A stretch of 63,233 nucleotides of DNA, filler included, from Octopus bimaculoides (Eukaryota): the NCBI RefSeq assembly GCF_001194135.2. It is 9 parts of 7 records of this genome, joined end to end, with 100 filler letters (N's around TTAATTAATTAA, not from the genome) between each part and the next. Parts side by side here need not be neighbours in the genome. Positions count along the whole stretch, not along the records: positions 7,577 to 22,730 come from NC_069010.1; 8 more parts are not named here. One strand, written 5' to 3'. The position numbers and the translations under genes are program-made. The notes beneath the pieces were generated by a model. It did not search any database, was not told the DNA's origin, and was given only the letters and a program-made list of their open reading frames with translations. Below are positions 1 through 63,233 of the stretch, piece after piece. The number at the start of each line of letters is the position of its first letter. Position 1 is the stretch's first letter.

Positions 1-1342
1 TTTCCAACCATAGCATGTCCCCCCTTCCCCCCTCTGTCTTTCAATGTATTTGTAGTAAAATGACTGTTGTAAAAATGACGACACCATCTGACCTACTGTG
101 TCACTTCCACACCTAAGCACTGTATGACGTTTTAAACAATAAAATACAAATATATATATATATCTGTCTTTTTTTTTCTCTCTCACACTCTCTCTCTCTC
201 TCTCTCTCTTGTTTCTCTTCCTCATCCCCCTCTTTCTTATAGTCACATAAGGCATATATATGAAAATGGTTATATATAAAATGCTAATAATGTAAGGGTT
301 GTATATAAAAATATATTTTACACAGTGCCAACATTATCTGTTATAGAACAACCTGTTTGATAGAGTAGATAGAAGTATTTGTTATATCAAAAAAAGTTGG
401 CTCGGAATTTCACCCTTGGCTGTTCATGACAGTCGTGAAGAGCCAAAGATTTAATTCAGAACAGATGCCCAACTTTTGACACACACACACACACACATAT
501 ATACATATGTGTGTGTTAGTTTATGTCTTAAGAATTTAGAAACTTCAAGACATGAAATAAATTGCTTTTAACAGTGAAACTCAGTTTTTTTTTTTTCTTT
601 TTTGACCCAACGTTTACATGCTATTATGCATAGCTTTATCTACTTTGAGTTCCACCATTGGAAACAATGTACAAATATGTATATATGTTACTAGTCTTCT
701 GTAGAATTTTATTGATTTTCAAGAACTGCTTGCATTAAATATCTGAGCCAATGAATGGGGCTTCTACATAGTCAGTCTTCCAGCTCATTGGAATAGCTAG
801 AGTTTCCTCAACCAATTCCACTATCATCTTTGAAAAAGCAAGATCCACAATCCGTGATCCTTGGAACATCATGTCCCACCAACACCACCAAATTGGCTAG
901 ACATATTGAATGTATGGTTCTTCTAATTAATCTTTCCTAAGAGGTAAAATACAGCAACAAACATTTCTGAATAACAGCCTGGGCTTATTGTTTTAAATAA
1001 ACATAGCTTCTGGTTTTGATCTCCATCATCTCAACCCCTGACTGTTTCCACTCACAATTCAACAAATATCCAGTGAAAAATTATATGGTTATGAAAACGT
1101 ATTTACAAGAAATACACAACTTTCTTTGTGTCATCTTTATTCACTTTTATTCATAATACTCTGTCTCTCAATCTTGTGCAATACAGAGATTATTAATGGT
1201 CAAATATTTAGTAACTTGATTTGCTGTTAGCTGAAGTAAGGGAACGCATATGCACACACAAAAAGATAATAAATATTCATTTCACTTCTTCCAACATGGG
1301 AAATTGATATTTTCACTTTCAGGTTTATTATTATTATTACTG

Positions 1343-1376
<34 letters not shown>

Positions 1377-2010
1377 GATGGCGAGCTGGCAGAATCATTA
1401 ACGCACTGGACGAAATGCTTAGCGGTATTTCACCCGTCGCTACGTCCGGAGTTCAAGTTCCACTGAGGTCGACTCTGCCTTTCATCTTTTCGGAGTCGAT
1501 GAAATAAGTACCAGTGAAACACTGGGGTCGTCGATGTAATTGACTAGTCCCTTCCCCCAAAATTTCAGGCCTTGTGCCTTTAGCAGAAAGGATCATTATT
1601 ATTATTATTATTATTATTAAGGCAACAAGCTGGCAGAATCATTAGCATGCCAGGCAAAACACTTAACAGCATTTTGTCTAACTTATTCTAAGTTAAAGTG
1701 CTACCGGGGTCAACTTTGCCTTTCATTCTTTCAGGGTTGGGGTCAATATAATTGACTATCTCCTTGCTCCAAATTTCAGAAGAAAGGATTATTATTAGAA
1801 TGGCTGAACCATTAGAATATAGGGAAAAATCTTATGGTTATTTGATCTGAATTTTTACATTCTGTGTTCAAATTCCACTGAGATCAGCTTCACCTTTTAT
1901 CTCTCCAGGGTCCATAAAATAAAGTAGCACTCAAGTACTGAAGTTGATTTATTCAACCAACCCTCCGCACAACTATTTATGGCATTGTGCCTGTGTTAAA
2001 CAACCATTAT
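1377..2010 (+). mobile_element. Three head-to-tail tRNA-derived SINE copies (Deu/Nin-domain-like family) separated by (ATT)n tracts
   Basis: Each copy has head G(C)GAGCTGGCAGAATC, B-box-like GAGTTCAA(A/G)TTCC and central GCCTTTCAT(C)TTT..GG(G)GTC..TAAA..AGTA; divergence increases from copy 1 to copy 3. Deu/Nin assignment is from recall of the domain consensus. Confidence 0.75.
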
Positions 2011-3844
2011 TGTTGTAATGTGAATGTAAAAAAAGGCTCAAGGTTTAGTTTCAGTTTTTCACTGAAACCCCTTCACCTCCGTATCCATGCCCTCAGAGCA
2101 AGTATGAACATCCAACTTTGCCTTTTCTTTAAGCTCCTGAGCTTTGTGCCTGTGTAGCACACTATTATTATTACAATGAGATTAACATAGTATATGTGAA
2201 ACTAATCAGCTAATCCCTCGTGGTTTCAGTTCTGCGTTGGAATCATTTCACATCACTTGCATTGTTAATATCCTTGAGATAAGTATAAACAAAGCAACTT
2301 CTATAGCTGCTGCCCTCTATCAACCAGTCTTATAGCTTTCTACTTCAGCTACACATTATTAGCTGTAAGTTGGAGAGAGCAAAAAAATGCTACTAAAGAC
2401 ATGTATGTCATAGGTTTCGTATTACTCTCTCATATCGTTCTGTATCCTGATTTTGATTTCATTTAAAATTATATATTGCTCTGGGAATTTAATGTTTGTT
2501 TAGTTGTTTTGCTCGTCTCATCTTAAACATTTGGTTAACTCTATAAAAATATATTTAGATAAGTAACTGGATAGACATACAGCATTCTATAAGGTCATTC
2601 ACCCAAGCAATGATTTAACACTGATGAGCAAGCTAGTTACGGTTCAATCAATGTAAGACATTGGGGTTCTTTTTTACCCCTCACATTGCCAAATATTTTA
2701 TATTTCTTGTCAAATTCCCTTTTAGTTTATAAATGAGAATCACACATGTAAACTTCTACATCTTCAGACATTATGTCCCACAAATAAAGATGGTATATAA
2801 TCGCAGCTAAGAGATACAGATGAACTGATTTATTTAGACAGTTAGTTGTCTAATTTAGATGTTCAACGAGAGCGAATCAAAAATTAACAGGCAGTTTGTT
2901 AAGTTCAAAAAGCTTTGAGAGGTAACAAAAGCTAGCAGAGAATATGTGGATGGTTTAGCAATTTATGGGCCATAGAAAAGAAGAGCTGTTGGCACTGGTA
3001 GTTCAGACTGCAGTCTGTTGTTAAAAATAAGATTCTATATCGAACAGATTTGAGTGTCCTAGAGAAGGAATGTTAGAATATATATGGCAAATAAATCAAT
3101 ACAATGACTATTTGATTATTATAGATGATTTCTCTTTATTACAACCATTTATCTTGCTTTTATGTCTTGTGGTCTCTCTTTTTTTTAATCCTGTGTAGAA
3201 GTGAAAAGAAAAGCAAATGTCACATGACCTAGAAACTCTTCCTATATAAAAAAAAACAAAAAACAAAACTCTGATTCATCTCTTTAATTCTTTAACAGTC
3301 TGGTTCCCAGCAACTAAGAAATGAGATCTTGATTCAGAAATTTCCTCTATTAAATTTCTGGATGTTTTCTGTTTATATTTAAATGTGTCCATGTATGTAT
3401 ATATGTGTGTATGTATGTATATACTCAGTTTTATGTATGAACTGTGGTCAAGTGTTATGTCATTTCTCTCGGTTCAATAAATTTCTAATATTTCTGAAAT
3501 TCTTGTAAGTTTCAGCTGACAGCTTATTCAACCAGATTGAATAAGCCGTCAGACCAAACTTTAAACTCCCAATCAACATGAGTTTTTGTCATAAATGTAA
3601 ACTCTACTCTCAGTATTGACTCCACCTTCTCTTCCCAACCACCACCATCACTAAATGTTCTGTTGTTATTCTTAAACTTGTGTTTAAATAATAACTTTAA
3701 TTTAACATTTAGATAAAACATTATCCACTTAGTTTCTGTATGAACACCAGCCTTTTGTTGGAATGTTCAGCTTTTACTTCTATTGTACATACCCCCACCA
3801 CCTTCATCAATACTATTGACTCCTTTCTAATATTTATCTTTTTC

Positions 3845-3880
<36 letters not shown>

Positions 3881-4459
3881 NNNNNNNNNNNNNNNNNNNN
3901 NNNNNNNNNNNNNNNNNNNNNNNNNNNNNNNNNNNNNNNNNNNNNNNNNNNNNNNNNNNNNNNNNNNNNNNNNNNNNNNNNNNNNNNNNNNNNNNNNNNN
4001 NNNNNNNNNNNNNNNNNNNNNNNNNNNNNNNNNNNNNNNNNNNNNNNNNNNNNNNNNNNNNNNNNNNNNNNNNNNNNNNNNNNNNNNNNNNNNNNNNNNN
4101 NNNNNNNNNNNNNNNNNNNNNNNNNNNNNNNNNNNNNNNNNNNNNNNNNNNNNNNNNNNNNNNNNNNNNNNNNNNNNNNNNNNNNNNNNNNNNNNNNNNN
4201 NNNNNNNNNNNNNNNNNNNNNNNNNNNNNNNNNNNNNNNNNNNNNNNNNNNNNNNNNNNNNNNNNNNNNNNNNNNNNNNNNNNNNNNNNNNNNNNNNNNN
4301 NNNNNNNNNNNNNNNNNNNNNNNNNNNNNNNNNNNNNNNNNNNNNNNNATTTTTTAAAATTCCCATTTTTTTCCATCTGTTTCTCTCTCACTCTCTCTCT
4401 CTCTCTCTCTGCTAATTAATTTCCTCAACTGTAATAATACTGCCTACATGTTTCTAATC

Positions 4460-4505
<46 letters not shown>

Positions 4506-5341
4506 TATGTATATCTATGTATATATATATTATCTGTGTATAAATTTTGTATTGTTTCACTATTATTATTATTATTATTATTATTATGATCATTATTATT
4601 ATTATCATCATCATCATTATTATAGTGCACCTGCCTAGAACATCTTCCTCTCCCCCCTCAAAACAAAAACATTTAAAAAAAAATAAAAATGAAATAAAAC
4701 AAAACAAAGAAAGCAAGAAAGAAAGAACTTTAAAAATAAATATAATAAAAGAAAAACAAAAAATAAAAAAAACTTCCAAATCAATGCGGAAGTTTTCAAA
4801 AACAAAAAATACACACACAAAAAAAAACAAAAAACAAAAAATTATATGTCCCAGGTCGGAAAGTGACCTGGGAGCAGAGAATGCTTGTGACTCCCTTCTT
4901 GGCTGAATTCACTGTATGGCAGCCATATTTATTTTCTCACCGCTACAAGTTATTTGAAACATTTTAGTTGAGCTTGGTATATTTATGAATGTTTTGTACA
5001 ACTGTACTGAGTACATTCAAGTTTTAATAAACATGTTGTCTGGGAATTACTTTTTTTGGTCTTCTTTCTTTCCGTTATCTTTTTGTTTATTTGTTCGGTT
5101 GTGTTTTGTTTTTTCATCCATTTATTTATTTTATTTTCTCTGTCTTTTTCGTTCTTTTTGCCTCTTCTTAACTAATTTTATATTTGTCTTTTATTCATCC
5201 ATTCTTCCATTTTTTTTTTTTTTTTTCTTCACAATTAAAAACAAATCTGAAAATCATTTCTTTGTCAGATTCTCCAATAAATTTAATCTCATAAAAATTT
5301 TCCTTCTATTTCTTCTTCTTCCTCTTCACATTGTTCTCTCT

Positions 5342-5380
<39 letters not shown>

Positions 5381-5392
5381 TACATACATACA

Positions 5393-5750
5393 TGATGATG
5401 ATGGCTGCCCCCTCGTTATCGAGTATGGCCATTGCACGAAGCTTAACTTAATGGTGCTGTGATCGAATGTGACTTTTTAGCCCAGCCAAAGATCTACAAT
5501 GTCTTGCACAGAGTTGGCATCCAAAACCTTTACTGGCAATAGCAGGCTGTTGTTGTAATTGGGCTCCATGTACCTTTGCGTGTCGTTCAAGTCCTCCTGC
5601 TGAATCACACTCCCTTCCACATGCCCGACAGACATGATTAGTATGGTGTGTAGCATCATCACCAGCGGCCTGGTAGTCAGTCATCGGTCTTGCTTTATGA
5701 CTACGAAGATGACTCATAAGCCCAGCTTTACTGAGGCATGGTCTTGCACA
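5393..5750 (-). mobile_element. 3' end of an RTE-type LINE: three C-terminal C2H2 zinc knuckles, short 3' UTR and (CAT)n tail
   Basis: ORF 5448..5783: CLSKAGLMSHLRSH, CRACGRECDSAGGLERHAKVH, CQLCARHCRSLAGLKSHIRSQHH*; then GCAATGGCCATACTCGATAACGAGGGGCAGCCATCATCATC; 5' end abuts a (TACA)n tract. Confidence 0.7.
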
Positions 5751-5779
5751 TACATACATACATACATACATACATACAA

Positions 5780-6175
5780 ACATATGTATCTGTGAAGGCT
5801 TATGGCCTTGTGGTTAGAGTGTTGCACTCTAAATCTCAAAATCGTGATTTCAATTCCTGACCCATGCAGTGTATTGTGTCCTTGGGCAAGACACTTCATT
5901 TCATATTGCTCCAGTCCACTCGCTTATAAATAAGTGACCCTGCAATGGACTGCTTTATTCTTTTCTACTCTTAGCACAAGGCCCAAAATTTTTCGGGAGG
6001 GGGTCAGTCAATTAGATTGACCGCAGTACACAACTGGTACCTAATTTATCGACCCCTGAAAGGATGAACGGCAGAGTCGACCTTGGCGGAATTTGAACTC
6101 AGAACATAAAAACAGACGAAATACCACTAAGCATTTTGCCTGGCGTGCTAACATTTCTGCCAGCTCGCCGCATTC
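5780..6175. mobile_element. Two adjacent SINEs (tRNA-headed copy on + at 5780-5950; Deu/Nin-like copy on - at 5965-6175)
   Basis: GTGAAGGCTTATGGCCTTGTGGTTAGAGTG...TGTGTCCTTGGGCAAGACACTT head and body; second copy matches the family at 23700-23972. Confidence 0.7.
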
Positions 6176-6387
6176 AAATGAACTGCTTTACTGCCAAGGA
6201 CTAATGATGCTATGATCTTGATTACTTATTGCCATGGAAACTAGGTAACTGACCATACGAGTCCTGAAATTTGGAACAGTACCTTATATACAGAAGTGGA
6301 CAAAAGTAGAGATATGAGAGTATTGTAGTTCGCTTGAAGCATTGTATATTGTTGGTAAAGAATAAAATGTTTCGAATGGTACAACAA

Positions 6388-6735
6388 TGCATCATCATCA
6401 TCATCGTTTAACGTCCGCTTTCCATGCTAGCATGGGTTGGACGATTTGACTGAGGACTGGTGAAACCAGATTGGAGGCTACACCAGGCTCCAATCTGATT
6501 TGGCAGAGTTTCTACAGCTGGATGCCCTTCCGAACGCCAACCACTCCGAGAATGTAGTGGGTACTTTTACGTGCCACCGGCACGAAGGCCAGTCTGGTGG
6601 TACTGGCGACGGACATGCTCAAAATGGTGTTTTTTACGTGCCACCTGCACAGGAGCCAGTCCAGTGGCACTGGCAGCGACCTCACTCGAATGTCTTTTCA
6701 CATGCCACCGGCACAAGTGCCATGGAGGCGACGCT
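6388..6735 (-). mobile_element. SINE/LINE-tail element ending in (GAT)n (RTE-type 3' end)
   Basis: Near-identical to copies at 45835-46000, 46530-46878, 50065-50330 and 54563-54990; shared GGAAGGGCATCCAGCTGTAGAAACTCTGCCAAATCAGATTGGAGCC...GGAAAGCGGACGTTAAACGATGATGAT. Confidence 0.85.
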
Positions 6736-7094
6736 GGTAACGATCACGCTCACTATAATACAAACAATGGGCTATATATCCATAGTCTTTGAAATAAATA
6801 TAATAAAAGACAAACAAAAATTAAAAACTTCCAAACCAATGTGGAGTTTTCAAAAACACCCCCCCCCCCCCACACACACAAAAAAAAAACTATATGTCCC
6901 AGGTCGGAAAGTATTATAGTGCATTGTTGTACCATTCGAAACATTTTATTCTTTGGACAAAAGTAGGTATACAGTTGGCTTGAATATCTGAAATTAAGAA
7001 TAATTATGTCATTATAGAAAGAATTCATAAAATCAGAGAATTCCTATCTAAAATGGAAATGGAGAAATGAATAGAGCATTTCACTTATGATAAT

Positions 7095-7476
7095 CAATTG
7101 TATGCCGCGGCCATGCTGGAGCACAGCCGTTAGACAAACAAATTTACCCCAGGACTTATTCTTTGTAAGCCTAGTACTTATTCTATCAGTCTCTGTCTTG
7201 CCAAACCACTAGATTACAGGGACGTAAACACACCAACATTGGTCGTCAAGCGATGGTGGGGGAGGGACATGCACAAACACACAAACATATGCATATAGGC
7301 GCAGAAGTGGGTGTGTGGTAAGTAGCTTGCTTACCAACCACCTGCGCAAGTGTTCAAAGTTCCCCCAAGGCACCTGATGAAGGCTGGATGGTATATCAGC
7401 CGAAACGTTGGGCAAGTGTCTTCTACTATATAACTTCGGGCCGACCAAAGCCTTGTGAGTGGATTTAGTAGACGGA
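7095..7476. mobile_element. Tail of one composite SINE (7095-7297) next to the tRNA-like head of another (7298-7476)
   Basis: GCGGCCATGCTGGAGCAC...GACGTAAACACACC module also at 23555, 26330, 27990, 35915; head GGCGCAGAAGTGGGTGTGTGGTAAG...TTGGGCAAGTGTCTTCTACTATA also at 39215, 40490, 58110. Confidence 0.8.
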
Positions 7477-7749
7477 NNNNNNNNNNNNNNNNNNNNNNNN
7501 NNNNNNNNNNNNNNNNNNNNTTAATTAATTAANNNNNNNNNNNNNNNNNNNNNNNNNNNNNNNNNNNNNNNNNNNNTATATATATATATATATATTGATA
7601 GAAAGGACAACAAAAGAAAGAAAGATGCCTCGATATTATGTAAATAGAGGAATTTATCTGTAAAAATATGTGACACTTATTCGGTAGCCATGATAAAACT
7701 TCGAGTTTCGGATGCCGGGCTGGGAACTTATACCTAGTAGAGAATAGCA

Positions 7750-10256
7750 CATATTAACGACTCCTACATAACAGTATCATCAACAGTTACACCAAGGCTA
7801 CGCCATAAACCTATAACGATATTAATAAAAAAAGCTAGCAATATCGCCGCCAGACTCAAATTAGATAAAAAAAAGTAGAGGTCCTCCTCCAAAAAAAGGC
7901 CTTTATAACTATCAAAGACCATAAAAAGAACTTCCTATGTAGTCCTAAGTGTAGGCTTATTAACCCTGCTAAATCAGAACTTGGCATTATTAGTAAAGAA
8001 ACTTTAGGGAAAATCAATGCGGAAGTCAGGAATGCCACTAGGTTAATACAATGATCCAATAGTATAGAAGTCGTCAACCGGTTTAAAGCTATGAAGAATA
8101 AGAATAAATCAAGATTCACCCAGTTCGATATTGTCGATTTTATGCCTCTATCTCTAAGGAACTGCTAGATAAAGCTCTTACCTTCGCAAGCAGATTCATA
8201 AAAATCAGCACACATAGAAGTCAGCACACAGATAAAGACATAATATTCCATGCTAGAAAGACTTTACTCTTCAGCGAGAACGCAGAGTGGGTGAAGACAA
8301 CCGATAGAGAGGCTGCTTTCGATGCGAGCATGGGGTCATGTGATCGAGCAGACATATGCGATCTTATTGGATTATTCCTACTCGATACGTTGGGCAAGAC
8401 TTTTCCTAACGGACACTTCACAATTTATAAAGATGATGTCCTAGCTTTAACCGCTAATACCAATGGACCAGCACAGGATCGGTTCAGGAAGTATACTATC
8501 CATTTGATGAAAACCTTCGGTCTTAGCATCTCTACAGATAGCAACCTGACGGTTGTCAATTACCTAGCTGTGTCCCTAGATCTAAATAAGTATATTTATA
8601 AACCTTATAAGAAGCACAACGATAGACTTAGTTACATCATTGTGGGTTCCTGCCATCCCCCCATAGTGTTTAAAAATTTACTTAAAAACATTAGTAAAAG
8701 AATCTCTAGCCTCTCCTCTGATAGGGACATTTTTAATAGCGTTGCCCCAGTATATAATAAGGCTGTAAAAGATAGTGGTTTTAACGAGGGAATAACCTAT
8801 ACACCTGCCACCAGTCCAGTAACAAAGAGAAGAAAGCATAGGAATAAGAAAACCATCTGGTTCACACCCACTTACTCACCCGAAGTGACCTTTAATATAG
8901 GCAAGTACTTCTTCGCACTTATAGACAGACATTTTTGTAGTTAACCATAATTATACAAAGATCCTTCAACAGACATAACTTGAAAATAAGTTTCAACTCA
9001 ACTGCTAATTTTAAGAACATAATCGCACACGACACACAAAAGCCGCAATATGAAACCAGCTGTTAATGCAGAGATAAAAATTTGTGCCCGCTAAACGGAG
9101 TTTGCATGTCCGAAACCATGAGGCCACCGTGGACTCTATATCCACTAAGGACACAGTTTCGACGAAGATATACGTGGGCCTCACGGAGGGTAATTTCAAG
9201 GCCAGATTCAATAATCACATTTTGAGTTTCAGGCACTGGGACAAAAGGAAAACGACCAAATTATCCAGTAATATGTTGTCTTTAAAAGATAAAGGTGTCA
9301 GTTATAACATCCATTGGAAGATCTTAGCGAAGTGTAAACCTTACACCAGCGGCAGCGGAAGGTGCGGTCTATTTGATATGGAAAGATGGCTCATCTGGAA
9401 AGGCATCAAAGACTGAACTTTTCGGATCATGTCCACATGTGGCCAAATATTTGCTACGGTTTTGGTCCCCTTGAGTTTACTGATAGGACTTGCTTTCTAT
9501 ATTGTGTCTATGCATAAGCTTTTTATCTCTCTATACTTTTTACTTAGATTTCTTATATATCTTTATATTTTTACTGATAAGACTTGCTGATAGGACTGTA
9601 CTGATAGGATTTGATGCATAAGCTTTTTATCCTTCTATACTTTTTACTTGGAATTTTTATAATTTATTTATATTTTTTAATATATTTTAATAATGTTTAC
9701 ATAATTATGGAGTTAATGTTTTTTTCTATTTTTTTCTGTTTTTTCCCCTCGACCCCGTTTTTTCCTGTAGGTCTATAGACACGTACATGGAACCTTATGT
9801 GCGCGCTTGTGAATGTGTGCGTGTGTGCGGGTACGTGCGTATATATATATATGTGTATGCATATGAAAATATGCGCATATTAGACGCGTTTTAACCTTAT
9901 AACTTTTTCACACTTTCTTCTGTTTATGCTTTTAGCCCTATAATTTTTTTGCGTGCATGTGTATGGGTGCGAGGTGGATGTGTGCGTGTGTGTGGGTGTT
10001 TATGCGGGTATATATATGTATATGTACATATATGTATAGCTTTTGGCGAGTATGTGGGTGAGCATGTATGTGTTTCAAGCGAGGGTGGTTTAGTATAGGC
10101 GAATGTACGGATTGGTGCGCTTACGTGAACACTATAGACATTTCTACTCCCTTTACTTAGCGGTCTATTAGTTCTTTGGTCTTAATTGGCGGTCAAACAC
10201 ACAGTAATTTCCCTTTGTTTTAACGGTCATCTTTCACAGGAATTTTCATTGGCAGG
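7750..10256 (+). mobile_element. Decayed but near-complete Penelope-like element (Naiad-type): RT then GIY-YIG endonuclease, with 3' UTR
   Basis: Conceptual translation across frameshifts: AFITIKDHKKNF..PKCRLINPAKSELG, FTQFDIVDF, FDASMGSCDRADICDLIGLFLL, IYKDDVLA, YKPYKKHND..YI..GSCHPP, C*CRDKNLCPLNGVC, IYVGLTEGNFKARFNNHILSF, IHWKILAKCKPYTSGSGRCGL. Confidence 0.88.
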
Positions 10257-10739
10257 NNNNNNNNNNNNNNNNNNNNNNNNNNNNNNNNNNNNNNNNNNNN
10301 NNNNNNNNNNNNNNNNNNNNNNNNNNNNNNNNNNNNNNNNNNNNNNNNNNNNNNNNNNNNNNNNNNNNNNNNNNNNNNNNNNNNNNNNNNNNNNNNNNNN
10401 NNNNNNNNNNNNNNNNNNNNNNNNNNNNNNNNNNNNNNNNNNNNNNNNNNNNNNNNNNNNNNNNNNNNNNNNNNNNNNNNNNNNNNNNNNNNNNNNNNNN
10501 NNNNNNNNNNNNNNNNNNNNNNNNNNNNNNNNNNNNNNNNNNNNNNNNNNNNNNNNNNNNNNNNNNNNNNNNNNNNNNNNNNNNNNNNNNNNNNNNNNNN
10601 NNNNNNNNNNNNNNNNNNNNNNNNNNNNNNNNNNNNNNNNNNNNNNNNNNNNNNNNNNNNNNNNNNNNNNNNNNNNNNNNNNNNNNNNNNNNNNNNNNNN
10701 NNNNNNNNNNNNNAGTGCATAACTTTAAGAATCATATTC

Positions 10740-11522
10740 AAAGCTCATAAATCAATGTTCACCTTTTGGTAAAAGATATATACTGGGTACCTATAAATTG
10801 ACTTTACAATTTGAACAATTTCGAAGAAAATGAAGAATAAAGAGAGCTCATCAAACTTTATTGGAAATCATTGGCAAACAAATATCAGAAGCATTAGAAC
10901 ACTTCGACGTGGATTCAATTGTCACATACCAATTTTACGTCGCTAAAAGCCACACTGCTTTTGCCTTGGTTGATTCTTTTAAATGGGATTTTCACTAAAA
11001 GAGTCTTCCCCGTGAAGACATTCTTTGAAATCTGATTAATCTACACATTTTCTCTGAAAATAAATGAGATACTTTGATTCAAAGTCACGTTTTCGCCTTA
11101 CGCTGCTATTTTTGACCTCACATACTTTGACATAACTGCTTTAAAGAATCAATTTCCAATTATTTTAGCACCAAATGTAGCTTACAACTCGATCATCATT
11201 GCCAAAACGATGAAATTAATTAGGTTGAGAACTGAATTACTAATTAAATCATGTAATAGAAGTAGAAGAGTTGCACTCTGTTGTTCACAGTCTCTAAGTG
11301 AAGATCAGTAACAAGGACGGGGAGTCTATTGTTGGGGTGCCTAGTGGGATAATCTATAGTCACCTTGATACTGTGGGGGATGGAGTTGGCTACTTGCTGG
11401 ATGCTCTCCATTATGTTCCTCTCAGTTTCTACATTACCGTTACTAGAGAAGGTCTTAACTATGATATGAATGTCATCTACATACCTACTGTATATCAAAC
11501 ACTGTGGCTTAAGATTAACAGG
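10740..11522 (-). mobile_element. Degenerate Penelope-like reverse transcriptase fragment
   Basis: ORF 11244..11789 segment YSRYVDDIHII...IKVTIDYPTRHPNNRLPVL = RT YxDD motif plus downstream PLE-type motif; stops and frameshifts further 3'. Confidence 0.55.
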
Positions 11523-11743
11523 NNNNNNNNNNNNNNNNNNNNNNNNNNNNNNNNNNNNNNNNNNNNNNNNNNNNNNNNNNNNNNNNNNNNNNNNNNNNNN
11601 NNNNNNNNNNNNNNNNNNNNNNTATGCATGGATATGTTGGTAGAAAGTTCCGAGATGATAGTAACATTGATGTTGTTGAAATTCCAATGATGGGGCCGTA
11701 GATGTAGGAAATAACAGTGAATAATAACATACATGCATAATAC

Positions 11744-11778
<35 letters not shown>

Positions 11779-12266
11779 CATATATACATGCATTACCGTG
11801 TGTTTATTTGTAAAAAGGACCATATTAGTGATCATATTTTTTATTGTTTATCCAAATATTGTTTTGCTTAGTTCACATATTATGGCCTTTTTCAACATAA
11901 CTTAAATGAAGTTCTCAGGTTTTATAAGGGAGTTCCCACGGCAACAATGCTTGCAAGTTTCGAATTTCATCCCTTTATTTGACTTTTTCAACGATTTTCA
12001 CATATTTGTTACATCAGAATACTAAAAGGACAACAAGTAGCGTTAATGCTTCTCTCAGTTGAATTTGTGACAATTGAAGCATTTCCAAATGAACATAAAA
12101 ATAGTTTTATAGTCCTTGTTAATAATTTGGTTTATATGTCTAACATGTATTGATTCCATTGCAAACACGTATTAATTCTTTTACATCAGAAAGAAAATAT
12201 TTCTTGTTATTGCTATGCATTGCATTATTTGGTTCATAAATACAGATATTTACTTGTATTCTGTAG

Positions 12267-12358
12267 ATTACTCGTTATTTCAAAGGAATTTACAGTGTCA
12301 AACATGTTCAGGAATGATGTGCAATGATTCAGAAGTGGAAAGCTGTCCAGGATCAGAG
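12267..12358 (+). CDS. Exon 1 of a Ly6/uPAR (three-finger)-like Cys-rich domain
   Basis: Acceptor tattctgtag|, donor GAG|gtaaac; 92 nt, phase 1 to 0; xYSLFQRNLQCQTCSGMMCNDSEVESCPGSE (CxxC start typical of LU domains). Confidence 0.75.
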
Positions 12359-14540
12359 GTAAACTGGAATATTACTTTCTTCCTTTCCGTTAAAATATAT
12401 CCACAGCCGTCACTCGAAAACCATTAAGACCACATTGTANNNNNNNNNNNNNNNNNNNNNNNNNNNNNNNNNNNNNNNNNNNNNNNNNNNNNNNNNNNNN
12501 NNNNNNNNNNNNNNNNNNNNNNNNNNNNNNNNNNNNNNNNNNNNNNNNNNNNNNNNNNNNNNNNNNNNNNNNNNNNNNNNNNNNNNNNNNNNNNNNNNNN
12601 NNNNNNNNNNNNNNNNNNNNNNNNNNNNNNNNNNNNNNNNNNNNNNNNNNNNNNNNNNNNNNNNNNNNNNNNNNNNNNNNNNNNNNNNNNNNNNNNNNNN
12701 NNNNNNNNNNNNNNNNNNNNNNNNNNNNNNNNNNNNNNNNNNNNNNNNNNNNNNNNNNNNNNNNNNNNNNNNNNNNNNNNNNNNNNNNNNNNNNNNNNNN
12801 NNNNNNNNNNNNNNNNNNNNNNNNNNNNNNNNNNNNNNNNNNNNNNNNNNNNNNNNNNNNNNNNNNNNNNNNNNNNNNNNNNNNNNNNNNNNNNNNNNNN
12901 NNNNNNNNNNNNNNNNNNNNNNNNNNNNNNNNNNNNNNNNNNNNNNNNNNNNNNNNNNNNNNNNNNNNNNNNNNNNNNNNNNNNNNNNNNNNNNNNNNNN
13001 NNNNNNNNNNNNNNNNNNNNNNNNNNNNNNNNNNNNNNNNNNNNNNNNNNNNNNNNNNNNNNNNNNNNNNNNNNNNNNNNNNNNNNNNNNNNNNNNNNNN
13101 NNNNNNNNNNNNNNNNNNNNNNNNNNNNNNNNNNNNNNNNNNNNNNNNNNNNNNNNNNNNNNNNNNNNNNNNNNNNNNNNNNNNNNNNNNNNNNNNNNNN
13201 NNNNNNNNNNNNNNNNNNNNNNNNNNNNNNNNNNNNNNNNNNNNNNNNNNNNNNNNNNNNNNNNNNNNNNNNNNNNNNNNNNNNNNNNNNNNNNNNNNNN
13301 NNNNNNNNNNNNNNNNNNNNNNNNNNNNNNNNNNNNNNNNNNNNNNNNNNNNNNNNNNNNNNNNNNNNNNNNNNNNNNNNNNATAATCTGATATACGAGA
13401 ATATAGGAGAATAGAGCGTGACATAAGAGCATGGCTGCATTCTGTTGTCTGTTTTATTGTCTGTCCTGCTTTCAGATCTTTCTGTTTTCTTGAAGCTGAC
13501 TTAGCTTATTTAAAGATTCAGTCATTTGCAATCACCGACTCCATTGCCTTTTTTGAAGACTCCAGTCCATTGGTTATTTTTCATGACATCCTCACTCAGT
13601 TTGAGAAATCCAATTTTCTATCTAAAATTTTTTCGAGATTGAAAGAAACGAGTTTCAATTTCAAATTAAGGCAACACATATCTTATTTCTAACTCCAATG
13701 TCTACATTTTCATTGCTTTTATTGTTGTTAGGTGTTTGCGATTATTAATTGCGTTTTCGTGATGGATTCCTTTCTTTAAATATTCTTCTCCACTTCTGAT
13801 ATTTTTCGTTTTCAGAATGTCCCTTATTAAGTTAACAAGTTTGTTGGGGGTCCGATGATACAGTTAGATCTTGGTTATTTTCTCTCCAAATTTTATACTA
13901 GAATATCGTATTTTCATATAAAATATTATTGCAAAATAAAACGAAGATTCTCTTGTGTTCATTTTATGTATTTTCTGTTTTATTTGCTTGGACTGAGGAG
14001 TTTAATCTGACCATTTTATTTCATTATTATCTTTGGTTAGGGGCGTATTAGTTTCTGTTGTTGGTGAGTTTTGCACGCGTGATTTTTCGTAAATTTTATA
14101 TGAAAAATTCCTCTTGTGCATTCCTCCAGTAAGAAGAAATTATAGCGAATTGATACATCTTTATTGGGGTAATTTGACCTATTTTAAGTTTGGCGACGGG
14201 TAACAGTGCGATGCAGTTTTGATATAGACCGTGATCCGATGGCCATATCTACATTTGATCAGAGAACTTTGGACACTAAGCATTTAAAACATTATTTTTG
14301 AATGCTAAATAGCAATAAAATTTTCAGAAGTTTACCTCTGCTGTTAACTTTCAACAATTCGGCAAGTCGTTTTCGGTTTCATTTATTGGTTTTGGATATT
14401 TTACAGCAAGGATTAAATTTTCTTGCATGGTAAACATCCCCAGTGATGCTGTTTCTGTTGTTTTTGTTGTTGTAATTAGCAATAATCGTACTAATAAATA
14501 GTTTGGTTGTAGTGTATAATTTTCAAATCTATTATTACAG

Positions 14541-14724
14541 CCAGTATGCCGATTCGCATTATCAATGAACGGTGTTAAACTGAAGACTGAAAAGTCCTGC
14601 AGCACATACAGCAAATGTGTTGAAGCTATGAGAAACAATGCCCTTACATGCAACAAATGGACCAAAAGCAGGTTTTGTGTTGGTTGTTGCGTCGGACACT
14701 TATGTAACAAGAATGATTTCATTG
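14541..14724 (+). CDS. Exon 2 of the Ly6/uPAR-like domain
   Basis: Acceptor attattacag|, donor TTG|gtaagt; 184 nt, phase 0 to 1, in frame with 12267-12358; PVCRFALSMNGVKLKTEKSCSTYSKCVEAMRNNALTCNKWTKSRFCVGCCVGHLCNKNDFI ends with the diagnostic CCxxxLCN. Confidence 0.82.
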
Positions 14725-14914
14725 GTAAGTGTTATTCATTGTCTAATATAACACCACCAGGTTTATTACAAATTGATAGTCAATAAGAACATTGTATAAT
14801 AGTTAATATAAGGGAAATATTTTGATGTGTGTATACGTGTGTGCATGTGTGTATATATATGTGTGTGCGTATGCACATGCTGGCGTGCACACACACATCC
14901 GTATCTGTATGTAT

Positions 14915-14950
<36 letters not shown>

Positions 14951-14954
14951 AAAA

Positions 14955-16100
14955 CGAATTGGAATTCGTATTAGAAGGGCTAAATGTCCTCTTGGGGAAT
15001 AGCTTCTTTGTCTTCAGAGACAACTCCTATAATTCTTTGGCATGAAAGTATAGAAAGATTTAAAGGATTTGAAGCTCTTATAAATGGACTTGTTATAGAC
15101 ATTCAATTTCCGATGGAATATAGTTATCAACAACTTCCAGTCCTCGACATCCTCATTAAGAAATACAACATCAAAATAGAAACAGATATATATTATAATC
15201 CCACGGACTCCAAGCAATATCTACTGAATGAATATCCCCTTCAACCTAGCAAAAAGGATTTGTACTATAATCTCTAATACAAACACCGGGGACACTAATT
15301 GATATAGGCTTTGAATGTGCACTACAACTCAACATCCCCGAACTCAGACATCCCAAATTAAAGAAGGATTTACAGCCAAAGCCGTATCATACATCTCCAC
15401 ACATGACTCCCTTAACAATAAAACTTTGAACACAATCCTCCAGAACATTTACCAACTACGAATGGATCACAGAATGAATTTTATCCTCCAAACGCACACC
15501 ATCATAAAGAGCGAAAGACAACCAAAATGTATGAAATGTTTCATAATACAAGCTCAAGTACATTCGACATCACACTGTAGCCGTCAGTAAAAAGTGCAGA
15601 TGATCTAACTATGGTATATGCGTCAACGTAGTTGAGGGATAGGAGTTCTCTTTCAAACAGGCTCAACGATTTACAGTGAAGAACAACATCACATTTGCTT
15701 CGGAAAACCTAATATATGCATTAACTTGCTCATGGTGTCGAGAACAATACATAGGCCAAACCAAAAATTGTCTACACCAGAGGAATACCCTACACAGATC
15801 CCAGATTAAAATTCGAGAATACAGAAAAATAGCATTCAGTGAACACATTGACATTTGCACCACTAATGAACAACNNNNNNNNNNNNNNNNNNNNNNNNNN
15901 NNNNNNNNNNNNNNNNNNNNNNNNNNNNNNNNNNNNNNNNNNNNNNNNNNNNNNNNNNNNNNNNNNNNNNNNNNCTTCTGCAACCACTACACGTCTACAA
16001 CATTGCAAGTAACATAATATCTAAAACTACCAGTACCATACACTACCATTATCTCATACATAAGCAACCATTGGGGTTTCTACGTCGGTCAACTAATTAT
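14955..16100 (+). mobile_element. Decayed Penelope-like element (Neptune-type) RT C-terminus and GIY-YIG endonuclease
   Basis: QFPMEYSYQQLPVLDILIKK..IETDIYYNPTDSKQYLL (RT thumb region); NLIYALTCSWCREQYIGQTKNCLHQRNTLHRSQIK (GIY-YIG with internal CxxC). Confidence 0.8.
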
Positions 16101-16459
16101 TGGTCTATTCAGTAATTTCCTACTTTCTGCCTCAATTGCTTTCTTGTCTTGGGATCGCAGTGACATACAAACAGAAGTATTTTGTACAAAATTCTGTTTA
16201 TCCTATTATTTCAACCAATGACATCATGTTCTACTATTTATTCCTGAAACGTTTTGTAACAAACATACATACATAGAACCAAATACACCCGCGTACTCCC
16301 TTAGCTACACAGAATTACACATGATGGTGTATATAGATGAAACTTGCAAATGATCAGAAAAATAATGCAGTCATTTGTATGAAGGTAAGTTCTAATTATC
16401 ATGTTATATTGCTCATCTTTTTTATACATACATACACACACATATATACACACATATAT

Positions 16460-16502
<43 letters not shown>

Positions 16503-16685
16503 CATACATACATACACATATATATACAAAAAATTAATACGAAGTATATAATTTTTAATGCATTATTACAGTATTGGCTATTACTATAGGTAAAGCGACA
16601 CGCTGTAACGAGACGCTAAGGTCAAACTACTTCATCAAATATACACACGCACGAAATTCGAGGGAATGAACCAAGGAGAGATTCC

Positions 16686-16745
16686 TATCTATCTAAGTAG
16701 CTAGATAAATAGATAGAAAGATAGGCAGACAGACAGACAGACAGG

Positions 16746-16787
<42 letters not shown>

Positions 16788-16809
16788 TATAGATAGATAT
16801 ATAGATAGA

Positions 16810-16841
<32 letters not shown>

Positions 16842-16858
16842 GAGACAGAGAGACAGAC

Positions 16859-16909
<51 letters not shown>

Positions 16910-16920
16910 GAGACAGACAA

Positions 16921-16976
<56 letters not shown>

Positions 16977-17030
16977 GTAGATAGATAGATAGTATACATA
17001 CAGACAGGTAGATAGATACATACATAGACG
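16686..17030. repeat. (TAGA)n/(CAGA)n tetranucleotide microsatellite
   Basis: Direct inspection; source of the spurious YLSI ORFs. Confidence 0.95.
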
Positions 17031-17138
17031 TCTTGTCTTACTTTACATGACAATAAACGTAATTATATTCCTTTCTTATGTATTTTATCAATTTGGCTGT
17101 TTCGAACGAGAGAGAGTAATCATGAGAACGTTTTGTAC

Positions 17139-17310
17139 CATTGTGCTTCCTTCTGTTTCATTAGTTCCGTATGAAACACCATAGAAAAGACCATCGAAAG
17201 TGTCCCTATTCACTTTGGCAACACCAATAGCAAGATTAGAATATATAGCTGTGACTTGCTGCTCTTCCAGCGGAATCTTTTCTGGGATTGCTTCTATAAT
17301 GTTCAGCAAT
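17139..17310 (-). CDS. Adhesion GPCR exon, GAIN domain
   Basis: Acceptor ttctcacag|, donor ATG|gtacaa; 172 nt, phase 2 to 0; (R)LLNIIEAIPEKIPLEEQQVTAIYSNLAIGVAKVNRDTFDGLFYGVSYGTNETEGSTM; in frame with 18486-18717. Confidence 0.8.
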
Positions 17311-17523
17311 CTGTGAGAAAATCAAGAAAATGACTTTCAATTAACAATGTGTTTCGAATACGTAATTAGCTTTAGGTGTAATTACACTAATTATTTTGGT
17401 TAACAAATTTGTGCATGCTACTGTTGCTTCTAATACTTCTGTTGTTGTTAGGTTAGTGTTGATAGAGCAAATTTATTATCTACGCCGTTGCAAATATGTC
17501 CGCGGGATCTATTGCTATTACTT

Positions 17524-17650
17524 TTCTTCTTCTTCTTCTTCTTCTTCTTCTTCTTCTTCTTCTTCTTCTTCTTCTTCTTCTTCTTCTTCTTCTTCTTGCT
17601 GTTGTTGTTGTTGTTGTTATTATTATTATCATTATTATTATTATTATTAT
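17524..17650. repeat. Compound (TTC)n-(TTG)n-(TTA)n microsatellite
   Basis: Direct inspection. Confidence 0.95.
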
Positions 17651-18200
17651 TGAGTGAGAGAGGAGTGTATGCCATCAAAGTGACACTGGGGTAAAATATA
17701 CGAAGCCCATTATACCCTTCATGACTACCCGTCTGATAAGGGTACACCAGGCACATGCATCACAACCATATGTACGCAACATGGAGATCTCATATCAAGA
17801 TAAACAGTGCATGACCTCGCAGGTGGGGCCCAGTTAGAATTTTATTCAGGTCAAGTAGCCCATCCTGCTCAAATGGTCCCTGAATAAGGTTTGTTTAAGG
17901 ATGTTGAGCAAAACACCCATGTTTCCAAAGGTGAATTCTTCAAACCCAAAAGAATTTCTCTCAACACATGGCTATGGTGCTCCCCCACTACTTCTGCTCA
18001 TGATCAGAGATAAACACATCGTCAGCCACCAAGGGACATGTTCAACTGGTTAAGGTCAAGCAACTGACAAGCAAATTTGTGGTATTGAGCAGAATATTTG
18101 CTGTAACCCATCTTTTATACCAAGACAAAACAATGTACATGATAACACTTCCAATCAGTTAAAATCAGAAGCCACTGCCTGGTACTGCATCCGGGCCTTA
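17651..18200. mobile_element. Unclassified ~540-bp interspersed repeat flanked by (ATT)n, probably a LINE 3' end or SINE read on the - strand
   Basis: Colinear near-identical copy at 48840-49385 and partial copy at 45510-45720 (ATGCCATCAAAGTGACACTG...GACCTCGCAGGTGGGGCCCAG...GCCACTGCCTGGTACTGCATCC). Confidence 0.8.
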
Positions 18201-18369
18201 TTATTATTATTATAATTATTATTATTTTATGTTTGACTTTTGTTTTGCATTTGTACAAGTTGGATCCAAGTCTCACCCAGAGACCTCAAAAGACAACAAG
18301 TTAGAAATTCATGTAGGTGTTATGCCTAGGGTACCATATATTTGGATTTGTACCGTTTTGTTCTAGTGA

Positions 18370-18463
<94 letters not shown>

Positions 18464-18485
18464 TCAAAAGCAATTTGAATATTAC

Positions 18486-18717
18486 CTGTTGGCACTTCTA
18501 TTCTCTTGTTCTGCCTCGGCTAGAACCTCCTCTGTTATGGTTAACAAATTGTTGATACTACGAAGAGTGTTGTTCAAAGTTAAATTGGCCGACACTTTCG
18601 ATATAAATGGCACCATTTTCTCATGAATGTCTACAGCCAGTTCAACATCTTCTTCTTTGAAATACTCTGATTTCTGTGATATGTCTAAAACCTCCTTCGA
18701 AATATTGTTGATGTTTC
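18486..18717 (-). CDS. Adhesion GPCR exon, helical GAIN subdomain A
   Basis: Acceptor ttccattgcag|, donor AAG-like ACAG|gtaata; 232 nt, phase 1 to 2; GNINNISKEVLDISQKSEYFKEEDVELAVDIHEKMVPFISKVSANLTLNNTLRSINNLLTITEEVLAEAEQENRSANR; absent from the ORF track, found by reading the - strand. Confidence 0.85.
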
Positions 18718-20004
18718 CTGCAATGGAAAATTTAACATGAAATTTAAGGGAATTACAATTGCTATGAGTCGAAGTATAAGATGCAAATTAAGAGTCACAA
18801 CAATTAATGAATCACCGGAAGTTAATTAATAACTCCTACTCCAAATATCACGAAGATTGCTGAATGTGTTCAGTGTATCAGTTGTATACTCATTGTTATA
18901 CATCCTTAGTGTCCCCTGCTCTGTAGCATTAACTGGAGTAGTCAGGGAGCTACACAGTACTATGGAACCCTTTATTGTTGAGCAAAACAGACACTTGATG
19001 GGTGTTGTATATCATTGACATCCAATGAACTGTAAAACACTAGCCATCATAAACAACCATTAACACCAATGAAATTATTTTCCAATCACAAGGTGAATCT
19101 AGACAAATCGGGTCACTGCTCTAAGGAATAATACAGGTTTCAAATATTGGCACGTGACCAGCATATTCGGTGAAGGGGTTAAGTTGATTACATTGACCTA
19201 GTGCTCAACTGGCGCTTATATTATCGACACAGAAATGATGAAAATCAAAATCAATCTCGGCAGAATTTGAGCTCAGAACGTAAAAAATTACGAAGGACTG
19301 CTAAGCATTTCCCGGTCTGCTAACCATTCTGCCAGTTCACCGCCTAATTGAAGGATTAATATTGATAAGTTTTTATGACGGTCTAATGAGAAATTGAGAT
19401 CATCATATCATTAAATGCATATGAAAGTCTATTCAATTTTACAGTGCCATAACATTTGAGAGAAGTATATTGCTTATATTCTATGACAAACAGACATGTA
19501 GGGTACGTCATTGAATATTTGAATATTCTACAACTACCCTTCCAACGTAGTGTATGCACAGATGTGTGTACCAGTAATATCCCTGATGTTTTTCTGCTTC
19601 TCTATCTGCTCAAACTGTCTGCAGAATGTGTATGAAAACGTGGTTTTAACGATATTACAATAATAAACTCAACTCTCCAAAGTAATACATTCTTTCATAA
19701 TGTTTCCATAAGTGAGTCAAATGATTTGCCGTTGAACGAGATGGACACATTCCTGGAGAACCCAAACGGGAAAATACGGCGCATCACCTTTTCATAGATC
19801 ATTGTAATTACAAATACAACCACACACATACAAATAAACACAGAGAGAATGGTCAGAATGGAATAGACATAGAAAGACACATACATACACAATCACAGAC
19901 CCCACCAGAGTGGTCGTAATTAAACAGACACTCTCAAACATACTTCTTCTCATCCTGCTACTTCTACTACTGCAAAAGCTATTCAAAAACATTTGTTCGC
20001 TCAC

Positions 20005-20174
20005 CTTCATCAATGTCTTCACTTTCGATATCCTTTAGTCCTTGAGTGATCTGTTCTGTATTGTAACATTGAGACATGTTTGCCTCTTGCCAGATACCAG
20101 TAAACGGTGAACAGTTTTGTGATGACATGTTTTGACTTGATGTCATTTCTGGATGTCCCACCGTTTTGGGAGAA
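20005..20174 (-). CDS. Adhesion GPCR exon, end of HormR domain and start of GAIN
   Basis: Acceptor tattttttcag|, donor GAAG|gtgagc; 170 nt, phase 2 to 1; (C)SPKTVGHPEMTSSQNMSSQNCSPFTGIWQEANMSQCYNTEQITQGLKDIESEDIDE contains the G.W....S.C HormR signature. Confidence 0.85.
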
Positions 20175-21118
20175 CTGAAAAAATAAATGTTAAATATTGC
20201 TAGTCGAGTTTATTCATTCTTAGCGGAATTTCATCAATCGCAAAGGAATATAAGAAACCTTCGATCTGGTTGTGATTTGAACTCATAATTTAGTGAAAGA
20301 AGGATAAATGGTGTAATGCAATTTGGGGAGAAATCTATTATTTACTCCTGATCCTTTTCTTCAAAACTAATGTCAAATATATTCTAACTAGAGTTCAGAT
20401 ATAAAAACAATATTCCTGCATCTGCTTTTATTTACAATAATTAGTTGATTTTATGATTATTCAATACAATATTGGATGGAATGGTATATGTGATGCAATT
20501 TTAAAGAATTAGGTTGTTAGTTCAAGTTGAATGGGGGAATCAGTTGCTAATATTTCGCCATCAAAGACATCCGTAGCAACATAGCAACAGCGGCACTAAT
20601 GGGTTTATGTATATTTCTCTACATATGCACAGATTTGCGTAATTCCTTCAAGTGATCTTATCTTAAAACTAATAAAGCTCAGTCTCTGAGAGGAACGATT
20701 TGGATGCTTAACCTGTGGAATAACGTGGTAGAAATGACAGAAGGCTGACCGTATTTCGTACTCTGTGCTGAATCAAATCCCAGGATGACCAACATATACT
20801 AGCAAGATATATAGCTCTACAGTAATACTAAAATTGAATAAATAATATTTGAACTCAGAATATAAAAACGAATGGAATGAAAGCTTTGTATAATATTGGC
20901 GACAAAGCAAATCAAGGTAGTTAGGAAAAGGCTAAATTATATCAGATAATGTATAAAATGTAAAAATACTGGGACAAGAGATTGCAACCGATGCACATTT
21001 GATTCTATCGTGTTAACCCATCTAGCTGTTATTTACGCTACCAAGTAACATTCTCTCACAATAGGATGGCGCTGAAAAACTTCAAAATTTGAGTAGAAAT
21101 AAATCAAAATAAACCAAC

Positions 21119-21233
21119 CAGTATCTTGTTGCTACATGTGCATGACATGGGATCTCTGCAGTAGTTCCTATTTTTGTCATTGGCCAATAGAAAGTTCGAT
21201 TGTAAGCTGATGTTGTGCTTTCATCACAAACCA
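21119..21233 (-). CDS. Adhesion GPCR exon, hormone-receptor (HormR/HRM) domain
   Basis: Acceptor tttcttattcag|, donor CTG|gttggt; 115 nt, phase 1 to 2; VCDESTTSAYNRTFYWPMTKIGTTAEIPCHAHVATRY(C) matches the C......WP.T..G....PC....TR.C pattern. Confidence 0.85.
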
Positions 21234-21274
21234 CTGAATAAGAAACAAAACATGGATATGAGAAGCCAATAGGA

Positions 21275-21300
21275 AGCAGCAGCAGCAGCAGCAGCAGCAT

Positions 21301-21337
<37 letters not shown>

Positions 21338-21510
21338 GGTGGTGGTGGTGGTCTTGGTGGTGGTAGTGGTAGTGGTGGTCATGGTGGTGGTAGTAGTAGT
21401 AGTGGTGGTTGTGTTGTTGATGGTGGTGACAGTGGTGGTATTGATGATGTTGGTGTTGGTAATGGAGTTGGTGGTAGTAGTAGTAGCAATAGCTGTAGCA
21501 GCAGCCGTTG
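21275..21510. repeat. Cryptic trinucleotide repeat (GCA)n-(GTA)n-(GTG)n-(GTT)n
   Basis: Direct inspection; reads poly-Thr/Ala on the - strand. Confidence 0.9.
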
Positions 21511-21989
21511 CTATTGTAAATAAATAGCTTGGACGTGCTGGCTGATTTGAGAATAATGTGTCATAAAGTGTTACAAACACATATGGAGAGCGATATACTC
21601 TTACGCTATCAAAAATATTCAAAATATTTTAGATCGGACATTTTCTAAATATTATTCCTCGTGAGGCAAGCCAGGCGTGACCTTAACACCGATCTAGTAA
21701 TCATTTCGCTCGAAAGTGGTTCACTATAAACTTTCCATGATATGTAAGGAAATAAATATTTACTTCCCTACTGAGATATGTACAAAGTATGGACATGTAT
21801 GGCAGTGACATACAGGAAGTCATTGAAAGAGGTCGATGCTGATTGAAGAAGGATGAAGTGAGTTTGGTTTTCTGGATAAGAAATGCTTCATTTGGAGATA
21901 ATTTGAGCTCATCATTTTTTGAGAATATAACTGAGAATCAAAGGTCTTGGTCTATATCACCAGAAATAACAATTTTAAAGACGTTTATA

Positions 21990-22725
21990 TTCATATATGA
22001 CCCACGACGGTGCTACAGACTCGCATCGCAACTCACAATACAAACGTCAACATACTGCATGACCCTCTATTATCTCCCTTTTCACCACATTACCAGGAAT
22101 CCTTCGAAAAATTCCAAGGACAATAAACATAGCTTGTGTCGGGAATAGAAGCTATATATAAAATCCTACAAAACTGGTTANNNNNNNNNNATCTTATATA
22201 TATATATTCTGCGGCAGCAGAATTCGGCATTTGGGGTATTTACTTCTTCGAAGAGGACAGTATTACAGTCACTGTGAACTCTGATCGATATTGTGTAATG
22301 CTAAAGACTTTTCTGAAACCTATATTTCATGAGCTTGACGATAGGGACAGTGTTTGGTTTCAATGTTTGGTTTCAACAGCCCACACTTCTCGACGTGTGA
22401 TGGGCATTTTGAGGGACATGTTGCCCGGTCATTTGATCTCATTGCGCAATGACATCGGTTAGCCGAACAACTAATTTGAACCCGTGCGATATTTTTTTGT
22501 GGGGATATATGAAATCAGAGGTATACACCCATCGTCCTCGATTTATTGAACAATTAAAAGATGCCACTCGTCAAGAAATTGATGACATTCCACTTAAAAT
22601 GACCATTCGAATTATGGACAACTTTCGTGAATGCCTTCGACAGTGTGTGGACAGGAAAGGTTCCCTCGTGACTGATTTAATTTTAAAATCAATTGAAACA
22701 AATGAAACATTTCCAAAATAAGAAC
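21990..22725 (+). mobile_element. Degenerate Tc1/mariner-superfamily transposase
   Basis: GIYFFEEDSITVTVNSDRYCVML, VWFQ..STAHTSRR, LNPCDIFLWGYMKSEVY..PRFIEQLKDA, NFRECLRQCVDRKG; frameshifted. Confidence 0.85.
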
Positions 22726-22830
22726 ACATTNNNNNNNNNNNNNNNNNNNNNNNNNNNNNNNNNNNNNNNNNNNNTTAATTAATTAANNNNNNNNNNNNNN
22801 NNNNNNNNNNNNNNNNNNNNNNNNNNNNNN

Positions 22831-23005
22831 ACCACCGCCACCACCACCGCCACCGCCACCACTACCGCTCCACCGCCGCCGCCACCACCACCTCTGTTAA
22901 AGCAGGCTTGAAGAGAAAAGCAACTGCAGCAACAATAACAACAACACCAGCAACAGCATCAGCAACAGCAACAGCAGCAACTACAACAACAACAACAACA
23001 ACAAG
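22831..23005. repeat. (CCA/CCG)n and (CAA/GCA)n low-complexity tract
   Basis: Direct inspection. Confidence 0.85.
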
Positions 23006-23261
23006 GGAAACAGCATAGCGTCACTAATACTTCAAGAATGCCATCGTGTGTAAAAAAAATCCTGCCTTTCATCTTTCGGTCGGTCGGTGCCGGTTCGACT
23101 CCTGGTACTGGAACGTTAATTATGAGTCAACGAAAGAATACCTGGTATAGTAGACCTATGATCTAATACACTCCAGCCATGACCTTCCCAGCTTTTTGTC
23201 ATATATTAAGTGTAGATGCAACTACGTTGACAAACGTGTCCTTGCATTTTCTAAAGGGAAC

Positions 23262-23552
23262 ATACAGGGTGATTCAGAAGTCTCCACACATAGGGAAAAA
23301 TTATTTTTTTTTATAAGAGACAGTTTATAAAATCCCCTAGATCCCCTGATCTGACCCCTCTTGATTTCTATCTTTGGGGGCATTTGAAAAGCATGGTGTA
23401 TCGCGGAAAGATAAAAGACATAAATCATTTGAAGGAACGCATCACCAACTCATTTGCACACGTATCACCAGATGTCCTATTACGAGTTCACAATGAGTGG
23501 GGTATACGTGTTGCAATGTGTATTCAAAACAATGGTAACCATATAGAGCCTG
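23262..23552 (+). mobile_element. Internally deleted Tc1/mariner element (left TIR fused to transposase C-terminus)
   Basis: TA-CAGGGTGATTCAGAAGTCTCCACAC left end; SPRSPDLTPLDFYLWGHLKSMVYRGKIKDINHLKERITNSF...CIQNNGNHIE; truncated by a SINE at ~23555. Confidence 0.8.
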
Positions 23553-24581
23553 TCTCTTTTACTCTCTTTTACTTGTTTCAGTCATTTGACTGCGGCCATG
23601 CTGGAGCACCGCCTTTAGTCGAGCAAATCGACCCCAGGACTTATTCTTTATAAACCTAGTGCTTATTCTATCGGGCTCTTTTACCGAACCAATAATTTAC
23701 GCTAAGCATTTCGCCCGGCGTGTTAACGTTTCTTATTTCTTTATTGTCCACAGTGGGCTAAACATAGAAGGGACAAACAAGGACAGACAAAGGGATTAAT
23801 TAAGTCGATTACATCGACCCCCCCAGGGCGTAAATGGTACTTAATTTATCGACCCTGAAAGGATGAAAGGTAAAGTCGACCTCGGCGGAATTTGAACTCA
23901 GAACGTAACGGCAGACGAAATACCACTAAGCATTTCGCCCGGCGTGCTAACGATTCTGCCAGCTCACCGCCTTATAATCAGAATAGATATTGCTAAGCCT
24001 TTATCTTTTCTTTTTTGCCGTCGCTGAAGCAATTCTGCCAACGCGCAGCCTTATTTGACACAACAGTAGTTCATTTCTAATTTTGGTACACGGTCAGCAC
24101 TTTTGAGAAGAGAAAGAATTCATTTATATCGAGTACACTGCTCACTCGACCCTGAAACGATGAAAAGTAAATTCTACGTCAGTGGAATATGAACTCAGCA
24201 CGTAAAGAGCCTGACGAAATGCCACTTAGTATTCTGTCGACTTGCTACCGATTATGCTAATTCGCCACCCAAAATAACGCAGGTGTCCCAAGGCGAGCTC
24301 AGCGTGGACGGAAACCACACGTCGAGCAAAAGGGCAAAAGCTCGCTCGATCTCGATTTTCAGTACGAATACGGACCGCGAGAAGAGACTCAATAGATCGC
24401 AATGTGGTAGCTGCTCTACTAAGCACAAGGCCAGCAAATTTATTCAAGGGGGTCAAGTCGATTAAATCGACTCCAGTGTTCAACTAGTACTTATTTTATA
24501 AACCCCGAAAATATAAAAGGTAAAGTCGACCGCAGCGGAATTTGAACTCAGAAAAAAAAACAAACAAAAAACTGTAAGCTA

Positions 24582-24967
24582 TGTTGTTGGCACTCCGTCG
24601 CTTACGACGTCGAGGGTTCCAGTTGATCCAATCAACAGAACAGCCTGCTCCTGAAATTAACGTGCAAGTGGCTGAGCACTCCACAGACACGTGTACCCTT
24701 AACGTAGTTCTCGGGGGATATTCAGCGTGACACAATGTGACAAGGCTGACCCTTTGAATTACAGGCATAACAGAAACAGGAAGTAAGAGTGAGAGAAAGT
24801 TGTGGTGGAAGAGTACAGCAGGGTTCGCCACCATCTCCTGCCGGAGCCTCGTGGAGCTTTAGGTGTTTTTGCTCAATAAACACTAACAACGCCCGGTCTG
24901 GGAATCGAAACCGCGATCCTATGACCGCGAGTCCGCTGCCCTAACCACTAGGCCATTGCGCCTCCAC
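24582..24967 (-). mobile_element. Full-length tRNA-headed SINE with RTE-like (CAA)n tail
   Basis: A box TGGCCTAGTGG, B box GGTTTCGATTCC; ends GTAAGCGACGGAGTGCCAACAACA; other copies at 48109-48362 (+) and 55790-56085 (-). Confidence 0.88.
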
Positions 24968-25087
24968 TGTAAGTTATACTACACTTTTAAAAAGTTTTTC
25001 GTGAAAAAGTATCTGTTGTAAACACTTGAGCTTTCGTCCAGCTGTCTCAGAAAGTGACAATTAAAAAAATATGGAAGTTCTGCTTAC

Positions 25088-25131
25088 AGCAAGGACACCA
25101 GACAACATATAACAAGTCTGACATTTTTCAT
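25088..25131 (-). CDS. Putative first coding exon (signal peptide start) of the adhesion GPCR; whole exon 25088-25211 includes 5' UTR
   Basis: Acceptor ttcttttag| at 25212, strong donor GCT|gtaagc at 25087; ATG at 25131 gives MKNVRLVICCLVSL(L), a basic n-region plus hydrophobic h-region; same strand and upstream of the HormR exon. Confidence 0.5.
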
Positions 25132-27449
25132 GACAAAAATAATGACAATGGTGTGGTTAATTATCGAGATAGCAATACCAGATGACTATAATGATGTGTG
25201 GAGCTGAGCAGCTAAAAGAAATCACAGTGATTTCAACTGTTGAATTAGTAAGTGACAGATAATAAATGTGTCTATTATATCATTTATAACTGGTATAGAC
25301 TGGAAAAATTACACAACCACTTGGTGTAAAGACATTGACAAATTGCTGATAAGGAGAGATAGACGTAGACACGTTCCAGGATGTAACAATACTAGGAAAC
25401 TAATAAACATTGTTAAGACATTGACACAAACGGTATTTGTTAAAATAAGTGAGGAGGAAGAGAGTAAAGTGATTAAATTGACTGTATTGCTTGACTTGAT
25501 TGGTATTTTGTTTATCGATACGCAAAAGGAGTGAAAAGTAAAGTCGACCTTGGTGGGATTTGAACTCGGAACGTAAAGAGCATTTTGTCCAGCGTGCTCC
25601 CGATTCTACCGACTCGTCGTCTTTGTTTTCAAATGTTGGCACAAGTCCAGCAGTTTTGAAGGGAGGAGTTTAGTCGGCTACATCGAGCCCTAATATTTGA
25701 CTGGTACATTATTTCATAGATCCCAAAAAGATGAAAAAGCGCCGTTGACGTCAGGGGGATTTGAACTCAGTGCATAAGGGGCCGCAAGAAATACTGTAAG
25801 ACATTTTTCTCGACGTTCTAACAACTCTGTCAGTCTGTTTCCCGATCAGTAACCATAATAATCCTTTCTGCTATAGGCACAAGGCCTGAAATTTGTGGGG
25901 AGAAGACTAGTCGATTACATCGACCCCAGTTTTTCACTGGTACTTAATTTATCAACACTGAAAGGACAAAAAGCAAAGTCGAATTTGAACTCAGAACGTA
26001 AAGGTAGACGGAAATGCCGCAGAGCTGTTTGCCCGGCGTGCTAACGATTCTTATTTCTTTATTGCCCACGAGGGGACAAACAAGGACAGGTAAAGGGATT
26101 AAGTCGATTATATCGACCTCAGTGCGTAACTGGCACTTAATTTATCGACCCCGAAAGGATGAGAAGCAAAGTCTACCTTGGCGGAATTTGAACTCAGAAC
26201 GTAACGGCAGACGAAATACCGCTAAGTGTCTTCTACTATAGCCTCGGGTTGACCAAAGCCTTGTGAGAAGCCCGTCGTATATATGTATATATATATATAT
26301 GTGTGTGTGTATATGTTTGTGTGTCTGTGTTTGTCCCCTTACCATCGCTTGACAGCCGATGCTGGTGTGTTTACGCCTCCATAACTTAGCGGTTCGGCAA
26401 AGAGACCGATAGAATAAGTACTAGGCTTCTAGCGAATAAGTCCTGGGGTCGATTTTCTCGACTAAAGGCGGTGCTCCAGCATGGCCGCAGTCAAATGACT
26501 GAAACAAGTAAAAGAGTGAAAAGAGAGTAAAGAGTACAATGCAAAGAACCAAGAGAAAATTTGCTAAACATTTTGCCCGGCAGGATAACGATTCGGCCAG
26601 CTCGTCGTTTTAAATTTTGGCACAAGGCCAGTAATTTTAGCCGGGGGGGGGGGGGTAGTTTACCACTTATGTCGACCCTAATATTTGACTTGTACTTTAT
26701 TTTATGAGGGATGACTGTTGAAGCTGACCTTGCCGAATTTTATACCCGAACGTATCTTTTTCACGTAGTTTATTTTTCAATAAATCCGTACGTATAAACA
26801 ATACAGACATATTTAGGCTTTATTTAGCCTCACTTACTGGAATATCAACGAACAAATCACAAAGTCATTTGAACATGCTAGAACTTGCCAGAAAAGGAAA
26901 ATAAAAATGACATTACTCATCGACTTTTTCCTTTCTTCTCTCGCTTTATATTTAATCATTTCAATGTTCGTTGATTTAAAAATGTTTTTGCCAACAAAAC
27001 TATGATTTATCTTCTAAAAAAAACAAAATGGTGTCTCAGAATTATTCACTGTTTGAGCAAGTTAAACACTTGGTTTGTTATGGCCAGATCTATTCATCAA
27101 ATTCATTCTATGTGGGCAGTAAGTTTACCAGTCCTCATCAGGTCATGTCTACAGGATGCATTCAATTCAACTTGTTGTATGTGACTTCAGTAGTTGCAGT
27201 TTAGAATTTTTAATCCCCATTTTTTTATGTTCAAGATAGGAAAGAAACAAATGCTTCCCAGGCCTTAATTGATATATTCAATCACGATATGATACCCTCT
27301 ATAAGTGAAGGCGTATGGTTCAGTGTTTAAAGCGTCGATCGTGAGGTTGTGAGTTCGATCGCAAGACCGGGCTGCGTGTTGTGTTCTCACAGTAAAGTAA
27401 ATAAAACTAGCAATTGTATAACGTCTGAAAAATGCGCAAAATGACAAAC

Positions 27450-27825
27450 AGAGAATATGAAAGAAGATATGATAAGAATAGAGTTAAAAGACATAGACTA
27501 GTTGGTTGGAAAGAAGATACGACCTGCAGAATGTTAATGACTAGGCTTGGTTATGACACATTGGAAAGTTATGAAGAAAATAGAATCAAAGTTTGGCTAA
27601 AGACATAGTGGAAGGTTACAAAGAAATTATGACCAGGATAGTGTTAAAAGCATACTGCTAGATTAGAGAGAAGATATGAAAGATATGACTAGGCTTGGTT
27701 AGGAAGAAGATAGAACCAAAGTTTGGTTAAAGGCACATAGGATAGTCATTAAGAAGATACGACCAAGATAATGTCAAGGACATGCTTACAGGATAGAGAG
27801 AACATATGCCTAGTCTTAGTTGTGA
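27450..27825. repeat. Scrambled modular minisatellite
   Basis: Reiterated modules GACTAGGCTTGGTTA (x2), GAAGATACGACC (x2), ATAGAA(T/C)CAAAGTTTGG(C/T)TAAAG (x2), GAAGATATGA (x3) in changing order. Confidence 0.7.
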
Positions 27826-27989
27826 AGTCGCGCGGCTTAGCGGTTATGTGTATTAGACTCACGATCGTAAAGACATGAGTTCGAATCCCGTGGTGCGTTG
27901 TGTCCCTGAGCAAGACACTTTCTTTCACCATGATCCAAGGGAAGTATGTGAATGTTTGTATGTGTGATTATTATGTACCTTATTTTGTA

Positions 27990-28191
27990 CCTCTTTTACT
28001 TGTTTCAGTCATTTGACTGCGGCCATGCTGGAGCACCGCCTTTAGTCGAGCAAGTCGACCCCAGGATTTATTCTTTAGAAGCCTAGTACTTATTCTATCG
28101 GTCTCTTATGCCGAACCGCTAAGTTACGGTGACGTAAACACACCAGCATCGGTTGTCAAGTGATGTTGGAGGGACAAACACAGACACACAA

Positions 28192-28225
<34 letters not shown>
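27990..28225. mobile_element. Composite SINE tail module ending in (CA)n
   Basis: Matches 7095-7297, 23555-23700, 26330-26530, 35915-36115. Confidence 0.85.
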
Positions 28226-28344
28226 NNNNNNNNNNNNNNNNNNNNNNNNNNNNNNNNNNNNNNNNNNNNTTAATTAATTAANNNNNNNNNNNNNNNNNNN
28301 NNNNNNNNNNNNNNNNNNNNNNNNNCACCACCACTACCACCACT

Positions 28345-28386
<42 letters not shown>

Positions 28387-28499
28387 TATATACATGTATA
28401 TATGTATATACTTCCCCACACACATACATCAACATATTGATCCGTGATAGAAAATTCAACAAAAAAGTACTCCATCTGGTGAGAGATAAATATTCTTTA

Positions 28500-29240
28500 T
28501 TTAACAGTCACAATACATGTATTAAAACACTACTAATAGTTTCATATATTGAGAAAATTCAAACATATTCTTCAGGCGCAAATCACATATCATAAAGAAC
28601 TAAAGAAATTGAATAATAGAAGAAACGCAAAAAAACTGAGAAGGCAACATATAGAAAACGTAGACACTTAACAACGGAAAATGGAAAACGAAAAACAGAA
28701 ACTACAATGTAAAAAATAAAAAATAAAATGGTAAAAGAGCTATCCTTCTTAGACCTTAAAAGATAAGGCTGGAAAAAAAATGTCAGTTGGGAATAGACAG
28801 AATTTTCCAATTCTTCAAAATGTATTTAAACATATACATGCAACCACTGAAAATTTCTGACCTGGCGTTCAATAGAAAGTTAGGGATCTTAGATCTGAAC
28901 ATGATCTGCATTCTTTCAGCCAAACATAGTCTGCATTTATTCGATCCATTCACATAAGGTATGGATTTCTCAATTACTTTCCATTTAATCAATTGCGGTG
29001 TTTCGTTATCTTTCAAAGTCCATATGTAGTTAGAAAACTTAGTAGCTTTACTTAATAAACTTAATTAAAGTGACTAGACGCAATTTAATACCAAAAAGGA
29101 AATAATTCACCGTCACTAAAAATAACCAAGGGTGCACGTACTCTTTAGCTAAAGAGACCAAGGGTGCAGGAACTCTTTAGCTAAATAGTCTTTGACTCTT
29201 ATTTCTAGCAATGCTGGTGCTCCCTGCGCCCTTGGACACT
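28500..29240 (-). mobile_element. 3' fragment of a second Naiad-type Penelope-like element (GIY-YIG C-terminus plus 3' repeat region)
   Basis: FSNYIWTLKDNETPQLIKWKVIEKSIPYVNGSNKCRLCLAER..LLNARSEIFSGC aligns motif by motif with the element at 9200-9400. Confidence 0.8.
28527..28579 (-). ncRNA. Type I hammerhead ribozyme motif downstream of the PLE endonuclease
   Basis: - strand: GCGC-CTGAAGA-ATAT(..)ATAT-GAAA-CTATTAG-TA-GTGT; stem I has two G-U pairs, stem II closes with A-U, stem III is palindromic; triplet GUA. Confidence 0.65.
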
Positions 29241-29919
29241 TCTATATATATATATATATATATATATNNNNNNNNNNNNNNNNNNNNNNNNNNNNNNNNN
29301 NNNNNNNNNNNNNNNNNNNNNNNNNNNNNNNNNNNNNNNNNNNNNNNNNNNNNNNNNNNNNNNNNNNNNNNNNNNNNNNNNNNNNNNNNNNNNNNNNNNN
29401 NNNNNNNNNNNNNNNNNNNNNNNNNNNNNNNNNNNNNNNNNNNNNNNNNNNNNNNNNNNNNNNNNNNNNNNNNNNNNNNNNNNNNNNNNNNNNNNNNNNN
29501 NNNNNNNNNNNNNNNNNNNNNNNNNNNNNNNNNNNNNNNNNNNNNNNNNNNNNNNNNNNNNNNNNNNNNNNNNNNNNNNNNNNNNNNNNNNNNNNNNNNN
29601 NNNNNNNNNNNNNNNNNNNNNNNNNNNNNNNNNNNNNNNNNNNNNNNNNNNNNNNNNNNNNNNNNNNNNNNNNNNNNNNNNNNNNNNNNNNNNNNNNNNN
29701 NNNNNNNNNNNNNNNNNNNNNNNNNNNNNNNNNNNNNNNNNNNNNNNNNNNNNNNNNNNNNNNNNNNNNNNNNNNNNNNNNNNNNNNNNNNNNNNNNNNN
29801 NNNNNNNNNNNNNNNNNNNNNNNNNNNNNNNNNNNNNNNNNNNNNNNNNNNNNNNNNNNNNNNNNNNNNNNNNNNNNNNNNNNNNNNNNNNNNNNNNNNN
29901 NNNNNNNNNNNNNNNNNNN

Positions 29920-29956
<37 letters not shown>

Positions 29957-30598
29957 TATACACACACATATATATACACACGCACACGCACACACATATT
30001 ATACACACATATGTATGTGTATGTGTGTGTATGCATGTATGTATAAATGCAGGTATGATTATGGATGGAGGTATTGCTGTGAGGTTAAGATGCCTGCTTT
30101 GCAACCACGTGGTTTCGAGTCCAGTCTCACTGCACGGCACCTTGGACTAGTTTCTTCCCTGTGTCGGACAACAGCTAATGTGCGAATTTTGTAGACAAAA
30201 CTGTGTGGAAATCTGTCGTGTGTGTGTGTGTGTGTGTGTATAAAGAAGTATAAAATAATGACTCAGAGAGTCGTGTGGCTATTACAGTAGGCTCCTCTTT
30301 TGAAATCAGTTATCAGTCACAATGTAATATAATGTAATATGTCCTGTAAGTAAAAATCTAGAGAATCCGAGCAATAAATTATACATTGAAGAATACATAA
30401 ACCGTAAAGTCTGGAGGTATGAGAGGTGAAAATAGATTTCGTATGACTTCGAGACGTTTACAGCTGTTTTGTTACTTTCTTCATGAATTCGGGATGATTT
30501 GTGCAACTAAAACCCTTCGATGCAGTGTTGCATCATGACCGCCATCCAATGACTGAAGTAAGTAAAAAATAAAAGATAAAAGACAGATATATCTACAT

Positions 30599-31624
30599 AT
30601 ACAGAGTATACAAAGAAAATGTACACACACATAAAATGATTATAAAATCAGTGTTAAAATACGTTTCATTTTCAAAATTCAGTTTCCAAATTGATGACTA
30701 TTGTGGCCCAGCCACTGCTGATTATGCAAGTATCATGAAACATTTCGTTCTTGGCTGCCTTCAATTTGTCGACTGTTGCTGGTTTTATGCCATAAACATT
30801 ATCTTTTACGTATCCCCGTAACAAAAATGTTTAGTGGCGTGATGTCCAGTAAAAGCAACTAGCTTTCTACTGAACCCCTTCGTCCAATCTCTCAGCTCAA
30901 TAAGATCTCAAGATAGATTATTATGACTGTGTAAGGGCTTCCCATCATGTCTTGCTGGAAATAAAATCCTATGTCAAAGTCCTCGTGAATGCTTGGTATG
31001 ACAGATTGTAGCAAGTTCGAGTAAATGGGACCGTAAAAATAGGTTCAATTAATCCTATATTTAGTGTGTTAGCATGATATTTCTCCGTAATATGCGGATT
31101 CTCAGATCTCCAATAGATGCAGCTGTGGCGGTTAATCGAGCCATTTAATATAAATGTAGCCAAGTCATTCTGTTTTAGAAAGTATGCATCTTCTACACAT
31201 CTTGTCAAGTACACTCACAAAAATTTCACTCTTCAGTCCGAATCATTTTCATTGAAAGCATGGAATATTCTTGGAATGTAATTTTTACAATGACAGCACT
31301 TCAAAATGCAGGACGATTGATTTTGAGATCCTATCTCACGACCTGCTTGCCGCGCAGATTTTGTTTCTAGTTTTATTTCATGTTTTGTGGGGCTGTGAAC
31401 ATTCTGAACAGCTGCTTCAGATCTATCCCTAATTCAAGTGATGGTAATTCACGAAGGTAGATCTTTTTAAACTATCTCTGTACTTCGACTGCCCTCTCAA
31501 ACTTCCAGTACCACTTTGGGACAAATTTCCTTTGCTCGAAACATTCTGGCATAAATCTACAAAGAAATTACAATTCAGTTATCATCTGTTGAAATGACTA
31601 TACCGTATATGCGGAGACACTGTA
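30599..31624 (-). mobile_element. Degenerate, near full-length Tc1/mariner element
   Basis: Starts MPECFEQRKFVPKWYWKFERAVEVQR* (ATG at 31552); HSCIYWRSENPH; FLLRGYVKDNVYGIKPATVDKLKAA near the 3' end; both ends begin TACAG. Confidence 0.75.
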
Positions 31625-32295
31625 TGCATATATACACAGACACACATTATCATCTACTTACACCTATATATAGACATATGTACAAAAACATCCCAAATAT
31701 ATATCTACACACGCAAATGCAGGAACAATAATCATCCAAATATTTTTAATTAAGTATACACTTTGATTTATACAGTCACTTACGTACATGCACACATACA
31801 CAACATACGCGTGCGTGCACACACACATTTATATATATATATATATATATATATATNNNNNNNNNNNNNNNNNNNNNNNNNNNNNNNNNNNNNNNNNNNN
31901 NNNNNNNNNNNNNNNNNNNNNNNNNNNNNNNNNNNNNNNNNNNNNNNNNNNNNNNNNNNNNNNNNNNNNNNNNNNNNNNNNNNNNNNNNNNNNNNNNNNN
32001 NNNNNNNNNNNNNNNNNNNNNNNNNNNNNNNNNNNNNNNNNNNNNNNNNNNNNNNNNNNNNNNNNNNNNNNNNNNNNNNNNNNNNNNNNNNNNNNNNNNN
32101 NNNNNNNNNNNNNNNNNNNNNNNNNNNNNNNNNNNNNNNNNNNNNNNNNNNNNNNNNNNNNNNNNNNNNNNNNNNNNNNNNNNNNNNNNNNNNNNNNNNN
32201 NNNNNNNNNNNNNNNNNNNNNNNNNNNNNNNNNNNNNNNNNNNNNNNNNNNNNNNNNNNNNNNNNNNNNNNNNNNNNNNNNNNNNNNNNNNNNNN

Positions 32296-32338
<43 letters not shown>

Positions 32339-32389
32339 TAGATATATACAACCTAAATACACACACATACATACACACATACATATGCA

Positions 32390-32457
<68 letters not shown>

Positions 32458-32749
32458 CATGTACAGGACCAAATAACAATTCATATATTGCTTCCCGTGT
32501 AAGCGTGTAAGCCAATCGCTTTTCGCAACTAGCTGAGCAGTCACACTAGCCACATTCAATGAATAGATATTCCTACTATGGAATATTATGCAAGTATTGT
32601 AACTTTGTTGGTACATTAAATACTTTTATTAAAGCATTAGATTAATCAAACGTATCAAATGAATTCAAAGGTTTGTTACTGTCATTTTTATTTATTTTTA
32701 CTAAGCATTACATTTTTACTTAACTATTTTTACTTAACATTATAGATGC

Positions 32750-33640
32750 AAGGGACTATTATTCAGTTTTCCTATTAAGCGGTTGTAATGTACCGGTTAT
32801 TATTTTGAGGTATTCCAGTGTACATAATTTAAACTCATGCCTATTCCCTTAAAGTCGGATGCAGATACTATCTTCTTTAATGTTGAAGACCAGAATATTC
32901 ATTAATGTTTTATGTTTAAAGTTATACTTAAGTGTAGAAATTGTGTTTTCAAGTTAGCAGCTGAGACGATTGTTTTTCCTACAACCACTATTAGGTGACA
33001 TTACACTAAAATACAATATTGCTTATTTAGCAATTACTTTTAAGTAGGTGTTTATGGCTATTCTACAGTTACAATTTATTGCATTCCGTATTTGAAAACT
33101 GCGAGGAAAAACTAGGATTTTATCTTGTGTAGCATTTTTTTTTTTTTTTTGCTTTTCAGTTGCTGTAGAAAAAATTATTGTTATTGATATAAGCATCTTT
33201 CTCCTAATTTTACCAGTTTTATCGGAGTGATTACCTGCATTAATAGAAGCAGTATTTTCTCAGCTTCAAGGAGAGATCTACTTACATTCCTATTGAGTTT
33301 GTATTGTTAGCATGGTGTTAGTATCTTGTATAGCTTTAGTACTTTTCTGAAGGAGGGAAAGAGTTCCTGTCAGTATTTTTATAGCTTTCATTCCTTTCAG
33401 AATACATATCATGTCATTGAGTTGTAATATTTCTATTCAATGTCATACAGAAGTGATTATTCCTATAAGAATGTTAGCTATACTTCAAAGGTTGGCGTAA
33501 TTACTGGTGTAGTGGTAATTTGGGAAATATATAGTAATTTTATAATTTATCGTGTGCATGGGGAACAGTTATAATCACAACAATGACGTATTACAACAAC
33601 CATTAGCGTATTCACTTCCGATTCAACCGGAAAGTATTAA
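32750..33640 (-). mobile_element. Highly decayed Penelope-like remnant (RT thumb and GIY-YIG-like traces)
   Basis: Fragments YKNTDRNSFPPSEKY..HHANNT and NIVYFSVMSPNSGC...LCTLEYLKII..LQPLN resemble PLE motifs; many stops. Confidence 0.35.
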
Positions 33641-33657
33641 CAGTGAGTGTGGATGAC

Positions 33658-33696
<39 letters not shown>

Positions 33697-34078
33697 NNNN
33701 NNNNNNNNNNNNNNNNNNNNNNNNNNNNNNNNNNNNNNNNNNNNNNNNNNNNNNNNNNNNNNNNNNNNNNNNNNNNNNNNNNNNNNNNNNNNNNNNNNNN
33801 NNNNNNNNNNNNNNNNNNNNNNNNNNNNNNNNNNNNNNNNNNNNNNNNNNNNNNNNNNNNNNNNNNNNNNNNNNNNNNNNNNNNNNNNNNNNNNNNNNNN
33901 NNNNNNNNNNNNNNNNNNNNNNNNNNNNNNNNNNNNNNNNNNNNNNNNNNNNNNNNNNNNNNNNNNNNNNNNNNNNNNNNNNNNNNNNNNNNNNNNNNNN
34001 NNNNNNNNNNNNNNNNNNNNNNNNNNNNNNNNNNNNNNNNNNNNNNNNNNNNNNNNNNNNNNNNNNNNNNNNNNNNNN

Positions 34079-34259
34079 ATTACAACCTGTGTGATCCATA
34101 GGGATCTTTGATATTAAAATTGTAACCTTCTCATCAGGGAAAGCATGGGAATCATCTTAAACCTAAAACACTTACGTTTAAGATGATTCCCATGCTTTCC
34201 CTGATGAGAAGGTTACCATTTTAATATCAAAGATCCCTATGGATCACACAGGTTGTAAT
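34079..34259. repeat. Near-perfect inverted repeat (84-bp arms, one mismatch, 13-nt loop)
   Basis: Left arm 34079-34162, loop CTAAAACACTTAC, right arm 34176-34259; checked base by base. Confidence 0.95.
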
Positions 34260-34537
34260 CCTTTGAAACATATGTAGGAATAAAGTATGCAATTATAACA
34301 TGCGTTTTCTCCAATCCTTAAATTCTTAAATATATATATATATGTATATATATGTGTGTGTGTGTATGTACATACATACATACATATGCACATATATACG
34401 TGTGTAAAAGGTCGAATGTCGATTCTTCCTTTAATTGGAGTGGTTCCAAAAAGATTTCTAACGTTGATTCTTCATATTTTGCTGAAAGTTTACTGGTGTA
34501 AATTGGCGAAGATATGAAAAGTAGTATTAGTATATTA

Positions 34538-35110
34538 AGTATATGATTAATTCATAGAACGAAGTTCTACAAATCCAATCATATTTGTCAAATATGGAGG
34601 AGATAATATATTAAAAAGTTGTAAAAAGTTTATTCATGCATAAAATTGTGTGGTACATGGAAATAAATTTATTTTAGAATTTTGCAAATATCATAATACT
34701 CATCAGTGCAGAGAAAAAAATAATAGGAACTTAAAAAAAACAGCAGAGAAGTTGGATTCATGAGTTTCATGTTTATCTGTTCCTATCAGTGTGTGATAGT
34801 GATGGGAATCATGTCAATTATTAAACCACAATAATTGACATGATTCACATCACTATCACACTGATAGGAACAAATAAACACGAAACTCATAGATTCAACT
34901 TCTCTGCTCTTTTTTAAAGTTCCTATTATTTTTTCTCTGCACTGATGAGTACTAAGATATTTGCAAAATTCTAAAATGAATTTATATCTATGTACGAAAC
35001 GATTGTATGCATGAATAAAATTCTTACCACTTTTTACCATCTTATCTCCTCCATTTTTGACAAATATGATTGGATTTGTAGAACTTCATTCCATAAATTA
35101 ATCATGCACT
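34538..35110. repeat. Long imperfect palindrome (~280-bp arms) centred near 34825
   Basis: GAAGTTCTACAAATCCAATCATATTTGTCAAA / TTTGACAAATATGATTGGATTTGTAGAACTTC; TACTCATCAGTGCAGAGAAAAAA / TTTTTCTCTGCACTGATGAGTA; CATGTCAATTATT / AATAATTGACATG. Confidence 0.92.
34938..35011 (+). ncRNA. Intact type I hammerhead ribozyme motif
   Basis: TGCA-CTGATGA-GTAC(long loop)GTAC-GAAA-CGATTG-TA-TGCA: all core nucleotides present, stems I and II perfect, G10.1-C11.1 closing pair, GUA cleavage triplet. Confidence 0.85.
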
Positions 35111-35258
35111 TATTATATATATATATATATATATATATNNNNNNNNNNNNNNNNNNNNNNNNNNNNNNNNNNNNNNNNNNNNTTAATTAATTAANNNNNN
35201 NNNNNNNNNNNNNNNNNNNNNNNNNNNNNNNNNNNNNNATATATATAGATATATATAT

Positions 35259-35351
<93 letters not shown>

Positions 35352-35486
35352 CACACATATATATACATATCGTAGTTACCTACCTGGAACATTACATTTG
35401 TCTTTGAGGGCATCGGAATCGAAGAGTTCATAACGAAGATATTACAAAAGAAAGCAATATTTCGGATAAGGCAAGAAAACCAACAT

Positions 35487-35524
<38 letters not shown>

Positions 35525-36122
35525 TTCGCGAAATCGAAAATGCAAAACATTTTGCAATCATTAGCTATGGAATTTGCTGTGACGGACCAGGCGGGTATCT
35601 GCTTCATCAATACATGAATACACATTTTCACACACGCGCGCGCACACACACACACCCTCTCATACACACATACACACCATTACTAACGCACACACATACA
35701 TATACACCTCGGAGTTTCCCAGCAAACTCTGAATTTCCCAACAACTAAGTTTTTTTCGTGTATAGATGAATATGTACATACATGCATATATACGTATTTC
35801 CCATATGTATACATATATAACTGTAGCATAGATATATGTGTGTGTGAGTGCGTGTGCACGTATGTACAAATATGTATATATTATATACTATATATACAGC
35901 CATTTTTTAAAATTGCTTCAGTTATTTTATTGCGGCAATGTTGGAGCACCACCTTTAGTCAAACAAATCAACTCCAGTGCATATTCTTTGTAACCCTCGT
36001 ACTTATTCAATCAGTCAATTTTGCCGAACCGCAAGAATACTGGGACGTAAACACGCCAATATCGGTTGTAAAGCGATGGTGGGGGACAAACACAGACACA
36101 CAAATATGAACATACATATATC

Positions 36123-36175
<53 letters not shown>

Positions 36176-36178
36176 TTT

Positions 36179-36259
<81 letters not shown>

Positions 36260-36260
<1 letters not shown>

Positions 36261-37210
36261 TAGACCAATAGTTCAAGGTACCCCAAAAAACCGTATATCT
36301 CAGGAATCCGTCGTCCGATTTACGCGAAACTTCTGTGTGTATTCACATTTCAATGATACCTTACTTTTAAAGCATTTTCCCCATTATGCGCTGGTTTCGT
36401 TATTCATAAAGGTACCCGAAAAAAAACGCGTATCTCGGTAACTCGTGGTCTGATTTACGCAAAATTTGTTTTTCCCATTTGTCTCCACATGAGCATCCGA
36501 TTCATGACATCTCCTGCTTTTGTCCCTTTCCCTCTGTCTCGATCTCGGGTAAATATTTCGCAAAAGGCCTGTTCGTACAGGTTTTTTTTTTCGAGTGGAT
36601 TTGTTAAATGCACTCGAAATAAACCTATGAAAAAGTTATTTCACACCGAGGTTACGAACAGGTCTTTTACGAAATAATGACCGTGTTTTTTTAAGTGATT
36701 TTCACTTTCAAATATTTCTAAAATATCATCCCCGTCCACCATCACCACCACCAAATTTCTGTAATGGTATTCACTTGAAATATTTTTTTTAAAGTTTAAG
36801 GTATTGTCTGTTTAAAGAATGCTAAAATATAAATAATTAGTGTTCAAACAACTTACATTTTAGAAATCATATTCGCTTTAAAAATATTTCTAAATTATTA
36901 AAATATTGTGCTTAACAAAAGCGAAAATAGAGACATTTACTGTAAAAAACAACTCGTACTTTTTCGCTGGCAAGTTAAAATCACTAACGTATCTAACCGA
37001 AATGTTAAAGGTTAGAGTTTCTTGCCATTCGGGTTTATGTGATGTTCGGGGTATTTTCCCATTGCGCACCGTTTTGAGTATTTATACTCCCATAATCCCC
37101 AGTATCTCAACAACTACTCGTCCGGTTTACGCGTTTGTATACACATTTCAGGGGCACTTTACCTTCAAAGTATTTTCCCATTATGTGGTGATTTGGCTGT
37201 GTATCATTGC
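36260..37210. mobile_element. Unclassified repeat with reiterated internal modules (possible non-autonomous DNA transposon or Helitron-like element)
   Basis: Modules GTC(C/T)G(A/G)TTTACGC (x3) and (C/T)TTTTCCC(C)ATT (x4) recur at 36310-36480 and 37050-37190. Confidence 0.4.
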
Positions 37211-37700
37211 AAGCAAGCAGAATTGAAGTTCATTTTTAATAGCATATATATATATATATATATATATATCTTACACTGGCCCCTCCCCCAAAATGTTGTG
37301 CCTTGTGCCTAGAGTAGAAAAGAGTATATTTTCTATTTTATCCGCCGACGTCGACTTTGCCTTTCATTCTTTCGGGGTCGATAAATTAAGTACCAGTTGC
37401 GCACTGGAGTCGATCTAATCGACGGGCCCCCTCCCTAAAACCTTTTAGGCCTTACGCCTAGAGTAGAAAAGAATATTTTCGGCTCATCACAACAACTTCC
37501 CTTTAAGCAGAATACACCATTCAGAAAGTGTTTAATGCCGTTATTCCAGTTTCGTTAATCAGTAAAATATACTCAATATTCATCGCCGTTATGCTGGTTC
37601 GGCTGCTGTTGCTTTGTAGCCAGCGATAGAACTAGATCTGTTGCCTCTGCTACTGCTACTATAGTGGCCAATAGGCCTGGCATCGTGGACGACGGAAAAG

Positions 37701-37745
<45 letters not shown>

Positions 37746-37813
37746 NNNNNNNNNNAAAGATCAGAACAGAGATTTTCCACATCTATAATTTCATTACACA
37801 GTCATTTACAGCA

Positions 37814-37853
<40 letters not shown>

Positions 37854-39534
37854 TAAATATACACATATATATACATATATATATAGACATATATATATAT
37901 GTGTGTATATACATATATACACATACATACGCACATACATACGTGTGTATGAACATGTGTGCATGAGACTGTGCATGTCTGAGCTTGTGTATATGTTTGT
38001 GTGTTTGCTTGTTTGATGACCGTGTCTGCTTCTACGCGTGTTTGTTCTTGCTTCTATATGTGTCACACAAAACACCAGTTAAAACAAAAGCGATCTTGTG
38101 CCATATAGTACTTTACTCAACCGACATACTATATATGGAGCAATAAAATATGACGTTGCTTAAAATAATTGCCGAGACCGCTATGATCAATCAAAATAAT
38201 TTCGGAGTCTGCGCAACATCATGTCCGCTGTTCAATGACTAAATCCAGTTAATGAATACGCATTCAGTCACATCAATCGTATATCGAATTAAAGCATCCA
38301 TAACTGGCTTCTTGAAGTAAAAATTTGAAACAGATTTCTAATTTTGAAATTCTAGCCATACGAACAGATTTTATTTAAGACATATAAATGTTAAAAGTTA
38401 AAAAGACGAAGTTGACGGAAATGTAATAAGAAATGGTTTTATAAAATTGTAAAGAAATCTTAACAGAATGTAATTTTACACAAATGTTATGTTCAGACTG
38501 TTTATTCAGAAATCCACGCCTACACAAACAATACTTGGCCGCTAACGTATAAGTGCACATATAAAGTACTGTATCATTCGTGCAAGTGCACGTATGTAAC
38601 ACACAACATTCGTATTATCTCAATCATTTTGACTATATTGGCACACAGAATATCTCTGAACTTTCATATTTATTTAAATCCTTGGGCAGACAGATACAGA
38701 CGTGTGTGCGTGTGACTCTGCGTATGTGCGGGCGTGTGTGCGTGCGTGTGCGTGTGTGTGCGTGTGTGTGCGTGTGTGTGCGCGTGTGTGCGTTTGTGTT
38801 AGAGAGCATGTGTATATTTAGTATGAATGATAGGTTAACGATGAGCGTATGTAAATGTAAACGGATAGATGAATATATACATATATGTGTATGTATATAT
38901 AAATATATGTATATATANNNNNNNNNNNNNNNNNNNNNNNNNNNNNNNNNNNNNNNNNNNNNNNNNNNNNNNNNNNNNNNNNNNNNNNNNNNNNNNNNNN
39001 NNNNNNNNNNNNNNNNNNNNNNNNNNNNNNNNNNNNNNNNNNNNNNNNNNNNNNNNNNNNNNNNNNNNNNNNNNNNNNNNNNNNNNNNNNNNNNNNNNNN
39101 NNNNNNNNNNNNNNNNNNNNNNNNNNNNNNNNATATATATATACAGAGAAAGAGAAAGAGAGAGAGAGAGAGAGCGAAATGAATAGATAACCAAACAGAG
39201 AAACAATGGAAGAAATGCAGTCAGGTGTAGCTGTGTAGTAAGAATTTTGCGAACAACATGGTTCGTGGGTCAATCCTACTGCGCGGCAGCTTGGCCAAGT
39301 ATGTTCTATTAAAGCTCCGGGTCAACCGACGCCTTGTGAATGGGTTTGGTAGACAATCAACAAGGCATTAAAGAATGCTGTCCTAGAGATACTATGTTCA
39401 AAATAAACACAAGATGATAAAATCTGGAACACCATTTCAACATTTTATACACCTTTGGTTGATTCAAGACTTATATCATGAAGCTAGACAAAACAAAATT
39501 TAAGCCTACCCCTGAGATAGATACACATAGATAC

Positions 39535-39692
39535 CAGTGGCGTATGGTATACTGCCACACCCAATATCACGAAATTTCAAGCAAGAGTTTCTATAAAGTT
39601 TTCCATTAAGTAAGGTTAGTATTTATAATGAATTTACCATTTTCGACGGGTGAGCAGCGCACACCTAGTACACCCGGAATATATGCCCCTGA
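39535..39692. mobile_element. Possible short MITE
   Basis: Left end CAGTGGCGTAT, right end ATATGCCCCTG (reverse complement CAGGGGCATAT), flanked by TA-rich sequence. Confidence 0.35.
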
Positions 39693-40336
39693 TATATACA
39701 TGTTCCAGAGTGAGAATATGAGAATATAGGGTTGGTATTTATAGTCATGCTTTTACCAAAAAGCAGACAGTGGAAATTGTAAATGACATTAACTGGGATT
39801 AAGAAACCGAAACTCTAATTTGAAATATCCCATAGAACATTTCGTATATTTGATCATCTAACTAAATAAAGTCAGAAATAATTATGTAATAAATGATTTA
39901 TTTAGTCTCAGAGAAACTATCAGCGAAACGCCATTATAGAAGCGAAAGCACTCAGACGTCAGACACAGTGGATCTGGGGAAAACTAAATTATTATTTCTT
40001 AAAGCCACTACAAAAGCATTTGAAAGAATATGGGTTACGTTTTCTTGAGACTGACTTCAAAGGTGATTGATGTCTGGCTAGAAAGTTCAAAGACAACAAT
40101 AATCACAGCATTATCATCTGAGAACTACAAACGGTAGACGAATATATTTAATAAAGGATAATTTCTGAAAAAAAAAAATAGAAAAAGAAAAAAGATTAAT
40201 ATCTCGAGACAGAAAGACGGATCGATTTTTAAATACAGCGTTTTCGTTAAAGAAATAATATTTTCCTATGACACACACGCATGCGTACGCACTCACCCTC
40301 ATACATACACACCATATACATACATACATACATACA

Positions 40337-40372
<36 letters not shown>

Positions 40373-40489
40373 TATATAAATATATGTATATATATANNNN
40401 NNNNNNNNNNNNNNNNNNNNNNNNNNNNNNNNNNNNNNNNNNNNNNNNNNNNNNNNNNNNNNNNNTATATATATGTATATTTAAAGCCG

Positions 40490-40652
40490 CAGGCATGGCT
40501 ATGTGGTAAGAAACTTGATTCCCAGCAACATGGTTCTGGGTTCAGTCCCACTGCATAGCACCTTGGGCAATTGTATTCTATAGCCACAGACCGAAGAAAG
40601 TCTTGTGAGAGAATTTGGTTGATAAAAACTGAAAGAATCACGTCGTATATGT

Positions 40653-40736
<84 letters not shown>

Positions 40737-40870
40737 TACTTATAGGTGTGTGTGTGCGTGTGTCTGTGTTTGTATTTAATCTCCGCTCCATCGCTTAACG
40801 ACCGGTATTGGTGTGTGTGCTTACATAACTGGACGGTTAGGCAAAGAAAGACCGATAGAATAAGTACAAG
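40490..40870 (+). mobile_element. Composite SINE: tRNA-like head, internal microsatellite, tail module
   Basis: GGCATGGCTATGTGGTAAG..GGGTTCAGTCCC head; (CT)n(TA)n(TG)n spacer; GACCGATAGAATAAGTAC tail; same architecture as 26225-26530. Confidence 0.75.
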
Positions 40871-41009
40871 GCGATTTGTTCCATTAAAATAGATGTATAT
40901 ATGTATGTATATGCATATATATTATATGGAGGCATGTATATATAACAAGCAAATTAGTTAGTTAAAAAAACTCTATAAGAATCGAAGGCAGTAACTATAG
41001 TGACAATTA

Positions 41010-41680
41010 AATATGGCTGTTTCGTAGGGACCGACGTTATTGCTATTTTTAGCAATCGGCTGCAGAAGGACGCCTCGTCCTTCTGGGGTTAAAAATTTTC
41101 ATTTTCGTCCGAATCTTTTCCAACTTGGCAGAATATAAACATTTTTAACTAATCATAGCTTTTTTTATTCCTCTCTTCAGAACTTCATATCTCTTTTTTC
41201 TCTGCGATTCTGCTGTCTTTAGGGCATGCGATGCATATGATCAGGCACATTTTTCCTCCCATGTCTGCCGGCACAATATCGGATATCCAGTCTTCGATTC
41301 CGTGAATACATTAGATCCATGATGTCCATAAATATCTTTGCTCTGTCGTTTTCGACCACAACTTTTGGCTCAGGTTCATCCCATTTCTCGCCTTTTCCAA
41401 TCCATATTTGTTACATAGATCCTAGTGAAAGTTATACTTGTATACCCTCTGAACAAATTGGCTGCATTCGCTAAAGATATGTCATATGTCTCACCAGATT
41501 CACAACACATTTTGTGTTTGTCAGATTCTGAGAAATGGTCAATTTTATGCTTCATGTAATTTATTCTCAAGGCTTGCTCCATTGCTGTGCATATCAAGGT
41601 CTCATTTTCAAGTTTCTGGTCGTATTTTTCTAACCACACCCGTATTTATCTGGATTGGGAAAGCGAGAAAACGGTGTGAG
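41010..41680 (-). mobile_element. Degenerate R4/Dong-type LINE C-terminus (CCHC knuckle and restriction-like endonuclease)
   Basis: ENETLICTAMEQALRINYMKHKIDHFSESDKHKMCCESGET then WDEPEPKVVVENDRAKIF..RNRRLDI, matching the EQALRTNY..CRxC..ET..H and RPD motifs of RLE-encoding LINEs. Confidence 0.7.
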
Positions 41681-43133
41681 AGTGAGCCAAAAGGTGTGAT
41701 GTACAGCGGCAGAACAAAGAAAATTTGGGATTTTATGCTCTAATATGATCAAGAAATCGATACGATATGATGAACCAATACCGTGTCAGTGAACTTGTTT
41801 GATGGTAACTGTGTCGAAGCCCGTTTATTTCTGTTTACACGCTGAGTCTTTGATCAAGACTTTATTCCACGTTGTTTCAGGTCACTCTTCTGACAAAAAC
41901 GAGCTGTACGTGTTATTCAAATTGACAGCCTTACCAATCGAGAAATTAACGCTTACCCGATGAAATTGAACTTTCATCCTCGTAACCGACGGAGAGCCAG
42001 TTAGTTTTATACATACATACATACATACATATATACATACATGCATATATGCGTACATACGTATGCATGTATGAATTTATGTATTTATGTATATATATAT
42101 ATATATNNNNNNNNNNNNNNNNNNNNNNNNNNNNNNNNNNNNNNNNNNNNNNNNNNNNNNNNNNNNNNNNNNNNNNNNNNNNNNNNNNNNNNNNNNNNNN
42201 NNNNNNNNNNNNNNNNNNNNNNNNNNNNNNNNNNNNNNNNNNNNNNNNNNNNNNNNNNNNNNNNNNNNNNNNNNNNNNNNNNNNNNNNNNNNNNNNNNNN
42301 NNNNNNNNNNNNNNNNNNNNNNNNNNNNNNNNNNNNNNNNNNNNNNNNNNNNNNNNNNNNNNNNNNNNNNNNNNNNNNNNNNNNNNNNNNNNNNNNNNNN
42401 NNNNNNNNNNNNNNNNNNNNNNNNNNNNNNNNNNNNNNNNNNNNNNNNNNNNNNNNNNNNNNNNNNNNNNNNNNNNNNNNNNNNNNNNNNNNNNNNNNNN
42501 NNNNNNNNNNNNNNNNNNNNNNNNNNNNNNNNNNNNNNNNNNNNNNNNNNNNNNNNNNNNNNNNNNNNNNNNNNNNNTATATATATATGCATGTATATAT
42601 GTATATATACATATCTGCATACGTGCTTCCAGATACACACACACACACACACATACACACATACGTTTATCTTTCACGTTGTGCGTGATATTTGAAAGAA
42701 TATATTTATTTTATTTTTTAAAAGCACGAATCGAACTGTACTTATTCTTTTGTCATCAAACAATGAATTTGAGGTTATCATCAATGTCAAGATTTCTGCA
42801 ACCTTTTTACTATTATTGTTCTTCATTTTTCATTGTTGTAAGGGGTTATTTTGTTTGCAGTAACGAAAGGTTCATTACGTAGGTGGATATATAAATTGCC
42901 TAGCAACATCCGTTTGCAAATTCGTCATAAATTTTTATACATCTTTATTAATATATACATTCAAGTATACAAACAAACAAACACACGTAAAGATTTGATG
43001 CTATATGTTAATGTTTGCATCGATATATACAAGCAAGTGTATAATTATCTGTATACCTCTGTGTTTTTATATATGCATACATGCATACATATATATATGT
43101 ATATATGTATGTATATATATATATATATTTATA

Positions 43134-43221
<88 letters not shown>

Positions 43222-43358
43222 CATGTATCTATATACATACATTTATACGTATACATATATGTATATATATATATCTATGCATTTCTATGCATCTATATAT
43301 ATGTGTGTATATATATAACTTTACACATACACATATATACATATACATACATATATAC

Positions 43359-43393
<35 letters not shown>

Positions 43394-43411
43394 TGCATTA
43401 TNNNNNNNNNN

Positions 43412-43466
<55 letters not shown>

Positions 43467-43832
43467 ATGCGCAAGTGTATATGTCTATCTATCTGTTTAT
43501 TTATATAAATACACAAACACACACACACACATATAACATATCGGTATGACAATATACATGGGAATATATCTATTCGTATATTTTGTAGATTTGTCGTTTA
43601 TTTATTTATTTTTTTTACATATATATATTTTCGAAAATGCTTATTGAAATATACAATGGCATACCAATCAATAATTTTATTGAGAAACGAATTCACTGTA
43701 AAATGTTTCAACAGACGAATATTAAATAGAACAAACATGGCAGAAAATATAGGAATACATGTCTTAATATCTTAAAAGGTGATATCGAATGAAAAATACC
43801 TACAAGGACGAAGACCTACAAGGTATACAAAT

Positions 43833-43879
<47 letters not shown>

Positions 43880-44035
43880 NNNNNNNNNNNNNNNNNNNNN
43901 NNNNNNNNNNNNNNNNNNNNNNNTTAATTAATTAANNNNNNNNNNNNNNNNNNNNNNNNNNNNNNNNNNNNNNNNNNNNCCCGTTTCGCTATTATTATTA
44001 TTATTATTATTATATGTTTATTTACATTTTTTCAG

Positions 44036-44122
44036 ATTGCAAACGTCCTGTATCTGGAGGCCCCGGCAGGAGTTGGTTTCTCTTATTCAGACGATAAAAA
44101 TTACACCACTGATGATGACCAG
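44036..44122 (+). CDS. CTSA: Cathepsin A (lysosomal protective protein, peptidase S10) internal exon
   Basis: tttttcag|...CAG|gtttat; 87 nt, phase 0 to 0; [29 protein letters not shown], nearly identical to the vertebrate CTSA segment as recalled. Confidence 0.95.
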
Positions 44123-44144
44123 GTTTATATATTTGTAATATTGG

Positions 44145-44188
<44 letters not shown>

Positions 44189-44610
44189 AAATTGTTGGCT
44201 TTATGTGTACGTTATAATGAAGAATTTAGGAAAAATACTTTGTCACTATTAAGCTGGTGTTTTGAACATGAATTAACATGAAAATTTGACGATCGTTTTG
44301 AATCAGACCACTTTTAATCAAGAAGTTTGTAGCCAAAGAGCCAGCGGAGAGGCTCATTTCTACAGCTAAGTAAACTGGAGCAACTTGAAATAAAGTGTCT
44401 TGCTCAAGAACACAACACACAGCCCGGTCCAGCAATCGAACTCACTACCGCACGATTGTAAGCTCAACACTCTTACAGAGCCATGTGTCTTTATACAAAC
44501 CTATTTTATGTCCCAAGCTTGTTATACTAGCTTGTTATACTTGTGTGGAGTTTTAAAATCCATTCTCAATGATTCTTCACTCATACCTCTCCTGTCTCTG
44601 TTATTTCCAG

Positions 44611-44766
44611 ACTTCTCTGAACAATCTTGCTGCCCTGAAAAGTTTCTTCAAGAAATTCCCAGAGTATAATGGTCGGGAGTTTTTCGTCACAGGTGAAAGC
44701 TATGGTGGTATCTATGTTCCTACGCTCTCTGAACGTCTGCTTGGTGAGCCCAGCATCAACTTCCAG
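44611..44766 (+). CDS. CTSA: Cathepsin A exon carrying the catalytic Ser
   Basis: tatttccag|...CAG|gtgact; 156 nt, phase 0 to 0; TSLNNLAALKSFFKKFPEYNGREFFVTGESYGGIYVPTLSERLLGEPSINFQ; GESYGG at 44692-44709. Confidence 0.95.
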
Positions 44767-45834
44767 GTGACTACTTTGTTACCATTGTATTGGGTCATCC
44801 CATAAACCCCTCCCATAAATAATCTGTATTTTTTATACTTCTTTTATTTTTCAAAATTAAGATAAACAAAGTTCTTTTTTAATCTAAAATATACTCTCCT
44901 TCATTTTCTACAATGCTCTTCCATCTATCTGGTAGAATTGCAAGGCCCCTCTTCCAAAAGTCACTTGTCCATCACGAAAAATACTCCTCCAGTACTGTTC
45001 TGACCTCATCTACACAATTCATATTTTTTCCATCCAAATGATTTTGAAGACTGTGGAATAAATGATAATCAGATGGGGTAATATCTGGAGAGCTATGATG
45101 GGTGTGGCATTGTTTCCCATTCAAACTGCTCCAGCCTTTGGAATATCATCCTCACCGTATGTGGCCGCACCGTATTATCCTGATGGAAGAACACCTTTTG
45201 TCTTGAAACCAAAGATGGTCGTTCTTCTTCTAGCGCTGACTTGAATGACCAAATCCAAGCTTCTCTGCTTGTTCCTCAACAGTTATGGTAGGATTTTGTT
45301 CCACTAGGGTTTGCAGGACATCCTCGTCAAGCTCTATAGATCTTCAAGGATGAGGCTTGTCTTCTAGGCTGTAGTTTTCTGGCTCGGAATTTCTGGAACC
45401 ACCGTTAACACTGGCTTACACTTATTGTCCAGTCCCCATCTACAGCATTTATATTCCACGCACTTTCCATTACATTGTTGCCTTTATTGAACTCATAAAG
45501 CAGTTCTGTTTTAAGGACGATGAACAAAACACCCATGCTTCCAAAGGTGAATTATTCAAACCCCAAAGAATTCCTCTCAACACATGGCTATGATGCTCCC
45601 CCACTACTCCTGCTCATGATCAGAGATGCACATATCGTCAGCCACCAAGGGACATGCTCAACTAGTTAAGATCAAACAACTGACAAGCGAACCTGTGGTA
45701 CTGAGCAGAATATTTGCTGTATATTTGTTGCGCACTGGGGTCGATGTAATCGACTTAACCCCTCCCTCCAAAATTTCAGGCCTTGTGCCTATAGTAGAAA
45801 GTATTATTATTATCATTATTATTATCATTATTAT

Positions 45835-46000
45835 TACACTCTCAGAGTGGTTGGCGTTAGGAAGGGCATCCAGCTGTAGAAACTCTGCCAAATCAGATTG
45901 GAGCCTGGTGTTGCCATCCGGTTTCACCAGTCCTCAGTCAAATCGTCCAACCCATGCTAGCATGGAAAGCGGACGTTAAACGATGATGATGATGATGATG
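45835..46000 (+). mobile_element. (GAT)n-tailed SINE inserted just upstream of a CTSA exon
   Basis: Family match to 6388-6735. Confidence 0.85.
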
Positions 46001-46031
46001 ATTATAATTATTGTTATTATTTCATTTACAG

Positions 46032-46123
46032 GGTTTTGCTGTTGGCAATGGATTGAGTGATTACAATATCAACACTGCTTCAGTTTTGTATTTTGGATAT
46101 TACCATGGCCTGTATGGCTCAAA
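46032..46123 (+). CDS. CTSA: Cathepsin A exon
   Basis: catttacag|...AA|gtaagt; 92 nt, phase 0 to 2; [30 protein letters not shown](K). Confidence 0.95.
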
Positions 46124-46529
46124 GTAAGTGTGGTCTCCAAGACTGTAGGTGTTTATAGTGCAGTATTTAGTTATGTTACACACCAATACCGAATAGTATT
46201 ACCATAATTGGTAGAGAGCAAGGAGACGATTTGTTCACAAAAGTGACAACAACAACAACACTCCTCATAGCTAACAGCTTTCGTAGTGCAGAACTCTAAA
46301 CAAACACACACACACAATATGTACAACTGGCATCATCCAGTTTTTGTCGACCAAATCCATTCTCGAGGCTCTATTCTATATACTGTCTATATTCAAAGCC
46401 ACCATTGCCGTCTCTATACAATAGAGTACCGCTTCTTTTAACAATCTTTACCGCTCTATATTGAACAATATATTTTCAATGCCCTTTTCATTTCTATTGT
46501 CTATACTCTACTATATTCACCTCTATACT

Positions 46530-46878
46530 ATATGCCGTCCGTTGCCAGTACCGCCTGACTGGCCTTTGTAGGATTTTCGAGCGAGATCGTTGCCAGTGCC
46601 CCTGGACTGGCTCTTGTGCGGGTGGCACGTAAAATACACCATTTCGAGCGTGGCCGTTGCCAGTACCGCCTGACTGGCCTTCATGCGGGTGACACGTAAA
46701 AGCACCCACTACACTCTCGGAGTGGTTGGCGTTAGGAAGGGCATCCAGCTGTAGAAACTCTGCCAAATCAGATTGGAGCCTGGTGTAGCCATCCGGTTTC
46801 ACCAGTCCTTAGTCAAATCGTCCAACCCATGCTAGCATGGAAAGCGGACGTTAAACGATGATGATGATGATGATGATT
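46530..46878 (+). mobile_element. (GAT)n-tailed SINE, longer copy with internal GCCAGTACCGCCTGACTGG repeats
   Basis: Family match to 6388-6735 and 54563-54990. Confidence 0.85.
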
Positions 46879-47629
46879 CAAGGCCACCATCTCACCTCTA
46901 TACTATATAGTGCCTTTCTTTNNNNNNNNNNNNNNNNNNNNNNNNNNNNNNNNNNNNNNNNNNNNNNNNNNNNNNNNNNNNNNNNNNNNNNNNNNNNNNN
47001 NNNNNNNNNNNNNNNNNNNNNNNNNNNNNNNNNNNNNNNNNNNNNNNNNNNNNNNNNNNNNNNNNNNNNNNNNNNNNNNNNNNNNNNNNNNNNNNNNNNN
47101 NNNNNNNNNNNNNNNNNNNNNNNNNNNNNNNNNNNNNNNNNNNNNNNNNNNNNNNNNNNNNNNNNNNNNNNNNNNNNNNNNNNNNNNNNNNNNNNNNNNN
47201 NNNNNNNNNNNNNNNNNNNNNNNNNNNNNNNNNNNNNNNNNNNNNNNNNNNNNNNNNNNNNNNNNNNNNNNNNNNNNNNNNNNNNNNNNNNNNNNNNNNN
47301 NNNNNNNNNNNNNNNNNNNNNNNNNNNNNNNNNNNNNNNNNNNNNNNNNNNNNNNNNNNNNNNNNNNNNNNNNNNNNNNNNNNNNNNNNNNNNNNNNNNN
47401 NNNNNNNNNNNNNNNNNNNNNNNNNNNNNNNNNNNNNNNNNNNNNNNNNNNNNNNNNNNNNNNNNNNNNNNNNNNNNNNNNNNNNNNNNNNNNNNNNNNN
47501 NNNNNNNNNNNNNNNNNNNNNNNNNNNNNNNNNNNNNNNNNNNNNNNNNNNNNNAATTCTTTGTTATATTTAAAGTAATTGAAAGAAACACAGAGCATCT
47601 TAAAATAAACACAGTAACGAAAGGGTTAA

Positions 47630-47853
47630 GCATTTAAACCAACCATATCGGGGCCCAAATATTCTACCTTGCTTTATGTTCAAACTGGCCAGATCTGGTC
47701 TCTCTCACACTTACCCTACAATGTCATTTTAAAGATAAGCAGTCGCGTCGTCAAAACCCCGGAGCTACACGACACCCCTGCATGATTCATTCAGAACAGT
47801 GTGAATAAATAAGCATTACATTTGACAAAGCAATCTGAAAGCTAAAAGAATAA
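47630..47853. mobile_element. TTAA-type (piggyBac-like) MITE, degenerate ends
   Basis: Reverse-complement homolog of the element at 55608-56147. Confidence 0.65.
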
Positions 47854-47873
47854 ACTATGTCTGTCCTCCACAG

Positions 47874-47964
47874 GCTCTATGCTAACCTGCTGACGTCTTG
47901 CTGTGGGTCCAACGCCACTGTGTGTTATGTTGAGAAATTTCCATCTCCTCAGTGTAATTTCTAT
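47874..47964 (+). CDS. CTSA: Cathepsin A exon
   Basis: cctccacag|...TAT|gtaagt; 91 nt, phase 2 to 0; LYANLLTSCCGSNATVCYVEKFPSPQCNFY retains the CC...C...C pattern. Confidence 0.9.
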
Positions 47965-48108
47965 GTAAGTTACTTTTATCACATTTCCTTCATATATGCT
48001 TGTCTGTTTGTCTCTGTCTGTCTGTCTTTGTGTGTTCCTCTCTCTCTCTCTCTCTTTCTCTGTGTATACATATATTGATATAGATGTTGTGTATATGTGT
48101 GTGTGTCA

Positions 48109-48362
48109 TGGAGGCGCAATGGCCCAGTGGTTAGGGCAGCGGATTCGCAGTCATAGGATCGCAGTTTCGATTCCCAGACCGGTGGGGTGTTGTGAGTGTT
48201 CATTGAGCGAAAACACCTAAAGCTCCACAAGGCTCCGGCAGGGGATGGTGGTGAACCCTGCTGTACTCTTTCACCACAACTTTCTCTCACTCTTTCTTCC
48301 TGTTTCTGTTTGTGCCTGTAATTAAATGGGTCAGTCTTGTCACACACTGTGTCACGCTGAAT
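48109..48362 (+). mobile_element. 3'-truncated tRNA-headed SINE abutting a CTSA acceptor site
   Basis: Matches the first ~250 nt of 24582-24967; A and B boxes present. Confidence 0.88.
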
Positions 48363-48388
48363 TTTTTTTTCTCTCTCTTTCTCTGTAG

Positions 48389-48544
48389 GCAGGAAAAGCC
48401 CTCAATTCAATTTATGCCTCTGATCTCAACATGTACAATCTGTATGCTAAATGTGAAAATACCAAAACACCCGAAGGCTTTATACAATACCATGACATGG
48501 GTAACTCCTTCCGCAACTTCCCGCAGTTTATCAAACAACGGCAG
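48389..48544 (+). CDS. CTSA: Cathepsin A exon
   Basis: ctctgtag|...CAG|gtaata; 156 nt, phase 0 to 0; AGKALNSIYASDLNMYNLYAKCENTKTPEGFIQYHDMGNSFRNFPQFIKQRQ (LNxYNLYxxC and DxGN motifs). Confidence 0.92.
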
Positions 48545-48839
48545 GTAATACGGTACTTCTTTGACTCTTTCACTTTTTGACTCTTTGACTCATGGTCTGT
48601 CGTTATTAGGAAAAGAGATGGCAGGGCAGAAAATTGCTCTGCAATCTCTTCGACACCTAACGCCTGGCACACCGTGCATCTGTTCAGACAACATCAATTT
48701 GATGATGGGACTGAGCTAATGTCCAACACATATATTTGATCACTATAAACATATCAATCATGCAGGTTGTTCGGCAAAAACTGAACACTTATACATCATC
48801 TTTGATGGGAGAGTCCATTATTATTATTTATGTTATTAT

Positions 48840-49382
48840 TCGCATGCCATCAAAATGACACTGAGGTACAAATATGCAAAGCCCAGTATACCCAACATGA
48901 CTACTTGTTTGATAAGGGTACGCCACGCACCTGCATCACAACCATATGTGTGCGACATGGTGATCTCATCTCAAGATAAACAACACATGACCTCGCAGGT
49001 GGGGCCCAGTGAGAATTTTCTTCAGGTTGAGCAGCCCATCCTGCTCAAAAGGTCCCCGAATAAGGTTTGTTTTAAGGTTGTTGAACAAAACATCCATGTT
49101 TCCAAAGGTGAATTATCCAAACCCCAAAGAATTCCTCTCAACACATGGCTATGATGCTTCCCCACTACTTCTGCTCATGATCAGAGATGCACATATCGTC
49201 AGCCAGTAAGGGACATGCTCAACTGGTTAAGGTCAAACAACTGACAAGCAAATCTGTGGTATTGAGCAGAATATTTGCTGTAGCCCATCTTTTATACCAA
49301 GACAACACAATGTACATGATAACACTTCCAATCAGTTAAGATCAGAAGCCATGAGAGCCACTGCCTGCTACTGCATCCAGGC

Positions 49383-49415
<33 letters not shown>

Positions 49416-49650
49416 CATCATTATTATTATTATTATTAAGGTAGCGAGCTGGCAGGATCGTTAGCACGCTAGGTAAAATGCTTAGTGGTATTTCGTGTGC
49501 TGCTACGTTCTAAGTTCAAATTCCACCAAGGTCAACTTTGTCTTTCATCCGTTCGCGGTCAATAAATTAAGTACCAGTGAAACACTGGGGTTAATGTAAT
49601 TGACTCATCCCCTCCCCTAAAATGGCTGCCTTTGTGCGAAAATTTGGAAC
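48840..49650. mobile_element. Second copy of the 540-bp repeat (48840-49385) followed by a Deu/Nin-like SINE (49438-49650)
   Basis: Family matches to 17651-18200 and 1377-1600. Confidence 0.8.
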
Positions 49651-49754
49651 CATTATTATTATTACAACTACTATTATTATTATTATTATTATTATTATTA
49701 CAAGATCCTTATTGCATTAGATATTAACATTATTATTGTTGTCTCTCTTCTCAG

Positions 49755-49897
49755 GAACTGCGTATGATGGACCCAAAGAACCTGAAGCTTGTGCCGCCTT
49801 GTATTAATGGTACTGCCACTTTGGTCTACTTTGGTCGTGATGATGTCCGCAAAGCTTTAAACATTCCGACAAGTGTAACAAGCTGGGATCTTTGCAG
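49755..49897 (+). CDS. CTSA: Cathepsin A exon (linker end and start of light chain); later exons not seen in the window
   Basis: ctcttctcag|...AG|gtaatt; 143 nt, phase 0 to 2; ELRMMDPKNLKLVPPCINGTATLVYFGRDDVRKALNIPTSVTSWDLC(S). Confidence 0.93.
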
Positions 49898-51279
49898 GTA
49901 ATTCTTTGGACAATGTCTTTCAGCTTGTGTCTATTTAATAAAGACCAAACTGGACTTGAACAACAACAGCACCAACACAACTACCATGTGTTGTGGTTCA
50001 GGTGAAGGTCATCCCTCAACCAACAGACTTATGTCTTAGCTGTGATCATCCCATCATCCTCTTGGTCCTTCATCATCATCATCGTCGTTTAACGTCCGCT
50101 TTCCATTGCTAGCATGGGTTGGACGATTTGACTGAGGACTGGTGAAACCAGATGGCTGCACCAGGCTCCAATCTGATTTGGCAGAGTTTCTACAGCTGGA
50201 TGCCCTTCCTAACGCCAACCACTCCGAGAGTGTATATATATATATATATTATCATCATCATCATGATCGTTTAACGTCCGCTTTCCATGCTAGCATGGGT
50301 TGGACGATTTGACTGAGGACTGGTGAAANNNNNNNNNNNNNNNNNNNNNNNNNNNNNNNNNNNNNNNNNNNNTTAATTAATTAANNNNNNNNNNNNNNNN
50401 NNNNNNNNNNNNNNNNNNNNNNNNNNNNATGTATTGTGAAAATAATATATTTTTGATGATATTTCTGTCACCAGATCCCATTCATGGTAGAAGCAAATTT
50501 ATCACGCTTGAAATAAAAATCGTTCCGATTTATCATGAATAACGAAATGCTTTAGGGGGATCGGAACATGTCGGCTGCTTCTTCTATCAAAAGGTTGTGA
50601 CGTAATGATGAATTACAGCTATCACGTTTTCCTTCGTTTTTTTTTTGTGTATCATCATCATTAGTAGCAGTAGTACTAGGAGCAGCAGCAGCTGTTGCAG
50701 TAATGATAATACGTAATTGGATCAATGATTAGATGAGCTTTTGGCGAGAGAATTCAGTTCGCGTGGGTTTATCATTGTTATTTAGGCCAATAATAGTAGC
50801 AGTAGTTATACATCACTGCATCCACCATTTGTTGGTGATTTCCTACTACTTGGCAGATGACACTTTTCCACCACTCAGACGACAACACTCCAACCAGTGG
50901 GTCTGTTCGGGCAGTCGTAGCTGGTGACGGTTTTACGAGGCTGGAGTGCAATTCCTACTTCAAACTCTTTTCGTCACCTTTGACACGACGGGTCTATTCT
51001 TTGACATGTCTGCCCCCACACAGCACGCAGCTCAACGCTAGTTTAAAATTAGATAAAACTTAGGTGTCAGGAACTATAAGTTATTTCATTTTCAAAGACT
51101 GCAGAGTGTGGTTCGAATGAGATTTAACTGCTCTTTTCTAGCAAGAAGATAGAAAACCTACAGGGACTCCCACTTCGATGTTGTGGAATAAATGTTCTTA
51201 CAGACATCGCAGAATTGCGTTTTTTTCTTCTTTCTATATATTGGGACATCTTCAATTGACTATTTTGGAGAAGCATTCA

Positions 51280-51860
51280 ATAAAATAAATTGTCATATTG
51301 GTTTCAAATTTTGGAAAAGGCTTGCAAGTTCGGGGTTGCCAGTAACTCCACCCAAGTGCTCAACTGGCATTTTCCGTTGCATCATTTCCACGTCGGAAGA
51401 AGGGAAGGCAAAGTTGGCCTCGGCGGAATTTGAACTCATAAAGTAAAATGGACGAAATACCGCTAAGAACTTCCATTCTGTTGTGGGCAACTTCGCCTTT
51501 CATCATTTCAGGGTCGATAACATAAGAACCACATGAGTATTGGCGTCGATGCAATCCAATTATTCTCTGGCCCGAAATTACTGGCCTTGTGCTAAAATTT
51601 GAAACCAACATTGATTGGCGAAATATTCTTTTCTACTCTAGGCACAAGGCTCGAAATTTTTTAGGATAGGGGGCCAGTCGATTAGATCGACTCCAGTACG
51701 CAACTGGTACATAATTTATCGACACCGAAAGGATGAAAGGCAAAGTCGACCTCGGCGGAATATGAACCCAGAACCCAGTAAAGACGGACGAAATACCACT
51801 AAGCATTTCGTCCCTACTTACGCGCTGAGCTAAAATTCTGCGAGGTCGACTGGGCCATTG
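51280..51860. mobile_element. Cluster of Deu/Nin-like SINE copies in both orientations
   Basis: GGCAAAGT(T/C)G(G/A)CCTCGGCGGAAT(T/A)TGAAC modules at ~51410 and ~51740; forward-strand remnants at 51490-51610. Confidence 0.7.
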
Positions 51861-51868
51861 CGCCCTCA

Positions 51869-51944
<76 letters not shown>

Positions 51945-52395
51945 GAAAGATAGATTTATTATTGCTAGTATATATATATATGTATATATATGTGTATATG
52001 TATATATATATGTATATGTATATATGTATGTATATATGTGTATATATATATGTATATATATATATGTATGTAAGCGTGATATTTGCGTGTTCTATATGCA
52101 CACACACACACATATAGCAGCATATACAAAAAAAAGTAGTCTGATGTATAGTGCATAAGTTCAATACTTAAATATAGTGAGGATTATATTTTTTAATTTA
52201 TTATCCTTTTAAATAAATATTGTCGTTCCATCATGTATTTTGACGCTTATATCGAATACGTCGAGGTTTGATCTCCGAACTCTAGTCTTGATCACAAAAT
52301 TGGATTACCGATTGTATGACTGGTAAAACCTTTACTGATATATATGCATATATATATATATAATTATATGTGTNNNNNNNNNNNNNNNNNNNNNN

Positions 52396-52450
<55 letters not shown>

Positions 52451-53761
52451 GTGTGTGTGTGTTGTTCGTATGCATACGCATATATACATCCTGGGGAGAA
52501 GAGAAATAGAGATACACACCCACACACACACACATACACACGCGATGGAATAGTTATGTTTCACATATACATACAGACTTACATGCGTAGATACGCCTAC
52601 AATTAATGGCGCACACACATGTGCACGTAAATCGGTTGATAGCTAAAGATAGATACGAGATTCGATAGAGAGTTTGGAAGGTAAAGAGAGAGAGAGAGGG
52701 GGAAGACGGCGAGAAACACAGTTAGAGAGAGAGAGAGAGAGAGACAGAGCCCGATTGAGGTATGGAAAAAGATATACGAAAATCTTGGTGAATAAGTAAA
52801 AAAAAAAAGAAGGATCTCTAAGAGAGAGACTTGTGGTTAGGGGTAGAGAAAGTTGAATAACAATAAGACCAACGGAGAAAAGAACGTGAGAATGGTTGTA
52901 TAAAAGTACTAGTTTACATGTCTGTGTCTTTGTGGGCGTGTGTGAACACATCTGTAGGTGATTATATATATATATATATATNNNNNNNNNNNNNNNNNNN
53001 NNNNNNNNNNNNNNNNNNNNNNNNNNNNNNNNNNNNNNNNNNNNNNNNNNNNNNNNNNNNNNNNNNNNNNNNNNNNNNNNNNNNNNNNNNNNNNNNNNNN
53101 NNNNNNNNNNNNNNNNNNNNNNNNNNNNNNNNNNNNNNNNNNNNNNNNNNNNNNNNNNNNNNNNNNNNNNNNNNNNNNNNNNNNNNNNNNNNNNNNNNNN
53201 NNNNNNNNNNNNNNNNNNNNNNNNNNNNNNNNNNNNNNNNNNNNNNNNNNNNNNNNNNNNNNNNNNNNNNNNNNNNNNNNNNNNNNNNNNNNNNNNNNNN
53301 NNNNNNNNNNNNNNNNNNNNNNNNNNNNNNNNNNNNNNNNNNNNNNNNNNNNNNNNNNNNNNNNNNNNNNNNNNNNNNNNNNNNNNNNNNNNNNNNNNNN
53401 NNNNNNNNNNNNNNNNNNNNNNNNNNNNNNNNNNNNNNNNNNNNNNNNNNNNNNNNNNNNNNNNNNNNNNNNNNNNNNNNNNNNNNNNNNNNNNNNNNNN
53501 NNNNNNNNNNNNNNNNNNNNNNNNNNNNNNNNNNNNNNNNNNNNNNNNNNNNNNNNNNNNNNNNNNNNNNNNNNNNNNNNNNNNNNNNNNNNNNNNNNNN
53601 NNNNNNNNNNNNNNNNNNNNNNNNNNNNNNNNNNNNNNNNNNNNNNNNNNNNNNNNNNNNNNNNNNNNNNNNNNNNNNNNNNNNNNNNNNNNNNNNNNNN
53701 NNNNNNNNNNNNNNNNNNNNNNNNNNNNNNNNNNNNNNNNNNNNNNNNNNNNNNNNNNNNN

Positions 53762-53804
<43 letters not shown>

Positions 53805-54386
53805 TAATAAGTCTGGTTAAGATAGATTCAGTGTATAATTGTTGCTGTGAATGTGAGCACATTTATTCATTTGTGAGAGGGCGTGAGTGTAAATGCCTGT
53901 ATGAATATATATACATGAGGGTCGGTGTGTGTTAGTGCTCGTGAGACGACATATACGCATTCTTATATATGTAGAGACACACAAGGATATATGGACTGTT
54001 GTATAAATCTATGTAAGTATGTAAGAATATATGTTGTGTATATGTGTGAGAGTCAGAATGTGTGTGTGTGTGCATGTGTATGTGTTTAAAAGTAGTGTTT
54101 TGATTATCTGATGTATAACAGACAGTAAACGATGTGTGCCTTGCTCTTATAAGCTTCAGACTAATTAAGTATGTGTGTATGAATGTGGCTATGTGTATAG
54201 AAGTGCATGTATCTACGAATGTTGTGTATATATATATATATAAATATATAGTTTTAGGGAAAAGAACCAAGGTTCATGAACTCATATATTTATATATATT
54301 TTACTCTGTGAAGCTCAATTTAATTTAATTTTTTATAAATCGATTTTAATTGAGTTTTTACAAGTAATTTTGGATTTTGTCCCTAA

Positions 54387-54458
<72 letters not shown>

Positions 54459-55607
54459 CATANNNNNNNNNNNNNNNNNNNNNNNNNNNNNNNNNNNNNN
54501 NNNNNNTTAATTAATTAANNNNNNNNNNNNNNNNNNNNNNNNNNNNNNNNNNNNNNNNNNNNATGATATGTATGGTCCCATGCCGGTGGCATGTAAAAAG
54601 CACCATTTGAGCATGGTTATTGCCAGTACCGCCTGACTGGCTCCCGTAGGATTTTCGAGCGAGATCGTTGCCAGTGCCCCTGGACTGGCTTGTGCGGGTG
54701 GCACATAAAAGACACCATTTCGAGCGTGGCCGTTTTCGTGCGGGTGACACGTAAAAGCACCCACTACACTCTCTGAGTGGTTGGCGTTAGGAAGGGCATC
54801 CAGCTGTAGAAACTCTGCCAAATTAGACTGGTGTTGCCATCCGGTTTCACCAGTCCTCAGTCAAATCGTCCAACCCATGCTAGCATGGAAAGCGGACGTT
54901 AAACGATGATGATGATATGTATGGTCCCATGCCGGTGGCATGTAAAAAGCACCATTTGAGCATGGTTATTGCCAGTACCGCCTGACTGGTCCACAATGTA
55001 TATGATATTTATCATGTGAACTATGATGCAAAATTTATGAAAGATATGGTATATATATTTTTTTTTTTTTGTGCAGGGGTTCCTTGAGACATGTAATTTA
55101 TTTTAAGGGTTATGTAAGGAAAAAAATGTTGAGAAACACTGCCTTATTTGGAAGTGGGTGAGAGTTGGCAAAGAGTATCCAGCTGGTGAAAATCCTCAGT
55201 GAATTCTGTCTGACCTATGCAAACATAGAAAGGCAGACATTGAAACATTCACCTCATCTCCACTGTCTATCTCTTCACAACTTTAGTACAAGGACCTGTT
55301 CTGCTCCCCACCCCTATACTTTAATCCCTCGATCCCCAGCATAAAACTGACCTCTCTCTCCCTCAAGGTTCATAGTTTTGCAAGCTGCATGGCAATCTCT
55401 ATAGTACTAGTGGCACACACACAAAAAAAAGACACTCAGTCCATGCTGTAAAGTGATTGATATTATGAAGGGCATCCAGCCATAGAAACCATACTAAAGC
55501 AGGCACTGGAGCACAATGCAGTCCTTGGACACATTGGATCCTGTCAAGCCATCCATTCCATACCAGCTTGGAGTGTGGATGTTAAATGATGAGGATTATG
55601 ATCTATA

Positions 55608-56147
55608 TTAACCCTTTAGCATTCAGATTACTTTATCAAATGTAACGTTTATTTAACCACTTGGTTTCCAACTAATCATGCATTATATTGTAGCTTTGAG
55701 ACTTTGATGATGTGATTGCTTATTTTTAGAATGACATTGTAGAATAGGTGTGAGAGGGTGGATCAGGCTGGTTTGAACATGACTGGCTGGCACTTTGTCG
55801 GTTACAACAGTGAGAGTTCCAGTTGATCCGATCAACAGAACAACCTGCTTGTGAAATTAGCATACAAGTGACTGAGCACTTCACAAACACATGTACCTTA
55901 AATGTAGTTCTCAGGGAGATGCAACATGACACAGAATGTGACGAGGCTGGCCCTTTGAATAACAAGTACTGCTCATTTTTGCCAGCTGAGTGGACTGGAG
56001 TAATGCGTTGCCAAGAATTGAACTCATGACCTTGCGATCATAAGCTGAATACCCTAACCACTAAGCCATGTGCCTTCACTTGTTGGAACATTAAACAGAT
56101 TGAATATCTGAACCTTATATGGCTGGTTTAAAATGCTAAAGGGTTAG
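55608..56147. mobile_element. piggyBac-like MITE with a SINE nested at ~55790-56085
   Basis: TTAA-CCCTTTAGCATT ... AATGCTAAAGGG-TTAG; uninterrupted homolog at 47630-47853. Confidence 0.75.
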
Positions 56148-59100
56148 ACACAATACAGATGAAATATGTGTGTTATTTCCTATTATAGATGGTTATTCAA
56201 ATGCATGTAACATTTTAAAAAGTAAAATGTATCCTTGTAGCTGTCTGATATATAGAAATTGACTATATTTCATTATTTTTGTTCTAGTTCCCATTTATTA
56301 CTATACTTCTTAAGATTTTTACTTTTGCTTCCTCAAACTTCTATAATAGGAAAGCGACCCACATATCTACAAGCTTTAGCTTAGTTTCATAAGTAATATA
56401 ACTCTAAATTTGGCACAAGGCCAGCAATTTTGAGGGGAAGGGTAATCCTTTACATCAACCCCAGTATTCATCCGGTACTTATTTTTATTGACCCTGAAAA
56501 GCAAAATTGACCTTGGTAACATTTCAACTCAACGTAAAGAGCAAGAAGAAATGCTGGTAAATATTTTGTCTTGCGCAGTAACAATTCTACCAGCTCATTG
56601 TCTTAGTTTCATAACTAATATTATAACACTGAAATGAGAGATGTTTGGAGTGGGGATGGGGTGTGGCTGAAAGAATATATAGTAGGTACTGCAGAGTTTC
56701 TATAAATAGCTAATTGCATGTGCATGAGCTTTCTTCCCCGCTCCACTCTCTCTCTCACACACACATACTCACAGGTGTGATGGATTGTATATTACTATCC
56801 TTCCACAGCTGTTGCCTTTCTTGTGTAGCATTGATCGAGCAGATTTATGATAACTTGTACAAAATGCCAACTCAATTTATATAATGGCATTATATCTATG
56901 TGAAAAAAGAAGAAAATCGGTATCACTATTTACCTGACATATTCAATATCCCAAATAGAATGATACAGCAAAAATAAAGAGATTATATCAGTCATTTATT
57001 GAATTTCGCAAGTGAATTCTTTTTTTCTCTGTATGCTTGGGCTTATGTGATGGATTGAGATTTGTTGATAGGCAATTTTGTAATTGGATTCACATAAAGA
57101 TTTTTTTTTTTTTTTTTTTTTTTGGTCTTTCACTTGCTGTGTCTGGTGGAAGACAGAAGTGCCCTTGGCCTTTTCAGGACATACTAGGCCATTGATGCAA
57201 ATATTAATCGTCATCATCATCATCTAGAGTCTGTATTCCAAGCTAGCATGGGTTGGATGGTTTGGCATGATCCGACAGGCTAGGGAACTGCATCAATCTC
57301 CGTTGTCTCTTTTGACATGGTTTCTACAGCTGGATGGCCTTTCTAACGCTGACCACTTTACAGAGTATATGTTAATATTCTGCTTAAACTGTTGCCAGAT
57401 GATACTTGCAGAAAAGATACAAACAGGTGGAGAGTTGCAGATGGCTATCATTCTCTAAGGCAGTGAACTGGCAGTGTCGTTAGCACGCTGGCTGAAATGC
57501 TTAGTAGCATTTCATCCATCTTTATGTTCTGAGTTCAAATTTCACCAGATTGACTTTACCTTTCATCCTTTCAAGGTCGATAAAATAAGTACCTGTTGAG
57601 TACTGGGGTTGATGTAATTGACTTACCCCTCCCCCCAAACTTGCTGGTCTTGTACCAAAATTTGAAATCATTCTGAGAAGGAAAGAGTGGTTTGTGTAGG
57701 GTCTTGATGGTAGTGATCATGGTGGACACAACTTGGGTGATGATAGGGAAAGAAACAAGTAGACTGGGAAAGCATAAGTGTAGGTGGTAAGAGACCAAAC
57801 AGCTCCTTGGAACAGAGGGCCTTATGATTGTAATTAAATTAACTATAGGAGAAACTATAAAATTATTTGGAAGATAATAAATATGTCAACTTTTTAATCA
57901 ATGATGCCTATGATATTTGTACTTCAAAGAAAATCAGTATCTTGTTCTATAAGAATACTGTGTTAAAACATCTATTCTTTTTGTCATGATAAATTACAAT
58001 GCTCACTAGATTATTTTAAAATGCCTGATTGTTGAAAGTCAGAGAGTCAGGTACTATACTGTTAGAGGTTCCTAGCAAATCAAAACGTTTTTTTTTCTTG
58101 TAGGTAAGCATAGATAAGCTGTGTGGCCTCAGGTTCAATCCCACTGTGTGGCACTTTGGGCAAGTATCCTGCCAAAGCCTTGTGAGTGGATTTGGTAAAT
58201 GGAAACTGAAAGAAACCTGTCATATTTAGGAATATATGTATTTGTATGTACCTCTTGTCTTGACATCATGTGATGGTTGTAAAGAAACATCACCACCATT
58301 TAAGTCCTGTTTTTCCCAGTCTTCCATTAAAAACGTCTGGCAATGGATAAATATTTTCTTGCTTGGAAACATGTGAAGGTTGGTGACAGGAAGAGCATCT
58401 TATTGTAGAAAATCTTTCTCATTGAATTCAGACTCTAATCATTATGTCACATTGACTGAGAATCCTTTTAAGAATCGGTCAACATCATACTTGCAGAAAT
58501 CCCGAAAGATCTTTGGGCACAAGTTATGTGGAAATATATTTGGCTTTTGGCAAATAACAGTATGAAAAACTATAAAATTATTTAGAAGTTATCAGAACTT
58601 GTGAAACCTTATAATCAATGATGGCCATGATATTTGTATTTCAGAGTAACTCAATATCTTGTTCCATAGAAATACTATGTTAAACATCTATTGAAAGCTA
58701 ATATCTTTTTGTCACCACAAATCAAAATATTTACTAGGTTATTTTAAAATGCCTAGACAAATCAATACTATACTGACAGATGGTCCAAATTTATCAAAAT
58801 TTTTCTTTTGTTCCATACATCTCATATTGAATGCTTTTGTCACTATAAAGGGGGAATTTTTTTCTATTGAAATATTTCAAAATACTTAACAGATGAATGT
58901 AAAACAACCTTGTATGACTTAGTTTAACCAAATCAAAATTTTAGTTTCCATTCTTTTAACATGTATATTCAAGGGCTTTTATTTGTTGTATATAACAATA
59001 TGAGATCATTTGATTAATTTCTTTTATCTCTCAAGAATCAATGGAATATGAAACTTCATCATAATTTGTAAAGTTTCAGCTTAAAATATAATTCATTGTA

Positions 59101-59731
59101 TATGTTTACGTTTGCATTATCATCATCATCATTGTTTCAATGTTTAGTTTTCCATGGCTTGCATGGGGCGAGAAAGAATCTGATGAAGCAGATTTTCTAC
59201 AGCTGGATGCCTTTCCTGTTGCCAGCCCTGACCTGTTTCCATGAAGGTAATATTTTCCCATGGCTGAACATGTTTATACAAAAGAATGAAAATGAATGAC
59301 TCTGCTTGCGCAATGGTTATGCTCATTTATAATTATCATATGATGTCAAAACATGATCTCTCTCTTTCTCTCTCTCTCTTTCTCTCTCTCACACACTGCG
59401 CTTCTTTCAGTTTCTTTCTACCTAATTCTCTTAGAAGGCTTTGGTCGGACCAAAGCTATGGTAGAAAAAGTGTACAAGATGTCATAAAGTGGGAATGAGC
59501 TTGGAACCATGTGGCTGGGAATCCAACTTCTTAACCACTCTGCCCTGTCTGTGCCTCACAACATACACAATAAAGTTTACTTTAAGCGGAAACTTCAAAA
59601 CTGACGAAGTTTCACATATCACAAAATATGGTATTGTGAAATTATTTTGCTTTTTCCTCTTTGTTAACAAGAAAACAATACAGTTTGCATCTGATTAAGA
59701 CTTCTTTCTTTGACATGGTGCTTTGATTTTA

Positions 59732-59871
59732 TTAACCCTTTTGATACCAACCCTCTTGAGGCTGCCCTTGGTTCTATGATACAAACTTCCTGGTTTAAAT
59801 TAAAACCACATTCAAAATTAATTTAAAGAATCGTAGGGTATTTAACAGAAATATGGTAACAAAAGGGTTAA
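59732..59871. mobile_element. 140-bp TTAA-flanked MITE
   Basis: TTAA-CCCTTTTGATACC ... GGTAACAAAAGGG-TTAA: 13-bp TIR with one mismatch and TTAA target duplication. Confidence 0.8.
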
Positions 59872-59901
59872 ACATGGGACCTTATCTGTTCCTTTCTAAT
59901 C

Positions 59902-60279
59902 CTCAAAGCAATTAAGAGTATGAAGACCGGGAAAGCCCCCGGCCCATCAGGAATCACTGCAGAGATGCTCAAAATATCTGGCAGTGTTGGCTATAGCCTA
60001 GTCACCCGTATTACGAACCAGGTGATACACGAAGGAGTCATACCCTATGACTGGTGTAGCAGCATCATAGTCAACTGCTACAAAGGTAAAGGGGACGCTT
60101 TAGATACAAATAATTACAGAGGCATCAAGCTGTTAGATCAGGTTATGAAAGTTACAGAGAGGGTCATAGCCCAACTAATTAGGGAGCGAATCAATTTAGA
60201 TGAGATGCAGTTTGGGTTCGTGCCAGGTAAAAGCACTACTGATGCCTTATTTCTAGTGAGACAGTTGCAAGAGAAATAC
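59902..60279 (+). mobile_element. 5'-truncated RTE-clade LINE reverse transcriptase, uninterrupted up to the gap
   Basis: MKTGKAPGPSGITAEMLK..W..SIIVNCYKGKGD..NYRGIKLL..QFGFVPGKSTTDALFLVRQLQEKY = RT domains 0-2. Confidence 0.92.
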
Positions 60280-60379
60280 NNNNNNNNNNNNNNNNNNNNN
60301 NNNNNNNNNNNNNNNNNNNNNNNTTAATTAATTAANNNNNNNNNNNNNNNNNNNNNNNNNNNNNNNNNNNNNNNNNNNN

Positions 60380-60415
<36 letters not shown>

Positions 60416-60607
60416 CATATGTATGCATGTATATGTATACATATGTATGTATATATGTAATGTATCTATGTGTTTGCGTGTGTATGTAGGTATGTATAAA
60501 TGGATGTCTTGTTAGAACACCGAATAGTGCATTCTTAGCCTTGAGAGATCCTCTCATATAGGCCCTTGGTGCATAAAAGCACCCACATACGTTGTGGTGC
60601 CGGAGTC

Positions 60608-60649
60608 CCCATATCACGCGATTCCATTCTACTAGAAATCATCAGTGGG
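60608..60649 (-). ncRNA. Hammerhead-like motif with one core change
   Basis: - strand: CCCA-CTGATGA-TTTCTAGTAGAAT-GGAA-TCGCGTGA-TA-TGGG; stem I perfect, GAAA reads GGAA. Confidence 0.55.
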
Positions 60650-61360
60650 AAGCGTCTGGTTACAAGTTGCTTGTCATATCTCGCTGCAATGATATATAGA
60701 ATACCAGTATCTTTTCAGACATTGACGTCAGAAACAACCAGCGAACTTACCAAAAATTAATTATTGGCGACCGAAACTGTTTCAACACCAAAATAGGTAA
60801 TTTCTTAGTCCAAATTAACATGGATGCCTTGATAGAACAATGAATACTGCGTCATTATCCTTGAGACATCCTCTCATATAAGCGCTTGGAGCATAAAATC
60901 ACACCCGTAGATCGTGGCAGACAAGAATCGTCTGTCATCGGTGGTGGAATTCCCACACCGTGTGATTTCCGTCTATTGCAGATCATCAACAACAAGCGCT
61001 TGTATGATAGGATCCCTCAAAACTAATAACGCAGTATTCGGTGTCTTAACAAGGACTCTGTGTTAATTGGATATAAAGGTTACCTTTTGGCATTAATATT
61101 GCTTCCGTAACTAATATAAATGACTAAAAAAAAATGACAAAAAATGACTCAAAAACCCACAAAATAAGGACAAAAACTCCAATAAGTTGATAAAAGAGAG
61201 GAAGCGAAAAAGTTCCTGACCAGAGTGCGACAGATTCACACAGGAAGTAGCAGATATATCCATATCACGTGATTTCGAGCCCTGAATCATTTCATCTTAT
61301 AAATAATATAAGTGCCCTGTTAGCAATTCAAACTTAAAGGCAACAACCCCAAGTGCAATA

Positions 61361-61424
61361 AGATCCACTGACGAGAGCTTAGATGATATGATTCAAACCT
61401 CGAAATCACTTGATATGGATATAT
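61361..61424 (+). ncRNA. Type I hammerhead ribozyme motif with intact core
   Basis: ATCCA-CTGACGA-GAG(..)CTC-GAAA-TCACTTGA-TA-TGGAT; 5-bp stem I, G-C-closed stem II, near-palindromic stem III, triplet AUA. Confidence 0.8.
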
Positions 61425-61808
61425 CTGCTACTTCTTGTGTGAGTTTGTCGCACTATGATAAGGAGCTTTCTCACTTCCTCTCTTTTGTCAACTTATTGAG
61501 TTTGTGCCTTTTTTTGTGCCTTTTTTTGTGCCTTTTTTTTGTGCCTTTTTTTTGGTGCTTTTTTGAGTGGTTTTTTAACTTTTGTTTCTAGCATTGCTGG
61601 TACCATTTAGTTCCCTTGTTTATAAATTTGCCTTTTGGTTTGAATTGCTAATGGGTCACCTATATATATATATATATATATATATATAATGATAAAATTA
61701 AATAGAGAGGTACAATTGACAATCCAATAATTTATATATATTATACTATAACATAATATACTAGAAATATAATATAAGATAACATAAACAGTTATTAAAA
61801 CATCAAAA

Positions 61809-61892
61809 CGCCAACAATTTGTTTCGACGTATATAAATTTTTTCTTTATATAAACAATACAATTCCCTTATATATAAGTCTCTTCAGAGGCA
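61809..61892 (-). ncRNA. Hammerhead motif with intact core and imperfect stem I
   Basis: - strand: TGCCT-CTGAAGA-GAC(long AT loop)GTC-GAAA-CAAATTG-TT-GGCG; stem I is one nucleotide out of register. Confidence 0.55.
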
Positions 61893-63178
61893 GAGTTTAA
61901 AGATAGACGAACTTCCGTGCCAAAGGACGGCTGGATTGTAAAAAATTAATTCAGTTACCTATATATTATGAACGTGAGCATTAACCATTCAATTACATAT
62001 TAATTACAATTAAAAAACAGCAAAAAAATTTTAACAGATAAAATAATTAAGAAAGTGTAATTTACAACTATCGAAATATATTTCTATATATCTCAAAAAA
62101 TATTAATCCAAACTCGTTTATGTCTAAGAAAATCTTTCGTTATTATAACATACAACAATAATATATATGTGAATATATAATTAATTATCAGGGCCTTGCT
62201 TTATCTAGAACTATAATAAAACGTGTAAAAAATATATAAATGCTAATTATATTTTTAATATATAATAACTCTTCTATTTATTTAAAGCTATTGATATTTA
62301 AAAAAAATGTTATTTAAAGTAACTAATTGGAATGCTCTATAATTATTGTTTATAGCAGGGATAATTCCGTAATAAATATGAATAGAAACCTAACAAAAAT
62401 TTTTTTCTTTGTTTTCTTAATTTATCGCAGGGAGAATTCTGTAATAAATATGAAGATAAACTTATGGCTGTAAACAATAGAACCTAAATACCCCATAGAT
62501 ATAGAGTTAGGCTATAATAATGGATACCAACATATTACAAGTTTTTTAGAAGTAACAGGATTTGGAGTTACTTAAATAAGGATTATTATTCGTACATTAT
62601 GGAAGGGATGCTCACAATAGAATAATTAATATTATTATTTTAAAATTAAATGATTATAAATAGTATATATACAAATTTCATTCATTCTTTCAGAATAAAC
62701 AAAATAAGATTGTTGTAATAAGAATACAAGTTATAAACTATACAATACTATAATAATAATTTTGGTTTTTAAATTTATTTATTAAGTCACATAAGACTAT
62801 TTATCTATTATTATCATTATTATAATTATCATCAATTAATTAATTAATAAAATGAATGTATACATATATTCATTCAGTATAATGAAGACATCTTATTTGT
62901 GATATGTAATTAATACTAATACTAATATAATGATGTATATATCAGTAACTACAAGAATAGCATTAAAAGGAATCAAATTCTGAATTAATCCGCTAACAAT
63001 TAATTTTCCAAATTCATTATTATAATATAGATTAAGATGACAAAACTTAAAGATATACATATATATACACACACACATACACACATACATACATCTATAT
63101 ATATATATGTATATACATATGCACGTACATACATATTCATATACATACACATACATACACTCACATATACATATATAC

Positions 63179-63233
<55 letters not shown>

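Follow-up and report, generated by a model that had tools for sequence, protein, structure and literature searches.

Two exons on the plus strand of a stretch of Octopus bimaculoides DNA encode a small cysteine-rich domain of three-finger (Ly6/uPAR, LU) type and point head-on at minus-strand exons of an adhesion G protein-coupled receptor (GPCR). The locus raises the question whether a small gene is nested in a receptor intron, whether a receptor has been split by a rearrangement, or whether the assembly has placed receptor exons wrongly. The window, i.e. the whole stretch of DNA analysed, comprises 63,233 nucleotides, filler included; the features discussed here are collected in Table 1.

Table 1. 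Coding exons, gaps and other features around the convergent LU and receptor units (positions along the window)
Feature	Position	Strand	Details	Basis
100-N gap	11523..11622	.	left edge of LU island	
LU island	11623..15874	+	4.25 kb, 100-N gap at each end	blastn against L001
LU (three-finger) exon 1	12267..12358	+	phase 1 in, phase 0 out; encodes (D)YSLFQRNLQCQTCSGMMCNDSEVESCPGSE	translation and splice sites
Assembly gap in LU intron	12440..13382	.	943 N	continuity supported via L001 and L002
LU exon 2	14541..14724	+	phase 1 out (last base G); encodes PVCRF...CCVGHLCNKNDFI	
Penelope-like retroelement fragment	14984..15874	+	GIY-YIG endonuclease ORF, cut by gap	weak Pfam GIY-YIG match, E 4e-4
100-N gap	15875..15974	.	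plus-strand LU unit meets minus-strand receptor unit; junction untrustworthy	homology ends on both sides
Receptor intron, not transposon	15975..16254	-		88.9% identical to O. vulgaris L004 17686-17415
GAIN subdomain-A exon 2	17310-17139	-	RLLNIIEAIPEKIPLEEQQV...GTNETEGSTM; acceptor cag, donor ATG|gtacaa	
GAIN subdomain-A exon 1	18717-18486	-	GNINNISKEVLDISQKS...EQENRSANR	
HormR exon 2	20174-20005	-	phase 2 in, phase 1 out; C-SPKTVGHPEM...CSPFTGIWQEANMSQC...IDEG	
HormR exon 1	21233-21119	-	phase 1 in (TG), phase 2 out; x-VCDESTTSAYNRTFYWPMTKIGTTAEIPCHAHVATRY-C	

The plus-strand exons, their frames and their splice phases are as the sequence-only reading had described them. Canonical AG/GT sites border both exons, and the spliced pair enters and leaves in phase 1 to give a 91-aa peptide (YSLFQRNLQCQTC...CCVGHLCNKNDFI) with 12 cysteines. 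Compared with a paralogous O. bimaculoides locus (L001), exon 1 shows 100% nucleotide identity (9954-10045; flanking intron 89%) and exon 2 is identical at 180 of 184 positions. The exons are thus better conserved (272/276 nt) than the introns (89-95%). Furthermore, exon 2 has the same boundaries as in O. bimaculoides XP_052827273.1 (27280-27468 of locus L007). The window yielded no signal-peptide, GPI or terminal exon that could belong to the LU unit, in agreement with the earlier reading, and translation beyond the exon 2 donor yields a 20-aa non-hydrophobic tail followed by an in-frame stop. In all relatives, the upstream exon which feeds LU exon 1 in phase 1 is the LRRCT exon.

The 91-aa peptide is a three-finger domain. 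Its cysteines are spaced by 2, 4, 7, 6, 16, 5, 10, 8, 2, 0 and 4 residues, with a CxxC-type start and CCVGHLCN at the end; across ten LU segments of the family, ten of the 12 cysteine columns are invariant and the remaining two are kept in 9/10 sequences. A profile of these ten segments matches human LYPD1/Lynx2 (PDB 6zss) over the whole domain with the cysteines aligned (E 0.008). The AlphaFold model is of moderate confidence (pLDDT 67, pTM 0.56); its top 50 Foldseek matches in the PDB are all three-finger proteins, the best being Lynx2 (TM 0.62/0.65). The window peptide has no Pfam match up to E 1, and the LU segments of ten relatives give weak matches to Activin_recp (3/10, best E 7e-4) and Toxin_TOLIP (3/10, E 0.016), while UPAR_LY6_2 reaches only E 1.2 and Pfam's LU models stay below threshold. 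Like LYPD1/Lynx2 and the Ly6/uPAR proteins, the octopus domain has 12 cysteines that align one for one, a C-terminal CCxxxxCN, a predicted three-finger fold and a coding sequence split across two exons with phase-1 introns on both flanks. However, Ly6/uPAR proteins are small and secreted or GPI-anchored, whereas the octopus domain lies inside a large receptor with many domains. Nicotinic acetylcholine receptors are among the receptors bound by LU domains elsewhere.

The LU exons of the window encode part of the ectodomain in an octopus adhesion-GPCR family and do not form a separate Ly6 gene. An exhaustive HMMER search recovered 23 relatives; some are 1010-1283 aa long, contain LRR_8, GPS and 7tm_2, and bear the RefSeq names ADGRG6 or ADGRA3. 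In addition, a 4201-nt intronless transcript contig (run SRR21372857) holds an uninterrupted 1155-aa ORF with the whole LRR-to-7TM architecture, 37% identical end to end to an O. bimaculoides protein. The order in full-length octopus receptors is LRR, LRRCT, LU, SEA-like, HormR, GAIN and 7TM. The family exons keep their order on a single strand in the gap-free O. sinensis locus L002, in O. vulgaris L004 and in the 72-kb O. bimaculoides gene L007, whose exon boundaries match those in the window. In all relatives, LU and HormR are separated by a SEA-like module of about 95 aa, encoded by three exons. This module is predicted by AlphaFold with a pLDDT of 88 and a beta-alpha-beta-beta-alpha-beta topology. 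Foldseek returned only generic ferredoxin-like folds for the model, Pfam SEA matched one of eight members (E 0.007), and a profile search of the PDB with the module found nothing.

The proposal that the LU exons belong to the N-terminal part of receptors of the same family, and were moved by a rearrangement that is either real or due to assembly, therefore stands as regards membership, LU being a constant module of the full-length receptors. The architecture LU-HormR-GAIN placed LU correctly within the receptor but left out LRR and LRRCT upstream and the SEA-like module before HormR. A direct join of LU to HormR (...-V-VCDEST) is arithmetically in frame, yet it is seen in no relative, as the SEA-like module intervenes. 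To our knowledge, three-finger domains are not among the usual adhesion-GPCR modules, and an LU module in such a receptor appears not to have been reported before. What we describe is probably a conserved and so far unreported three-finger module of a cephalopod adhesion-GPCR family with the domain order given above.

On the minus strand, the HormR exon beginning in phase 1 (TG) lies where it had been placed, and three intact exons follow it. Pfam HRM matches HormR at E 9e-4 with 20.1 bits, under the curated cut-off of 26.2. The Cys/Trp pattern of this domain is present (C..W..C..WP.T..G...PC....A.R.C...G.W....C), and the corresponding region in P0032 aligns to 6v55, a structure of GPR126 HormR-GAIN. 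GAIN subdomain-A exon 2 shares 89% amino acid identity with O. bimaculoides A0A0L8I5U9 (P0005). GAIN-B/GPS and 7TM exons are absent from positions 7577-22730, which hold HormR and GAIN subdomain-A exons only; relatives with these same exons have GPS and 7tm_2 above the Pfam cut-offs.

Class-B receptors of an octopus-specific 'group 3' expansion have been described in O. bimaculoides, with GPS and 7TM and in some cases LRRs; they are clustered in the genome, their enrichment has been reported for axial nerve cord, suckers and skin, and one of them, P0031 here, carries a Death domain (Ritschard et al. 2019, PMC6408891). The LU receptors are these same proteins, which are closest to ADGRG6/G2. 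The domains listed in that study (PMC6408891) are GPS, 7TM, LRR and Death only; LU and SEA-like were not detected because standard domain HMMs miss both. Two stretches of the ectodomain that stay blank in standard domain searches, LU with about 90 aa and the SEA-like module with about 95 aa, can now be named.

Over GAIN and 7TM, the best solved-structure matches are ADGRG6/GPR126 and ADGRG2 (E 1e-65 to 1e-68), and the GPR126 ectodomain (6v55) matches octopus HormR and GAIN (E 4e-22). The membrane-proximal order of GPR126, namely SEA, HormR, GAIN and 7TM, is also that of the octopus family, where the SEA-like module is a putative SEA domain. In contrast, the N-terminus consists of CUB and pentraxin in GPR126 and of LRR, LRRCT and LU in octopus. 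ADGRA2/3 (GPR124/125) share with the octopus receptors N-terminal LRR and LRRCT, one small disulphide-rich/beta domain, HormR, GAIN and 7TM. ADGRA receptors carry an Ig domain in the position of octopus LU and SEA-like. Some LU-receptor members bear the RefSeq name ADGRA3, and precomputed Pfam GAIN_ADGRA3 matches exist, but the octopus 7TM and GAIN sequences are nearer to ADGRG than to ADGRA receptors.

The head-on position of the two sets of exons depends on a single unsized assembly gap. Aligned to L001 by blastn, the LU island matches at 11623-12439, 13388-14771 and 14912-15874 with 87-95% identity. The homology of the window to L001 runs exactly from one edge of the island to the other, and the neighbouring pieces (c1 and c4) match L001 in simple repeats only. 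Within the island, the flanks of the 943-N gap are collinear and on the same strand in L001 (10126 to 10776) and L002 (7999 to 8744), which have about 650-745 bp in its place. Continuity of LU exons 1 and 2 is supported because both loci carry this interval ungapped, in the same order and on the same strand.

The retroelement insertion at the right end of the island is common to L001 (12381-13346, 87% identity), where the GIY-YIG ORF ends about 105 nt further on. A Neptune element that seemed to continue over the gap had been taken to favour a real arrangement. However, the 280 nt after the gap are orthologous to an O. vulgaris intron which ends 104 nt before GAIN-B exon 1 (17790-17936 in L004), and they have no similarity above shuffled controls to the continuation of the transposon in L001. 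The continuity argument fails because this sequence is not transposon. The next expected exon of each unit is missing at the junction: neither GAIN-B exon 1 nor the SEA-like exons occur in the window. Gaps of 100 N form a separate class, accounting for 0/13 gaps in L001 and 1/15 in L007, and loci L003 and L005, built from long reads and scaffolded with Hi-C, have gaps of this type only. The O. bimaculoides chromosome assembly combines an old shotgun draft with Hi-C data (PMC9068888).

We infer, with a probability of about 0.62, that the convergent arrangement is a scaffolding artefact in which the island is misplaced or misoriented. The plus-strand exons would be the LU module of one receptor copy; that copy, or a neighbouring one, would have contributed the minus-strand exons for HormR and the first half of GAIN. 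On each side, a conventional 100-N gap would have linked the island to the adjacent sequence when the short-read draft was ordered with Hi-C, and the island would sit wrongly placed or oriented in a cluster of similar genes; no nested gene would be involved. Contig breaks are nevertheless common at the ends of duplicated segments, and the coincidence of homology end and gap is also expected with a real segmental rearrangement. The main rival, which is less likely, is such a rearrangement with breakpoints between fragments of paralogues. An inversion or segmental duplication in the tandem cluster would have left a 5′ LU fragment on the plus strand facing HormR/GAIN-A of another copy on the minus strand, and at least one of the two fragments would then be a truncated pseudogene. 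The gap-free long-read cluster of O. sinensis does contain partial, degenerate duplicates (a stop-bearing LU exon 2, duplicated SEA-like exons), and the HormR exons are deleted in O. vulgaris L004. Neither unit has an exact annotated-protein match in a collection of 5.8 billion sequences; the best matches, 97% and 72% identical, would fit unannotated pseudogene fragments. However, none of the six exons is damaged and their splice sites are usable, the LU exons are conserved beyond their introns, and a breakpoint would be needed within about 100 unread nucleotides at each end of the island.

Within the artefact explanation, it is unlikely that the block from 15975 on is the inverted piece, so that LU, SEA-like, HormR and GAIN would form one plus-strand gene with the SEA-like exons hidden in the gap. 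Flipping this block yields the family order LU, HormR, GAIN-A, and both units are similarly close (85-88% nt) to L002 and L003, single O. sinensis loci in which 6.5 kb separates LU from HormR. But a 10-N gap ties the block to more sequence rightward, so that only the LU island is a small free contig. Moreover, about 4-5 kb would have to be hidden in the gap, and judging from L004 the last SEA-like exon is expected on the far side, over 1 kb past 22121. A simple in-place inversion restores collinearity only if the gap conceals the SEA-like exons. Least probable, and very improbable by our estimate, is a stand-alone Ly6/uPAR gene, antisense in an adhesion-GPCR intron, for a small secreted or GPI-anchored three-finger protein. 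Short LU-only models exist in databases, for example one of 151 aa from O. sinensis ('ly6/PLAUR domain-containing protein 1-like') and a hypothetical protein of 195 aa from O. vulgaris, and an in-frame stop follows 20 codons after the exon 2 donor. Yet these models lack a signal peptide, begin within the LRRCT exon and terminate by intron read-through (GKCY.../GKRC...), which marks them as receptor-gene fragments. A signal exon, a GPI exon and a terminal exon are all missing from the window, the tail added by read-through lacks hydrophobic character, and the introns on both sides have the phases of receptor domain exons. The equivalent introns of O. vulgaris L004 and L005 are free of LU exons on either strand. 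The nested gene, one of two alternatives in the sequence-only reading, is not supported on these grounds.

The picture of an LU gene facing a GPCR should not be taken as biology, because it depends on a scaffold join that is unsized and lies within a repetitive gene cluster. In the misjoined-island explanation, LU may act as a further ligand-binding or adhesion module on the N-terminal fragment of the receptor, upstream of the GAIN autoproteolysis site; if so, it would represent a three-finger ligand or binding unit tethered to a GPCR. The LU receptor family is restricted to one lineage, has expanded in tandem and is reportedly under positive selection in sensory and neural arm tissues. Its lineage specificity, tandem expansion and reported positive selection make the N-terminal modules natural candidates for ligand-binding studies.

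Six exons lie intact between 7577 and 22730, two of them encoding a Ly6/uPAR-like (LU) unit on the + strand and four belonging to a receptor on the - strand (see table). The exons, reading frames and phases given by the sequence-only reading are borne out by translation and splice sites, and its observation is largely correct. Through canonical splice sites, the + strand exons yield a 91-aa peptide with 12 cysteines and the ending CCVGHLCN; this unit is entered and left in phase 1. Runs of N divide the piece at 10257-10713, 11523-11622, 12440-13382, 15875-15974 and 22181-22190. Exons for LRRCT, a SEA-like module, GAIN-B, the 7TM domain or the tail were found on neither strand of the piece (tblastn, E up to 1). 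The receptor introns contain long microsatellites at 16690-17000, 17520-17650, 18365-18465 and 21280-21500, of the types (GATA)n, (CTT)n/(ATT)n, (ATT)n/(ACT)n and mixed (CAG/TAG/TGG)n, which give rise to many spurious long ORFs in a mechanical ORF list.

Exons of the LU and receptor units in the window, and exon order in related octopus loci (positions along each locus)
Feature	Position	Strand	Remarks
LU exon 1, window	12267-12358	+	acceptor ttctgtag|AT, donor AG|gtaaac
LU exon 2, window	14541-14724	+	acceptor ttattacag|CC, donor TG|gtaagt
HormR-like domain exons, window	21233-21119, 20174-20005	-	VCDEST...WPMTKIG...PC...ATRYC...CSPFTGIWQ...C
GAIN first half (helical) exons, window	18717-18486, 17310-17139	-	both intact
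LRRCT, LU exon 1, LU exon 2, L002	5026, 7836, 9876	one strand	O. sinensis, gap-free
SEA-like exons, L002	11540, 12699, 14670	one strand	O. sinensis, gap-free
HormR exons 1 and 2, L002	16599, 18352	one strand	O. sinensis, gap-free
Last SEA-like exon, L004		one strand	O. vulgaris
GAIN-A exons 1 and 2, L004	12202, 13357	one strand	O. vulgaris
GAIN-B, L004	from 17790	one strand	O. vulgaris
7TM, L004	from 35063	one strand	O. vulgaris
All modules, L007		one strand	O. bimaculoides, 72-kb gene for XP_052827273.1; exon boundaries as in the window

Submitted alone, the 91-aa peptide had no match in Pfam, but structure comparison placed it among three-finger proteins. Its AlphaFold model is of moderate confidence (pLDDT 67) and Foldseek returned three-finger proteins only, headed by Lynx2 (TM 0.62/0.65), after which come uPAR, Prod1, TGF-beta and activin receptor ectodomains, snake toxins, CD59 and PSCA. 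Human LYPD1/Lynx2 (PDB 6zss, E 0.008) aligned over the whole domain, cysteines included, with a profile built from ten sequences of the family, and individual members weakly match the Pfam families Activin_recp and Toxin_TOLIP, both of the three-finger type. On the strength of the profile and the predicted fold, we accept the peptide as an LU-type domain.

A word-indexed search with this peptide retrieved four octopus proteins, the best being O. bimaculoides LOC106873717 (97% identity). In all four, the LU sequence continues into GWTNSFVFRLIFKKF..., and in the O. sinensis model LOC115226146 about 95 aa of GWTNSFVFRLIFKKF-type sequence separate the LU end from FCDEST..., the HormR domain. An exhaustive HMMER search extended the set to 23 relatives, among them proteins of 1010-1283 aa with LRR_8, GPS and 7tm_2 above the Pfam cut-offs and, in one case, a C-terminal Death domain. 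Relatives in O. bimaculoides and O. vulgaris are named 'adhesion G-protein coupled receptor G6', 'A3' or 'GPR126-like' in RefSeq/UniProt. One family member, P0034, comes from an intronless 4201-nt contig assembled from run SRR21372857; the uninterrupted 1155-aa ORF provides transcript-level evidence for the whole architecture, and it shares 37% identity end to end, LU covered, with the O. bimaculoides protein.

The module order in the family is signal peptide, LRRNT/LRRs, LRRCT, LU, a ~95-aa module, HormR, GAIN/GPS and 7TM. The idea of an LU-bearing adhesion GPCR thus holds in that LU lies inside full-length relatives; it was incomplete, as LRRs and LRRCT precede LU and a further module follows. 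The latter is confidently modeled (pLDDT 88) as beta-alpha-beta-beta-alpha-beta and occupies the position of the SEA domain in GPR126. Neither sequence nor fold searches singled out SEA, and we therefore call it 'SEA-like' only. For GAIN and 7TM the nearest solved structures are ADGRG2 and ADGRG6 (E 1e-65 to 1e-68).

This family is 'group 3', an adhesion-GPCR expansion specific to octopus described by Ritschard et al. 2019 (PMC6408891), who reported GPS, 7TM, LRR and one Death domain in clustered genes under positive selection, with expression in axial nerve cord, suckers and skin. The LU domain is absent from the domains listed there, and a search of an open-access subset of the literature found no relevant paper linking adhesion GPCRs with LU, three-finger or uPAR domains. 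Only the recognition of the LU and SEA-like modules is new; the receptor expansion itself was already known. In the O. bimaculoides member P0031 (XP_014788728.1), the Death domain, a feature also noted in group 3 by the same authors, lies at residues 1203-1277, C-terminal to the 7TM (Pfam E 3e-6), and is preceded by a long (STSQQ)n-like low-complexity tail. The number of LRRs varies widely among family members. In the full-length O. bimaculoides gene (L007 6601-19198), each 72-nt exon encodes one 24-residue repeat and successive repeat exons are spaced 5-7 kb; such a layout would make the repeat number easy to change by exon duplication.

A stand-alone Ly6 gene nested in a GPCR intron, the other possibility raised earlier, is rejected, as signal, GPI and terminal exons are all missing. 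Translated past 14724, the frame reads GKCYSLSNITPPGLLQIDSQ*, and this tail is no GPI signal. The short 'LU-only' entries in databases begin within LRRCT and stop in the same read-through of the intron (GKCYLLSNITLTSLLQIDS, GKRCLFSYIR), which identifies them as model fragments. The proposed LU-V-VCDEST join owes its frame compatibility solely to the phase 1 that these domain exons all share. The native junction is a different one: no relative splices LU directly to HormR or skips the SEA-like module. The codon at the HormR junction of relatives is usually M (A+TG); the window HormR exon begins with TG, and a preceding exon ending in A would restore it.

HormR itself is skipped in some O. vulgaris models, in which GAIN directly follows the SEA-like module. 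In L004, the O. vulgaris gene is missing both HormR exons (L004 11274-12130 versus window 18787-22121), and window sequence upstream of HormR exon 1 aligns there directly beside GAIN-A exon 1. This agrees with the models P0009 and P0020, so some members of the family have lost HormR or can do without it. In O. sinensis, the gap-free cluster includes an LU exon 2 with in-frame stops and, after HormR, a second set of SEA-like exons ending in a short terminal exon, ...AETNF* (L002 9876-10031 and 19469-24317; L003 23143-29201). The outcome is a group of short models, LOC115226146, LOC115226217 and LOC115226165, that are probably secreted or non-functional. The AETNF tail also terminates one 7TM-containing O. 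vulgaris model.

How the two units came to face each other depends on the gaps around the LU island (11623-15874). The join across 12440-13382, inside the LU intron, is sound, as both flanks are collinear on one strand in the O. bimaculoides paralogue L001 (CM046630.1) and in L002, ~650-745 bp apart across an ungapped interval. The stretch similar to L001 (87-95%) is bounded exactly by two 100-N gaps, beginning directly after 11523-11622 and reaching the very edge of 15875-15974; the neighbors 10714-11522 and 15975-22180 share only simple repeats with it. The Penelope-like element cut at 15874 has ~105 nt more ORF in L001. Its supposed continuation across 15875-15974 is rejected: 300 nt after the gap and both ends of the right block, in both orientations, scored 19-22 against the L001 continuation in local alignments (post-gap sequence, 21; shuffled controls, mean 20.8 +/- 2.5). 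The post-gap sequence is receptor intron, with 15975-16254 matching, on the opposite strand, an O. vulgaris intron (88.9% identity) ending 104 nt before GAIN-B exon 1. The - strand unit hence meets the gap ~100 nt short of its next exon, and the + strand unit meets it inside the transposon, ahead of its SEA-like exons. O. vulgaris carries a trinucleotide-rich stretch, similar to the microsatellites of the window's receptor introns, just past the point equivalent to the contig break at 15975.

The head-on arrangement lacks support and is probably an artefact. In L001, the 24 kb that follow LU exon 2 hold SEA-like exons on the LU strand and no antisense receptor exons, and the equivalent intron of the O. 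vulgaris loci L004 and L005 holds no LU exons. Most gaps in the O. bimaculoides loci have a length estimated individually, 100 N accounting for none of 13 gaps in L001 and one of 15 in L007; it is the sole gap size in the Hi-C-scaffolded long-read loci L003 (O. sinensis) and L005. The two 100-N gaps are probably unsized scaffold joins, and 11623-15874 a 4.25-kb draft scaffold placed into a cluster of near-identical genes. A piece this small is beyond what Hi-C can order or orient. The chromosome-level assembly of O. bimaculoides builds on an earlier shotgun draft, to which Hi-C data were added (PMC9068888).

From these gap classes and this assembly history, an artefact is the leading explanation. 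A real rearrangement is a serious, if clearly less probable, rival: degenerate partial duplicates are present in the O. sinensis cluster, which is free of gaps, and the loss of the HormR exons from L004 is real. Decay of the window copies is argued against by the six intact exons and by the LU exons, which differ from L001 at 4 of 276 nt (2 synonymous, 2 nonsynonymous) whereas introns differ by 5-11%.

The window contains two different copies of Penelope-like retroelements, 7900-9420 (+) and 14984-15874 (+), with weak GIY-YIG endonuclease matches (E 0.005 and 4e-4). The second is common to the window and its paralogue L001, so its insertion is older than their duplication. Adjoining the 11523 gap, 11244-11522 (-) encodes part of a reverse transcriptase, YVDD motif included. 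A short interspersed repeat of ~175 nt (19173-19345), in which ARAGORN found no tRNA-like part that would point to a possible SINE origin, has many copies in both orientations in L002-L005 (74-77% identity). At the right end, the interspersed repeat 22366-22730, whose ORF 22449-22721 has no Pfam match, is 88% identical, in reverse orientation, to L001 36027-36374 at the end of that locus.
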